DNA from: Lama glama
Taxonomy: Eukaryota
Assembly (NCBI GenBank): GCA_028534125.1
Contig: CM052823.1
Coordinates: forward strand, 38,688,001-38,752,000
DNA length: 64,000 bases
Direction of reading: 5' to 3'
Shown here: positions 1 to 64,000 of the stretch, one piece after another
How positions within the stretch are numbered: the first letter of the stretch is position 1
Layout: each line of letters opens with the position of its first letter
The notes under the pieces: model-generated
Told to the model about the DNA's origin: nothing
Databases searched by the model: none
The model's input: the letters and a program-made list of their open reading frames with translations, nothing else
Made by a program: the position numbers and the translations under genes

Positions 1-884
1 TAAGAAGCTATAGAAGATCCTGATCTGCAAAAAAGGAAGAGAGATTACAACCACCAATCCAACAGCTATGAGTACACGCATCAGCCAAGCCGAAGCCTTA
101 CTGGGAAGAACCTGGACCTAAATTCTTCTCCTGACTCCCCTCCCACTGTATAAGAAATAAAGTTGATCAGACATTCTGCCTCAAAGACAAGCATCCACCC
201 CCGGTTAAGTGGACACACTTACATTCCTCTGTTTCCTCCAGTTCTCCAGAGCTCGTTTCAGCCAAGCACCATGTGCCATTTTTAAGGGAAAACAGAACAT
301 TCTGCGCCTCTACCACTCTTTACTCATTAGAAATAAGTTTCAATAATTACTCTCAAGGAGATGGGTAGGGAATGGAGGGACATAGGGCATTGGGACATTT
401 ATTGGGGAGTCAATTCCAGCACCCAAAGGGTCAACTAGAGTGTGGATGACAGACATCTCCTGATGGTACTGGAAGTCAAAGCTACAAAGGGTCTAAACAT
501 AGTGTAACTCAGATATATAATTTGATAATATTTTTAACAATCACAGAGCCTTCTTGCTTGAGTACATTGAAGATACTCTAAATATGTTTCAAACAGAATC
601 AAATTGCCTTGGTGGAAGTCAGCAAGCTGGAGGAAATGATATGGGAGGAAATCAAAAAAGAGAGCTTTTGTGATGGTCGGGAATCACTTTCTTAGCAGCT
701 CAAGAACAATTTCTAGGACCGCCTCAGTGAAAACTGTCACCCTGGCAACATTCTGACAAGTGAACAACCAGTAATGCTCCATTTGCCATTGTAAATTAGA
801 TGCTACCCAACCATTGGCTCTGTCACTTAATAAGCAAAGTAGCGTAGACATCCATGTTTTCCCTTATCCCTAAAGTCCTTTTCA

Positions 885-1100
885 GGAGCAGAATGTAGTG
901 GTAAAGGGAATGGGCTGGGAACTGAACTGTTCATGTTTCCAACCCTGGCTCTATCTTCCCAGCTGTGTGATTTTGAGCAAGTGACCTAAACTTTCTGTAC
1001 TTCAGTTCACTCAGGTATAAAGTAGAGGTAACAATAGTGCTTCCCTTAGAGGGCTGTTGAAGGAAGATAAGTACTCAATACCTGTTAGCTATTATTTTAA
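885..1100 (+). mobile_element. MIR SINE
   Basis: MIR core-like 'agctgtgtgattttgagcaagtgacctaaactttctgtacttcagtt' and tail 'actcaatacctgttagctattatt'. Confidence 0.85.
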
Positions 1101-1229
1101 TTATTATTTTGGTAATCGTGCCATGATTCTCCTTCAGGAAACCACCATCTCTCCCATTCTCAGTCCATATGACTGACATGGACCTGAGATCCCCTTCCTT
1201 ACCTCCTCAGATATTGCCCTGCCCAAGGA

Positions 1230-1550
1230 GATTCTATGAAATTCAAGGTTAGGAGTTTTGATTTGAGCTATTGGGAAAGAGGTACTTTTACTGTCACTGG
1301 AGTTTGCTAAGCTAATGACTGTAAACCCATGGCTACTAGGAATCATCAATTAAGGGATCCTGCCTGAGAATAAAGCCAACACAGAGGAAAATCAGACTTG
1401 AGCAAAGGCAAGAGACCAAATCTTTATGACATTATTCAAGACCCTGGATCTAGCTGTTCCTGAAACCAATGCCTGAAATCCTTTGAATTTCCAACTGTGT
1501 GAGCCAATAAATTCCCTTCTTTGTTTAAATAATATAAATTAGGATTCTGG
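1230..1550 (+). mobile_element. ERVL-MaLR LTR (MLT1J/K-like), partial
   Basis: 'cctgcctgagaataaagccaacacagagg...ccctggatctagctgttcctgaa...gtgagccaataaattcccttctttgtttaa' resembles the old MLT1 3' half. Confidence 0.75.
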
Positions 1551-1619
1551 AATTTATTATTAAAGGAGTCCTAAGGAATATAGTATATGATGGCCAAAAA
1601 AATATTTGGAGCCAAGTAA

Positions 1620-1760
1620 TTTGCTACTTAATTTTCCAAAACTTGTACTGAGAACCTGCTCTGTGCTAGACACTGTCCTGGGTACCGTGATGCAGTGTTG
1701 AGGAAAATAATATTTACATTCTAGTGAGGGGAAAACAGTCGACAAATAAATTGATCGAAC
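1620..1760 (-). mobile_element. L2 LINE 3' fragment
   Basis: 'tactgagaacctgctctgtgctagacactgtcctgggt' is L2 3' end in antisense. Confidence 0.6.
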
Positions 1761-2419
1761 TACTACAATTTGTGGAGCTAAATATAGTCGAATATTGGTG
1801 ATTTCAGATGATTCAGCCAAATACCTAAAGGTCAAACTGTAGGTACTGTTCACCTCAAGAGAGGTGAACCACGTTGCTGGCTTCTAAGCAAATCACAGGG
1901 GGCTTCTAATTTTCCATCTTCATCCCACAGATCTCCCCTCCTCCTGCGCACTATTTCTTCTCTCATGAATTAACTCTAGGTAATGTCACAAACTTGGTTC
2001 CAGACAAAGAGATACAACCACCTTAGAAGGCGTTTTCCTATCGCTTCAGTCCCTCCCACCTATCAAATTACACTGCTTACCAACCCTGGGACCGGAGCTT
2101 CCTTCACGGGTAGTCAGTAACAGTCCGGCTCACTGACTGCGTCTTCTAACCGGTGTACCTCCTTGATCCCAACACGGTGCCCTTTGCTATCACTTGGTAC
2201 TTTCTCTGCCCACTGCCAGGCTGAACTCGTGATTCCTGCTCAGTTGTTCATCCCTTGCCTTCCAAGTTAGAACACCTAGCCAGCCCTCATCATTTGTGGT
2301 TTGGGGAAAGTTACATCTTACCTGACTGGTAGGAGTTTAACAGGACTGAATCTGGCAGAAGGACAGTTGATACTGGGAGTGACAGTGAAGTCAGTGGGAT
2401 AGACATGGAGTGGAACAGA

Positions 2420-2660
2420 GAGGCAGGGTGGGTGGCCTGAGGAAATGGACTCAGACAGAAATAAGCATGCAAGACATTATTAAGAAGTGCTTATGAGTGC
2501 AGCACCTGTAGGTAGGAAGGGGCGAGAAGAAAGAGGTAGGTTTGGGCGGAAAGAGAAGTTGAACTGTAATGCAGTCGTCATGGAAGACTTAGAAGCCGGC
2601 AGGGAGTTCTGAGATGACCGTTAAGACTTGTTTGGAATTGGAGTGCAAGACACCTGCTTC
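2420..2660 (-). mobile_element. Ancient ERVL LTR (LTR16-like) fragment
   Basis: 'gcacctgt...gtaggtttgggcggaaagagaagttgaactgtaatgcagt...gggagttctg' resembles antisense LTR16. Confidence 0.5.
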
Positions 2661-2959
2661 ATCTCTTTGCTAATGTGTTATTAGCAATATTCATGTTGTT
2701 TAAAGTTTGTGTTTTACTGTCTTAATTTTAATTGCAGTCTTTCCCCACTTACTGTCAAGCCCTTTTAGCCCCTCAGTAAGTGCTGTCCTTAAAAGTCAAT
2801 CAAATGCTTATTGAAGGCATGAATAAACAAATGAACAGTTAGCGATTAAAGGGAGTGAAACAAGATGATAATTCATATTCCCTACAGGACTGTGTATGTT
2901 TAAATAGGAATCTGATCACTTCATTGCCAACACTTAAGATAATTTCACATTTTAATCTC

Positions 2960-3350
2960 TCAACAAATACTGGTTAAGCAATTTATACCAAAGACTGCAG
3001 GGATACAGACACAAAGGAGAAATGATCTTTAGTATCAAGAAACTTGCCTTCTAGTTGTAAGTCATACAAACAGATAATTCTGATGCAAGTCAGGATGTGT
3101 CACTATCAGTGGGCTCACCCAAGGTACCCCAAGAGTTGGGAGATTTGAGGCTCTGCTAAACCGGGGACATGGTAGAAGGCATTGGGGAGATGGTGCCCTT
3201 TATCTGGGCTCTGAAGGATGAATTGGGCTTAGATAAAGTTAGTGTGATGTTCAAGGCTGAGGGAATGTCATGGACAGAGGAAGAGGAAGTCACGTGAATG
3301 AGCTGGATGATGGAGTAAATTTGTAGAACGGCAAGAGATGACACCAGGGT
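2960..3350 (-). mobile_element. L2 LINE fragment
   Basis: Degenerate antisense L2 3' region ('atctgggctctgaaggatgaattggg...agggaatgtcatggacagagg'). Confidence 0.5.
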
Positions 3351-4341
3351 ATTATTGGCCTATAGTCAGCTTCTGGAAACGTCGGAGAGAGTCTTAACCA
3401 CCCAGACAGCTGAGTCTTAAGAGAAAAACACTCTAGTACTCTTTAGTGTAATTCTTAATTTTATTCTGTTTTCTCCAGGAGTAGATCTATTCTAGGCCAG
3501 TAATTCTTTTGTGGATCTGGCTGGTTTTTATTTAGTTCTTTCATTTTCAAAAAATAGGGGATTATTCATAAGCATGTGTGAAATCATCAGGAATTGTATT
3601 GGTTTATAACACCAAGGTGATTCTGAAATGTACTAAATCTACCAAAAGGCTTAAATATTACCTAAACATTTCTTTTTTTTTTTTCCTTTTGGTGTTGGGA
3701 AGAGAGAGGTCATGCTCTGAAAACCCCTTTAAGAAAGAGAAAACTTTCAGAAAATTTTGTTAGACAGCTAATAACTAAATTTCTACAATTCTTCAAATGA
3801 TGTCAAACCAACTGTATGAGAGTATGGGAAGTGATGACATAAAAGCAAAAGAGAAACACATTTAACTTCTACAGTTGATAAGTACTAGAATAACCAACCA
3901 TGTGTTACCTGTGTAAGGTGGTTCTATCTTGTGATGATTTAAAATGAAAATGAATTTACTTTTAGACAGTGATGGGAGAAAATGGAGATTTGGGATAAAA
4001 CTCAGGAAAATAAGAATAAACAGTATATTTACTAACATACTATAATTGCTTAAGCAGTTTTGTCCTTCAGAAGTAAAACCAACCAGGGCTGCATCTCATC
4101 TCCAAGGGTCAGAAAATTCTCATTTATTTTTATCATAACCTTAGTTTGCAGCTAGATGCACGTCTAGGTTATCTGCCAGCATTTTTGTGATTGTCTGCTG
4201 GCTCACACTGTGCAGGAGGGTGGACCTGTTGAGTTAGGGCAGGACAGCCCCAAGTTCCTTTTGAAGAAATCCATGATTAATGTGTTCTCACATCTCCCTC
4301 AGCAGGTTGCACATTGGAAAGGTCTTTCCAGAGGCTTTCTG

Positions 4342-4378
4342 AAAAGAAAAAGAAAAGAAAAGAAAAGAAAAAAAAAAA
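4342..4378. repeat. (AAAAG)n/A-rich simple repeat
   Basis: Seen directly. Confidence 0.9.
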
Positions 4379-7300
4379 CCCAGGGCCGGGCAGATTCATG
4401 AATATCTTCTAGCTCCAGGAAAGCCATCCAGACTGGAAGTTTGCCAAAGGGCATACTTTGGCTTCCTGCCAGTATTTTGTAGTAGGGAAACATTATGTGG
4501 AGGGACTTCCTTTGCTCTAGTGAAAGCTTACCAAAGGTCAGAAAATTATCCATTTTACCCACACACAGAGTCTGACGTTCACAGATTTATGGCAGCTCAG
4601 GAATTCATGACATATCCTTAGAGTTTACCCTGGATGACAAAGAAAGTAGAAATATGATAATGAAATCATTATATATAAACATTAGTCTTTTCTGCACATT
4701 TTTTACAGTCCTGCCCCCCCAAAAGTATAAGTAATGATTTGATTTGCTTCACTCTATAATTCTTTGAATAACTTCTAAAAATATTTTCCCCAACAGAAAC
4801 ATAATATCATCTGGTTCATAATAACTAAACCTGATGTTCCAAAACATAAGTATAACTCTTTTTCTTTAAATTTTGTAATTGGGTCACCATATTTATAGTT
4901 TCATTTTTAAGCTACACTTTTTAAACAAAACACTTGATGTGAAGGAAAGGAAATATCACAAGGCCAGACTGGTTACTCCAATCCTTTCATTCTCAACTCC
5001 ATTTTCTTTTTCACATTAAATGCTGAAATTAAAGAAAAATAATGTTCTATTGTTGTTCCTCATGAAATAAATAGAACAGCCATGTACACAAACTGCTGAA
5101 CTTTAACGAAGCAATGTGTAGAGTTTTATTCCTTTCACAATGAAAATTTACCTCCAGTCTCTTTCATTCAATAAGAGGCCTAAGACCACCAACCTAGAAA
5201 TAATTTCTAGTTTTTAATAGTTTCCATTAATATCTATGAAAACACAGTAAATGCGTAATTTTCACATCAGGATATGGAACCACAAGAAGTGAATTATGTA
5301 TATGGACTACATAAAAGTAATCTCATAATACCAACGCTTGCCAAACAAAAGCGTCCTTTATAATTTTCATCCATTCAACAGATTCATTGAAGTCCTACCA
5401 AATGCTTTGTGTCAAGGTAGAAGGTTTAAGGGATATGAGATCTATGATGTGCAACTCCTGTCCTAGAGAAACTAGACTTCAGTTGCAAAAGCACACAAGT
5501 TTGTGTGCACACACGCTTACACATACACGAAACACTGAGTTACATGGGATTAAGAGTTCGACAGCGGTCCAATACACAAAGAGCAGAGTGGCTCAGAGGA
5601 AATGGTGATCACTATTATTTCTAACAGTCTAAGGAGTTGTCATGGAAATGGTGGGCATTTTTCCAAAGGATAAACCAATGGCCAAGGATTCCGTGCTTCA
5701 CAGATGTATACATCTAATTGAAAAGAAGATTCTGTTGATGCTCTGTTACCCTGGATAAATATTTTTATACCTTAACATCCCCCTTTCTTCTTTCTCTTCT
5801 CCTCACCCCACACCCATCAGCTGCTTGTGCTTATAGTGCCTGTTGCTATGACTCCTACACATTCTGCCAGAAATCGAAAGCAAGTGTCTTAATCTCTGAG
5901 CACCAGAGAAAACGATCTTACATTAATGACACATTTTTATGTACAAATAAAATGGCCTTCTCAGAGTTGGGAAAGGGGTAGATAGATAGACAGATATAGA
6001 AATGCATGGATTTTCTGAAGCAATTTTACTAAGAATTATAAACCATTCTTTGTATTCTTTTTCATGGAATCACATCAGCTGACTTCAGAATGATTTATCT
6101 TTGTGAATGAATAACTAAGGTAGCTGGAAATGAAATATTCATACTCTGTAAAGTTTTCTAAATATTTCTGAACCTGTCCATTTAATCCATTTCTTTTTTA
6201 ACTTTATTATTTTAATTATTAATTAGAATCAACACTAGAAGAATGTATTCTATCATTAGGAACCTTATATATACACAAAGGTGAGGGAATTAAAACCAGG
6301 TAGAAACTGTAGGAGGCTCATAACAGAACTGAAATTGTTTTTGTTTTCAACCCTCCTGGGTTGTAATACATCCAGCAGTGAGGTCCTGTAACTTCATCAT
6401 GAGATGGTGGTCCATGATCTGAGGTGGGCAGCACAGAGAAGATGCTAGAACATTACAAGGGCACAGACGCACTCCAGAACATAGAAAGATCTCTGTTTCC
6501 CTTAAAACCCTTTTCTGCTTTGTTTTCTTCAGAACTTGACTAAAATTAGGATGTTTCACACATGTGGTTAGCCTTATTTGGGGAAGTCAAGCTGTGTATC
6601 TCCTCTTAACAAATTGCCTTCTCTCTGCACCAGCAGCATGGATCAAGCCCAAAAATAGAAATCAGTTTACAGCCTGTTATTCAAATTAGGCCGGCTGTGA
6701 ATTCCTCTCTCTGCAAGGAGGTTTTCTGGCCATTCATTCCTAAAGTTGATAGTTGTTGAAGAAATATGTGTTCATTTTACCCATTGAAATTTTACTTATT
6801 AAGAAAGTCTGTGTACTCAGAAAGATATATGACTTGACTAAGTTAGCTTTGTTGAAAATGGGGAATCCAAATTTGGGGGAGGTATAAGAACCAACTTTCT
6901 AGACCAAGATGCCCCTTCAACTAATGAAACAGCAGAATTTATTTTACCACTGAGGTTAGTGATAGTCAAAATCTTACTCTGGACCATGAGTCGATGACCT
7001 ACCTAAGAGCTGGAAGACTTTGTACATTTCTGAGGTTAAGCAAACATGCCTGTGGTTCAGAAAGATGTATATCCACGTGGCACAACGTTAAGGCCGGAGA
7101 GGTGAGGAAAAGGCTACAAGGATGCACTTCTCAACTTTGCTTAACTTTATGGCTGTTTTATCCAGTGAAGTCATCTTCTGTGAGTAACTCGGCATCATCA
7201 AATCTGGGTCTCCAGGAGCTAGGAAAGCGGTACAAGGAACTCTGAGCTCCTAAAGAAAAGGTCTGTGTAAACATAGGGATTTTTAATTAACTTTTTCTTC

Positions 7301-7399
7301 CTCTAAGAACCAGCGTTTACATTTCTCTTTCTCTCCTCCTATTACTCCCCCCCATCACTCATTCTTTTCTGTGGTCAATTGGGTTACCACCCAAACCCA

Positions 7400-7418
7400 C
7401 AGTGACACCTGCTGGTCA
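7400..7418 (-). promoter_or_regulatory. Candidate CTCF-binding motif
   Basis: Minus strand reads TGACCAGCAGGTGTCACTG, close to the CTCF core CCASYAGRKGGCRS (one deviation). Confidence 0.45.
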
Positions 7419-8438
7419 ATCAGGAATGGCTGGACTGAGTATCTGCAAAGGCCTTGTTTGGCCCGAGATAGGCAAGTGAGTCCACTGGAACAAACATTAA
7501 GGACTATAGACTTCTTTTAGAAACTTAAGACAGTGAGAAAAAATTAAGTGAGCCTTTCCCTCCAAGGGGCAGCTTGGGAAGGAGGGATTTTTCAGGAAAA
7601 TCCGCCTGACCATTCCAAATAGAAAACTTAAGCATTGTATGTGTTTGGAGCTCATAAAAATAAGCCAAAAATACATCCTGTATTACGAATCAATTATTAA
7701 GTCTTAAGAAAATTGATATGCTAATTACTCGTGAAAGTCACTTTTTACGTTGGTTTTTATCAGCTACATTTATGGTCCAAAAAGTTTTATGTAGCATTAG
7801 CTCAGTGAAGTCCCAAGAGAACCACACAGGAGTGTGTCACACACACATTGTTTCCTTTAAAAATATTGATTAGATCTCCAAAACAAAGGGTTAAAATTTT
7901 AAATTTAAGACACTCTTTCCTATCACTTCCTCCAAACTTCCAATTCTTATTTCTTTACTGAAGAATATTCATGTTTTGTTAATCCTAGGTATTTATACAT
8001 TGGTTATCTTGGCTGGGTACATTTTTGAGGATGTTTGCTTTGTTTTAAGCAAATCTGTTTCTGACTTGAAAGTACAAATTCTAGTAAAAACAGAGACAAC
8101 AGGACTATTTATTAACATATGTACATTTTCATAAAATATTTACACTTTTCATTTGAAGGTTAAATCCTAGGAAAAATTCCTCATACACATGTTCGTATTT
8201 GAACCACGAGGTTGTCCCTGAGGACTTGTAGCAGCAAATGTGTATTAGACAAAAATGTTGGCCTTCTTCATCCTTACTCTGTGTTCTAAAAGCCAAAACT
8301 TCATTTTAACATGACCTTAGAAGAGTAGTGATACTTTTAGCATTTCCTGGTATTTGGTGGAAGGAATGTTTTTATTTGACTGCGGATGTCACTTGGTTTA
8401 CAGGAAAGATTTGGTAACGTGTTCATGCCAGTACTGCA

Positions 8439-8618
8439 NNNNNNNNNNNNNNNNNNNNNNNNNNNNNNNNNNNNNNNNNNNNNNNNNNNNNNNNNNNNNN
8501 NNNNNNNNNNNNNNNNNNNNNNNNNNNNNNNNNNNNNNNNNNNNNNNNNNNNNNNNNNNNNNNNNNNNNNNNNNNNNNNNNNNNNNNNNNNNNNNNNNNN
8601 NNNNNNNNNNNNNNNNNN
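8439..8618. other. Assembly gap
   Basis: N run. Confidence 1.
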
Positions 8619-9879
8619 CTGCGATTGGAGAAGGTAGACATAATGGATGGCAATAATAAATGAAAAGTTCAAGAGGTTAAGAAAAACTGTTTAATTATTT
8701 CTCTGGAGCGTGGGCTGCAGAAGCCTTGCATGTCTGCCTGCATCATGGTGGAAAGGCTGCGTGGAAGGGGGCCATCAGTACAGCCCAGGCAGGGCAGAAA
8801 AGCAGGTTGCTGGCCCTCAGCTGTGTTTATGAACACATGGTTTCGGATACCCTTCCCTCACTGAACCTTGCCGTTCCTGCCAGGGGAGGTCCAGTGCCAG
8901 TCCCAGGGCTCAGCATCTGTTTTCCAAGGAGCTTGGATTCGTTCGCATGAGAAATTCATTGCTCATAGTTGCTTCCCAGCTGTGGCACTAGTGAGTGTAG
9001 CCTTTCTGCCTTATTTATTTGTAGAAAACCAGGTCCCGTCCTCTGCTGGAGGCTCTCTTACATAACTAATCCTGGACAGGCTGCTGTGCTCTCAGTCCCA
9101 GCCCCGTTCAGCTGCCTTCTTAGCTTAAGAGCTCCTTCTTTAAACCTCCTCACTGGAATTTCACAAGGTGGGAGGTTGGGGGTCGAGGGTCCCACGTGAG
9201 GACAGGACCCTGGCAGTTCCCAAGGAACCATGTTCTCTAAATCAGATATCCAAGGAACAGGCCAGATCTACAGTCTGGGACCTTGGTGGGAGAAACACTC
9301 TGGGGGAGGCTCTCAGTGGAGTTTTGGAGGCCAGGGAAACAGCCCTCCCAGAAGAGAACAAGTGAAGGCAATGTGCTGAGAACTCCTCACAAAGTGTGCT
9401 CAGAGTGGGAGCCAGTAAAGGATACACAGTAGGTCTAGACCCAGGGTTTTAAGGAGAGCAGACAGACATTCTGTTACTAGACAAACTGAATTCTTTAGGG
9501 CTTCCATCCCTCAACCTGACCCCAAAACTTTTACAGCAAATTGCTGTCTGTCTAATTCCATATAGACTTGCAGACACCAGCCCAGGAGCAGCTGCTTGAA
9601 TGAACCTTGGCTTCTGAACTGAAGAAAAGCATTGTGAAGGCTGTGATGTAGAAAAGCAAAATGATGTGGCTTTGCTGTAATTTCGACTCTGAGCATTTTT
9701 CATTGTAATCTGAAAAAAAACATTGAAATCAAAACCTTAATGAAAGAATTAAAGCATTCTATTTATCCAGTGTCTTAACGTTAAAGACTCTGAGGTCAGA
9801 ATGCCCCATAAAAGAGGGGAAACTGTTTTCCAGTGTAAGGACTATAGGAGAAGGGGGGTGTACAGAAGGATGGGTCAGA

Positions 9880-10095
9880 ACCAGAGCTTTGAGTTAGGAA
9901 GTTCTGGATCCCGCTCTTACCTATCAGGGTGATCTTGGGGAGGTTATTTACCTTCTCAACACACCAGTTTTCTTGTCTGTAAATTAGGGCTAATAGTTCA
10001 GACCTCAGACTGTTGTAAGGATTACATGACACAGTGCACCCAGGAAGATACTCAGCGTGGGGTCAGGCATTCTCAATCACTGCTGGCAATAACTA
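9880..10095 (+). mobile_element. MIR SINE
   Basis: 'gtgatcttggggaggttatttaccttctc...cagttttcttgtctgtaaattagggctaata...gttgtaaggattacatga'. Confidence 0.8.
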
Positions 10096-10724
10096 ACAAT
10101 AATAACTAAGCCATCACCTAGGAACACAAAGACATTGAATTGAAACCCAGTCTTGACAACAATAGTCTGTGTGAACACAAACAAATTTCTTCCCTTTCCT
10201 TTGGCTCAGGATCTCCCCTTCGGTACCACTGGGATAAAGAATAGCATGGGTAGAATGTTTCAAACTGTATGAGATTAAAATGAAATAACCATTTTGGGAG
10301 AAAAGGCTATGTCCTAGGAGCAAGTGTCTATTCCGTTCTTACCCAGCACTGTACAGAGAACGTCCTGACAAAGGGGCAGTTACAAAGCCAGGGCCTCAGC
10401 ACCAACTCAGACGATGGGGGAAGGGCCACATGACCAGGCACACGGGACACAGGCCATCTGGTCTTCAGGACGGGACAGTCCAGCTGAACACAAAGGCAGG
10501 GGTGAGCTAGAGCACTTTCTCAGCCACCATGCGCACCCACTTTTCATGCTGGGATGCCTCAAATGGATTCAAGACACAGGCTTCAAGATGAACTGAACCT
10601 TTTCCGGGCCCCCGATCCCTGCACCGACCCCTCCAGGTAGGAGCAGTTTGGCTGTTTGTCTGGATGCCATACCCATGTCTGTGAGTCACAGAGTGAAGAA
10701 GACAGAGAAGTCCCAGGTTTAAGA

Positions 10725-10859
10725 CAAGGCCGGGACTAGGGTGAGGCACAAAATTTAAGAGGGTGCCCCAAAACTCAGTAATCAAAATAAATAATACTTC
10801 AATGCAGTGTTTTAAAAATAAAAATTAGTGCATAAAACCCCATGATGGACAAGATACAG
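10725..10859 (+). mobile_element. hAT-Tip100 DNA transposon (MER96B-like), 5' part
   Basis: 'gggactagggtgaggcacaaaatttaagagggtgccccaaaactcagtaatcaaaataaataat' matches the recalled MER96B 5' end; interrupted by an L1 tail. Confidence 0.7.
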
Positions 10860-11054
10860 GGTTTTTTTAATTTTATAGAACTGTTGTTGACTTACAATGT
10901 TAGTTTCAGGTGTAGAGAAAAATGACTCAGTTATATATATACATACATATATATTTTCTTTTCAGATCCTTTTCCATTATAGGTTATTACAAGAAATTAA
11001 ATATAATTCCCTGTACTACGTAGTGGGTCCTTGTTGTTTATCTGTTTTATATAT
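10860..11054 (-). mobile_element. 5'-truncated cetartiodactyl L1 3' tail
   Basis: 'gttgacttacaatgttagtttcaggtgtag...ccattataggttattacaag...gtccttgttgtttatct'; TSD aagatacag (10851-10859) / aagatatag (11055-11063). Confidence 0.9.
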
Positions 11055-11820
11055 AAGATATAGTTTTAAATAAATAAAGGATTGAAAGGTTCAGAAGCAC
11101 CAGGTAGGGCCGGAACAGACCTGGGCCTGTGGCTGCACCAGGAGAGAGCTAACGCTGGCAGAGCCGAGGGGTGCCGGGAGGCCCTGAAAGAAAAGCTCAT
11201 AAATGTCCAAGGTCTGTTTCTGAGGGCCTTGACCCCCAGAAGCCTTGTCCCCTTCATGGCTTCATACTGGATACATGTGAACTCCACAAACCGACTGGGG
11301 GATAATGTGAGAAAAAAGCTCTGTACCTCTCTGGGTTCAGGGTTCATTCAAAGCTGGCAACACTTGACTTTCGAGTTCAAAGGAAAAAACTGCTTATCAA
11401 AGAGCTCAAGAGATTTCTTGAACCTAGATCTAGTATTTACCTTGCAATGTTTTGATGAATGAGGGTTCAGTGATTCCAAAGTACACAGATTAAATTTCCC
11501 TAGAATATACACAATTTGGGAAAATGAAAGGGAAATGGCGCTTTGCGTAAAATCCGTTTTGGGTTCGGCTGTACCCCCAAGTATTTAAAAAATACCACAG
11601 AGCTTGCCAAACCCTAAGTGCTTCTGGGCTCACATAGCCTCAGCTCCCTACTTGAAAATACCTTCCCCGCAGGAAGTCTGTACCCTTCTGTAAGTGAAAG
11701 CATCCCCAGATGGTACAGGCCCGTCTCGTGCTATGTGACGCTCCATCAGAGGGCCTTGGGAAAAGCACAGAGCCCTAGTCACCAGGCTCGTGAGTCCTTC
11801 CTGAAGTCCGTTTACGTGGA

Positions 11821-12220
11821 TGACCCAGGAGCACCGGTCTGTTCAAATTTAGGTAGCAGCACCAAGCGCTCTTCGGTAGGGCTGTGCGTGCGGCGCTGTG
11901 GCTGGGGGACCGGAGCCAATGGAGCGCACCGCGATGAAAGCGAAGCGCTTGTATTCGAGGGAGACGGTCTCCTGCCATTTCCGTGACATTCTTCCTAACT
12001 CTCCTAGAGCAGGATTAGAAATGAGTATCACACAGACCCGAATGTTGCTTCTGAGTCGGGCAGCGCGAGGCGGCCGAGGAGCCGTGGAGACGGCTTCTCA
12101 GGCTGGCAGCCCGGGCGCAGGGTGGAGCCGCGGCCATTCTGTCCCAGGCTTCGTTTCTCGCGCTCGCTGCGCTGGCCTGAGAAGCCGGGCACGTTTCTTC
12201 AACCTTGGAAGCGGCGGAGC
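11821..12220. promoter_or_regulatory. Orphan CpG island-like segment (candidate promoter/enhancer)
   Basis: About 36 CpG in 400 bp by manual count, far above the flanks; CCAAT at 11916-11920. Confidence 0.7.
12091..12187 (+). other. 97-nt imperfect inverted repeat (candidate RNA hairpin)
   Basis: Perfect 13-bp arms cggcttctcaggc (12091-12103) / gcctgagaagccg (12175-12187), plus further nested helices. Confidence 0.6.
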
Positions 12221-12718
12221 CCTGTTCATTAGGGTTTGTGAATCAACCAAGAGGAATGGCCTTTAATATTTAAGTATGTCTCATGTAGCCATTAAAAATC
12301 TTTTACGAGTGTTAAGCCATTATTAAAGTAAGATGGCTCCAGGTCAGGGGCCCTTCCATGGCACTCCCACTGTGCGAATGGGACAGGTGCTGTCTCTTCT
12401 CAGGACGGTGGCTGCCTCCACCACTGAATTCGGTGTGCCTACTGCAGTTATAATTCCAAAGAGAAAAAAAAAAAATTACCATTAGAATTATTCCACCCCA
12501 GGAAAATTTTCCTTTCCATTATCTGAACAAAAACAATTTCTAACTCAACATTAGGTGGTTTTGTTTCTGTGTGTGTGTGTGTGGTTGGAGGGGCCGGGTA
12601 GGGAATATAGACCAATGATGATCAAATACATGGATATTAAAAACACCCATGAACACCTTTTACCACTAGATCACATGAGTCATAGTCCTAGAACTTATTC
12701 CCCTTCTTACGTTTACAG

Positions 12719-12856
12719 GTGGCTCTAGGTTCCACTCCAACCCACGTCGTCCACTATTCCCATGGCAACTGAGGGGATGACAGAAGGAGAGAACAATGTG
12801 GACACAAGCATGGAAAGCTAATAAAAGAAGATAAACATGCTACATAAGAGGAATAT
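12719..12856 (+). ncRNA. Candidate non-coding (lncRNA/UTR) exon
   Basis: Acceptor 'ttattccccttcttacgtttacag|G'; donor 'TAT|gtgagt' (alternative gtaagc 4 nt later); stops in all three frames. Confidence 0.3.
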
Positions 12857-13689
12857 GTGAGTAAGCACGGATGCTGTACATTTTACATAGCAAACATGTT
12901 GGGGAAGACCTACCTTACTCCTGAGTGATATCCTGCACTTGCTAAAATAAAAGCTTTATTATAGCCCATTGCCAAACCTGAGTCTACAGAGAGAGGCAAC
13001 CACACAAATGAACAGTTAGATAGTTATTTATGTAAATGCCCCCAAATACATTTCTTTCACTTAACCCCACAGAGGAGTGAGTTCTATATTCAGCTGCCTT
13101 CAGGACATGGTGTTCTCCACTAGAGTAATCTACTGGCAGCTGTCACACCATGAGAATGAAACACACACGTCTTGTGGCTGCTAGATCATGTATTCAGCAC
13201 AGAACCTCATCATAGCCTGTTTTTCTATTATATGTAACAATGTGCTAGTTCCATAAAGCATTCACTAAAATGAAACAACAAAGAACTACATAATATGGAC
13301 CTCTAAGTTCTGATGTTGACGGTATCTGTTTTTCTCAATAAGCATCAACAAAGGAGAAAATTTCCGGTGGTTTTCCAACTACAGTCTAACATCAAGGCAC
13401 TTAGAAGAAAAGTGTGCAGATGGCCAGTGGTAGCAGGAGGGTGGCAATTACATCAGATATCTTGTAGTTAACTTATCTTGTTGCTGCAATATTATTATAA
13501 TGTCACAATGTTCAACAAAAATTCATTACACTTGACTGATGTTTGGTCATAAGGGGCAAAGGTGGCTCTTTTAAGGTGCCCCAAAGTAAGGAGCATGAGT
13601 AATGGTGGAAGCAGAAAGCAGTCAGGAGTTGAGGAGGTTTTTGCTGCGTGTCTGAGTATGAACTTGCGTGTGTCTCTGTTTCATACGTT

Positions 13690-14180
13690 TTCTCTGAGGG
13701 ACTTCATAGACACCAACTCACACCTTTTTAGCACATCTCTTCTTTGTTCTCCCCCTTCTCTTGGTCCTCATCCTCAAATTTTCAGCCTGTAATCTCTGCG
13801 CTGACCCCAAGTCTACCCCGTAGCCTTTCAGTTCAGTTTCAAAAACCAATCTGCTCAGGCTCTGAATTTCCTCCATTCTAAAATCCAACAAGAGAGCAGA
13901 GAGAGGGTGTCTCCTCTTTTCTACCCAGACACCTCTGCTGGAGGTGACCGACAAGACTATGGAAGGGCCATCCTTGGATCTTATGTGCCTAGTCAGTCCA
14001 ATCTAGTCTTGTCAGACAATGCAGCCACTGGTTCAGCAGGTCAGTGACATGTCCAAGTACAGCTCACAACACTGAGGGCATGAAACTGGCAAAACAGCCC
14101 ACCAGTGAGCTGCTGCTGGCAGGGAGGATACTTCAGGGCAGAGCAGGACTAGTGATGGCAGCTGTGTTTCCAGCTAATGG
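13690..14180. mobile_element. Ancient ERVL-type LTR fragment
   Basis: Degenerate resemblance to the LTR16/LTR33 class; subfamily and strand not resolved. Confidence 0.35.
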
Positions 14181-15179
14181 AGAACTGTGTTTTCACTTCT
14201 ATCTGGAAGCAATTCAGAGGTAAAAGCCTTTTCTCTTGTATTTTTTGGTTAAAAGGAAAAAAACTCAGACTATAAGAGAGCACAGGAAAAAAAAAGATAG
14301 CATTCCCTGCTAATAAGTAATTAGAAGCTAGAATTTTTCACACTGAAATGGGTAGAGTAAGGTATCCTTGGAAACAAAATGGATTAAAACTAAACAACAA
14401 TAACAATAAAACTGTACTTCAAATAAACTTGGAGCAAATGCTCTCAGGGTCTTAGTACATGGAAATGATCATGCCAGAAGAGTCTGTAGAAGAGTAAGAG
14501 TGACACTCAGAAGAGGAACAGCAGCCACTATAGGACCGAAGAGAAGAAACAGGTGTCAGATACTGCTGCTACTAGTATGTCATTATTTTCAGTATCTATA
14601 TTAATGTCTTTTATTAGCTATCCTTGGTCCCTGTTTTCAGTCATCCTTAGTGAAGGGACTTAGGAAAGAATGTCCAAACCCTGCTGTGCTCTTGGTCGTT
14701 TGTTACCCAGGATTATGCTTCCTTTATCTGATGTGTAGTAAACCATATATGTTTTTTAAGCCATGGTAGAACTTAAACACGCATCTCTCTTGTTCATGCC
14801 ATCTGCAAATAGATACTTCTATTACTGCTCATCACATGAGCTTTCAAGCAATAGGAAAATGACACAGCAAGGCTGTCCGGAGCTTTTTCCTTCAAAATGT
14901 TGTTTTTTAAGCAGTTGCCTAGTATCTTATTATTGACTCAGCCATCTCCCCATCTGTTTCAAGGAAAGAAACAAAAGTGACCAGCAATCTTCTTGTTTAC
15001 ATCTCTAGTCTCAATCCACCATGGAAGAAGAAGGAAGTGGTTACGCAGACTTAAATTCTAACAGAATACATTTGAACTTATTGCTCTCATTGCTTTTTTT
15101 TTTTTTAACGACTTAGAGGTTGTGTCTAGGATGAAACTAATTCAGGAATGCTCACAATCTTTGTTGTGGCATCGGAACC

Positions 15180-15295
15180 TAAGCTCTATATGGGCAGTAG
15201 GAGCGCATGCCTGGGTTGTTTCCCTGATGCCTAGGACAGTGTTTGGCCCAAGATATTGACTCAATTAATATTTGTTGAATGATTCAATTAATTAA
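15180..15295 (+). mobile_element. L2 3' end
   Basis: 'gcctaggacagtgtttggccca...ctcaattaatatttgttgaatga'. Confidence 0.7.
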
Positions 15296-16879
15296 TTGAT
15301 AGTAGGCAGGAAGGGCGGAAAGGACAAAGGGAGGTAAAGGTCACTAATAATGTTTTTGCAGGATTTTCTTCCCATTTTTTTAGTTACTGTTATACCAGCA
15401 GAATCCAAATTTGGACACTTTACTAAACACAGCTGTTAGGGCATGCTGAATGATAGACAGAGATCTTCCAAATTACTTAAATCTAAAAGCAGCAGTCCTC
15501 CTTGTCCTCAACTAAGCCAGTGAGAAGTTTGGGTATGCTAGAGTTACTGTCAGACACATCTGACTTTTTGAGTTGAAGTTTTGAAAATTACTGGGGTACT
15601 ACTCAACTGTGACCTGATACGGCATCAGCAATTTTAGAAATGAACAATGATATTATGATTGATGACCCTGGCCATGTTCTGATTACTGTTTGTAGTTTCA
15701 TCATCTGAGTTGCAATTCACCGCCTATTAGCTCATATCAACGTCTGGTTATAAAAGTGTTCATAATATTTACAATGAGAGGCCTTGGTGATTACAGTCAT
15801 ATAAATGTGTGAATAATTGAGAGGTTATGCTGCTGTACACGCCTCATCAAGCTTCCTTTTCAAGTCGCAAGAACATATTTAAAGCTCAACACTAGACCTC
15901 AATTATGCTTGAATTACCAGCAAGGGGGAAAAAAGAACCACATTAACAAAGCTGTCAGAAACACCCTCTGCTTTAAATTTACTTGGACAACTGGACAATG
16001 GAAATAGTTCACTCACTGAAAGGTTGACTTCATTTGGTAAAGATTCCACTGAATTTAAAAGAAGAAGGAAAAGAAAGAGCCTTAAAATTTATTGAGTTTC
16101 TATCTTGCTCCTTAAGAACGTAGATGGAAAGTCAATCTTGATAAAAGGATTGTAAAGTTGACTGGATTGCCAAACTTACATTGCAGATTCAGTATAATCG
16201 ATACAGAGAGAAGTGATATGTTTATGCATATACATACACGATCCAACAAGATCATGTTATAGTGGTCTCAATAAATTACAGAAGACCCAGCAATAAAATA
16301 ATTTGGTGCAGTGTATACCACCCAAAGATTACACTTAAGTGTCTACCAAATTTGCTATGACTCCACAAGAGAAGGTCCTGAACTTTGGAACTGAAACTAA
16401 CCAACACTTGTGGAACAGTTCTATCTTTTTCCACCAATAAAGATACATTTCATACCATGCTATTTTAAAGGATACTTCAGGTTTCAGGGATAACTCCAAA
16501 TTGTTCTAATGTGAAAACATGAAGAAAAAAAAATGTATGGTAAAATTAAAAGATAATAACCACCGAAATTCAAAGACTTTATTAAAATTCTAATCCATAT
16601 TTATTTTTAATATGATGCATTTTGCAATCTGTACAATTGTCTAAGTGGATATAATCTTGGATTCATCCTATAAGGATAAGTTTTTAATTTTAAACTGTCC
16701 TTGGATACACTTGATAAATTTCTTACCCTAAATCCCACATTTATGGAAAATCACTCAAAACAAAGTAGATTCCTATTGCTTTGAAATCACCCTATTAGGT
16801 GATTACCATTTTAAAACATCTCTTGATTTGCTCAGAGTTCTTCTCAGCACCTCACCTTAGATGAAGGTAGCATAAAACA

Positions 16880-17070
16880 GGAAATGTTAGAAACTTAGTG
16901 TTGTTAGGAGCCTTAAAGGCCAACTCATCCTATTCACTCATTATAAAGAGGAGGAAACAGAAGTTCAGAGTGTTCAGTGACTCATCCAAGGCCACAATAC
17001 AACAACACAGTGGCAAAGCTTGGATTACCATCCAATTGTCTGACTCTTTCCCTGATTTTCTTTCCCTATA
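16880..17070 (-). mobile_element. MIR SINE
   Basis: 'ctcattataaagaggaggaaacagaagttcagag...gtgactcatccaaggccaca'. Confidence 0.75.
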
Positions 17071-17634
17071 CTGTCTTCACCAACATCAGATGCCCCCCAA
17101 CAGCCACCACCATTTTTCCCTCCCATGCAAACTCTACCAAAGAAATGAAGTAATTCAATTAAGAAAGTGTTCATCGTACACCTACATGCTTGTCGACTCT
17201 AGAAGGTAAGGTGGGCAGGTATAAAGCTGACTAAGGCTTAGGTTCCTGGCCCTGGGAGGAAGACATGCTCCCAGATGACCATTAGCCATAGTCAGGACTA
17301 ACAGAAGAGCCACCATGGAAATAGCCAGTGCTGAGAGTCATTTCTGGTTAAAAGACGTTGGAGTGCTTTGAGGGATAGGTGAAATTTGAGGATGAATGAG
17401 GAAGATTTTGGCCGGTGACTTGTTATTCACTCTGGAGAAGTAGTTCATTCTTTTCCAACTAGTTCAATTTTAACCGCTTAAAAATATAACCTAAAAATAT
17501 AGTAGCCCATATCTTGTCAATGAATGGTGAGACAGAATGTTACTGAAGACTGAACAGATAAGCCTGCAGACTACTAAATGCACCTTTCCCCATAGCTTTG
17601 CCCAAGTAATTCGCATAAATCTGTCCCCAACCCA

Positions 17635-17800
17635 GTGCTTCATTTTACAGTAAGGTGTGAAGAGAAAATATTATTTCATTAGTTTTAGGGATTTAAAAAA
17701 TGATGATCAGAGAGATTGAAGACTTGCCCACAGACGTGTGGCTGACAAGTGGCAGAACTGAGACTAAAACCCATTTCTCCCCACATTTTCCATCCCACCC
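17635..17800 (-). mobile_element. MIR SINE fragment
   Basis: 'cagagagattgaagacttgcccacagac...aagtggcagaactgagactaaaaccca'. Confidence 0.6.
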
Positions 17801-19230
17801 TGTTGTCTTTACAAGTTTACTGCTTTCAAAAACATTTTTATGAGCCCTGAAGAAGATAGGAGTTGGGGAAATACAAGGTCACAAACTTTCAGAACACCAT
17901 TACAAAACCAATCTTGACAAATCAGATACAGTCGTGGTACACTGTGTATGCACTCACGACCCCCATCACAGCAGTTATCAGCAACCTAGTGTTACTGGGC
18001 AGCATCCTCTCTGTATGGTTGGTCAGGCATCGCGTACACATTCGCCTTCGTTTCTAAGAAAACTAGAAACACCTGGATCATGTTAGGTCACTTCTGGGTT
18101 TCTACAGCTGGATTTTATGCTTCTCCCCTCTTAAGGAGTTGACAATTCTGCAAAAATCTTGATACTCAGCCAAGAAAACAAGAGCCTTTCATTTTGCACG
18201 CGGATATTTCTATATGTTCTGGCGAAAGAGTGGAGTGGGGAGAGTGAGTTGGAAATTATTCCTTATGGTGTATAAATGAAAGTGTGTGCAATAAGAACTA
18301 CGGGTCACGACCTTCTAGGGCAGATATGTGAAGCAAGAAAACCCACCCCATTTTCCTCCTAAACAATCCTCTTCAGCATTACAAGTGGCTGCATGACTCA
18401 ATAGCTCAGTCAGAAGAGCCCAGTAGAGAGTAACTTCAGGCCGCCTGTGCTTCGAGGACCATCTGCTGTGTGGGTCTGTGCAGCTGGGCCTCTGCGCGGT
18501 CCTCCCTCCACCCTCTCTCCAAGAGACACTTGAAAATCTCCTTGATCCAAGCAAAGGGCAGGGGGCCAGGGGTGGGGTGGCCCTGCGGACTCTGTAGCAC
18601 ACTGTTTCTCTAGTTGGAAGTTTCTGATGTAAAATTAGTCATCAATTGAGCTATTTTTTTCCATGAGTCTAAACTCTGGCTTTTTGAATGTAATGTGTAG
18701 ATGTAAAATCTCCAAACCATGGGAAGAGCTACAGTTTCCACAACATGAACTTTGAGGCCGGCACAGTTCAGAGTTAATTTGACATTAACCAAACATTACT
18801 TCCCTACCCAGGCAGTGAGCTGAAAATCACATACCAAAAACAAGAAAAGGAGGTTCTCTGTCCAAGAGAACATGAAATACTCTGAGACAGTGTGAAACAA
18901 AGGCTCGTTGGCTTTCTGCATACGACAAGAACAGGTCAAGGTGTATGCACGGGAGGGGTGGTAAATGGTGCTTTGTGTTTACCGCTTATGAAATATGTAC
19001 ATCACCCAGCAGGGAGAAAGCCAAGGCAAGAGGGCAGACTCCACCTGCTGCTGTATCATTTCCTTGACCAAACTGGAATAGTTTACATATATATTTATTT
19101 CCTCTCAATGCATAGCTCAGTGTTTGTGTGCAGCTGGAGGTAAGAGGGCAAGTGTGTCTCTTATAAAAGATCCCTTCCACATGGGCCGTCTTGGTCGTAC
19201 ATCTGATGTACTCCTATTAGATGCAATCCT

Positions 19231-19539
19231 GTTTTTTTCGTCATACACTTTATTTTTTTTCTTGAAAAGCTGATTTTTTTTTAATTGAAGTGTAGTTGAT
19301 GTACAATGTTGTGTTAGTTTCTGGTATACAGAATAGTGATTCAGTTATATATATGTATATGTATATATTCCTTTTCCTATTTTTCATTATGTTATTATCA
19401 GATATTGAATACAATTCTCTGTGCTATACAGCAGGACCTTGTTTATTTTACGTATAGTAGTTAGTATCTGCAAATCTCGAACTCCCGTTTTATCCATCCC
19501 CGCCCCATTTTTCCCTGGTAACCGTAAGTTTGTTTTCTG
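19231..19539 (-). mobile_element. 5'-truncated cetartiodactyl L1 tail with a short 3' extension
   Basis: 'ttaattgaagtgtagttgatgtacaatgttgtgttagtttctggt...ggtaaccgtaagtttgttttct'; TSD ttagatgcaatcct (19217-19230) / ttagatgccatact (19540-19553). Confidence 0.9.
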
Positions 19540-22500
19540 TTAGATGCCATACTTTGAATCTATTTCACCATTGTCACATCCTGAGCTCTGTCCAGCCAAT
19601 GGCCATTAAAATCAGGGTACCATGCTCCAGCTTCATTCTTGCAATTGTCTAAACCTTTCTTTGATTGCTCCTGCTCTTGCCTCATTCTGGTTCCACCCAG
19701 CTCCTGTCTCTTGACTTTGTCGCTCATTGTCCAACCTGAAGGAAGTGCCTTGTATTTATTGGCAGCGCTTGCCTGTGCTTGTGTTCAGCCTTTGTCATCC
19801 CTAAGGACAGTGGCTCAGAATCACCCATTGTCTTGTCCACTCTGGGCACCCAGATGGTGATTTCCTCTTCCCCCTACCCAGCTCTGGTCCCAGACTGCAG
19901 CCCTGACCTATCAAGCCCCATCCCGCTGGGTTGGGGGAGGGGTGGAGGTGTGTATCATCCATCACTCTACTGAAGGACAGCTTGTTACCTTATTAAGGAG
20001 TCTCACGCCATGGAATTAAACAGAACGAGAAACCTCCTTAGGTGAAAGGGTCAGAGGAAATAAAGGGTTATTACTGAATATTAATAAAACAAAGTAAGAA
20101 AAACAGTAACCATAGGGAGTATTCCTCCCTCCTCAATATCAACAGCCAAAAACTGATAAATTTGCTCCTACGGGGAGAACTCTGCAGCTCCTAACAAGAG
20201 ACGCTGCCTCTTAGGAGGTACCACTGGCAGTATCAAAACCCACAGTATTTCAGAAGGACATTCCAAATACAGTCATTGTCAAGGCCATTGTCAAAAAAAC
20301 AGTGCGTTAGGAGAACCTAAGTTACATGCCCATATATTTTGCTTGGAAGATGAGAAATATGCAAGAGCCACTCCCATTCAGTCAGAGAGAGCATCGCACA
20401 AGAGGACGGGTTATCAGGATCCTTGAAAACTAGCAATGAAGCCGTTTAGAAAGGCTGGCAAAGGAGGAGATGCCAAGGGTCAGAGACCCGAAGCAGTCGG
20501 ACTTAGAGCTGAGTGGGGCACATGATTGAAGAGAGAGAACGCTGTGGAGGGAAGCATGTAATGGGGAAGAAGAGGAAATGATAGTAGCTACGGCTCATTA
20601 CCCATGAAGAAACCAAGGTTAGAAAGGATGGGGAATGTGCCGGACCCAACTTATGCTACCTCCTGCCCTGGGCTCGTTCAGAAATGGTTTCCTGTCGCTC
20701 GTGACCCCTCAGGAAGCTTGCCCAGCACCAAGTGCTGTCTGGTTGGCCCCAGTGAGAGGTTTTGACCTTTGCTGGAGGAAGTTGCATGTCTGTCTTCATG
20801 GTGACGGTCTGTGTGCTGGGCCAGCTGGACCCGCTGCAGCCGCTGCTCCTGGAATCTAATGTCGTTACAGACGTGACTGAAAGCATCTTTCTTTCCACCT
20901 CACACCCGGAGCATTGTGCCTCTTGCCAAAGGCTTTGTTTTAGTCACTGTGGTGTGAGGTGCCATGAGACCCTCTTGGGGCTCACATACACGGACCGGTT
21001 GTCTTGGTTCTGCAGAGCGTGGGAAGGCTGGCCGGCAGGGCCCCTGGCTCGCTGAAGAGGCAGCTGCTCTCTTGGGTCCGGGCTTCCAGAGTGGCTACAG
21101 GAGGACCAGCTGGTACAACCCAGAGGTGCAGAGGAGTCGTGGGCAAAACAGTGGGAGAGAAGGGCTGATGGATAAATCCTTCTCTCTTCCACCTCACAGG
21201 TGGACTGTCCTGCTTTAAAGTGATAGCACATACAATTTTGCCTCCAGCTTTGTTTTCCAGACTAACTGTGGGCTGAGATAAGTATTAGCCCTACCAATGC
21301 ACAACTTTGAGAGTGGAGATTCAAGCCCAGGATAACCTCAGCTTTGATACACAGATGAGCAGAGACCCCGGGTAGCCATTTAAATGAAAGAAGGAACCAG
21401 ACTCCAGTGAAAGAACAATGATAGGCCGTCTGAATTCCTAAACAAGAGAGGAGTAGAGCAAAGTCAGGAGAACAGGTGCCACCTTCTGTAATCTTGGCTG
21501 TCTCGCCCAGAGGAAAATAAAAGCTGCCAGGTCTCTGCCTACCGTCTTTCCATCACAACAGCATCCTTGCAGTGATTGGTGGTCTTGAGTTATCCTAGGA
21601 GAAGAAATTGTCCATGAAGGTAACAGAAGTTTGTTTCTATATGTAATTTTCACTCTGTTCTACATTCCTTTTAGAGCACTATCTCTAAAATGGGTACAAA
21701 ACATTACTTGACAAGAGATTCCATTTATACTTCCTCTACGATTTTAAGATAAAGACTTCAATTGAAGAATCTTGACCACAATGCTAAATTCTTTACGTGA
21801 GCAATAGCAATAGAACACTCTCCCGGAAAAGCCCACCATCTTCAGCAAAGAGATGTAATTTTTTAAGACAGGTGTATCTTTGATTTCTTTTACTGTCTTT
21901 GGGAGCTCTATATTTTTACACTGCGCACTGACATTCCTGTAACAAAGAAAAGATCTCTGACGTACATTTGCCAGCCCTATTTCATGGACTGAGCTCTAAT
22001 TTTCTCCAGTTGTAGACGATGGGCTACACATTACCAAATAAATTTGCTCTGGCTTTGCTTCTAGTGAAATGTGCATCGTCTCCCCGGAGAACTATTAGGC
22101 AGATGATACAATAATTTCCTTGGACTCTGTCGATCCTCCTAGTTCATCTCGGAATTCTCTCTCCAGTCTTTACAGCATGTCTGGGTTCAGGCAGCAACAC
22201 TGTTGTCTCATTCATCCTCTTGAATATACCCCTCCCCCATTTTCTTCATTCCATCAAAGACAACTCATTAGCAAAGGTCACATAAAAACACCATGACCAT
22301 CAAAGAACATTAAGAATATTTAAACTCTCCCTCCTAGAATCCTTAACCACAAATGTCTAGAATCGATGGTATTCCTGGTATTAAAATCTTCCTTTTTCTA
22401 CAAATGTGCTCAAATGAGAAAGCTTGGAGGTAAAAAAAAAAATTTTTTTTTGAGCTGGATCTGTTTGGAATTTCCAGCTTAGTGAAGTTTGGGTTCCACA

Positions 22501-23073
22501 CCAGTTGCCCACTGGACCTTCAAGGAAGTACCAGGAGAGCCAGAGTCTGTTGGTAAAACTAGTTAAAGGAGACACTCAGAGGCATCGCTGGGGTCAATTT
22601 CATAGCTTCTATCGGCCAGCACTATTGCTGTAAACTTTTATATGGTTCAAATAGAGATTAAGGACTGGTTTGGCTGGGAAAAGAGATCACTTGTCCAAGT
22701 CCAAGAAGCTAGCCAAGAGGTGTGTATGGAAAGTGTTGTCCAACTCTGTGCCTTGAGTGAGACACTGGCAGTGAGTACTTCAGTGACTGAAATGTGTCTG
22801 AGGGCATCATGTCCCTTTTAGGCTTGCGAAGCCACCTTCTCTCTGCCTGCCCATGTGCCAACAATAGAGGGGTCCTCATTATTGGGACAACACTGTCCTT
22901 TGAAGAACTTTATTGTCCCATGAAATAATGACTGCCACTTAAGAAAACAGAATCAAATGGATTTGAGTTTTCAAAAAGGAACTTAACTAGACACAAACAG
23001 ATTTTAAGAAACCTAGTCATTTGGAACAGAAAAAAAAAATTCTTGGTCTGCCACTTTTTTTTAATGCTAAGTG

Positions 23074-23108
23074 GTTTGTTTGTTTGTTTGTTTGTTTGTT
23101 GTTTGTTT
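23074..23108. repeat. (GTTT)n microsatellite
   Basis: Seen directly. Confidence 0.9.
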
Positions 23109-23799
23109 TTACTTTGACTTCAGTGGTTTCTTGGAATCCATTCAGGCCATTTCAACACAGCCTAGTAATTCACATGCCATCCAAAATGTACAGACCAAAG
23201 TACCTTCAGAGAAATCCAAGGAGCACAGATTATCCATTTGATCACTTTTCTGTTTGAAGGAGAGTCACCACTTTGTTCCTACTCTGAATCCAGCTTTCAT
23301 ACTGTGGTTGTTGAGTGGGAACCAGGAAGGAGTGAACTGTGGCCTTTGAAGCAATATTAAGTGTTGGAAAAATAATCTATATTTGTTGAGATTTCGGACT
23401 GAAGACGTAGCAGAACCATACAGACAAGGAGTCAGAGATGCCCTTTCTTCAGGAATGAATGCCCTCCTACTGAGGGTCCAGGGAGAAAGAGTAACACCTG
23501 CAAAGCCCCTCCACCTCCATGGTGGAGTAAAAGGAGAAATCTGGTGGCCTTCCATCATTCCTTTCCCTCAAATCTATAATTCAGGAAGCACCAACATGGT
23601 TAAAAGAAAGGACAACAAGTGAAAATAGAAGTCCTGCTGGTAGACATGATCTTTCCTTCCTGGGGAAATCTCACAGCGATCAACTTTTTTTGTGATTTTT
23701 AGACCCCTGATTATTTCTCCTTATCAGAGGGCTATGTAGTGTGCTCTACACTGGGTGCCGGAATGTAATAGGAATGCTAGCAAAGAAGAATGCATTCAG

Positions 23800-24180
23800 G
23801 AAAAGGAAAAAGAAGTGAACATTTTTGGGAACATGTTACAACAATGAAGGATCTGGTAAAAGTGTCATGTAAGGAATCATTGAGGTTATAGAAGAAATTT
23901 AGCCAAGAGATGACTTTATGGGATAGTACTTCTGTGTGAAGGAGAAAACGAGACTTATCTTGTGTAACTCCTCAAGACAGAACTACAACTAAGATTCAGC
24001 GGAATGGGAAGATTTTACTTTAAGGGGAAAAAACAGAGCTAACATTTTAACATGCTGCATAAATAAGGAGTAAGCTTTTCAACACTGAAGATATTTTACT
24101 AGAAACTAGATGACTCCTTGTCAGGGATGTTTCTAAGGGAATGTCTCCTTGGAATAATGTTTGAACATATTTCCAACTAA
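23800..24180 (+). mobile_element. CR1/L3 LINE 3' fragment
   Basis: 'agacttatcttgtgtaactcctcaagacagaacta...cactgaagatatttt...ctagatgactccttgtcagggatg' is L3-like. Confidence 0.55.
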
Positions 24181-24519
24181 AATAGTCCCTGAGAACCAAT
24201 CAGCACTGGTACTTACGATTACAACTCTTCAAGATAAAAAAGTGGGCACCAAATCAGCAAATTTACACAGAACTGCTTTGACAGTAGAATTTTTCATTGA
24301 TTCATTTTCATCAGATAATCCTCTGAGCCCCTAGAAGATGCCTGTACGGTTTTCGGTGCTATGGTACAGTAACCGAGAAGGCAGAGGGGGCTCTGCCTTC
24401 GTGACCCAGGAATTCTTGTGGGAGTCCCATGCAATAAACACTTTTAGGCAGTGACAAATCCTGTAAAGAACATAAAAAGACAGACATAGGCTAGAGTGGA
24501 AGTGGGGCAGCTGCTTTGC

Positions 24520-24990
24520 CAGCATGAGCAGGGAGGTCCGCCCTTGGAAAAGTCATCTGAGCTAAAGACTTGAATGAACAGGAAAAGCTGGCCATGCTGA
24601 GAGCTGGAGGAAGGGAGAAGCAGGGCTCCTGAGGCCGAAGGGACCATCATCCCAAAACAGAATCAAGGCAGGCATCCTTATGAGGACGGGTTAGAGAGAA
24701 AGGCAGATCATGTCGGACTGTGTGGACCATTGTGGGGCACTTGGATTCTCCTTGTATTGCCGTGGAAGCTATCAGAAAGTGGGAAGTCATGGAGTGACAT
24801 GGCCCGGTTTACTTTTTAAAATTAGCCTGACTGTTGTGTAGAAAGCGCAGGTCAGGAGCCAGGGGTGAAAGCAGGAGGTCCAGTCGGGAATGGGTCACAG
24901 TGGTCTTGGTCTAGGTGAGAGCTAGTGAGGACCCAGGAGGTGGCATAATTCAGATAGCATGTTGACTGTTCTTTAGACACTGGTAGGCCA
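24520..24990 (-). mobile_element. L2 LINE fragment
   Basis: 'catctgagctaaagacttgaatga...ggcagatcatgtcggactgtgtggaccattg...ggagtgacatggcccggtttactttttaaaa'. Confidence 0.75.
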
Positions 24991-25032
24991 CCAGTCTGAA
25001 TGCTGTTCAAAATGGAAATGACTTGACTCTGC

Positions 25033-25035
<3 letters not shown>

Positions 25036-25070
<35 letters not shown>
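25036..25070. repeat. (TG)17 microsatellite
   Basis: Seen directly. Confidence 0.95.
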
Positions 25071-25072
<2 letters not shown>

Positions 25073-25419
25073 ATATGTATGTATATATATACATTATACT
25101 TGAGGAGTTTACACATAGTATTTTTAGAACTGGAACCAGAAGTTGAATAGAAAGCAATCTTTGATACCCCAGGATGAATCAGATGGATGGAGAATTCAAC
25201 AAAAAACAGGACAATACCAAAGTTTTCATTGTTACTTCCTTCAAAAACACTCTCCCAGTTTTCCGAGGAAAGTCCAGAATCCACTGTGTCTAGTTACATG
25301 AGTAGATCTAACTGATAGAGAAATTGGTATTTATAACACCTTCTGGGATGGACTTTTTTCTCCAGCTGCGAGAAGACAGCATGGGGACAAACCACAGACT
25401 AACTCTGGCCACCTCCTCA

Positions 25420-25470
25420 AGGCCCCGCCCAGTGTCACACAGAACAAGTAACATAACAAGTGATTGGCTC
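25420..25470. promoter_or_regulatory. GC box plus CCAAT box pair (candidate promoter)
   Basis: ggccccgccc at 25421-25430 and tgattggct at ~25461-25469, in apparently unique sequence. Confidence 0.35.
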
Positions 25471-26599
25471 TTCTAGTTTGTTGAACGGGGAAGAAATAAA
25501 AAGCTAACTTACAGGTATTCAGCCTCAGTGGTTGTTATTTTACACTAAGGGAAAATAAGCAGTTGTTTGGAAACTGCAGGTGATATGACCCGTTTGAACC
25601 AAGATTTAAACCTTAGTTTTATGTGCAGATGGGTAAGCCATCAATCACTTGGCCATAGGTGGGAAATCTTTGCTTAAGTCATCAATGCTCCCAAGTGTAA
25701 TCTTACCTGTGTTAAGCAGGGGAATTCTGTTTTTCTACTGTGATTTGATATTGAGAAATAACATGAACAGATAAGCTTTGTAGCAGTCCTGGAAAACCCT
25801 GATACTCCTAACAAATAAGAACCTCTGGGCTCAAAGAGCTGGACTCCGGCTCATTGTCATGTGTGTGATGACCAAGGAAATGTGGTGGAACCGGGATCAC
25901 TCAGAGAGACCAGAACACAGACTAATTGAAACCAACAGTAGGGAAGGGTGAGGGGTGTGAGGGAGAGAACCCATGAGATAAAGAGACTAGCCAGGGCTCA
26001 CATTTTCAAAGTTATTCCTTTACAATATTTTTCAGTTCATTTCAACATGGCAGCTAACTCAGGAGAACAGGTCTTCCTAAAGGCTCTGGCTCACATAGCT
26101 CACACCGAGTGGTCCTGACCCTTGGGTCTTGAAAATTCCTTCCCTCCCATTCCATTGTTCAGATTTTAAGGAGAATTGTCATTGTTTAAGGTCTCTTGAG
26201 AGGTTTCAGCTTGGGAGCTGTTCAGAATCCACCCTCCTTCCTTCCCTTTCTCCCCCACTTGCGGCACCAAAGCTGCCAGGTGGCCTGGCCTGGAGTTTTC
26301 TCACAATCTTCACCTCCTTCCAAAAGACAATTCCAGTCAGTAGTAAGGATGGTGGAGCAGCCATGTGAGAGGGAAGCTCCTGCACTCAGAGACATTAATT
26401 CTTATGCAATTGATTACACAGTGTTTGGGAAAGAGATTTCTCATAGGTCTAAACATCTGTGTGTCTATACACGTGACTATGTGTGTGCATGTGGACACAG
26501 CTAATGCAGGTACGTGCTAAAAGAGATGGGATGAAATAGCCACTCTGGTGATGGATATCATTATAAGAGAGAAACACTCATCTTCAAAGATTTCTCTTT

Positions 26600-26745
26600 A
26601 TTCAATTCAATTAACAACCATTTCTTCTGTCAGTGTTTTTTGAGTGCTTACTATGCACTAGGCACTGTCAGTGTACCAGGTGCTGGAGACCATCATAAGC
26701 AAGACAGACAAGGTCTCTGGTTGCCTGCAGCTTGCATTCTCGTGG
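26600..26745 (-). mobile_element. L2 3' end
   Basis: 'ttgagtgcttactatgcactaggcactgt...ggtgctggagac...aagacagacaaggtctctg'. Confidence 0.75.
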
Positions 26746-26834
26746 GCTGGGCACTGTGTGTGGTTCATGAGTGCCAAGGACTGTTTCAAAGAAGTTTCAA
26801 GTTTCAAATAAAATTCAGTTTGAAAGAAAGAAAG

Positions 26835-26838
<4 letters not shown>

Positions 26839-26868
<30 letters not shown>
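26839..26868. repeat. (AC)15 microsatellite
   Basis: Seen directly. Confidence 0.95.
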
Positions 26869-26875
<7 letters not shown>

Positions 26876-27149
26876 TCTGTCCATAGGCAAGAGAGTACCA
26901 TGTTAGTGTCCTTTAGAGCTTGATCCTGATCATGTCATTCCTAGGTCAATACATCACTTCTGTTTTATAAGCTGCCAGAAGACTTTCTGTTCTGGATTTC
27001 CCTCAGAGTGGTCTGCTTCCTACACAAGGTGCCTGGCCAGAAGGAGAGAGCACTATTAGGCCCCTCACCCTAGACAGTGAGACCTTTGCCTGTGAAAGAC
27101 AAGGGCATGTAGACAGTATGCATGAACCTTGAAAAGCTTCATCAGCAGC

Positions 27150-27511
27150 TGTCTTAGATATTTTGGGCTGCGAAAAGAGCATACCATAGACTTGGTGACT
27201 GGTAAACAGAAATTTTATTTCTCGCTGTTTGGAAAGCCGGCAAGTCCAACATCGAGGTGCTGGCAGATTCAGCGTCTGGTGAGACCCACTTCCTGGTTCA
27301 AAAGTGGCCATCTTCCCACCGTGTCCTCACGTGGCAGACGGGAGAGAGGGCTCTCTGGGGTTTCTTTTGTAAGGGCACTAATCCCCTTCATGAGGGCTGC
27401 ACTCTCATGGTCTAATCACCTCCCAAAGGCCTTAATTTCTAATACTACCACGTTGGGGTTAAGATCTCAAAATATGAATTTGGGGGGAACAGAGGCATTC
27501 AGTCCATAAAA
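27150..27511 (-). mobile_element. MaLR solo LTR (MLT1A0-like), near full length
   Basis: 'tgtcttag...aagggcactaatccccttcatgagggctgcactctcatggtctaatcacctcccaaaggcc...gaatttggggggaac...attcagtccata'; flanks gcagc/gcagg (possible 5-bp TSD). Confidence 0.9.
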
Positions 27512-27727
27512 GCAGGTTATTTTCCAGCACAGGTAGAAGGAAATGCCAAATCAAGCTCCATATAATTTGACTTTCACAGAAATCTCAGCTTGAACTACAC
27601 ATGGAGGAGTCTGACTCAGGCAAAAAGATCTAACACCAAATATATGTGCATCAGTTTGAAAAACCATGATACTGAAACTCAGAGTAAGTGTAGGACACTT
27701 AACTTCCAGGTTCAGTGGCCTGGAATC

Positions 27728-28166
27728 TGTTTAAAAAAAATTCAGCTGAGTAAATATGAAGATCAGATTGGCTTTATTCACCAATTCGTGAATCAGGCAT
27801 CATCCCAGCTGGTAAATAGAAGGCACTCAGAAAGGCTGTGCAAAATGAAAGGTGTTTATAGGAAGGAGGGTGGGGCAAGAAAGCTATTAGTAATAGAAAA
27901 GAAAAGATAGTTTCAGGCCAGGGAAAGGGACGAGGGTCTACCACGCCCGTCATCCCTTCTTCCCTTGTGAGGGAAGGGAGGATGGAGAGGACCCATACCT
28001 CGTAGTCCCTCATTGGTGCTGACCAGAAAACCCTAGACTGGCCGATTAAGGCTGTGTTCCCGGGGAAGGCTGAACCTGCAGTTAGGCCAGGTATTAAATC
28101 TAGGTTTGGTGCCATGGGTTTTAACCCAAGTGACACCACTTGGGACCCGTGGTTTTCTCTTTAACA
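27728..28166 (-). mobile_element. ERV1-type solo LTR inserted into a MIR
   Basis: TGTT...AACA termini; antisense polyA signal (tttatt ~27773) and TATA-like (tttata ~27855); MIR-like sequence resumes after it ('cagcttcctcttgtgtaaaatgg'). Confidence 0.75.
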
Positions 28167-28373
28167 GTTCCAATCCTGCGCAATCTGCGGGAAAGCCATC
28201 AAACCCCACAGGACGTCAGCTTCCTCTTGTGTAAAATGGTTCCAAAAAGAGTTCCTACCTTGTTTGTCTTATAAGTAAGAATCAAGTAAAATAGCATAAT
28301 AGAATATGGAGCCTAAGTAATGGCCATGATGCTGGGACAGGGACCATATAGTAGAGACAACCTTCAGAGCACC

Positions 28374-28937
28374 GTATCAGTCAGGATCCAACCAGAGAAG
28401 CAGAACCAGGAGGGATTCGTTCCAGGGAATGGGCCTTGTGCAATTGTGGGAACTAGATAAATAGTCTCTGTGGGGCTGTCTGTCTCTACATCCGATGTTG
28501 GAGCTGGACATCCACTGGGGAAAAGACACTATGGTCGTAAAGTAAAGCATATCAAGGGCAGGCTGGAAGCCACAGGCACAAGCTGAAACCCCTCAAGGGT
28601 AGGTAAAACCTGAGTCTGACCTCGGCGATGGACAGAAGCTGGACCCTTCTTCACAGAGCTAAACACAGACACCCGGCCCCGGAGTCAGAGATGCTGACGC
28701 AGAGCCCAGGGGATGGAGAGCCTTACAGGCCCAACTGCCGTTTCACACCAATCACAAAACGACTCAGCAGATCGGCAACAATGTGTGTGAGCTACAAGAT
28801 GGCAGCTGTTTCCCTTTAGCCTCCAAATCCCCCGAGAATTTTCCTGTGGATCTTCTGTCACCAAAAGCATACAGAAAAGTGAATTGTGGGAAATGTAGTT
28901 CAGCTGACCCAAGTTAACACACTAAAAAACCATCACA
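28374..28937 (-). mobile_element. ERVL LTR (MLT2-like)
   Basis: Starts 'gtatcagtcaggatccaaccagagaagcagaacca' and ends 'caagttaacacactaaaaaaccatcaca', typical antisense MLT2 termini. Confidence 0.75.
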
Positions 28938-28942
28938 AATCT

Positions 28943-29132
28943 TTTTTTTTCAATATTTTATCTTTTTATTGACGTATAGTTGATCTGCAGCGTGTTAGTT
29001 TCTGATGTGCAACATGGTGATTCAGTTTTACATACACATATTTATTCTTTTTCATATTCTTTTTCATTATATGTTACCACAAGATATTCAATATAGTTCC
29101 CTGTGCTATACAGTTGGACCCTGTTGTTTATC
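28943..29132 (-). mobile_element. 5'-truncated cetartiodactyl L1 tail
   Basis: L1 tail 'atatagttccctgtgctatacagttggaccctgttgttta'; perfect TSD tcacaaatct (28933-28942 / 29133-29142). Confidence 0.9.
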
Positions 29133-29151
29133 TCACAAATCTCCTGATTAT

Positions 29152-29720
29152 TGTCAAGGAAGTAGAATTTTTCCTCTACCCTCCTACCTTCTTCTGGCTG
29201 GTCTAAAAATTAAATTGACATAAGACAGGTTAATAGGAGAAAATCAAACAAAATTTTAATAACATATACTTGGGAGGGATCCAGGAGAACCGAGTAACTC
29301 ACCAAACTGGCTGAAACCTTCACCTTAAAGACCATCTTCAGGTAAAGATAAAAAAGGATGTTGAGGGTAGGATTTGGGGCTTCAAAGGGGAGGAATGCAG
29401 TTCCCAAGAAAAATGGAAAAGCAAATGTCTGGTAAACAGATGTTTGCTAGGCCATGCAGAGGCAATGGGACACAGAGTGGACTCTGAGCTCTAGGCCCTG
29501 CCTAGAGTTTCCCCACCCCCATCACACTTAGCCCAAATTCTGTGCAGCTATCTCTGCTGATAGCTCTTTTATAGGAACAGACCTTCTATCTAAATTCTTT
29601 AGGCAGCTAAGGGGGGAAAGTCAAGGTTTCTTCTTGAGTCTTTTGGGCCTTTATTGTTTTCAGCTTGAAATGATTCACATGGCAGAGATATTTTAAGGTG
29701 GCAAATTTTGCTTCTCTACA
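29152..29720 (-). mobile_element. ERV1 solo LTR (MER34-like)
   Basis: Minus-strand start 'tgtagagaagcaaaatttgccaccttaaaatatctct' resembles the MER34 5' end; TG...CA termini; flanks ttat/ttac. Confidence 0.75.
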
Positions 29721-29794
29721 TTACAGTTGGGAAATTGACCTAGCAATTTTCACATTCTTTTCCATACCAGTGTCTCCAGGTTCTAAAGCACTGG

Positions 29795-30045
29795 TACTGC
29801 AGTGGTTAAGAATAAGCGCTTTAGAGTCTTCCCAACCCAAGTTCAAATCCAGGGTTTACCACTTTCTTGTTTAGGGACATTGAGCAAGCAAGTTACTTAA
29901 CTCTCTGTGCCTCAGTTTCCTCATCTGTAAAACTGGATTGTGATATTGGCCTTATCGGTCACATCATAAGGGAGATAACACCAGTAAAATGCTAGAACAG
30001 TGCCTATTATGTTGTCAGTGCTCAGAAAGTGATCACTGTTATTAT
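29795..30045 (+). mobile_element. MIR SINE
   Basis: Conserved core 'agttacttaactctctgtgcctcagtttcctcatctgtaaaa'. Confidence 0.9.
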
Positions 30046-30404
30046 TCTAATGGTCACCCACCCTCCGCTCGTAAGAGCTAACTACACTAGAATCAAATAT
30101 CTGAAGAGATTCCCAGAGATCTCTCCCCAGGGCAGCCACGCTGTGTGCTTAAGGAGAATGCAAGAGAAGCATTCAAAGGACATTCTTGAGGCAAATAAGA
30201 ATGGAAACAATTTATACATCGGATCATAGCAGCTGACTGTTTTCATATTTTCCCAGCTGCCGGAGATATTTGCTGAAAGAACGTGGGTATTTTTGAAGCA
30301 TTATACTTCCAAGTTGACTTGCATAGTGGGTTCCTCAGAAGAAATATTTAACAGGCTAGCCAAATTATTTTGGACAACATATGCCAAGAAGTCGAGTCAT
30401 GAGT

Positions 30405-30630
30405 ATGGACTCAGCCTCTGGGGACAGACTGCCTGGGTTCGAATCCCGGCTCCATCATTTATTGTGCTTAGGCAAGTTACGCAAACTCAGTCTCATGATC
30501 TACATCTGTAAAACGAAATGACGCTAGCATCTATGCCACGGAGTTACTGTGAGAATTAATAAGTTAACACACATAAAATGTTTCTAACAGTAAGCACAGT
30601 AATCATCAGGTAAGGGCTTGCTACCATCAC
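30405..30630 (+). mobile_element. MIR SINE
   Basis: 'cagactgcctgggttcgaatcccggctcc...ttaggcaagtta...catctgtaaaa'. Confidence 0.9.
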
Positions 30631-33321
30631 TGTCATCATTGTCATCACCCACAGATCATTCATCTTCTTGCAGCCAGGAATTAGAACCTGTACACTCAGG
30701 TCTACCTACAGCCACCGGGAAGCGTAAAAGTAGGCAAAGAAACCTTGACCTCCACCCGAGGACCAGCATTCAACTCTCTGACACCTGTATTCTACATACT
30801 ATAACCTACTTGCTCCTTTTCTCTGGGTAGCCTTCTCTGGATTTGACTCCACACCTGCCCAGACCTGGGGCAATTCTTCATCTTTAGCTGGATTTCAAGA
30901 CCTTCTTCCTGGCCAGCTCCCACTCATATGCCAGAGTCATAGGCCATTGCAAAGGACTTCTGTGACACCTTTGTGCCTGAAGAGAATTGGTGAAATCATT
31001 TTCCATTACTTATGTTGACAAGTCAAAATAATGGACGAATTCACCATCTCGTGGTCCTAAAGAGAATGCAACTCTTCCAGCTCTTTGCTCACCCATTGCA
31101 AATCATCAGAAGATTGAAAACTGGAGAAAACTGAGCCCTGCCGCTCCATAAAGACCACAGCTTTTCTCAGAGGTTTGCTTTTCCACACCTGCACCTGTGC
31201 TTCACCATAATAATAAAAACTAAAGAAGTTTAAATAGTGATGTGTCTAAGTCAGAATGCAGACGCTTAAGGAAAGATTTCTGTTTTTAAAAGAGAGTCCT
31301 ATAAATGATTTAGCAAATTTGAGCATATAACCTGTCCAAAGTGCTAGCACACTTTGCTTCCAGCAGCCAATTTTGCAGGCAAAGCTGTGGTTTTCTCGTT
31401 CCTTCTGTGAGCTGTGGCTGCTGCTTCCTCGTGGCCCAGTCCTCGGTGATGCACGCACCAGGGATGTATTTCTCATTTATGCATGAAAGTGGTTTCCTTG
31501 AATTACGAGCCCCAAAGTTCCAAGACGCTTGCAGCCTGGGTGGCCACACAGGTATAAGTGCATAAAAGTCTGTTCTAAGCATGGCTCCAGGAGTGAACGC
31601 AGTCACTTCAAACAACTCGTCTCTCTGGGAACACGCCACACAGTCCCTCTATTAGGGAGAGGCATATTTGTGGTTGTAATGTACTGCAGCAATGGTACAA
31701 GGAGACACACACCAAGAGGAGTTAGAAAACCAAAAAGCAAAATAAATCCAGCCCTTTATAGGAAAGGATCCTTTAGCTCCCCTCCCCCACTACCCTGCTC
31801 CGAAACATCCTAGCATCTTGGAATTCAACAGAAATGCCAGAAGGGTGGTCGTGTCTGTGAACCCAACCATAAGCCCAACAGTAGCAGAAGTTAAAATTTA
31901 CCCTTCCAAAAAGAAGAAAAAATAAATATACAGAGATTTTTGGGAAAAGGGCCTCTTAACCTTTGTTTAATTGCACAAAACAAAGACGACTCTGGAGGTG
32001 AAGGTTCTCACCCTTTTCAGACATGGAGAAGGAAGGCTCCCAGGGGCCATGCGGGGTTGCTGGAGTCAGGGTCTGAGCCTGGAGGAGAGTGAGTCAGCCC
32101 CACAGCAGGACCCAGGCCTCCCCACCACCACCACCAGACAGGTCATCTCTGCTCTACTGGAACTGAGGAAGAGGACGGAGAAGAATTTGGCCACCTGGAA
32201 TAAATGCAAGTTCTTTGAATTCAGCTGATTCATTTTTTCTTCTGAGCAGGTTCTGGGGTCCTAGAAACTTGTTCTTCTGAAAGCCAAAAAAATTTAAAAG
32301 GTTGTAACTATTTTCCTGGAAACGTTAACTGAAATTGAAAGTACTCAGTTTCCTATAAGAAGGATGTCTTACCTCCCTTTTCCTCCTGTGCACCTAGGAA
32401 TAGAATTGTTATTGATTATAAAGTGCATATTTGCCTATTAAGATAAAATTCCCCGCCTGAGCAATGCCATGATAAGTCATTACGAATGCATGAATTTGAT
32501 TCTGTTTGGTTATATGTGCACTTGGACTAAAATTGTCTACAGATGTATTTTTGACTAAAGAATAGATACACCCGTAAAGGGTTGCCAGGAAATCTTTGAA
32601 AATAGAACTGTATCTTTAGCCTGCTGGGGAGCTCATTATTTCCAAGAGCCCTGAGATGAATGATTCAGTAGAGAAACAATGTGTGTTTATGGAGGGCCTA
32701 GTGGGTGAAGGATATGGAAGAAATATAAGACACGATCTTTGCCCTCGACCAGATTCCAATTCAGGGACTTGGTTCAAGAATTTAAGTTTTTATTTATTGA
32801 ATTTTCTTAAACGGAGGCCACCTGCACAATACACAGCATCCAAGAAGTCCCAGTCTCGCTCTGTGCCAGGGAAGTAGGCTGTGGTAAGACTCGGTGGTCC
32901 GATCACACTCCTTCCTCAGCACCGGGACCAGCCTGCGCTTTAGCTATCTCAGGTCATCCAGCTTGCAAAGGTGACTGGCCCAGGACTCAGCAACCTCTAA
33001 GGAAAATTAAGTAGTCACTCTTCCTCCTCCTTCCATTGTCTTCCCATGCCATAATTATCCTTTACTCACTCATCATATTTACACAGCATCTGGACACACA
33101 CATACATGCACGCACACATGCACGCACTCACACAGTTTCCAGTGTCTTGGGCTACATTTCTCCGTTGTCTGAGACCCTTCACAGGAGGCCTCAGTGGAAT
33201 GAGGTCAGCATCACCAGCTCATCCTTCAGGTTCTCATGGAATCTGCTCCTCCTTCTTCCCTCCCCTAGTCAGAGGAAGATCAGAGGTATGATGGGAGGTC
33301 TCTGAGTCCCTCAAATCACAC

Positions 33322-33544
33322 GATGTAGGAGTTTGGGATTTGCAGATAGACACTACTGTAAACAAAATAGATAAACAACTAGCTCCTACTGTATAGCACA
33401 GGGAACTATATTCAATAGCTTGTAATAGCCTATAATGAAGGAGAATATGAAAAAAATACATATATGTATGTAGCTGAATCACTATCCTGTACACCAGAAA
33501 CCAACACAACATTATAAGTCAACTATACTTCAATTTTTTTAAAA
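33322..33544 (+). mobile_element. 5'-truncated cetartiodactyl L1 tail
   Basis: 'ggagtttgggatttgcagatag...ctgtatagcacagggaactatattcaa...caactatacttcaatt'; TSD aaatcacac (33313-33321 / 33545-33553). Confidence 0.92.
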
Positions 33545-33859
33545 AAATCACACAGTGTAAGTAACCCTAGTCCATCTGTGTCCAAGTGCTCCCCTATCCT
33601 GAACAAAATGCAAACAAACTCATCTCAGCTTAGCTGTTGAGATTCTTCACTCTGTTGGCTGGGTGGTGATTGATGAGAATGTGCTCAGGTGCCTGAGAAC
33701 ACCCTGGGGGTCTCCCAGATCTGGTTTAAATGGCAAAGGACTGTGGGTGACTTCAGTGATGGCAGGAAGTGAATGAGGAGTAAAGCTGTGCTCTCAGAAC
33801 CCAGAGAGTTAGAGCCCTGTAGGTACATCTAGCTACAGAGCCACACGTCCAGCTCATGA

Positions 33860-34875
33860 CTCTGCAGCCCTTGGCTCCCGCATCTGCACACCTTCCTTCT
33901 GGCTTCCGTGACACCACACCTCCTGGTTTTTCTCTCTGTCTCTGCTAACAACAAGAGCAGCAGCACCACAGTGGTTTTTATAAGTTATAAAAGTAATGTA
34001 TTTATTGAGTGTTCCTCTGTACCAGACATAGTGCTAACTGTATTTCCAAGTATTAATATCTCAAACTCTAAGCCCTAATTTCTCAGTCCGTTCTCCCTCT
34101 TCATTCTCCCTCGTAGGCTTAAAAACCACCTGTCAGCTAATCATTCCCACATTGCTATCTCCAACCCAGACCTACCCTCTAACTGCCTTGTCGGCAACTC
34201 TTCTTAAATATCCCTCGAGCATCCCAGAGTGAACTTTTCATCTTTCCTCATACAACGGCCATTTCAGCAACACGCCTTAGTGCAGTAAATGGCACTATAA
34301 GGCCAAGACTCTAGGGACTGTTCTGACACTTCCCTTCCCTCAACCCGCACAGCCTGTCTATCACCAACCTTGTTAGGACTGTCTCCACAGTGTGCCCGAG
34401 ACCTGCCACTCCCTCCCCTGCATGGCCACCTCTCACATGGACGGATGCCATTGCCTCCAACCAGCCTTCCTACTTCCTACTTCCATTCTTGCCCAGTGCC
34501 AACCTATTCTCCACAGAGCAGTCAGAACCATCCTTTCAAAAGAAAATGGTCTCTTGCCTACTCAAAACCCTCCCTGTGGCTTCACGTAGAACTTAAAAGA
34601 AAACTGAGAATCTTCTGGTGGCCACTGCCCACCTCTGCAGACTCACCTCTCACCATCTCCCACTCCTCCTCTTTGCTTCAGCTATTACTCATTTCTCCAA
34701 ACATCCCAAGACCATCCTCACCTCAGAATTCCACCCCAGACTGTATCTTTGCTTTACTCTACCCTTTATGAGAGGAAAGGCTGGGTCCACCAACCCAACA
34801 CGGTATCCAGAGAGCCAGCATGATGCCTAACATGTAGGTATCTGGTGAATCTTTGCCAAATACATGAATAAATAT
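33860..34875 (+). mobile_element. L2 LINE 3' region (fragmented, with a small MIR-like insert near 33990-34070)
   Basis: 'ggcttccgtgacaccacacctcctggtttt...attctccacagagcagtcagaaccatcctttcaaaa...ctcaaaaccctccctgtggctt...gaataaat'. Confidence 0.75.
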
Positions 34876-34894
34876 GTTCAGTACATGCCAGGTG

Positions 34895-35714
34895 TGGTGA
34901 TAGACATGGGAACCTCTCCACAGGTTGATCCAGCACCCAATTCCAGTGTGTGGATTTTCCCCCACACTCAGCAATTCTCTGACACCTGCTGGGCATTCTA
35001 CAGTTCAACTCAGTCCTGACACTAACGACTTGGAGACAGCACCAGAGTCCACAGGTGAAGGGCTCAGTCCCGCAGGATTGCCCACATTCCAGATGCCAGC
35101 TGCCAGTCCAGGCTGTCACCTGTGCTTCTGACCTGCCAGCTAAGAGACTGTAGCCTCCAGGGGTCTCCTCCTTGGGTTCAGTTAACTTACTTGAGCGGTT
35201 TACAGAACTCAGAAAAACATTTTACTTCCTGGATTACTGACTTATTATAAGGGGATATCACTCAGGAATAGCCAGATGGAGGTATGTGGGGAGGGGTGGA
35301 GCCCCCGTGCCCATCTGGGTGTGCCACGCTCCCCAAATCTCCACATGTTCACCAGCCTGGAAGCTCTCCAGACCACATCCTTGGGGGTTTTCATGGAGGC
35401 TTCATCACATAGTCATGATTACTTAAATCATTGGCCGATGGTGATTGAGTCAACCTCCAGTTCCTCCCCCTTCCCCAGAATTCAGGGGGTGGGACTGAAA
35501 AGTTCTAACCCTCTAATCACATGGTTGGGTACCCTGGAAACCAGTCCCCATCTTAAGTTACCTAGGTGCTTTCCAAAAGCCACCTCATTAATATAACAGA
35601 GGACACCTTTATGGCCCTCAGCATTTAGGAAATTCCAAAGATTTTAGGAGCTCTGTGCCAGACATGGGGACGAAGACCAAATATATATTTCTTATCATAA
35701 ATCACAGTATCACA
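34895..35714 (-). mobile_element. MER21-family LTR
   Basis: 'aattctctgacacctgctggg...agggctcagtccc...tcacctgtgcttctgacc...gaagaccaaatatatatttcttatcataaatcacagtatcaca'. Confidence 0.8.
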
Positions 35715-35719
35715 ATAGG

Positions 35720-35965
35720 GCATATTGCCATATTGCCAGCTGACTTCCCTAATAGCATGCAAGCAAGAGAGCAAAGAGAGCAAGAAGGAAGCCAGTCTTT
35801 TGGGAACCTAATCTCAAAAGTGTCATCCCATTACTTTTGCCATATCTACTTATTAGAAGCAAGTCACTAGATTCAACCTACACTCAAGGGGAGGGGATTT
35901 AACTAGGGCAGGACTACCAGGAGGCAGGGATCAGTGGGGGCCACCTCAGAGGCTGCCTACCAGAG
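35720..35965 (-). mobile_element. MaLR LTR fragment (MLT1F/G-like)
   Basis: 'attagaagcaagtcactag...cactcaaggggagggga...accaggaggcagggatcagtgggggccacctcagaggctgcctacca'. Confidence 0.75.
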
Positions 35966-35969
35966 TGCC

Positions 35970-36300
35970 CTCACTCCATGTTAATATATACAAATCTACC
36001 TCCTTGTTGTTAAAGCCATACAGTATTCTAAAGTAGAAATGTAGTAATTAGATATTTGATCAAGTCCCTATGATTGGATATTTAGGATGTTTAAAATTTC
36101 CCACTAATTTTGCAATAATCACTCTTAAACATACATTTGCCCACTTATTCAACTATTTCTGAAGGATCCATCTCTAGAAGTAATATGGCCATTCCAAGGG
36201 ATCTGGAATTTAATGTAATGATTCATGTATGTTGCCCAATTGCCTTCTGCAAATGTTGTACCCAGTTACCTCTCAATAATTTCTACTAATACTTCACATA
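35970..36300 (-). mobile_element. Old L1 (L1ME-like) fragment
   Basis: 'tcccctatgattggatatttaggatgttt...ctctagaagt...gttgcccaattgccttctgcaaatgttgtacc' resembles antisense old L1. Confidence 0.55.
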
Positions 36301-36524
36301 TTAAACATTGAAATGTTTTAAAATTCCACTCTGCCACCGCAGGAGAAATACAGGGATGGTTCCCCCTTCCCCTCCTGGCCTCTTTCTTTCCCCTGTTCCT
36401 TCACTGACTCCTCTAGTCAGGTGTCTGACGATCCGAAGCTGTGGGTACTACCACCTCTTGCTTGACCAAATCCCTTCACTTTGCACAGCTTTTCTTCTTC
36501 TTCAGAGGGACATCGGTGGAGGAT

Positions 36525-36840
36525 GTTATCAGTGAGCACAGACTGGGTTACGCTGCACTAGCTAACCAAACGAGACTGCCCTGTAGCTCCCACGTGAACA
36601 TTTATTCCTTGCTCACACCAAGTGCATTTTAGGTTCTGAAAAGCTTTTCTTCCTCAAGTGATTCGGGGCCACCAGCTTCTATCGTGTGGTTCCGCCAGAT
36701 CAACATGCAGTCTCCTGGGTCGAGGTAGGGGAAGGAGAGAGAGCTGAAGGCTTAAGTAAGAGCTTTTAACTTCCTCACTGGGGGGCTGACAGACACCATT
36801 TCACTCAAAGTGCCTTGACCAGAAAGACTCATGTCACCGC
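36525..36840 (-). mobile_element. Old MaLR LTR fragment (MLT1K/L-like)
   Basis: 'gggttacgctgcacta...tttattccttgctcaca...caagtgattcggggcc' pattern. Confidence 0.45.
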
Positions 36841-37296
36841 ACCCAAGGATTCTGTCAAACATTCAATTATTAATCAAAGTTTAACTTTGGTCAATACTGA
36901 GTAACTCATACCAATAAACATTTAGTATTAATAAATTGTAATAATTAATGCTAATAGATATATATTGGTAAATATATATTGATGAATAATTTTTTATATC
37001 TATTAAATGATATCTTTGTCATACAACACCACAGGTAAAGCCGCTTGGTGAATCACAGAGGTCTCTCTCGGTGGGCCCAGATAGCGTCAGCTCATCGGCA
37101 GACTTGCCCTGACTTTGGTCTTCTTGGTCAAGTCGTGTAAAAATATAAAAGTAAAACCGTCAGACTGTAACCTTGCATCACTTCGTACAGACAGCCGTGT
37201 GCCACTTCGTTCCACATGTTGAAATGGCTGTTGCCAGATGATGTATTTTTTAAGTGGACACAATTTGGCAGTGGACTTTTCCACCTCTCCTGTTTC

Positions 37297-37428
37297 NNNN
37301 NNNNNNNNNNNNNNNNNNNNNNNNNNNNNNNNNNNNNNNNNNNNNNNNNNNNNNNNNNNNNNNNNNNNNNNNNNNNNNNNNNNNNNNNNNNNNNNNNNNN
37401 NNNNNNNNNNNNNNNNNNNNNNNNNNNN
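37297..37428. other. Assembly gap
   Basis: N run. Confidence 1.
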
Positions 37429-38479
37429 AGCATCATGACAAGGACTATTAAAAACTAAAGCGGTTGTTTTTTCTTTTTTTTTTTATAAGATGAGTATAGA
37501 AAAGCAAGAAGTACTCTACCAGAATATCAAAGGCATCCTCAGAAGGGGCACCTTTAAAGCAAAGGATTATAACAGCTCTGGCTCACTACCTCACTCACAT
37601 TTCAAACTCTTTGTAAACACGAGGCAAAAATTATTAGGTTTGAACTGTGGATTTTCCCCCTTGACCCATTCCTGAATGGAGTTGAATCATTCCCACTCAA
37701 AGCAGTGAGGGGCTGTTTTGTTCTCCAGGCCCCACCCTGTGCTGATGTAATGCGCCCCGGCTGTGTTTTTCTGATGAGTGTGCTAGGGAGGGTCCTCGCC
37801 AGGAAGAAGGCTGCTGCCCAGGCTCCTGGGGTGGCAGGGAGACAGGAGACGGGGAGCACAGATGCTGGCAGTGGAAGGGCTGACAGCTCACGCTGAGTGC
37901 CGGAAAGTTCACCTGGTCCGTCCTCCTCTTACCCCACCTCCCCCACGACCACCCCCGCCCGCCACCGTCATCCCCTCCAAGACCATCCATCCCTGAGGGC
38001 TCACCGCTCACACCAGAGAGCTCTAGTTTCTTGAAACTTGTTCCTGCAGCCACACCCCCCTTCCCTTCCTATTCAGCCTCAGACAGGACATCTCCAGCCC
38101 AAGAGTGTCTGCAGGCTGCCCCGCCCAGGTCCACTTCCCAAGGAAGAGGAAACCTGAAACCTACAACCCGACCTACTTCTGGCCTTCCCTAAGGGGCAGC
38201 CCTGTCCTCTTCTCGAAGGCACTGGCTTTTTTTTACAGCCTGATTTACTTTTAATGTTGAATTTGTATTTGTGAACATGTCAGAAGACCAGGGCAGAGAA
38301 CAAGTTTTATATAAAATAAAAATAAAAGCATTTCATTTTTTCAATCCCTCACACCCTCGATCCCTCTTCCCACCCCACCCCTCAAACACACGATTCTCCT
38401 CGCTCCGACTCACCCCTTTAATGCCTTTACTTTTCCTGTTGGTTTCCATTGTTTCATGCTATTGAGAATTATTTTTAAA

Positions 38480-38770
38480 TAATTAGGGGGCTGTGGTAGA
38501 GTCCATATGAAGGAGGGTGAAGACCTGAATTTAAGAGTGGTAATAGGATTGGCTGGAGAGGAGAGATGTGAATAATTTTAGGAGGCAAAATTGGCAGGAT
38601 ATGTGCAGGGCTAGAGTTTCTCCGTGAGAGAAAGGGAGAGAGAGGAGTTATAGATGGCTCCCAATTACTCTGGGATGAATAGGGGCGATCGATGTTGCCG
38701 CCCATTTAGGTAATAAATGCTGGGGGAGGAGCCCTTAGGAGAGAAGATGATGACCTCAGTTTTAGCCATC
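38480..38770 (-). mobile_element. L2 fragment
   Basis: 'ttttaggaggcaaaattggcagga...gatggctcccaattactctggg...gatgatgacctcagttttagcca'. Confidence 0.65.
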
Positions 38771-38999
38771 AAGGAAGACAGATTGTTTTTTTCTTCCTAG
38801 TTGAGTATATATTCTCTTTTCTTCTCTCTTTCCCCCTTTCTTCTTCCCACTTAGCCTCTTTTCTTTATTCTGTTGCTAATGACTGACAAAAACTCAGATT
38901 ACACCTTGCAAGGCTCCAGGTTGTGGATAGAGGTAAGGCACATTTTACAAAGCTAAAAGTTGTTCTCAACCTGTAAACCCAGACTTAGCTGTGATCAAC

Positions 39000-39150
39000 A
39001 GACCCAGATTCTGATCCTTGGTCTCCCATGAACCAGCTATGTGACCTTGGACAAATCATCTAAACCCGCTGGGTCTCAATTTTTTTTTCCTGCAAAATGA
39101 AGGGGATGAATGAGATTTCTTTAAGGCTTCTTACAGTAGAGATTTTGATT
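39000..39150 (+). mobile_element. MIR SINE
   Basis: 'ccagctatgtgaccttggacaaatca...ctgcaaaatgaagggg'. Confidence 0.75.
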
Positions 39151-39304
39151 CTGTAGGATCAGTGCTTTTTTGCTAAACCTACAGTGTGGCAGACTTTGAA
39201 TAATCTATGCAGTATTGCAGTGGTTACTTCTGCATTGGCTAAAATTATCTCTCATTTAAATGCCAACTAGCTGGCTTGCTTTGGAGTTTAAGATAGACCG
39301 ATAG

Positions 39305-39673
39305 TGTCATGAACTGAATGGCATTCCCCTAAATTCCCANNNNNNNNNNNNNNNNNNNNNNNNNNNNNNNNNNNNNNNNNNNNNNNNNNNNNNNNNNNNN
39401 NNNNNNNNNNNNNNNNNNNNNNNNNNNNNNNNNNNNNNNNNNNNNNNNNNNNNNNNNNNNNNNNNNNNNNNNNNNNNNAGTGTAGGTACGTAGGAGGAAG
39501 ACCACACAAGGACACTGTGAGAAGGCCAAGGAAAGAGGCCTCAAGAGACACCAAACTTGCTGGCAACTTGAGCTTGGACTTCCAGATGCCAGAACTGTGA
39601 GAAAATAAGTCTCTGCTGTTTAAGCCACCTGCTTTGTGGCTTTTTGTTATAGTAGCCCTAGCAGACTAAGACA
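39305..39673 (+). mobile_element. MaLR solo LTR (MLT1B/A-like) spanning a gap
   Basis: Start 'tgtcatgaactgaat...cccctaaattc', end 'agccctagcagactaagaca'; TSD gatag/gataa. Confidence 0.85.
39340..39478. other. Assembly gap
   Basis: N run. Confidence 1.
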
Positions 39674-39989
39674 GATAATGAGGGGGGGGTGGGTGGGGCG
39701 GGGTGGCAACGAAAAAAGCCACCACGGTTCTTGCTTCAGGGCTTTGGAAGGTTTTACCGCTTCTTCCCAACCTCACCTGCCTAGTCAACTTCGACTCTTC
39801 CTGTAAGTCTCACTTCAAGTGTCACCACCCCTGTCCCTCCTGGTTGACTTGGGTACTCCTTCCCTCTGTCTCGTGGATGCACTTTGGCTGTTTGAATCAC
39901 CAACATTCTTGAATGTCTTAACGCATCAGACTAGGAACTTCTTGACAGTAGCTTTGGTTGGGTTAGAGGGACTCAATGTGTAATTGTAA

Positions 39990-40108
39990 AGGGAAGAAAT
40001 GTAAGAAGAAAAGGAAGAAGTGGTGGAAAGAAAGGAAATAAAGGGGGAGGAAGAAAAGAAATAAAGGGGGAGGGAGAAAGGAGACAGAAGGGGGAATAAG
40101 AGGAAAAT
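39990..40108. repeat. Polypurine (GA-rich) low-complexity tract
   Basis: Almost exclusively A/G over ~120 bp. Confidence 0.8.
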
Positions 40109-42169
40109 ACAGATATTCTGACATGCTAAAATGCCAGTCAATTCAAAGGACATTTCCAGGAAAACAACTCATTAACCTGAATGAGGTTGATGTGACTAAA
40201 TCTCCTCTATGTCAGTGATGGTGTTAAATTGAGGATTTACAATCTGCCAAGATTATAATCTGGTGAGAAGGAAAATGTGAACCAATATAAATTAAATGAC
40301 TTTAAAAATAGTTATGTGCTGACAAACAAAGTAAAAGAATAAAAGCCAAGTAAACAGTGTACATGGGTATTAGATTAGACATTAGGAATAGGAAAAATGC
40401 GCTGATGATGGAAGTACTAAGGGGCTCGAAAACATCACTGAGGGAGGTGTTCAAGTCTATGTAGTGACTTTATAGGAAAGCCAAAAGAGAAAAAATAAGA
40501 TATACGTAATATGGTATGTACAGAAAAGTAATTCCGAAGGTGATTTGAAGGCAGGTTTCCCCCCCACGTTTCATTTTTCAAGCAAGATTATTTTATTTCT
40601 TTGATTTTTTTTCTCCTGTGGTCAAATGATTAAAATTATGAACTCTGACTGTGATTATTAGTCCATCCTTTCAAACCCATTTTTTACATGGAAAACCTTT
40701 TTATCTCCTTTACGGAATGGCCTCATTTTTAAAAGTCAGTACCGAGTGAAATTTTAAATCTGGGTAGTCCCCATTCAGCAACTATGGAACAGTTTGAAAG
40801 AACATGGTCTTCAAAATTAAAACCTGGAGACCGTTAGCAAGTCCCATCACAAACACTCCTGTTGCTACTTTAGTGTTTTCTCTGCGCCTTCATCTCTGAC
40901 CACACCTATGAGATGAACCAAAATGTAGTGCCCTGGCTCCAGGGGGGAAGAGCTGCAAATGCTTAATAAAACGTTCCTCAAAGAGGAACGAAAAGAAGGA
41001 TTAAGGACAAACTAAGCAGGACTCCCGTATGCCAGGGACTCATAATATCTTTTACGGTGAAGATTTTTCAGTGCTTTCAGGTCAGCATCTGACCTCGCCT
41101 CAGGCGAAACCCTCTTCTGGTCCAATTCTCTTGCCCAGCCTTGGAGAGCCCCGCACAACCTGATGCACAGAAACACCAGATGCCAGCCCCAGGGTTCCAT
41201 TCCAGTCTTTAATTTTAAAGGACACTGAATTACCAGAAAGTCATCAAGAAGCATAATTTCTCGACAGACCTCTCGTAGTGGGGGAAGAAAACTCTTCATA
41301 CACCCTGTTGAAACAATTATTTGCAGCCAATCCCAGATTTTTTTTTTTTTGCCGAGTCTCTCATTATGAAGGTTTTGCCCATTCACATGTGAACTGTAAA
41401 CAGACTGACAGATGGAATTCTTTTGTATAAACAGTTTCAGATACACTACTCCTCCGTGGCCGTGTCAGTTGTTTACAGTATCAAAAAGCCACAGATAGGC
41501 CTAAAAGTAAGGAAAGTCCGTATTTCTGCCAAACATTTGCACAACATCCATCCATAGTTTGTACCCGGGTGCTCAGAGTGTTGCTGACGAAACCCAGTTT
41601 CTCAAGTGTGTTTACGACCATTGTGTCAACAAGACTCCCCGGGAAATTTCTCGGAGAACCCCCTTCCAGAGCAGCCCAAGTCTCTGTGAAGGGGCCACAG
41701 ATGGCAACACCAATCTAGAAGCAAGTTGGGAAACAAAGAGCCCTAAAAGAAATGCAAAGGGTACAAATAGAAAAGCTTGCCTCCTCCCTTCACACAGTTT
41801 TTCCTCCCAGGCTTACTTAGTACGTTTTCTCCCAGGCAAAGGGTTCATCTCTCCTCTTTCCTGCAACCTGAATTCAAGAGTCTTTGGAGCTTATTTTACA
41901 AACATCACGTCCACTTTGGATTTCTCTCCCTCACCCCCGGCAGACATTTAAGCACCTTAATCCTTCATTCTCCGTACTTCCCCTAAAGTGATCCTCTTCC
42001 AGGGCTATTTAAGCTATTTAGAATCTCCTTTCCATTTTTTTTTTTCATGTTCCCTCCTGCCCCACAGTTCAGCTTGTCTGAGAAAATGGTTTCATAAACC
42101 GCGCCTAATGTTCTCCAAATTGATAGAACTGAGAGATTCTTTCCCTAATCCATCTCCCTTATGCACAAA

Positions 42170-44650
42170 AGGTGTTCGCAATATAATTCACATGCAATAT
42201 AGTTCATTCCTTTAAAGTATGCGATTCAGTCGTTCATAGCCTAGTCACAGAGTTGCACAGCCATCAACACGATCTACTTTAGAACATTTTCATTACCCCC
42301 AAATGAGACCTCGTATCCATTTATAGTTACTCCCCACTCCCCTCCCCACCCCAGCCCAACTGCCCCAGCCCTAGGCAACCCTTATCTGCTTTCTGTCTCT
42401 ATAGATTTCCCTATCTTGGCCATTCATATCAGTAGAATCATACAGCATGTGCTTTTTTGTGACTCACTTCTTTCATTTAATGTTTTCAAGGTTCATCCAT
42501 GTTAGAGCATGCATCAGAATTTCTTCCTTTTTGTTGTTAAATAATACTTCACTGTATGAATATATCATTTTATTTATCCATTCATTGGTCGATGGACATT
42601 CGGATTGTTTCTTCTGCTGACTATCATGAATGACACTACTATGAACATTAGTGTACAAGTTTTTGTGTGGACATATATTTGTCTTTCTCTTGGGTGTTTA
42701 GCTAGGAGTGCAATTTGTGGGTAAAGGAGTAACTCTCTGATTAATCTTTTGAGGAACTGCCAAACTGCTTTTCAAAGTGGTTACAACATTTCATATCCCC
42801 ACTAGGAATATATAAGGGTTCCAGTTTCTCTATCTCCTTGTCAACACTTGCTGTTATCTGTGATTTTGCTAGTGGGTATACAGTGGTATCTCATTGTGGT
42901 TTTGATTTGTATTTCCACTGTGGCTAAAGATTTTGAGTATCCTTTCATGTGTTCAATTGCCATTTATGTATCATTTTTGAAGAAATGTCTTTCAAATCTC
43001 TTGCCCATTTTTAAATTGAGTTATCTTTTTGTTATTAAATTGTAAGAGCTCTCCATACATTCTGGATACAAGTCCCTTATCAGATGTATGATATGCAAAT
43101 ATTTCCTCACAGTCTGTGTTTTCTTTTCACTCTCTTGATGGTATCACTTGCAGGATGAAATTTTTGAATTTTGAAGTTCAATTTATCTATTTTTTTCCTT
43201 TGTCACTTCTGTTTTAGTGTCAGATACAAGAAGACTTTGCCCAACTCAAAGTCATAAATACTTACTCCTGTGTTTTCATCTAATAGTTTTATAGGCTTGG
43301 CTCTTACATTTAGATCTATACCCATTCTGAGTTAATTTGGGGGGACAGCATAAGGAAGGAATCTGAACTCATTCTTGTGCATATGGTATCCAGTTGCCCC
43401 AACAAAGAGAGAGTATTCTTTCTCCCAGTGAATAGTCTTGGCACCCTTGTGAAAAACCATAAACGTGTGGGTTTTAAATTCTGGATTCTCAGTTCTGTTT
43501 AATTGGTCGACATGTTTATCTCATGTGAGTGCTACAGTGCCTTGATTCCTGTAGCTTTGCTGTAGTAAATCAGTGAGTTTGGGTCTTCCAGTGTTGCTTT
43601 AGCTGGTCCAGACCCCTTATATTTCCATATGGATTTTAAGATCAGCTTGTCCATTTCTATGAAAAAAAAACTAGCTGGAATTTTGATAAGGATTGAGTTG
43701 ATCTGCACATCAATTTGTGGAGTATTACTATCAATAATGTTAAATCTTCCAGTCCATGAACATAGAATGTCCTTCTGTTTATTTAGGTATTTTTTCATTT
43801 CTCTCAACAACATTTTGTATTTGTTAGAATACAAATTTTGGACTTCTTCTGTTAAGCTTCTATCTAAGTATTTTATTATTTTGATGCTATTATAAATGGA
43901 ATTTCCCTAATTTAATTTTCATAATATTCACTGCTGTACTGTATTGAAATTCAGTTGATTTCTGAATAATAATCTTGTATCCTGAGCTTATTTATTCTTG
44001 AGCTTATTTATTCATTCTAGTTGGAGTTCTTTTTTTTTTTTTGCATTTTTTGTGGTACAGTTGACTTACAACATTATATGAATTTCTTGTTTTTTCTTTT
44101 CGATTCCTTAGGATTTTCTGTATACAAGATCATGCCATCTGCAAATAGAGAAAGTTTTACTTCTTCCTTTCCAATTCTGATGCATTTAATTTATTTCCTT
44201 TTTAATTGGGCCTTGCTAGAACCTTCAGTGCAATTGTCGATAGATGTGGTGAGAACAGCCCTTCTCCGTTAAGTATTCTGTTAACTGTGGGCTCTTTGTA
44301 GGTACTCTTTATCCAGTTAAGAGAGTTCCTTTCTGCAAAGTTCTGTTCGTGTTCTACCAGTTTCTGGAAAGAGAATGGCCATATAAATTATTTTCTTTTC
44401 TGTTATTATTTCTCTGCATGTTGTACCTGCTCCTATTTGAAGGAAGTTCCTTTGTACTCCTTGTTTTCTATGTGTTTTTGTCATGAAAGGGTGTGGGATT
44501 TTGTCAGATGCGTCTTCTGCATCTATTATATAGTCGATGGAGTTGATCCTTTATTCTACTAATAAATTGCATTGGGTGATTTTGGGGGAGGTTTTACCAG
44601 CCCTTGGATTTCTGGGATAAGTCACTTTGTCATGGTAGATAATACTTCTA
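42170..44650 (-). mobile_element. L1M (L1MB-like) LINE, 3' ~2.5 kb with decayed ORF2
   Basis: ORF 43532-43834 (YKMLLREMKKYLNKQKDILCSWTGRFNII...IKIPASFFFIEMDKLILKSIWK) and ORF 42473-42658 (CPSTNEWINKM...TWMNLEN) match L1 ORF2p; L1MB-type 3' UTR at 42170-42470. A short young L1 tail appears nested at ~44030-44085. Confidence 0.92.
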
Positions 44651-47600
44651 CAAAAGCCTTTTAAAATATTTTCTTTTAAGTTAAGAAAGGGAAGAGATAC
44701 TGAATTTGCCAATTCTGGAATTCATTGTTTATATGTAGTACGGGCTGGAGGAATGACCTTCTTAATGTGACCTGACTCTGAGCAGTGCACTCAGTAAACC
44801 ATAGCGGCCCCATAGCAATAAATAAATAATTCCCACAGGTCCCTTGTACCTGAATCATTGGGAAAACTCTGAGAGTGATGGGTAAGTAATAATTAAATAC
44901 TGGTCTAAATTTAAACTGTAAATATACACAAATGATACATTATGAAGAAGAAGAATTAAGATGGGAGAGTGGTGAGTGGGAAGAAAGAATCACCTAAAAA
45001 TCAAAAAATATAAATACCCAGAGAATAAGGATATCTTAAAAAAAAAAAACTGTAAAAACTGTAGCTTCCCAGTGACTTTCAGGACCATCAGGACTTAAAA
45101 AGTATTTCTACCACACATTAATATGAAAAAAATAAATAAAAGTAGAATGGATGGAAACTGATGCTCAAAGATGTTACATAAATCTACCAAAGTCGGATTT
45201 TTGACTCCCAGTCCACTTTCCCTTATACAGAGCCACCTATCCTTAACAATGATGCTCAAATGTATCTGAGCAGCACTTTAGAGCTTTCAGATCACTGTCA
45301 CATATGTGATCCTGCTTCGTCTAGTGGCCTTTGTACAGTGTCACCCGCCACAGATGTCTGTTATGGACAGATGTTAGTGAGCCTTTGCCTCTTCAGTGGT
45401 GACAATGGCAGAACTCAGAATTATTCAGAATTTTGTTCCATAATTTACGTATAAGTCAGGGTAATAGAAATTGAATTTAAAATACGTGATCCACTGCACT
45501 AAAATGGAAGTAAATACAAAGTGATGACCTGTTAAGCAGTGATCTGCATAAATCTGAATTGCTTGGGGGTCAACCATAAAGTGAACAGAAGCCACGTGCT
45601 TTTAATCTGCCGCTAAGCATAATGTGAATGTACCCAGACATTCCTAGTGAACTAAAACACAGAAAGAAAATTTACTAACTTACATCAGTGCTTAGGACAA
45701 GCCACATTTTTTTTTTTTTGGCATCTTGAAAAAGGTTTGGATAAACGAATTCCATGTAGAAGGAAATTCACCCATATTTACCAAAAAGTGAACATCTGGT
45801 AGGTCCCTGCAATTGATAGCCTAGTAAAATGGAGATTCTCTGGGCTCAGCCCTTAGGATGGCTCGTGGAAGTTAGACTACAGGGAATTTCCCAGCAGCAC
45901 AGTGTAGAGGCAAGAGTGTGTGGTGCTGAGAAGCAGCTCTCAGATCATTTGGAGAGAGATTATGGATGAATGGATGGATGAAAAAGTAAATGGGCTTCTT
46001 ATCCAAAGCCCTGGAAATCTGGCTAAACTGGGTGTCCTGAGCCAGGCGAATTAACTGCTAGGCTCCCATGTCTTATGTAACAAATGGAAATAACCATATC
46101 TGCCTTTCCTGAACCTGCCCTTCACAGATTGCTGCGAACTTGAGATGAGATACTGTGTTTAAGGTTATTTCAGAACCGTAAAATAGCAAATAGATATGAA
46201 GTAGTTATTGTTATTAACTGAAACACTGATCATCTCAAGGCCAGAGCCAGAAGCCGAAGGGCAGAAACTGAGCGGGAGGAGTTGGGAGGGAGGTGAGAGA
46301 TGTGCCATAAGACTGGTTCTTGTCAAAAAAAAAAAAAAAAATCCAACGTCTTCCAAACGTAAGGACTCACAGAGATACCGAGGTGTCCATGTTAAATAAA
46401 CATCCTCCTGTTCAACGTCCACTTTGAAAGTTACAAAGTACTTTACGATAGTGCAAACCACTCCAAAATGCATTCATAATATATACTTACAAACAGAATT
46501 AAACAGTCTAAACTTCGGCCACCATCTCTCCTTACTTTCCTCCTGTTGGAATATGTTGAACTTAAATCAAAACAGCCTTGTGGAATACTTTGAAAGCAAC
46601 TTTAAAACCTAAAACATGAAGCAAGTAGATAAAATAGAGACTATAGGAACAATAGAATTACAAAGAAAACAAGTACAATATCAATTCAGGAAAAGTGCTT
46701 GCCATGTGCACACTCGCATGGCGGGAAGGAGGGAAGTTCGCATGTAAGGACGGAGAGAAAAAGATTCAAGGTGGCAACTGGGAAATGGTACTTAAGAAAA
46801 TAGATAAGCTATAAATTCCCCTTGCTTTGAATCAAGTAAACGTCCTTTGAAAAGGCTGGATCCAGGTTCAGGGGAAGGACAGAGGCACTGAACCCTTTTG
46901 ATTAATAGCATTCATCAGCAGTATGTGGACAGCATTAATGAGGCCACATTTATTGAGCCCCTCCAGAGTGTGTGCCCAGCCCCACTTTTGGAGACACTTC
47001 TCTTTATAATGCAAGTTTCAGGATGCATCTTTGGGGTCCCTAGGAACCACCACGACTTTAAATTGTTTCTCTTCTGAAGCACTCGTTTGAAATAATATTG
47101 CTTGGAATGCTTGAGGCCTACGCTTCATGATTGGTCCTGCAACATGATCTGAATTACAGTTAGCAAAGCAATGAGATTTAGCCTCCTTGGCCTAAGTTAC
47201 ACAAATGTTGATGAAGCCTGTGAGGTAAACTCGTTTATCCTATAAGCTTCATTGGCATTTCTATGACAAAGCAAAGAAAGAACATTTGTGTTTCAGTATA
47301 AAGCCATGACCTGGCAACTCTTTCCAAGCTCAGGTATCTTACAGGTTTTTTCATTTCTGATTCTAAGATCTTTTCTTGATGGGTATGAATTGTGTAGTAC
47401 TTAACATAGATGCCTTTAAAAACCGTACCACTGCATCCTAACGTATGAGAACTTGTATTACAAAAACCCTCAATGAAGTGGTTGGATGCCTCATCAAAAT
47501 TCAGAGGGAAAAACAAAAGTAATACCCTCTCCCCACCAAAAAAAGTACATGTGTCAAGAATCCAAAGATAAGATTCACCTTAGGGAAGTGGAAACTGAAC

Positions 47601-47651
47601 TACTTGTGAGACTGTGAGATGGAAGCTCTTAGAATTATTACAGAATTAGGG

Positions 47652-48153
47652 CTGTACTGTCCAAAACGACAGCCAGCTGGCACAGCCAAGCGCTCGTGAT
47701 TTGGCTGGTACAGCCAGGGAATGGAACTTTAACTTCATTTCATTTGAATTAGTTAAAATTTAAATTGAAAAACTGTTAATTTCATTCTTAAAGAACTTTC
47801 AAATATGTTCAAAACAACTTGGTATGTAAATCTACTTCTTCAGCAGTAAGTTTTATGAAGTCTATATGCAGACCAAGTGCCACATAGCTGATGAATATAC
47901 AGTGTCTTAATTGAGATGTGCTGTAAGGGTAAAACACACACAGGATTTCCAAGATTTTGTAGGAAAAACGAATTCAGATATCCCATTAATAATTTTTAAT
48001 ACTGATTACATATTGAAATGATCACTTTGATATATTAAGCTAAATACCATTAAAATTAATTTCACATGTGTCTTTTTACTTTTCTTAATGTGACTACTAG
48101 AAAGTTTAAAATTGCATGTGTGGCTCACATTTCATTTCTATTGGACGGTGCTG
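47652..48153. mobile_element. hAT-Charlie DNA transposon (Charlie1/MER33-like)
   Basis: TIR-like ends 'ctgtactgtccaa' / 'ttggacggtgctg'; internal 'ttgagatgtgctgtaag...aatgtgactactagaaagtttaaaatt'. Confidence 0.8.
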
Positions 48154-49569
48154 ATTCAGAGAGTAGTATGCTCCCAGGCACAGATGTAAGATTACAAATA
48201 ATTAAATAAGATTTCTCCCTATAAAGGCAATTTCATGGCCAAAGTAAACTCGTGGAGCACTTTTTGAAGATTCATGCAAAAGTAGCCCATATTAAGGAAA
48301 AAAGTGTTAATACTGGCCCACACTCAGGAGGGTCCATTCAAGCTTTGGGGATCTCACAGTGAGGAAGATGAACAGTGTGTAGAGCTGAAAGCACGTCAAA
48401 AAGAATTAGTGGCTGGTCAGAGGGGTTGACTTAGGAGGAGGGAAAATGAAAGAATGAAATCCAAGGACTAAAGATGATACAGTTGTCTGCAAAGGACAGA
48501 GGGGAATTAGTTGGCACTGACAAAAAAAGGTTGGAACCAGAAGTAATGCGATACAGGTAAGAAAGGGAGATGTAAGCTTGGGACATGTTAAGTGAAGGGG
48601 AAACTAGAAAGGGCTCAAGGGGTGAGGAGGCTGGTCCAGGCTTGACAAAGGAATGGAGGACTTGACCGACCTCGCGGTCTTCCCAGCTTTTGTTTCTCAA
48701 CTCCTCTCTGGGCTTATTAATTCGCTGATGTGGGTAGGCGTGGTGGGTAAAGGAGGAGCTGGAGGGGAGAGAGATCTGACGGCACTTCAGTCTGCGGCAG
48801 GACTGAAATGGTCATCGTCTCCCTTCTCCTCTGGCTGCCTGGAGCATCATCCTGGTGACGTCTCTAGTGGCCATTCGGTGCCCACGTGTGTCTGCACAAA
48901 AACGTCACCGCGAGCAGCGCGTCACTAAGCAAATCTGCCTCAGACATGCTGCACCTGTTTGTTACTGAGTGTCCCTTTCCCACCACACTTTTCTTTGGGA
49001 AACAGAAGTAGAAAGAGCTGAGCCCAGGCCTGGATATTGAAAACAGATTGACGTTAACACACATGCACCAAACCCATTTCCTTCTCAGCAGCCTTCCACA
49101 TACCGTGCAGAGACTCCTCCCAGTTTCCGAGATGGGAGACATTAACCACAAGACAAGATAGATCACCGACTTAAAAATGTGTTGTAAAGAGTTGCCATCA
49201 GTCTGCAGACATCACTCTGGCAACCTTTGGATAACATCAACTATGCTCCAATGAAAGACTTCAAAAACCAATGTGCTTCCAAAATCAATGGAAAGGAAAT
49301 GATGATTTCACTTCTGTCAATTGGAATAGACTGCGTTAGAAAGGAACTTTCATTATCGGCAAGGGTGTATGCGGGGTAGGAGGGAATAGCAGAGGCCTTT
49401 TTCCTGACTTTATGTAAAATCAAGAAGAGAAAGTAATGATACTCCAGACTCTCACACGTGCATCTCTAGCAGTTGCCCCTTGTTCTACTAACTTCTTAAA
49501 AGGAAAATGCAGACTGGTCAGTTCTCAGTTCAAAAATTAACACAGAGGTGGGATTTTTTTTTAATAGTA

Positions 49570-49820
49570 CTCTAATAAGGAGCGTGGAATCAGAGTGCCA
49601 GGGTCTCAGTTCTGCCTCCCCCTCTTAAGAGGTGTGTGACTTTGGGCCAGTTACCTTCTTCTTTGAACCTTAGTTTTCACATCAGTAAGCTGGGCATTGT
49701 ATCTCTGGCACAGGAAAGCCCATGAGCTAAAACACATACAGCTCTTAGCATGGAACGTGGCACTTAGTGCGTGCTGATCCATGGTCTTTGTTGCTGTTTC
49801 TGCTGCTGTTGTCATTATTA
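49570..49820 (+). mobile_element. MIR SINE
   Basis: 'tgtgtgactttgggccagttacctt...ttgaaccttagttttcacatcagtaa'. Confidence 0.75.
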
Positions 49821-50825
49821 TTATTAATACCATAGTTACTGTTGATGGAGCACCAGATGGCTATTAGGGAAAAAACAGCCGATAATACAATTGAAAACAG
49901 AAATTTAAAGAAACCCAGTTCTCTGTATGAGAGGAGCAGGTTGCCTTACCTGCCAAACACATCCTGGAGAATGGACTCCACTCTTTATGTAGCAAAATGA
50001 CTCTTGAACCTTGAGATCAAATGGCTGGGACGGGTGTATTTGAAATAGCCATTGCATAACTCCGTTAAGGCTACACTGGGATAAATTATTAGCATGGCCC
50101 TGGAACTGTGCTTCATTGTGCAATCAAGAGATTCTGTATGGTTTTACTTTTCATACAAAAGGAAAAAAAATATCAAAAACTAGAACCAGAAAACATTTGG
50201 AATTTTTTTTTCGTCCATGGCCAGATCTTACAACATCAGTGATTTAAACCAGGCATAGAATATGAACTCAACTAGGCCTCTGATATTTCTGCATTACTTG
50301 CTTACAGCGAACAACGCAGACACTGGCTGTGCTGAAGCTCCGTAGCACGGGCTGCGCTGGACAACTGGAATCTCACTTTCCCAGAGTTCCTCTCCCGGCC
50401 TGCTGGAGTAACTTAATACTACAGTGCTTCAGTCTTCTGCACCATAAATAAAAAATAAAAATACTCAATTGAATAAGCTTGGAGACTAAAATCAAAGCCA
50501 CATTTACTGCCAAAGAAGCCAACTAACAAGGATGCACAGCAAGGAGAGAGAAAGCTATCTTCACCCTGGTTTAAATTTCCAAGAAAATGATAACGGAGGA
50601 AAGAATGATGTATGGAACGCCAGTATACCATGGGCTGTGGCCTCCTGTCCAGAATCATCAAGAAGTACGCACAGGATTTCATAAGTCCATCATGCACTGC
50701 TTTTCTAAATGGCTACAAGGCTATCCGCCCTGCTTTTGCTGAAAGAGGAAGCTGTTTATTTGCATCTTCTACGCCGTCTTTTCCAAAGAGCCATTAAGCA
50801 AAGCAGCATAGCCACAAACAAGTAC

Positions 50826-51285
50826 NNNNNNNNNNNNNNNNNNNNNNNNNNNNNNNNNNNNNNNNNNNNNNNNNNNNNNNNNNNNNNNNNNNNNNNNNNN
50901 NNNNNNNNNNNNNNNNNNNNNNNNNNNNNNNNNNNNNNNNNNNNNNNNNNNNNNNNNNNNNNNNNNNNNNNNNNNNNNNNNNNNNNNNNNNNNNNNNNNN
51001 NNNNNNNNNNNNNNNNNNNNNNNNNNNNNNNNNNNNNNNNNNNNNNNNNNNNNNNNNNNNNNNNNNNNNNNNNNNNNNNNNNNNNNNNNNNNNNNNNNNN
51101 NNNNNNNNNNNNNNNNNNNNNNNNNNNNNNNNNNNNNNNNNNNNNNNNNNNNNNNNNNNNNNNNNNNNNNNNNNNNNNNNNNNNNNNNNNNNNNNNNNNN
51201 NNNNNNNNNNNNNNNNNNNNNNNNNNNNNNNNNNNNNNNNNNNNNNNNNNNNNNNNNNNNNNNNNNNNNNNNNNNNNNNNNNNNN
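50826..51285. other. Assembly gap
   Basis: N run. Confidence 1.
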
Positions 51286-52004
51286 CACATGTGTATATTA
51301 CCAGTAACCTGGGCATATTTGTTCCAGAGAGGTAGATGTTAGATAGATTTTCACCTGGCACTTCTGGATTGCTAATGAAGTAATCCACTTTATACCAGGG
51401 CAAAACTGGGAGTTCAGGTCAGGGTAATGAACCTTGAAAACAGTGAAAAGCCCAAGGGGAAAGAGAATATAAACATAGGAATGTGTTGTCATGTGCTGCG
51501 TGTATCCGTAAAACCAGAGCTGTGGAGCTTTAACTGCAGCTCAAAAGCCAAATATCGCTGAGCGTGTTTTGACTTTAAAAAAAAAAGGGAGGGTTATTAA
51601 GCTTTTTTTCTCTTTTTATTCAACATAAGTTACAAAGTTTCATCATCTTAACATACTGTGTGTTTTGAAAAGCACCCAAACACTCAACCATTAATTGGTA
51701 ATTTTCAGATTCCAGTTGGGATGAGTTTTCTAGTTCAGTTTGGAGGTCTTCCACTGCCCATCTTTATTTTTTCTTTCCTCCACTTGTTAGACATTTTTAT
51801 TCAATGTGTCTGTTATTCTATGACACTTCAGATGTGTTGCTTATTAAAATACTATATTTGAAGCAAACTTGAAAACAGGAACACAGAATTAGGAAATTTG
51901 ATGCTTTTGCATATTTCCAGTAAAAAATATTTCATTTTATAATTTTTTGTGCCTGCATATAAAAATATGCAAAAGCCTACCAATATATTTCTTAAAAACC
52001 TTTG

Positions 52005-52705
52005 TATATATCCATTAGAATGGCTATTTAAAAAATGCAGCTGTTGGTGAGGGTGAGGAGAAATTGGAACCTTGTGCACTGCTAGTCAGAATGTAAAAAA
52101 TGGTGTGACCACCATGAATCCTCGGAAAATTAAGAATAGGATTGATATGTGACCCAGCAATTCCACTTCTGGGTATACACCTAAAAGAGTTAGAAGCAAG
52201 GGACAGAGCAGAGATTTGTTCACCCACGTTCAGAGCAGCACTGTTCGAAATAGCCAAAAGGGGAAGCTAGACACATGTCCAACAACAGATGAATCGGTAA
52301 GCAAGATACGGTATATACATACAAAGGAATATTATTCAGCCGTGAAAAGGAAGGGACTTCTGACACATGCTAGAGCATGCAGGAACTTTGAAGACATTAT
52401 GCTAGGGAAGATAAGCCAGAAACAAAAGGATAAATATGGTATGATTCCACTTACATGAAGTACCTAGAATAGTCAAAATCATAGAGACAGAAAGTCGAAT
52501 GGTGGTCGCCAGAACCTGGGAGGTGGGAAAAGGGGGAGCTACTGTTTAACGGGTACAGCGTTTCAGCTTGGAAAGATGAAAAAGCTCTGGAGATGGATGA
52601 TGGTGATCTCCACACAACAAACTGAATGGACTAAATGTCACTGAACTGCATGCTTAGAAATGATTAAAATGGTAAAATTTATGTTATATATATTTTACCC
52701 TAATA
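52005..52705 (+). mobile_element. L1MB-like LINE 3' end (ORF2 C-terminus plus 3' UTR)
   Basis: ORF 52216-52458 (CPTTDESVSKIRYIHTKEYYSAVKRK...IMLGKISQKQKDKYGMIPL) matches the L1 ORF2p C-terminus; ends 'aaatggtaaaatttatgttatatatatttta'. Confidence 0.92.
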
Positions 52706-53934
52706 GTTATTTTAATTAAAAACCCCTTTGTGCATACATTAGTGGTCTGGAATTGGGGTCTGGACTGGGTGTACTTGCCTGATGGACTGCACTTAACAAG
52801 CCTGGTGCACTGTTACTAATCAAAAGAAAGTGTGTTTCTTTCAAGAGGTTAAAGACTCCAACTGGCTTGAGCAAACAGATAAAAACAAGGGTGTAGCTGA
52901 CATTTTGAAATTGGTACACAAATTCTTGGACCACTCACTCCATACTTATAATTAGGAAAGAATGTTTGTCACTAAAATTTTTAATGAAAATCACAGGTTT
53001 GTCACAGTAGTTTTGCCACAAAATCATGGTTTCACTCAAGAAATGAGGAAAGAAGAGGAAAAAAACTCTTTCAGAAATAACACTTTAATGCAAATTTAAT
53101 GTTAAGCACACATGTTCATGGTATGTAGCAAAACAAAGCTAATAGCATAAAAAGTAATATGACATTTGATTAACTGCTGTTAAACTGAACGTGTTAATTG
53201 CAGAGAAGAAAGACTTGCCAAGGCATGTTAGAGGCTGAGCTTCCAATTTGAACTCGAAATACAAAGGAAATGGCTCTAAGATCTGTGTAGCTGCTTTACC
53301 ATTTACACAAGTCCAAGAAATTCCAAGCTCAAATCCCAGGAATATAAGTCTATTTATTCTACTTAAAGTGTTAACAGAGGACAGTTCAATTAACAGCATG
53401 TAACATTCTTTGAGAAGACCTCAAAATCCCTTAACTTGCCAATAATAGTTTAAAGACTCCACAGTGTTTTAAAGTCTGGGAAAGGATTCGGTCTCTACCA
53501 GAAAGGAGATTGCCCTTGGAGAGCTTGCTAAAGACTTTGGTTAACCAAGAAGCTATAAACCCCAGTGTTCTCACTATTACTCACATATCTTTCACTGTTG
53601 GTAGATCACAGTGGTTCACTTGATTGCTTATAATTCGCAGTATCCTCTGATAGAACTTCATCAACAAGGAGAAAGTTGAAGAACCCAATGCTCCCAATTC
53701 CCACTTTCCCAGCCAATTTTCACCTACTAATAAAATAGTAATAATAACAACAGCAGCAGCAGCAGTAATAACCAGAGCAAAATAATAACCACCACAATGA
53801 TAAGCAGACAGACTGGATGGTCATGGAGACACTGGGTAGTAACGCTTGGTTTCTGCTTTTAATCCATCTCGTGATTGAAAACTTTGGTAAAGAAAGAAAA
53901 CACACAAACACAGATACACCTGATTTTAGTAAAA

Positions 53935-53969
53935 TTAAGGACTACAGAGGATGAAGATTTTAGTAGAAT
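53935..53969 (+). repeat. 35-bp dispersed exact repeat, copy 1 (probable donor)
   Basis: ttaaggactacagaggatgaagattttagtagaat, identical to 56886-56920. Confidence 0.95.
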
Positions 53970-54059
53970 TAAAGTTTGGAAAATGCTATAAATTTATTAT
54001 CTTTAATAAGCACGATAGGTAAGTTGCTAGCTGAGATACTGACAAATACCTTTCCCTGC

Positions 54060-54215
54060 TTTTCACATTGACTGCATACAAATCTACTGGATTATAAAGT
54101 TCGTGAAGTCAGAGACCATGTCTGCCATGTCTAGAACTAAATCCTCAACTCCTCGCACAGTGCTGGTCCATGTTAGGCATTCATTGCAAGTATGTGTGGA
54201 ATGAATGAATGAATG
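54060..54215 (+). mobile_element. L2 3' end
   Basis: 'cagagaccatgtctg...cacagtgctgg...taggcattca...gaatgaatgaatgaat'. Confidence 0.8.
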
Positions 54216-54284
54216 GAAAAATAAAAGCCAGCAAGATTATTGACAGACATTGGAAGCAAACAGAACTTAAAGAACCTTAAACAA

Positions 54285-54475
54285 ATTATGCAATACTATG
54301 TGCTCAACACCATTCACATGGAATAAGTCATTTCACCCCCAAAACAGTCCTAGGAAGTGTTTCTATTATTATCCTCATTTTATAGTTGAGAAAACTGAGG
54401 CACAGAAAGACACACAGCTTAAGTGGGGGAGTTGAGAAGCAGTCTGGTTTCAGAGTCTATACTCTTACCCATCAT
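54285..54475 (-). mobile_element. MIR SINE
   Basis: 'ctattattatcctcattttatagttgagaaaactgaggcacaga'. Confidence 0.85.
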
Positions 54476-55089
54476 ACAAAAATCTTAAACTCAGATCGAT
54501 GACCCGTGCCTCCCTAAAAGTAGACCTTGAATGTGTAACATTTTAAAAGTGCCAAGGTGGGACATGCCAGTCAGAAGTGCTCACGGGCATGAAAATGGAG
54601 TTACTAGGGGAGAAAATTAGCAGTGTCTTAGTCTGTCAGGCAAAGCAATGATTTTTTAAAATCACTTCCTCAGAACCACCAAATACGAGAGAGAGAAGCC
54701 AAGGGAGACATCTACTCCCACTCTTCACCCTTTGCAAGTGTTTAGGAGAGTATCTGGCAAAGTGTAGGTGCTGCATAAGTGTTGTCATTACTTAAATGCC
54801 TTCTTCAATACAGGTATCGTTCTCTTTTCCACACTTCAGTTCCTGCAGGCATTCAAGGGATGACCAAGTCCATTGCCAACAAGTGTATTATCAGAAAACG
54901 ATCTCTTACATGGAGATAAAACACAAATTGGTATTATTCCCGTCCACTTTGACAATGCAGGACAGCTTTTGTATAAAACGCTCTGCTGTAGGATAGCAAC
55001 TCAGCTGTTTAAAGGTAGTACCTTGTCCCCTAAGTCCTCATCTGACCTCAGGTTCATTAACCACTCATTTGTGCCATGAATTCAAATTG

Positions 55090-55450
55090 TCTTCACCAGT
55101 TTGGATGTCCTATTCTGGATACAGTCTGATCAGTCACTGCACCTCCTAAATTATGTCATCAGAATTGGACATAATATTGCAGCTGCTTTCTGACCAAGGC
55201 AGCTTTTTAAGGGATTATTAGATCGCATGATCTGGAAACTATTTCTGTTAATGTGGCCTATTATTATGTGATTTCTATGCCGTTTCTATGCTTGCATCAT
55301 GCTGTTGGTTCATAATCAAATGGAAGCCAGCTAAAACCCCTGACCCATTACCATGTGCCTTTTACCTTGTGCCCATGAAATTAATAGATTGGCCTTAACT
55401 CTTTGATTTTACTTTTATTGCATTAAATTTCATCTGTTTTAGTCTAGAGT
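55090..55450 (-). mobile_element. CR1/L3 LINE fragment
   Basis: 'cagaattggacataatattgcag...tctgacca...gatctggaaactatttctgttaatgtggccta...gctaaaacccc' resembles the antisense L3 RT region. Confidence 0.6.
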
Positions 55451-55489
55451 TTTGAGATTACTTTGTATTTTAATTCTATTGTTAAATGT

Positions 55490-55860
55490 GAATTTTACAA
55501 GAAAGAGAGTGAAATTTAAGTTTTCAGGGCCCCTCACTTGCACAGATCCCTTCTAAGACCCTGGGTGGGGCCCTAGCAGTGTGTGCGTATAGTCAAAGTT
55601 TTGGTAGAATTAGCATAAATATGACATCTTAACTCCAATCAGTTTCTGATCCTCCCCCTCCATTTTCCCCTCTGTCTGTTTCATTCTGTTTAGAATGAAA
55701 AAGGAAATCACAACAAATTACAAATCTTAAAAAGCTGACATTCCACAAGCATCACAAAATCCAGGAAAATAACATCATATTTTTATTAATTCACTCCTTA
55801 GGGACTTTTATTTCTTTTTTTTCCCTACAGTTTTCTTGCTTTATCCTCTTTGAGGGCAGG
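55490..55860. mobile_element. hAT-Tip100 DNA transposon fragments (Zaphod-like)
   Basis: 'ttcagggcccctcacttgcacag...cccttctaagaccctgggtggggccctagca' matches a recalled Zaphod-type end. Confidence 0.6.
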
Positions 55861-56885
55861 TTTATGTCATTTGGGTCTGCATAAAGGCCTCCTCCAATAG
55901 CAATTTACTGATTGAGTAATAAATAAACATATAATAAAATCTCAGCAAACTGAAAAAATTGAGTCAAACTAGTCTAAGTAGACAATGTGAATTACAGAAT
56001 TTGTAAATTGCCTGAATTTCCAGTGCTCTTCAATATATATTACTAAGGCAGAACTAAATTATAAATGTATACTCTAAAGGCAAAGTTAAATTTATAAGAC
56101 TACCTCATATAATAATATAACGTAAGTATCAAAATGTCTTTAACACAAAAAATTAATAATGCAATAACTGGCTTGGTTGAGCCATTTACTTTGATAAAGA
56201 ATATTTGAGTTGAAATTAATTTTGAAAGCTTTATTTAATAAAATCATATTTTGTGATGGAACTATTGCTAATATTGTAATTATGGTTTTCAATTCATAGT
56301 TTATTGCATATCTGGATGGGTCTGTTATATTTTCTAGAGGTTATATTTAAAATGTAAAACTTATTTAATATGTGATTTCAAGAATACAGGATTTAATGGT
56401 AAGCCATTTATTAGTATATACTGATTTAACTTAGCTTCATATAGTAAGCTGAATGAAAAGTAATTATTTTGAAGTTAGATTTCTACCCATAGTAATCAAT
56501 ATCAATCACGAAAATTAGCATCTATTCCCAAACATGGAATTTCTCAGACTCTTCATTATAGACAGTGTTAAATCAGAGCCAAAAATTCATAAGTAAAATT
56601 TGTAACTAAATAGAATTTAAAATATTTGGGGAGCTGGCAATTTGTAGGAAAACTATAGTGAATCCTTCTGCAATCTTTCCTCCAAGTGTGAAATTTATAT
56701 ATTTGTAAAAGAGACTCATGATCAGAGAAAGGCAACTAAATGTCTTCGGCACTATCAAGGGCTCTTCCTTCTAATATTAATCAACAGTGAGGCAATCAAC
56801 ACAAGGCCTCGGGACAGCTGGGAAACCTTGATGCAGACCTCAAGGCTGCTGCAGGGCAGCGGGATGTAGGGTTCCATCTCATTTC

Positions 56886-56920
56886 TTAAGGACTACAGAG
56901 GATGAAGATTTTAGTAGAAT
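56886..56920 (+). repeat. 35-bp dispersed exact repeat, copy 2 (insertion flanked by 13-bp direct repeats)
   Basis: Identical to 53935-53969; flanked by atctcatttctta (56876-56888 and 56919-56931). Confidence 0.95.
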
Positions 56921-57084
56921 CTCATTTCTTATACTCCATCAGCTCACCAGCCTCTTTGATCCAGCTATTTCTGGTGATAATGACACCCTTTTTTGTTTCA
57001 TTTGCTTACACACTAAAGTTTTTCATTGTTTTGGTTCAGTGAATTACTCAATAAAATAAAGTTTTTACAAAGCCCTAACTAGAT

Positions 57085-57241
57085 GAGCAGTTCTCAACCC
57101 AACTGGCAGATTCCAAACCCCGGGGGAGATTTTTATAAAACTGATGTCTGGACTCCACCAGCCTCTCTTGTGTCGTTGGGTCCCAGCATCATAAAGAGCT
57201 GCCAGGTGACTCAAACATGAATCCAGGACTGAGAACCAGGC
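57085..57241. mobile_element. MER5-like hAT-Charlie MITE
   Basis: 'cagttctcaac...tttataaaactgatgtctggactccacc...caggtgactcaaa...gactgagaacca'. Confidence 0.75.
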
Positions 57242-57585
57242 AGTAGAATAATGAAGAGCCTGTCTGGGTGAGGCCGGCACAGCAGAGCAGCAGTTCATGT
57301 TGTTACACTCTTTAGAGCACAGTCAGTTTAGAAAGGGTGACCATGAAGGCTTGCCAATAAATCCCAATGACCCTAAGGGTCCCAAACTCAAATCTAGAAG
57401 GGCTGGAGGAAAAACAAAGAAAAACAAAAACCATTAAGGATTCCCACGGTGGCGGTGGCGGTGGCGAACAGGAGACAGTGCGTCATCTAAAGGGGGCATC
57501 TGTGACTCACCCCTTGTCGTTCACTACCACACAGAATGTGAGAACGTGTAGCTGCATACTCTAATCTTCAAGAGAAATCAGGTAG

Positions 57586-57588
<3 letters not shown>

Positions 57589-57636
<48 letters not shown>
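57589..57636. repeat. (TG)24 microsatellite
   Basis: Seen directly. Confidence 0.95.
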
Positions 57637-57639
<3 letters not shown>

Positions 57640-58309
57640 AAGAGAGAGAGAAATCTCCCGATTTTTAAATGATAGTTCAAAAAATGTTATAAAGTTGAAA
57701 AACCAAAGAAGCACGCCTGCCAAGTGGACTGGAGCTCATGCTACGCACAACCCGGGCCCACTTCCAAGTGCCCGAGCTGTGGGATCAAGGCATACACCCC
57801 GTGGGGCTGCAGGGCCCTGAGCTTTCTGCCTGAATTTTCAGTCCTGTACCAAGGACCAAAAAGGAACAAATTAGACCCTGAACATGAGACATACAACAAA
57901 AGTAAACATTTATCCACACTGTCATTTATCCCTTAAAAATATTACCTCACTCTACCATTAAAAAAGAAAATGAGTGCTTACTTAAAAACCACATTAAAGT
58001 CATTTTGAGAGACGTGAGATCATAAAATTCTGTTCTAAAAGTGGACACAGCAGTGGAACACACATATCACGAGGGGTGTCCATCCAGACTTGCCCAAGAA
58101 TGGGAGTGCTAATCCAAACGGAGCAGATGGCTACCTCTTTATCGACAGATAATAGAAAAGTCTATTGTACTTATAAGAAAAAAAATTAATAGGCAAAATG
58201 TAAAAATTGCACCAACCAAAGCTCAAAAGTAAGACAGCTGTTTTCAGTGATACATTTTTTTCAGTTTCCAAAGATTTTTATAATAGTATTTATATGTCTA
58301 AACTAATAG

Positions 58310-58510
58310 TAGGGGCTAGGCAATCAGGCCGTATCCCAGCTCCTCCAGTTACTGACTGCGTCACTACAAACAGATTGCTTTGCCTCTCTCAACTCAGTCA
58401 CCAAATGCATCAAAGAAAATGATAATACCTGAATACCTGTGATTGCTCAAAAATTAAATTAGGTAATGCAATTGAAAGTGGCTTACATGTAGTAGATGCT
58501 AAATTAACAT
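58310..58510 (+). mobile_element. MIR SINE, degenerate
   Basis: 'atcccagctcctccagttactgactgcgt...gataatacct...aaattaaattaggtaatgca'. Confidence 0.55.
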
Positions 58511-58749
58511 TTGGCTTAGTGTTGTAAATGGTAATTATATAGGCATTGACATATAAAATGGCCACAGTTTATGAGGGACTCTGAGATTTGCATCATTCAT
58601 TTTCCACTTCTTTACTATCTTATAAGGTCTCTGAATTCAGTCTGTGACGTTAACTGAGCTCCAAATCATGTTCAAGCTAATGTGTTCAGAACTGTAGAGA
58701 TGGAAAGAAGATCAATATAGGTCTTTCCGTTAAAGAATGTATATTTTAT

Positions 58750-59520
58750 TCATTTTATTTATCCATCAAACATTCAGTGAGCACCTACCATGTGCCAGGC
58801 ACTGTTCTAGACAACGAGGACACATCGCTGAATAAGACAAAAACTATTCCAGCACTCATGAAGCTTCAAATATAGTGGAACTAGTGAAATGATGAACAAG
58901 TAAGAAAATTAAGTAGTAACAGATGCTCCAAAAATATAGCGGGCTTATGTACTGGAGAGTGATTGGGTGATGACTGTAAATTAGGTGATCAGCCCAGAAA
59001 GGACTCTCTTAAATGACACAAGAAAGCTAGTCATGCAGAGCTAGTTTGGGGAAGAGTGTGCCCCTTTGATGGGACGAGCCTGGCCTGTCTGGAGGGCGTC
59101 ACTAGGGCACATGGAGCACAAGGAATGGGCAGAGGGGAGAGCTGGGTGGGGTGAAGAGGTAAGCAGGCCATCACACAGGGACTCATAGCCAGAGTGAGGA
59201 CCTGAACTTCACTGCAGCAGCGAAAGTAAACACCCAATTACAATACTGAGGAGTATTAATTAAGTGCTATAAAAGCAACGTGCTGTGGAAACCCAGAAAA
59301 AGGCCGTTGATTCTGCATGGCTAGAGGAGGGTGCGGAAAGCTTCTGGATAAGTGGATTTGAACTGGCCCTTAGAGGACCAACAGGACTTAAAATGTAAAC
59401 AGGCAGAGAACAGGGAAAAGGGCATCCCAGGCTGGGAAAACTGGAAAACAAAGAACGCATGCCTTGGGTGGTCTGGGATGGCTGGCCTGGGAACCTAGAG
59501 AAGTGTGGAGGTACATCAAG
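58750..59520 (-). mobile_element. L2 LINE fragments
   Basis: 'caaacattcagtgagcacctaccatgtgccaggcactgttctag...aataagacaa...cactcatgaagctt' with downstream L2-like segments. Confidence 0.75.
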
Positions 59521-60079
59521 CCGAAAAGGTAGAATCCTAGGTGGGGGGAAGGGTCTTTAATGCAGATGGCGGGCAGAGGGCCTTGTCCAGAGATAGGAGA
59601 AGCCACGTCGAGTGCAGCCTCCTGAAGCAGTAGGGGTATGTCGATGTCATAGTGATGTGCACACTGGAGTGCCCACGCTCTATCTGTGGACTATTTAGAC
59701 ACCGAGACTGATCGTGAGCATGACTTTAATGCTCCACCATTGTTACCTGGGCATCTTTAGGCCCTGCATGCACTTGTGCATTCTAAAACACGTGCAAGTG
59801 ACGTCTAAGAAAGCAATCCAACAATACAAATCAGGATTTCTAAGGCACAAACTCTTTGGTCCAGCATTTACTCCTTTAGTAATTAATACACAGCCTGTAG
59901 GAATACTCACCCAAGTACACAAGTGCAAGATGTTCATCCAGGAGCGACGAGACCACCACTCGGAAGTCCTGGGAGCCACCCCTGCACATTCGACATCATG
60001 AAAAAAAGCAGGAGGTGCTGAGGAACGGGAAACCAAGGAATAATCTGAAAACGCAATCTCCAGCCTGGACCATTTAAAT

Positions 60080-60450
60080 CAGTGTTATTCAAACTGTAGG
60101 TCACAATCCATTAGTTGGTGATAACATCAATCCAGGGGGTGGTCACTGACATTTTGTTTTTAATTTAAAAGAATACTGGGATATTGTGCTGTACACCAGA
60201 AATTGACATATTGTAATTGACTGTACTTTAATAAGAAAATAAATTTAAATAAATAAACAAACAAATAATAAAAGAATAGAGTAAAATGGAGCAGAACAGA
60301 AAGCGTTAGCACGAATTCAACATAGTAAGTGTTGTGTTTCCTAAAAGACTGTTTGCATTTTTCACACATACACACAAAGGCATTTGTGTACTGCATTGTG
60401 ATGTGAGATGTGTCTCTTACTGTGGGTCGTAATTTTAAAAATGAGAAATA
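60080..60450. mobile_element. hAT-Charlie non-autonomous DNA transposon, interrupted by an L1 tail
   Basis: 'cagtgttattcaaactgtaggtcacaatccattag...tcttactgtgggtcg'. Confidence 0.7.
60176..60268 (+). mobile_element. Very short young (camelid-type) L1 tail plus A-rich tail
   Basis: 'gctgtacaccagaaattgacatattgtaattgactgtacttt'; perfect TSD taaaagaata (60166-60175 / 60269-60278). Confidence 0.85.
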
Positions 60451-62084
60451 TTAGTCAACATTATTTGGGGGGACTCATGTTAAACCAGAACTCTATTTTC
60501 TTAATTCACTGATAGCAGGTGGGAACTTATTAGAAAAACGCACTCAGTTATATATGTATGTAAAAATATGCCATCTGTAGGGCTGTGAAGAGGTCCAACA
60601 CTTAATCATGCATAATCATGCATGTTATAAAAGGAGAGAACTTTGATTTTGTATTTTGTATACTTTCATACCATATGCCTTTATATACTTCTATATTGCA
60701 ATTTTTAAATTAAAGAAAAAGAGGTGGTTAAGAATACTCTGCCTATTGAGTACTCAGTCAATTGACATGAAATATGCAGATGTCTTTCAGCCAGAAGACA
60801 GAGGGAAATGAGAGGGAAGGCAGCCATGCTCTAACCATGGAAAGTTGGTGTTAGGTTGGCAGGAATGTGAGTGATAGAAGTCAATGTGTGGCCTATTTAC
60901 TTATGTCCCACCTAATTTATAAAATGATTCAAGGCAGTTAGGTGTTTGGGGACAGCCCAAAGACATGGCGAAAGACAGTCTGAGAAAAAAAAAAATCTTA
61001 GAAGAAAACCTGGCGCTAGAAGGGAGACTTGGAAAGTGGGAGGAGACTTGAGACTCAGGGTAAAAGTAGGAGATGTAATGGGCACACCTGCTGTGTGGAT
61101 GAGACGTTCACGTTCATGGGCCAGACCCTGGAGAGTGCTGGGGCGCTCAGAGCTTACCTGTCTGCCTCTCCCTTCTTTCTGATATGCTGGTTGAACAGCC
61201 TCATGTCCGGCTGGCTCGCGCTCGCAGCAGATATGTTAGTATCTTCCATTAGATCTCATCTAAGAAGCAGTGTGGATCATACTGGCTGGTGCATAATTGC
61301 TTAGGTTTGCATTAAACCACCTCTCATGACTGACGATACCAGGCATTGATAGTCTACTAGCTGGCCTGTCCTGCTGTTCCCAACTGGTTCTGTGGCCTCT
61401 TAACTTTCCCAGTGTGTACCGACTGAAAAATGGTCTTTCTGTGTATTCGGTGCTTGCTGGCTTGGCGGTGATAGCACAGATTCCTTTTTATTAGCAATAA
61501 TATAAACTTGAATGGCAATTATACTACCTTTTTGAAGCTGGACACAGCCAAGTTCCAGGACGCTGAGATGTTCTAAGCAGCACTTCCAGAGGGAGCAAGC
61601 GTCTGTGTCCTGGGTTCTGATGAAAATGGGCAAAAAGTGCAAGGTCTCAAGTACATGCATCCTTACCCACTGGGGTAGACCGACCCCAAGTTAAGCCTTT
61701 GCAATTTTTTTGGTCAAAGTTAGAAAATCAGTTTAACAGTGGAAATGGTAAAGTACTTTCCTAACTAAATATAAAACCACAAATCCTCATCATATCACTT
61801 TACACAAGGAATTACTTGTAAGTAGCAAACATATCCTTGTCATATTTGAATTTCAGTACTCAGCAGCGGTGTTGCACACAGCACATGCTTAATAACCATT
61901 AAGTGAGTACATTAATGGATACGCTTATTAGGTAAGGTGGCCATGAGGCTTTCTTCCACTAATGACTGTTGCTGATTGCTGATTATCACAGAACTTTGGA
62001 ATCATAAAAGCAAAGGCTGATTCTATTCATGAAATTCTGCGCTAGTGAGCATTAATTATTCTTTTTTTCTGATTTCCCTTCCAG

Positions 62085-62205
62085 TCATCCAGAAAGCTGC
62101 AAGATTCCTTGATCTCAGTTTTTATGGCAACTAAGATACATAAATTCCCCAGGTGCAAAATCAATAGTCTTCAGTCCACCATTCAATATTGGAAATTTCA
62201 CTCTG
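62085..62205 (+). other. Candidate internal exon of an unidentified transcript
   Basis: Strong acceptor 'ttattctttttttctgatttcccttccag|', strong donor 'CTG|gtaagt', 121 nt; one open frame with no recognised homology. Confidence 0.3.
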
Positions 62206-64000
62206 GTAAGTCCCTCCTAAGTCACATTGATGATGCCTGAGTTTTATAAGCAGTGAAATCTATTAATTATCCTTTCTATTTCTCTTTGGCATTTTATTAT
62301 AAGTGAGAGAAGGGAGAGCTAATCCTTTTATAAGTAGGTAGCAGAGACATAACACACCCATAACCAAACCTAACTCTCTCTTTCTCTTCCCACCCACCTT
62401 TTCTTCTTTCACAAGAGTTTAAGACCAAAAATCCAGATTAAAGTCAGGCTCTTAATGTTAAATGCATTTTTACAGAGGCAAGTGTCTGTGAAAGACATTT
62501 TATAGGAACAAGTGATCAATTGCATTTTTAAGAGCAACTCCTACACATGCTACTGGGTAAGTTGCGAAAGGGTTCATTGTATTTCCCACACTAGGACCGA
62601 TGGCTCAGGAAGTGAGCTAAATATTTCAGATGCCTGGGTTTCACAGCTTAGAAGCTTAATTTTTTTAAACTTGTGTGAGATAAAGCAATAGCAGTTTCAG
62701 AATAATGACTGTTATTCAGAATCTCTTTCCTGATGTCATGAGACTATATTTTTAATCCTTCCACTCAAAAGTCAATCATTCATCTAATTAGGTAGGAAAT
62801 AAGTATTTTCCAAATCATCACTGAGCAACAGATTCGTACTGTTAGCCATATCATCAGTGCTTTTTCCATTGTGAACTAGAAGTTACAGTCTTTGTAATGT
62901 TTAAGCTACAGGCATTAGAGAGGCCTCCTGGAGCAGTGCACCAGCCTTGGTGAAACCAGCCTAGTATCTCCTTTGTTTTGGAGCCAATGGCGGCAATTGT
63001 CAGTGGTTGATGTAAACCCTTTCCTAACCAATGGTTTTACAGGTTGACAAGTGGCAATATTAACAGTAACTAATCAGTGCCAGCCAGCTACAGACACCCC
63101 ACCTCTTCATGTGTTCAATTGCTCTCAGTAGAAAATGAATAATAGTATTTACTTATACATGGGACACACTTAACCATCTTGCTGAAGAAACAAGCTTCTC
63201 TTGCAAATCAGTTTTGAAACTACATACTGTATAATCAAGTGCTGAATGAAGTGAGCGCTCTCTGGTGTGGTGGATATAGCGTTAGCCGGCATGGGTGCTA
63301 CTGTATATCTGAAGAATCACAGTAAAGAGGGGAAAAGCCCAATGCTGGTGCATAGACATGGTTAGTTACCATGGAGTGATAAGCTGCATCTCAGTACATT
63401 TCTGTTCTTAAAGCAAATGGAGGAGCTATGGGAGTCAGACAAGGAAGCATATCCCTCTCCAATACCAGTGTAAGTCAGTGGTTCAGAGGAACTGGGCTTT
63501 GCTGCCTCCAGGAAAAGACTTAGTTTTCCATTGAGAGAGTAAATTAGCCACCATTTTTATTGTATGCAAATCACACTACAGCTCACAGTCAGAGATGAGG
63601 AGGGGAAAGCACTTTGCACATGAGATAAATAAGCAAAACCAAAACTAAAGGCAAAAAAAGGTTACTATGTCTACGTTGAGTCCCCCGAATGGGGAAACTC
63701 TGAGCCCTTTTAAGTTACTGTCTCCCTAACCAAACAGCTTTTTCTCTGATGTTTTTGCAATGGATACAATGTAACAATAAACTGGGAAAACTTCTTTTTC
63801 TTTCCACCACGTGCAAACTCTTAACCTTGACAACTTTGAGAATTTTAATCCCTTAAATAGCTATATAGCCTTTGAGAAGCCAGTCCGATGCAATTCCAGT
63901 CTTCCTTTACAGGTAAACTAATTGTCTTTTCTTAAAACTTTTTGTCCTTGACTATTCTATTTTCTGTCACGCTCCTAAGGCCCAGTAACATCTAGAGATT

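What the first reader, a model, noticed from the sequence alone, without database searches (positions are those of the whole stretch)
53935..56931. Templated insertion: 35 bp copied from 3 kb away, with a 13-bp target-site duplication and junction microhomology
Seen: ttaaggactacagaggatgaagattttagtagaat occurs exactly at 53935-53969 and 56886-56920. The second copy is bracketed by atctcatttctta (56876-56888, 56919-56931). The bracket overlaps the copied sequence by 3 nt (tta) on the left and 2 nt (at) on the right. There is no poly(A) and no recognisable TE sequence in the insert, and the perfect identity implies a recent event. Known: polymerase-theta end joining and MMBIR make templated insertions with microhomology, while L1 TPRT makes ~7-20 bp TSDs at TTTT/A-like sites. 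Inference: the reconstructed empty site (..atttctt/at..) resembles an L1 endonuclease site, and priming there would copy a minus-strand template. This could be RNA-templated repair from a local minus-strand nascent transcript, or a DNA template switch.
Basis: partly seen in the sequence, partly recalled or inferred. Interest (0 to 1): 0.7.

Follow-up and report, generated by a model that had tools for sequence, protein, structure and literature searches.

The report
Local DNA copy inside duplicated site
A 35-base stretch of apparently non-coding mammalian DNA occurs twice, 3 kb apart, most likely because a staggered DNA break was patched by copying neighbouring DNA; it is real and shared by related animals, but it is a known and common kind of repair scar.

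Summary
The 35-mer occurs only twice in the 2.35-Gb genome, and the second copy sits in a perfect 13-bp bracket with 3- and 2-nt overlaps. It is not an assembly artefact: 4 of 4 sequencing runs laid (four organism labels, four studies) show the two-copy signature and no empty allele. So it is shared, not shown to be polymorphic, and identity bounds its age only to under about 16-35 My.

The anatomy is a published class: proximal repair-mediated duplication, type 'MH+TSD' (PMC2671141). A second bracketed local copy lies within the 1.86 Mb surveyed, and this scan noted the class before in another genome (e1-9243004).

Best reading (0.68): DNA-templated repair of a break with 3' overhangs. L1 reverse transcription of a local RNA stays possible (0.2): the L1 cut-site match is inconclusive, there is no poly(A), and no host transcript was found.

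No outgroup was available. Ordinary; low interest.

The parts
53935..53969 (+). Donor (inferred) copy of the 35-mer
   Evidence: identical to 56886-56920; 2 copies in the genome; donor-left junction seen as a loose end in 4 of 4 runs
53922..53938 (+). First copy of a 17-bp direct repeat (1 mismatch, period 34) around the donor; overlaps the start of the 35-mer by 4 nt
   Evidence: extends to 17 of 19
53956..53972 (+). Second copy of the donor's 17-bp repeat; overlaps the end of the 35-mer by 14 nt
56876..56888 (+). Left copy of the 13-bp target duplication; last 3 nt shared with the start of the 35-mer (inferred priming microhomology)
   Evidence: left junction spanned by a contig in run X1 only
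56886..56920 (+). Acceptor (inferred inserted) copy of the 35-mer; 56889-56918 are the 30 bases that can only come from the donor
   Evidence: separate 35-letter record in 4 of 4 runs
56919..56931 (+). Right copy of the 13-bp target duplication; first 2 nt shared with the end of the 35-mer (inferred resolving microhomology). It ends in an L1-endonuclease-like TCTT/A, possible nick between 56930 and 56931
   Evidence: right junction on an unbranched contig in 4 of 4 runs; motif tests inconclusive

Best explanation
The 35 bases at 56886-56920 are an exact second copy of 53935-53969 inside a 13-bp duplication, most likely made in a germline ancestor when a staggered break at the acceptor was repaired by copying the neighbouring DNA 2.95 kb away. 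Inferred steps: (1) two nicks 8-13 bp apart leave 3' overhangs; (2) the top-strand 3' end pairs by 3 nt with the donor's bottom strand and is extended by about 32 nt; (3) the new strand is released and anneals by 2 nt to the tip of the other overhang; (4) fill-in doubles the overhang, giving a net gain of 43 bp and leaving the donor intact. What made the nicks is open; L1 endonuclease is about an even bet. The donor's own 17-bp repeat may have exposed a 34-nt single-stranded loop that set the length copied (untested). No function is indicated.
For: Shown: exact anatomy; two copies only; present in 4 of 4 runs. Microhomology of at least 3 and 2 nt arises in 1.1-1.8% of random joins. PMC2671141 Table 1: of 39 duplications with a donor under 5 kb away, 3 are MH+TSD, 6 have any TSD and 0 have poly(A); stated ranges are MH 2-9 nt and TSD 4-21 nt; 824 of 1,136 donors lie within 5 kb. 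Breaks with 3' overhangs give duplications experimentally, and those made by theta-mediated joining span nearly the whole overhang and show microhomology (PMC8355091 passages). The only other bracketed single-copy local duplication in 1.864 Mb has a 13-nt fold-back copy of its own target at one junction, which points to DNA template switching in that event. No poly(A).
Against: No outgroup was seen, so the empty site and the direction are inferred from the bracket. The site passes an L1-type rule that 4 of 9 real tailed insertions nearby pass and only 5.8% of random sites pass. A 12-13-bp duplication lies inside the 12-19 bp of those 9 insertions. The duplication set in PMC2671141 was 50 bp or longer and was assigned to DNA repair from sequence features, not by experiment. 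Plain DNA repair does not by itself explain why the copy matches the donor's repeat period (0.058% of 35-bp windows are so placed; a post-hoc figure).
Confidence: 0.68

Rival explanations
1. L1 ORF2p nicked the top strand after TCTT, primed on a minus-strand nascent RNA from the donor by 2-3 nt, reverse transcribed about 33 nt and joined by 2-nt microhomology: a tailless, L1-free local retrocopy with a 12-13-bp target duplication.
For: The polarity fits: the T-rich end of the bracket is the end where the copy starts. The site reads AT/AAGAA in L1 sense; 4 of 9 tailed insertions nearby have /AAGA sites and 4 of 9 pass the tailored rule, against 5.8% background. Tailless retropseudogenes with target duplications and 2-18 nt of priming complementarity exist (PMC5322556 passages). 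Experimental templated insertions can come from RNA (PMC5110952 part 2).
Against: By plain mismatch count 34% (6-mer) or 18% (7-mer) of random sites do as well, and the tailored rule was chosen after seeing the site. No poly(A) or signal; priming complementarity is at the minimum. No host transcript: 0 convincing Pfam hits among the 150 best-scoring of 2,653 ORFs in 304 kb (one sub-threshold hit), 0 Rfam hits in the window, no consistent strand skew. An L1 nick can also be repaired from DNA.
Confidence: 0.2
2. Reverse direction: the 56.9-kb structure is the older one, and the 53.9-kb site gained 34 bp by copying from it, leaving by 4-nt microhomology and returning by a 13-of-14 match, which produced the 17-bp bracket.
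For: The first copy is also bracketed, and its bracket overlaps both ends of the 35-mer. The one mismatch in that bracket would need no later mutation.
Against: It needs a pre-existing 13-of-14 match within 3 kb, which 0.7% of sites have, beyond the 2-9 nt microhomology range of PMC2671141. It leaves the perfect 13-bp bracket to an earlier event whose 30-bp insert has no other source in the genome.
Confidence: 0.07
3. Assembly artefact, chance match, or two copies of a small repeat family.
For: The left junction was directly spanned only in run X1, which the tool flags as a possible source of this DNA.
Against: X7, X14 and X16 (not flagged, three further studies) each hold the right junction and a separate 35-letter record. 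Chance about 1e-16. No third copy at up to 3 mismatches.
Confidence: 0.01

Closest known systems
Repair-mediated duplications, proximal class 'MH+TSD' (Pace et al. 2009, PMC2671141; abstract, sections 7 and 14, passages seen)
   Same: Donor under 5 kb away and intact, microhomology within 2-9 nt, target duplication within 4-21 nt, no poly(A), germline, also found in cow and dog
   Different: 35 bp is below that study's 50-bp floor; not inside a recognised repeat; no outgroup confirmation here; donor has its own 17-bp repeat
Doublets / short paired duplications (Thomas et al. 2004; paper not held; known here only through PMC2671141 section 14)
   Same: Short, exact, single-copy pair lying close together
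   Different: Could not compare details; whether target duplications were tallied there was not seen
Polymerase-theta templated insertions (PMC11541566 passages; PMC8355091 passages)
   Same: Priming and resolving microhomologies of 2-3 nt; duplication of a 3' overhang
   Different: Templates there are typically under 10 bp and within about 20 bp of the break; here 35 bp at 2,951 bp
Templated sequence insertion polymorphisms, classes 1 and 2 (PMC5110952, parts 1-2 of 4 read)
   Same: Class 1: duplication of 5 bp or more and a near-TTTT/A site. Class 2: microhomology and no tail
   Different: Class 1 needs poly(A) and a signal (absent); class 2 has no target duplication (present); donors there are distant; not polymorphic in the 4 runs laid
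Tailless retropseudogenes (PMC5322556 passages)
   Same: Target duplication, no tail, short target-template complementarity
   Different: Sources are abundant RNAs dispersed genome-wide; here the source is an unannotated stretch 3 kb away with no RNA shown

Membership tests
Proximal repair-mediated duplication (MH+TSD) | Donor on the same chromosome within 5 kb and left intact | tested here: met
   2,951 bp apart; both copies in 4 of 4 runs
Proximal repair-mediated duplication (MH+TSD) | Microhomology 2-9 nt and target duplication 4-21 nt | tested here: met
   3 and 2 nt; 8-13 bp; ranges
Proximal repair-mediated duplication (MH+TSD) | No poly(A/T) tail | tested here: met
Proximal repair-mediated duplication (MH+TSD) | Empty site shown in an outgroup or in a repeat consensus | tested here: inconclusive
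   No empty allele in 4 of 4 runs; no paralogous repeat across either site in 1.864 Mb; no relatives' genomes held; metagenome scan 0
L1 TPRT product (class 1 TSIP) | Poly(A) tail and polyadenylation signal | tested here: not met
L1 TPRT product (class 1 TSIP or tailless retropseudogene) | Endonuclease site TTTT/A at the end of the duplication | tested here: inconclusive
   TCTT/A; background 18-34% generic, 2.5-6% tailored; 4 of 9 local tailed insertions pass the tailored rule
L1 TPRT product (class 1 TSIP or tailless retropseudogene) | Target duplication of typical length | tested here: met
   12-13 bp in that register; 12-19 bp in 9 local tailed insertions
L1 TPRT product (tailless retropseudogene) | Source RNA expressed in the germline on the template (minus) strand | not testable with these tools
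Canonical polymerase-theta templated insertion | Template short and within about 20 bp of the break | tested here: not met
   35 bp at 2,951 bp, against PMC11541566
Canonical polymerase-theta templated insertion | 2-3 nt priming and resolving microhomology | tested here: met
Class 2 TSIP | No target duplication | tested here: not met
   13-bp bracket; definition
Transposable element insertion | Insert is a multi-copy family | tested here: not met
   2 copies at up to 3 mismatches

The most novel reading that the evidence does not exclude
The bracketed subset of short local duplications is made by L1 ORF2p: it nicks at a TTTT/A-like site and copies a nearby nascent, non-polyadenylated RNA (or a single-stranded loop thrown out by the donor's direct repeat), leaving no L1 sequence and no tail. 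That would be a hidden, germline, L1-driven route to local duplication, so far filed under DNA break repair. Searches found no paper making this claim; subscription journals are not covered.
Probability: 0.15. Interest if true: 0.55.

Novelty: new member of a known kind. Interest (0 to 1): 0.17.

Why it matters
As a single locus it matters little: a clean, shared 43-bp gain in apparently non-coding DNA, usable as a clade marker once an outgroup is aligned. The class is published (PMC2671141) and probably numbers in the order of a thousand or more in this genome (1 further case in 1.86 Mb; rough extrapolation). What is open is who makes the bracketed subset, DNA repair or L1. This site cannot settle that alone, but it suggests a cheap genome-wide test: cut-site motif, template strand against transcript strand, and whether donors are enriched for direct repeats.

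Tried and rejected
Outgroup or empty site: no relatives' genomes held; metagenome scan of the 35-mer gave 0; look-alike notes gave 0. blastn and nhmmer of both sites, with and without the gained bases, against 1.864 Mb found no old repeat spanning either site.
Source of the 17-bp spacer in the donor repeat: best other matches 14 of 17, chance level.
Hairpin at donor or acceptor: z between -0.73 and +0.20, no special structure.
Circle intermediate from the donor repeat: the copy is colinear with the donor, so a circle is not needed.
The 35-mer as the target duplication of a 2.9-kb insertion: rejected, because the second copy has its own bracket and the interval is mostly single-copy.
Host gene and strand: 150 of 2,653 ORFs scanned, one sub-threshold hit only; Rfam 0; skews inconsistent.
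Missing cover left of the insert in X7, X14 and X16 is not evidence either way. Contig depth ratios of 1.6-2.6 were not used as copy numbers.
The second bracketed event as support for L1: it ends 2 nt from a perfect TTTT/AA, but its bracket can be read as 20 bp with the motif inside and its junction is a DNA fold-back, so I did not count it.
The first bracket-first survey wrongly filtered out this site and was redone (timed out).

Full report
Observation. The 35-mer is exact at 53935-53969 and 56886-56920 and cannot be extended on either side; the 13-bp bracket at 56876-56888 and 56919-56931 is exact and overlaps the copy by 3 and 2 nt. Apart from microsatellites it is the longest exact repeat in the window. 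The own genome (2.35 Gb) holds 2 matches at 0 and at up to 3 mismatches, reversed controls 0; 301-bp stretches around each copy match only themselves and each other. Chance is about 1e-16. The net gain at the acceptor is 43 bp; the split between duplicated target (8-13 bp) and templated part (30-35 bp) is ambiguous because of the microhomology.

Is it real, and how old? One search listed 16 DNA runs under six organism labels holding 0.92-0.98 of the sampled words. I laid 4 of these 16 on 56720-57060: X1, X7, X14, X16, from four labels and four studies; X1 may be the assembly's source. All 4 show a separate 35-letter record at 56886-56920, a contig carrying the donor's left flank as a loose end, and an unbranched contig from 56891 through the right bracket to 57060. 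A record of exactly that length implies two neighbours on each side (inference from how such graphs are built). X1 also spans the left junction (56720-56915), and its 2,779-letter contig from the donor's right side would end at 56718, which accounts for the spacing. No deletion, joint or empty allele appeared in any of the 4; contigs drop rare variants, so this shows sharing, not strict fixation. X16 differs at 3 of 170 flanking bases yet carries the insert, so the event predates that divergence. Identity gives only an upper bound of 16-35 My for assumed rates of 2.2 to 1.0e-9. 'Recent' is therefore not established.

The donor lies inside a 16-of-17 direct repeat of period 34 (53922-53938, 53956-53972), and the copied stretch runs from offset 13 of the first copy to offset 13 of the second: one period plus one base. 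Only 0.058% of 35-bp windows in 1.864 Mb are so placed (post hoc). In a blastn survey, 2 of 44 copies had a bracket of 14 or more at up to 2 mismatches (this donor, 19; the 75-bp event, 20), while 4 of 298 random windows reached 14 and none more. Both copies are thus bracketed, which makes the direction an inference. Forward (53.9 to 56.9 kb) needs only typical 3- and 2-nt microhomology. Reverse needs a 13-of-14 chance match within 3 kb, found at 0.7% of sites. The repeat could have exposed a 34-nt single-stranded loop, by slippage or as a fresh one-strand patch, which would set the length copied; this is untested, and no hairpin stands out.

How common? In 1.864 Mb around the window, 16 of 450 seeded pairs passed filters as single-copy local duplicates of 25 bp or more (some may be chance or old repeats); 2 of the 16 have a perfect bracket of 13 bp or more. 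A bracket-first survey found 318 bracketed segments, 6 with a nearby match over half their length: this one, a 75-bp inverted copy with its donor about 1 kb away and a 15-bp bracket, 3 near-tandem cases and 1 multi-copy tailed element. Leaving out this ascertained case, about one per 1.8 Mb suggests an order of a thousand per genome (rough). The 75-bp event has a 13-nt reverse-complement copy of its own target at one junction, a mark of DNA template switching.

Mechanism. Two nicks 8-13 bp apart leave 3' overhangs; the top 3' end pairs by 3 nt in the donor, is extended about 32 nt, is released, and anneals by 2 nt at the tip of the other overhang; fill-in doubles the target. All steps are inferred. 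Microhomology this long at both ends occurs in 1.1-1.8% of random joins. Breaks with 3' overhangs yield duplications experimentally (PMC8355091 passages). Canonical polymerase-theta templates are under 10 bp and within about 20 bp of the break (PMC11541566 passages), so strand invasion of the synthesis-dependent type fits the distance better; the enzyme cannot be named.

The L1 reading. The best register reads TCTT/A at the priming end, with the right polarity. By mismatch count to TTTT/AA or TTTTT/AA, 34% or 18% of random sites do as well. By a rule allowing one T-to-C, chosen after seeing the site, 5.8% (or 2.7% for five bases) do, and 4 of 9 tailed insertions found nearby pass it (two of the 9 may be chance pairings). 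That is a likelihood ratio of about 2-8 for an L1 nick, so roughly an even bet. An L1 nick does not imply an RNA template. There is no tail or signal, no gene among 150 of 2,653 ORFs in 304 kb, no Rfam hit and no consistent skew. Tailless retropseudogenes with 2-18 nt priming exist (PMC5322556 passages), so the reading is not excluded: 0.2. L1-linked templated insertions in tumours are attached to L1 sequence and lie within 15 bp of the site (bioRxiv 2024.08.27.596794 passages); the L1 chimeras of PMC13174262 (passages) likewise contain L1. Neither matches.

Comparison with what is known. PMC2671141 (abstract, sections 7 and 14, passages) reports 824 proximal duplications in human and 202 in cow; among 39 inspected with donors under 5 kb, 3 are MH+TSD, 6 have some TSD and none has poly(A). 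This locus meets the three sequence features of that class; the empty-site feature could not be shown. It fails class 1 TSIP (no tail) and class 2 TSIP (has a duplication) (PMC5110952, parts 1-2 of 4). Thomas et al. 2004 was not held. Supplements were not consulted; Table S1 and Figure S1 of PMC2671141 may show whether its MH+TSD cases sit at L1 sites. Paper searches. This scan noted the same class in a cat-family genome (e1-9243004; unchecked).

Verdict. Real, shared, single-copy, and a new member of a known kind. No sign of function. Interest 0.17; the double bracket and the open L1 question keep it above the floor.

Noticed in passing
L056:762-873, donor L056:1752-1826 (G000:C8:38468762-38469826): Exact 75-bp inverted local copy, donor 971 bp away, inside a 15-bp perfect bracket (20 with 2 mismatches); the left junction holds a 13-nt fold-back copy of the target, and a perfect TTTT/AA lies at the end of the bracket.
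   Followed up: partly
L041:5107-5221 and L041:6125-6239: Exact 115-bp direct single-copy pair 1,018 bp apart with no bracket.
   Followed up: partly
L117, from about 1832 and from about 3225: 195-bp, 98% identical direct local pair 1,393 bp apart, no clear bracket.
   Followed up: no
window 40035-40073: Exact 16-bp purine-rich direct repeat with period 23.
   Followed up: no
L027:1373-1488: Short tailed, multi-copy insert with a 12-bp target duplication; it looks like a truncated L1 3' end (recalled, not tested). Used only to calibrate the cut-site rule.
   Followed up: partly
L123, around 2166-2268: 45-bp near-tandem duplication in a stretch resembling a U6 snRNA pseudogene (the U6 label is recalled, not tested).
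   Followed up: no
window about 11600-12100: CpG-island-like stretch, the only one called in the window; no gene assigned.
   Followed up: no
window 56719 and 56932, 56938, 56989: A two-allele bubble next to 56719 in run X1, and three flank differences in run X16.
   Followed up: no
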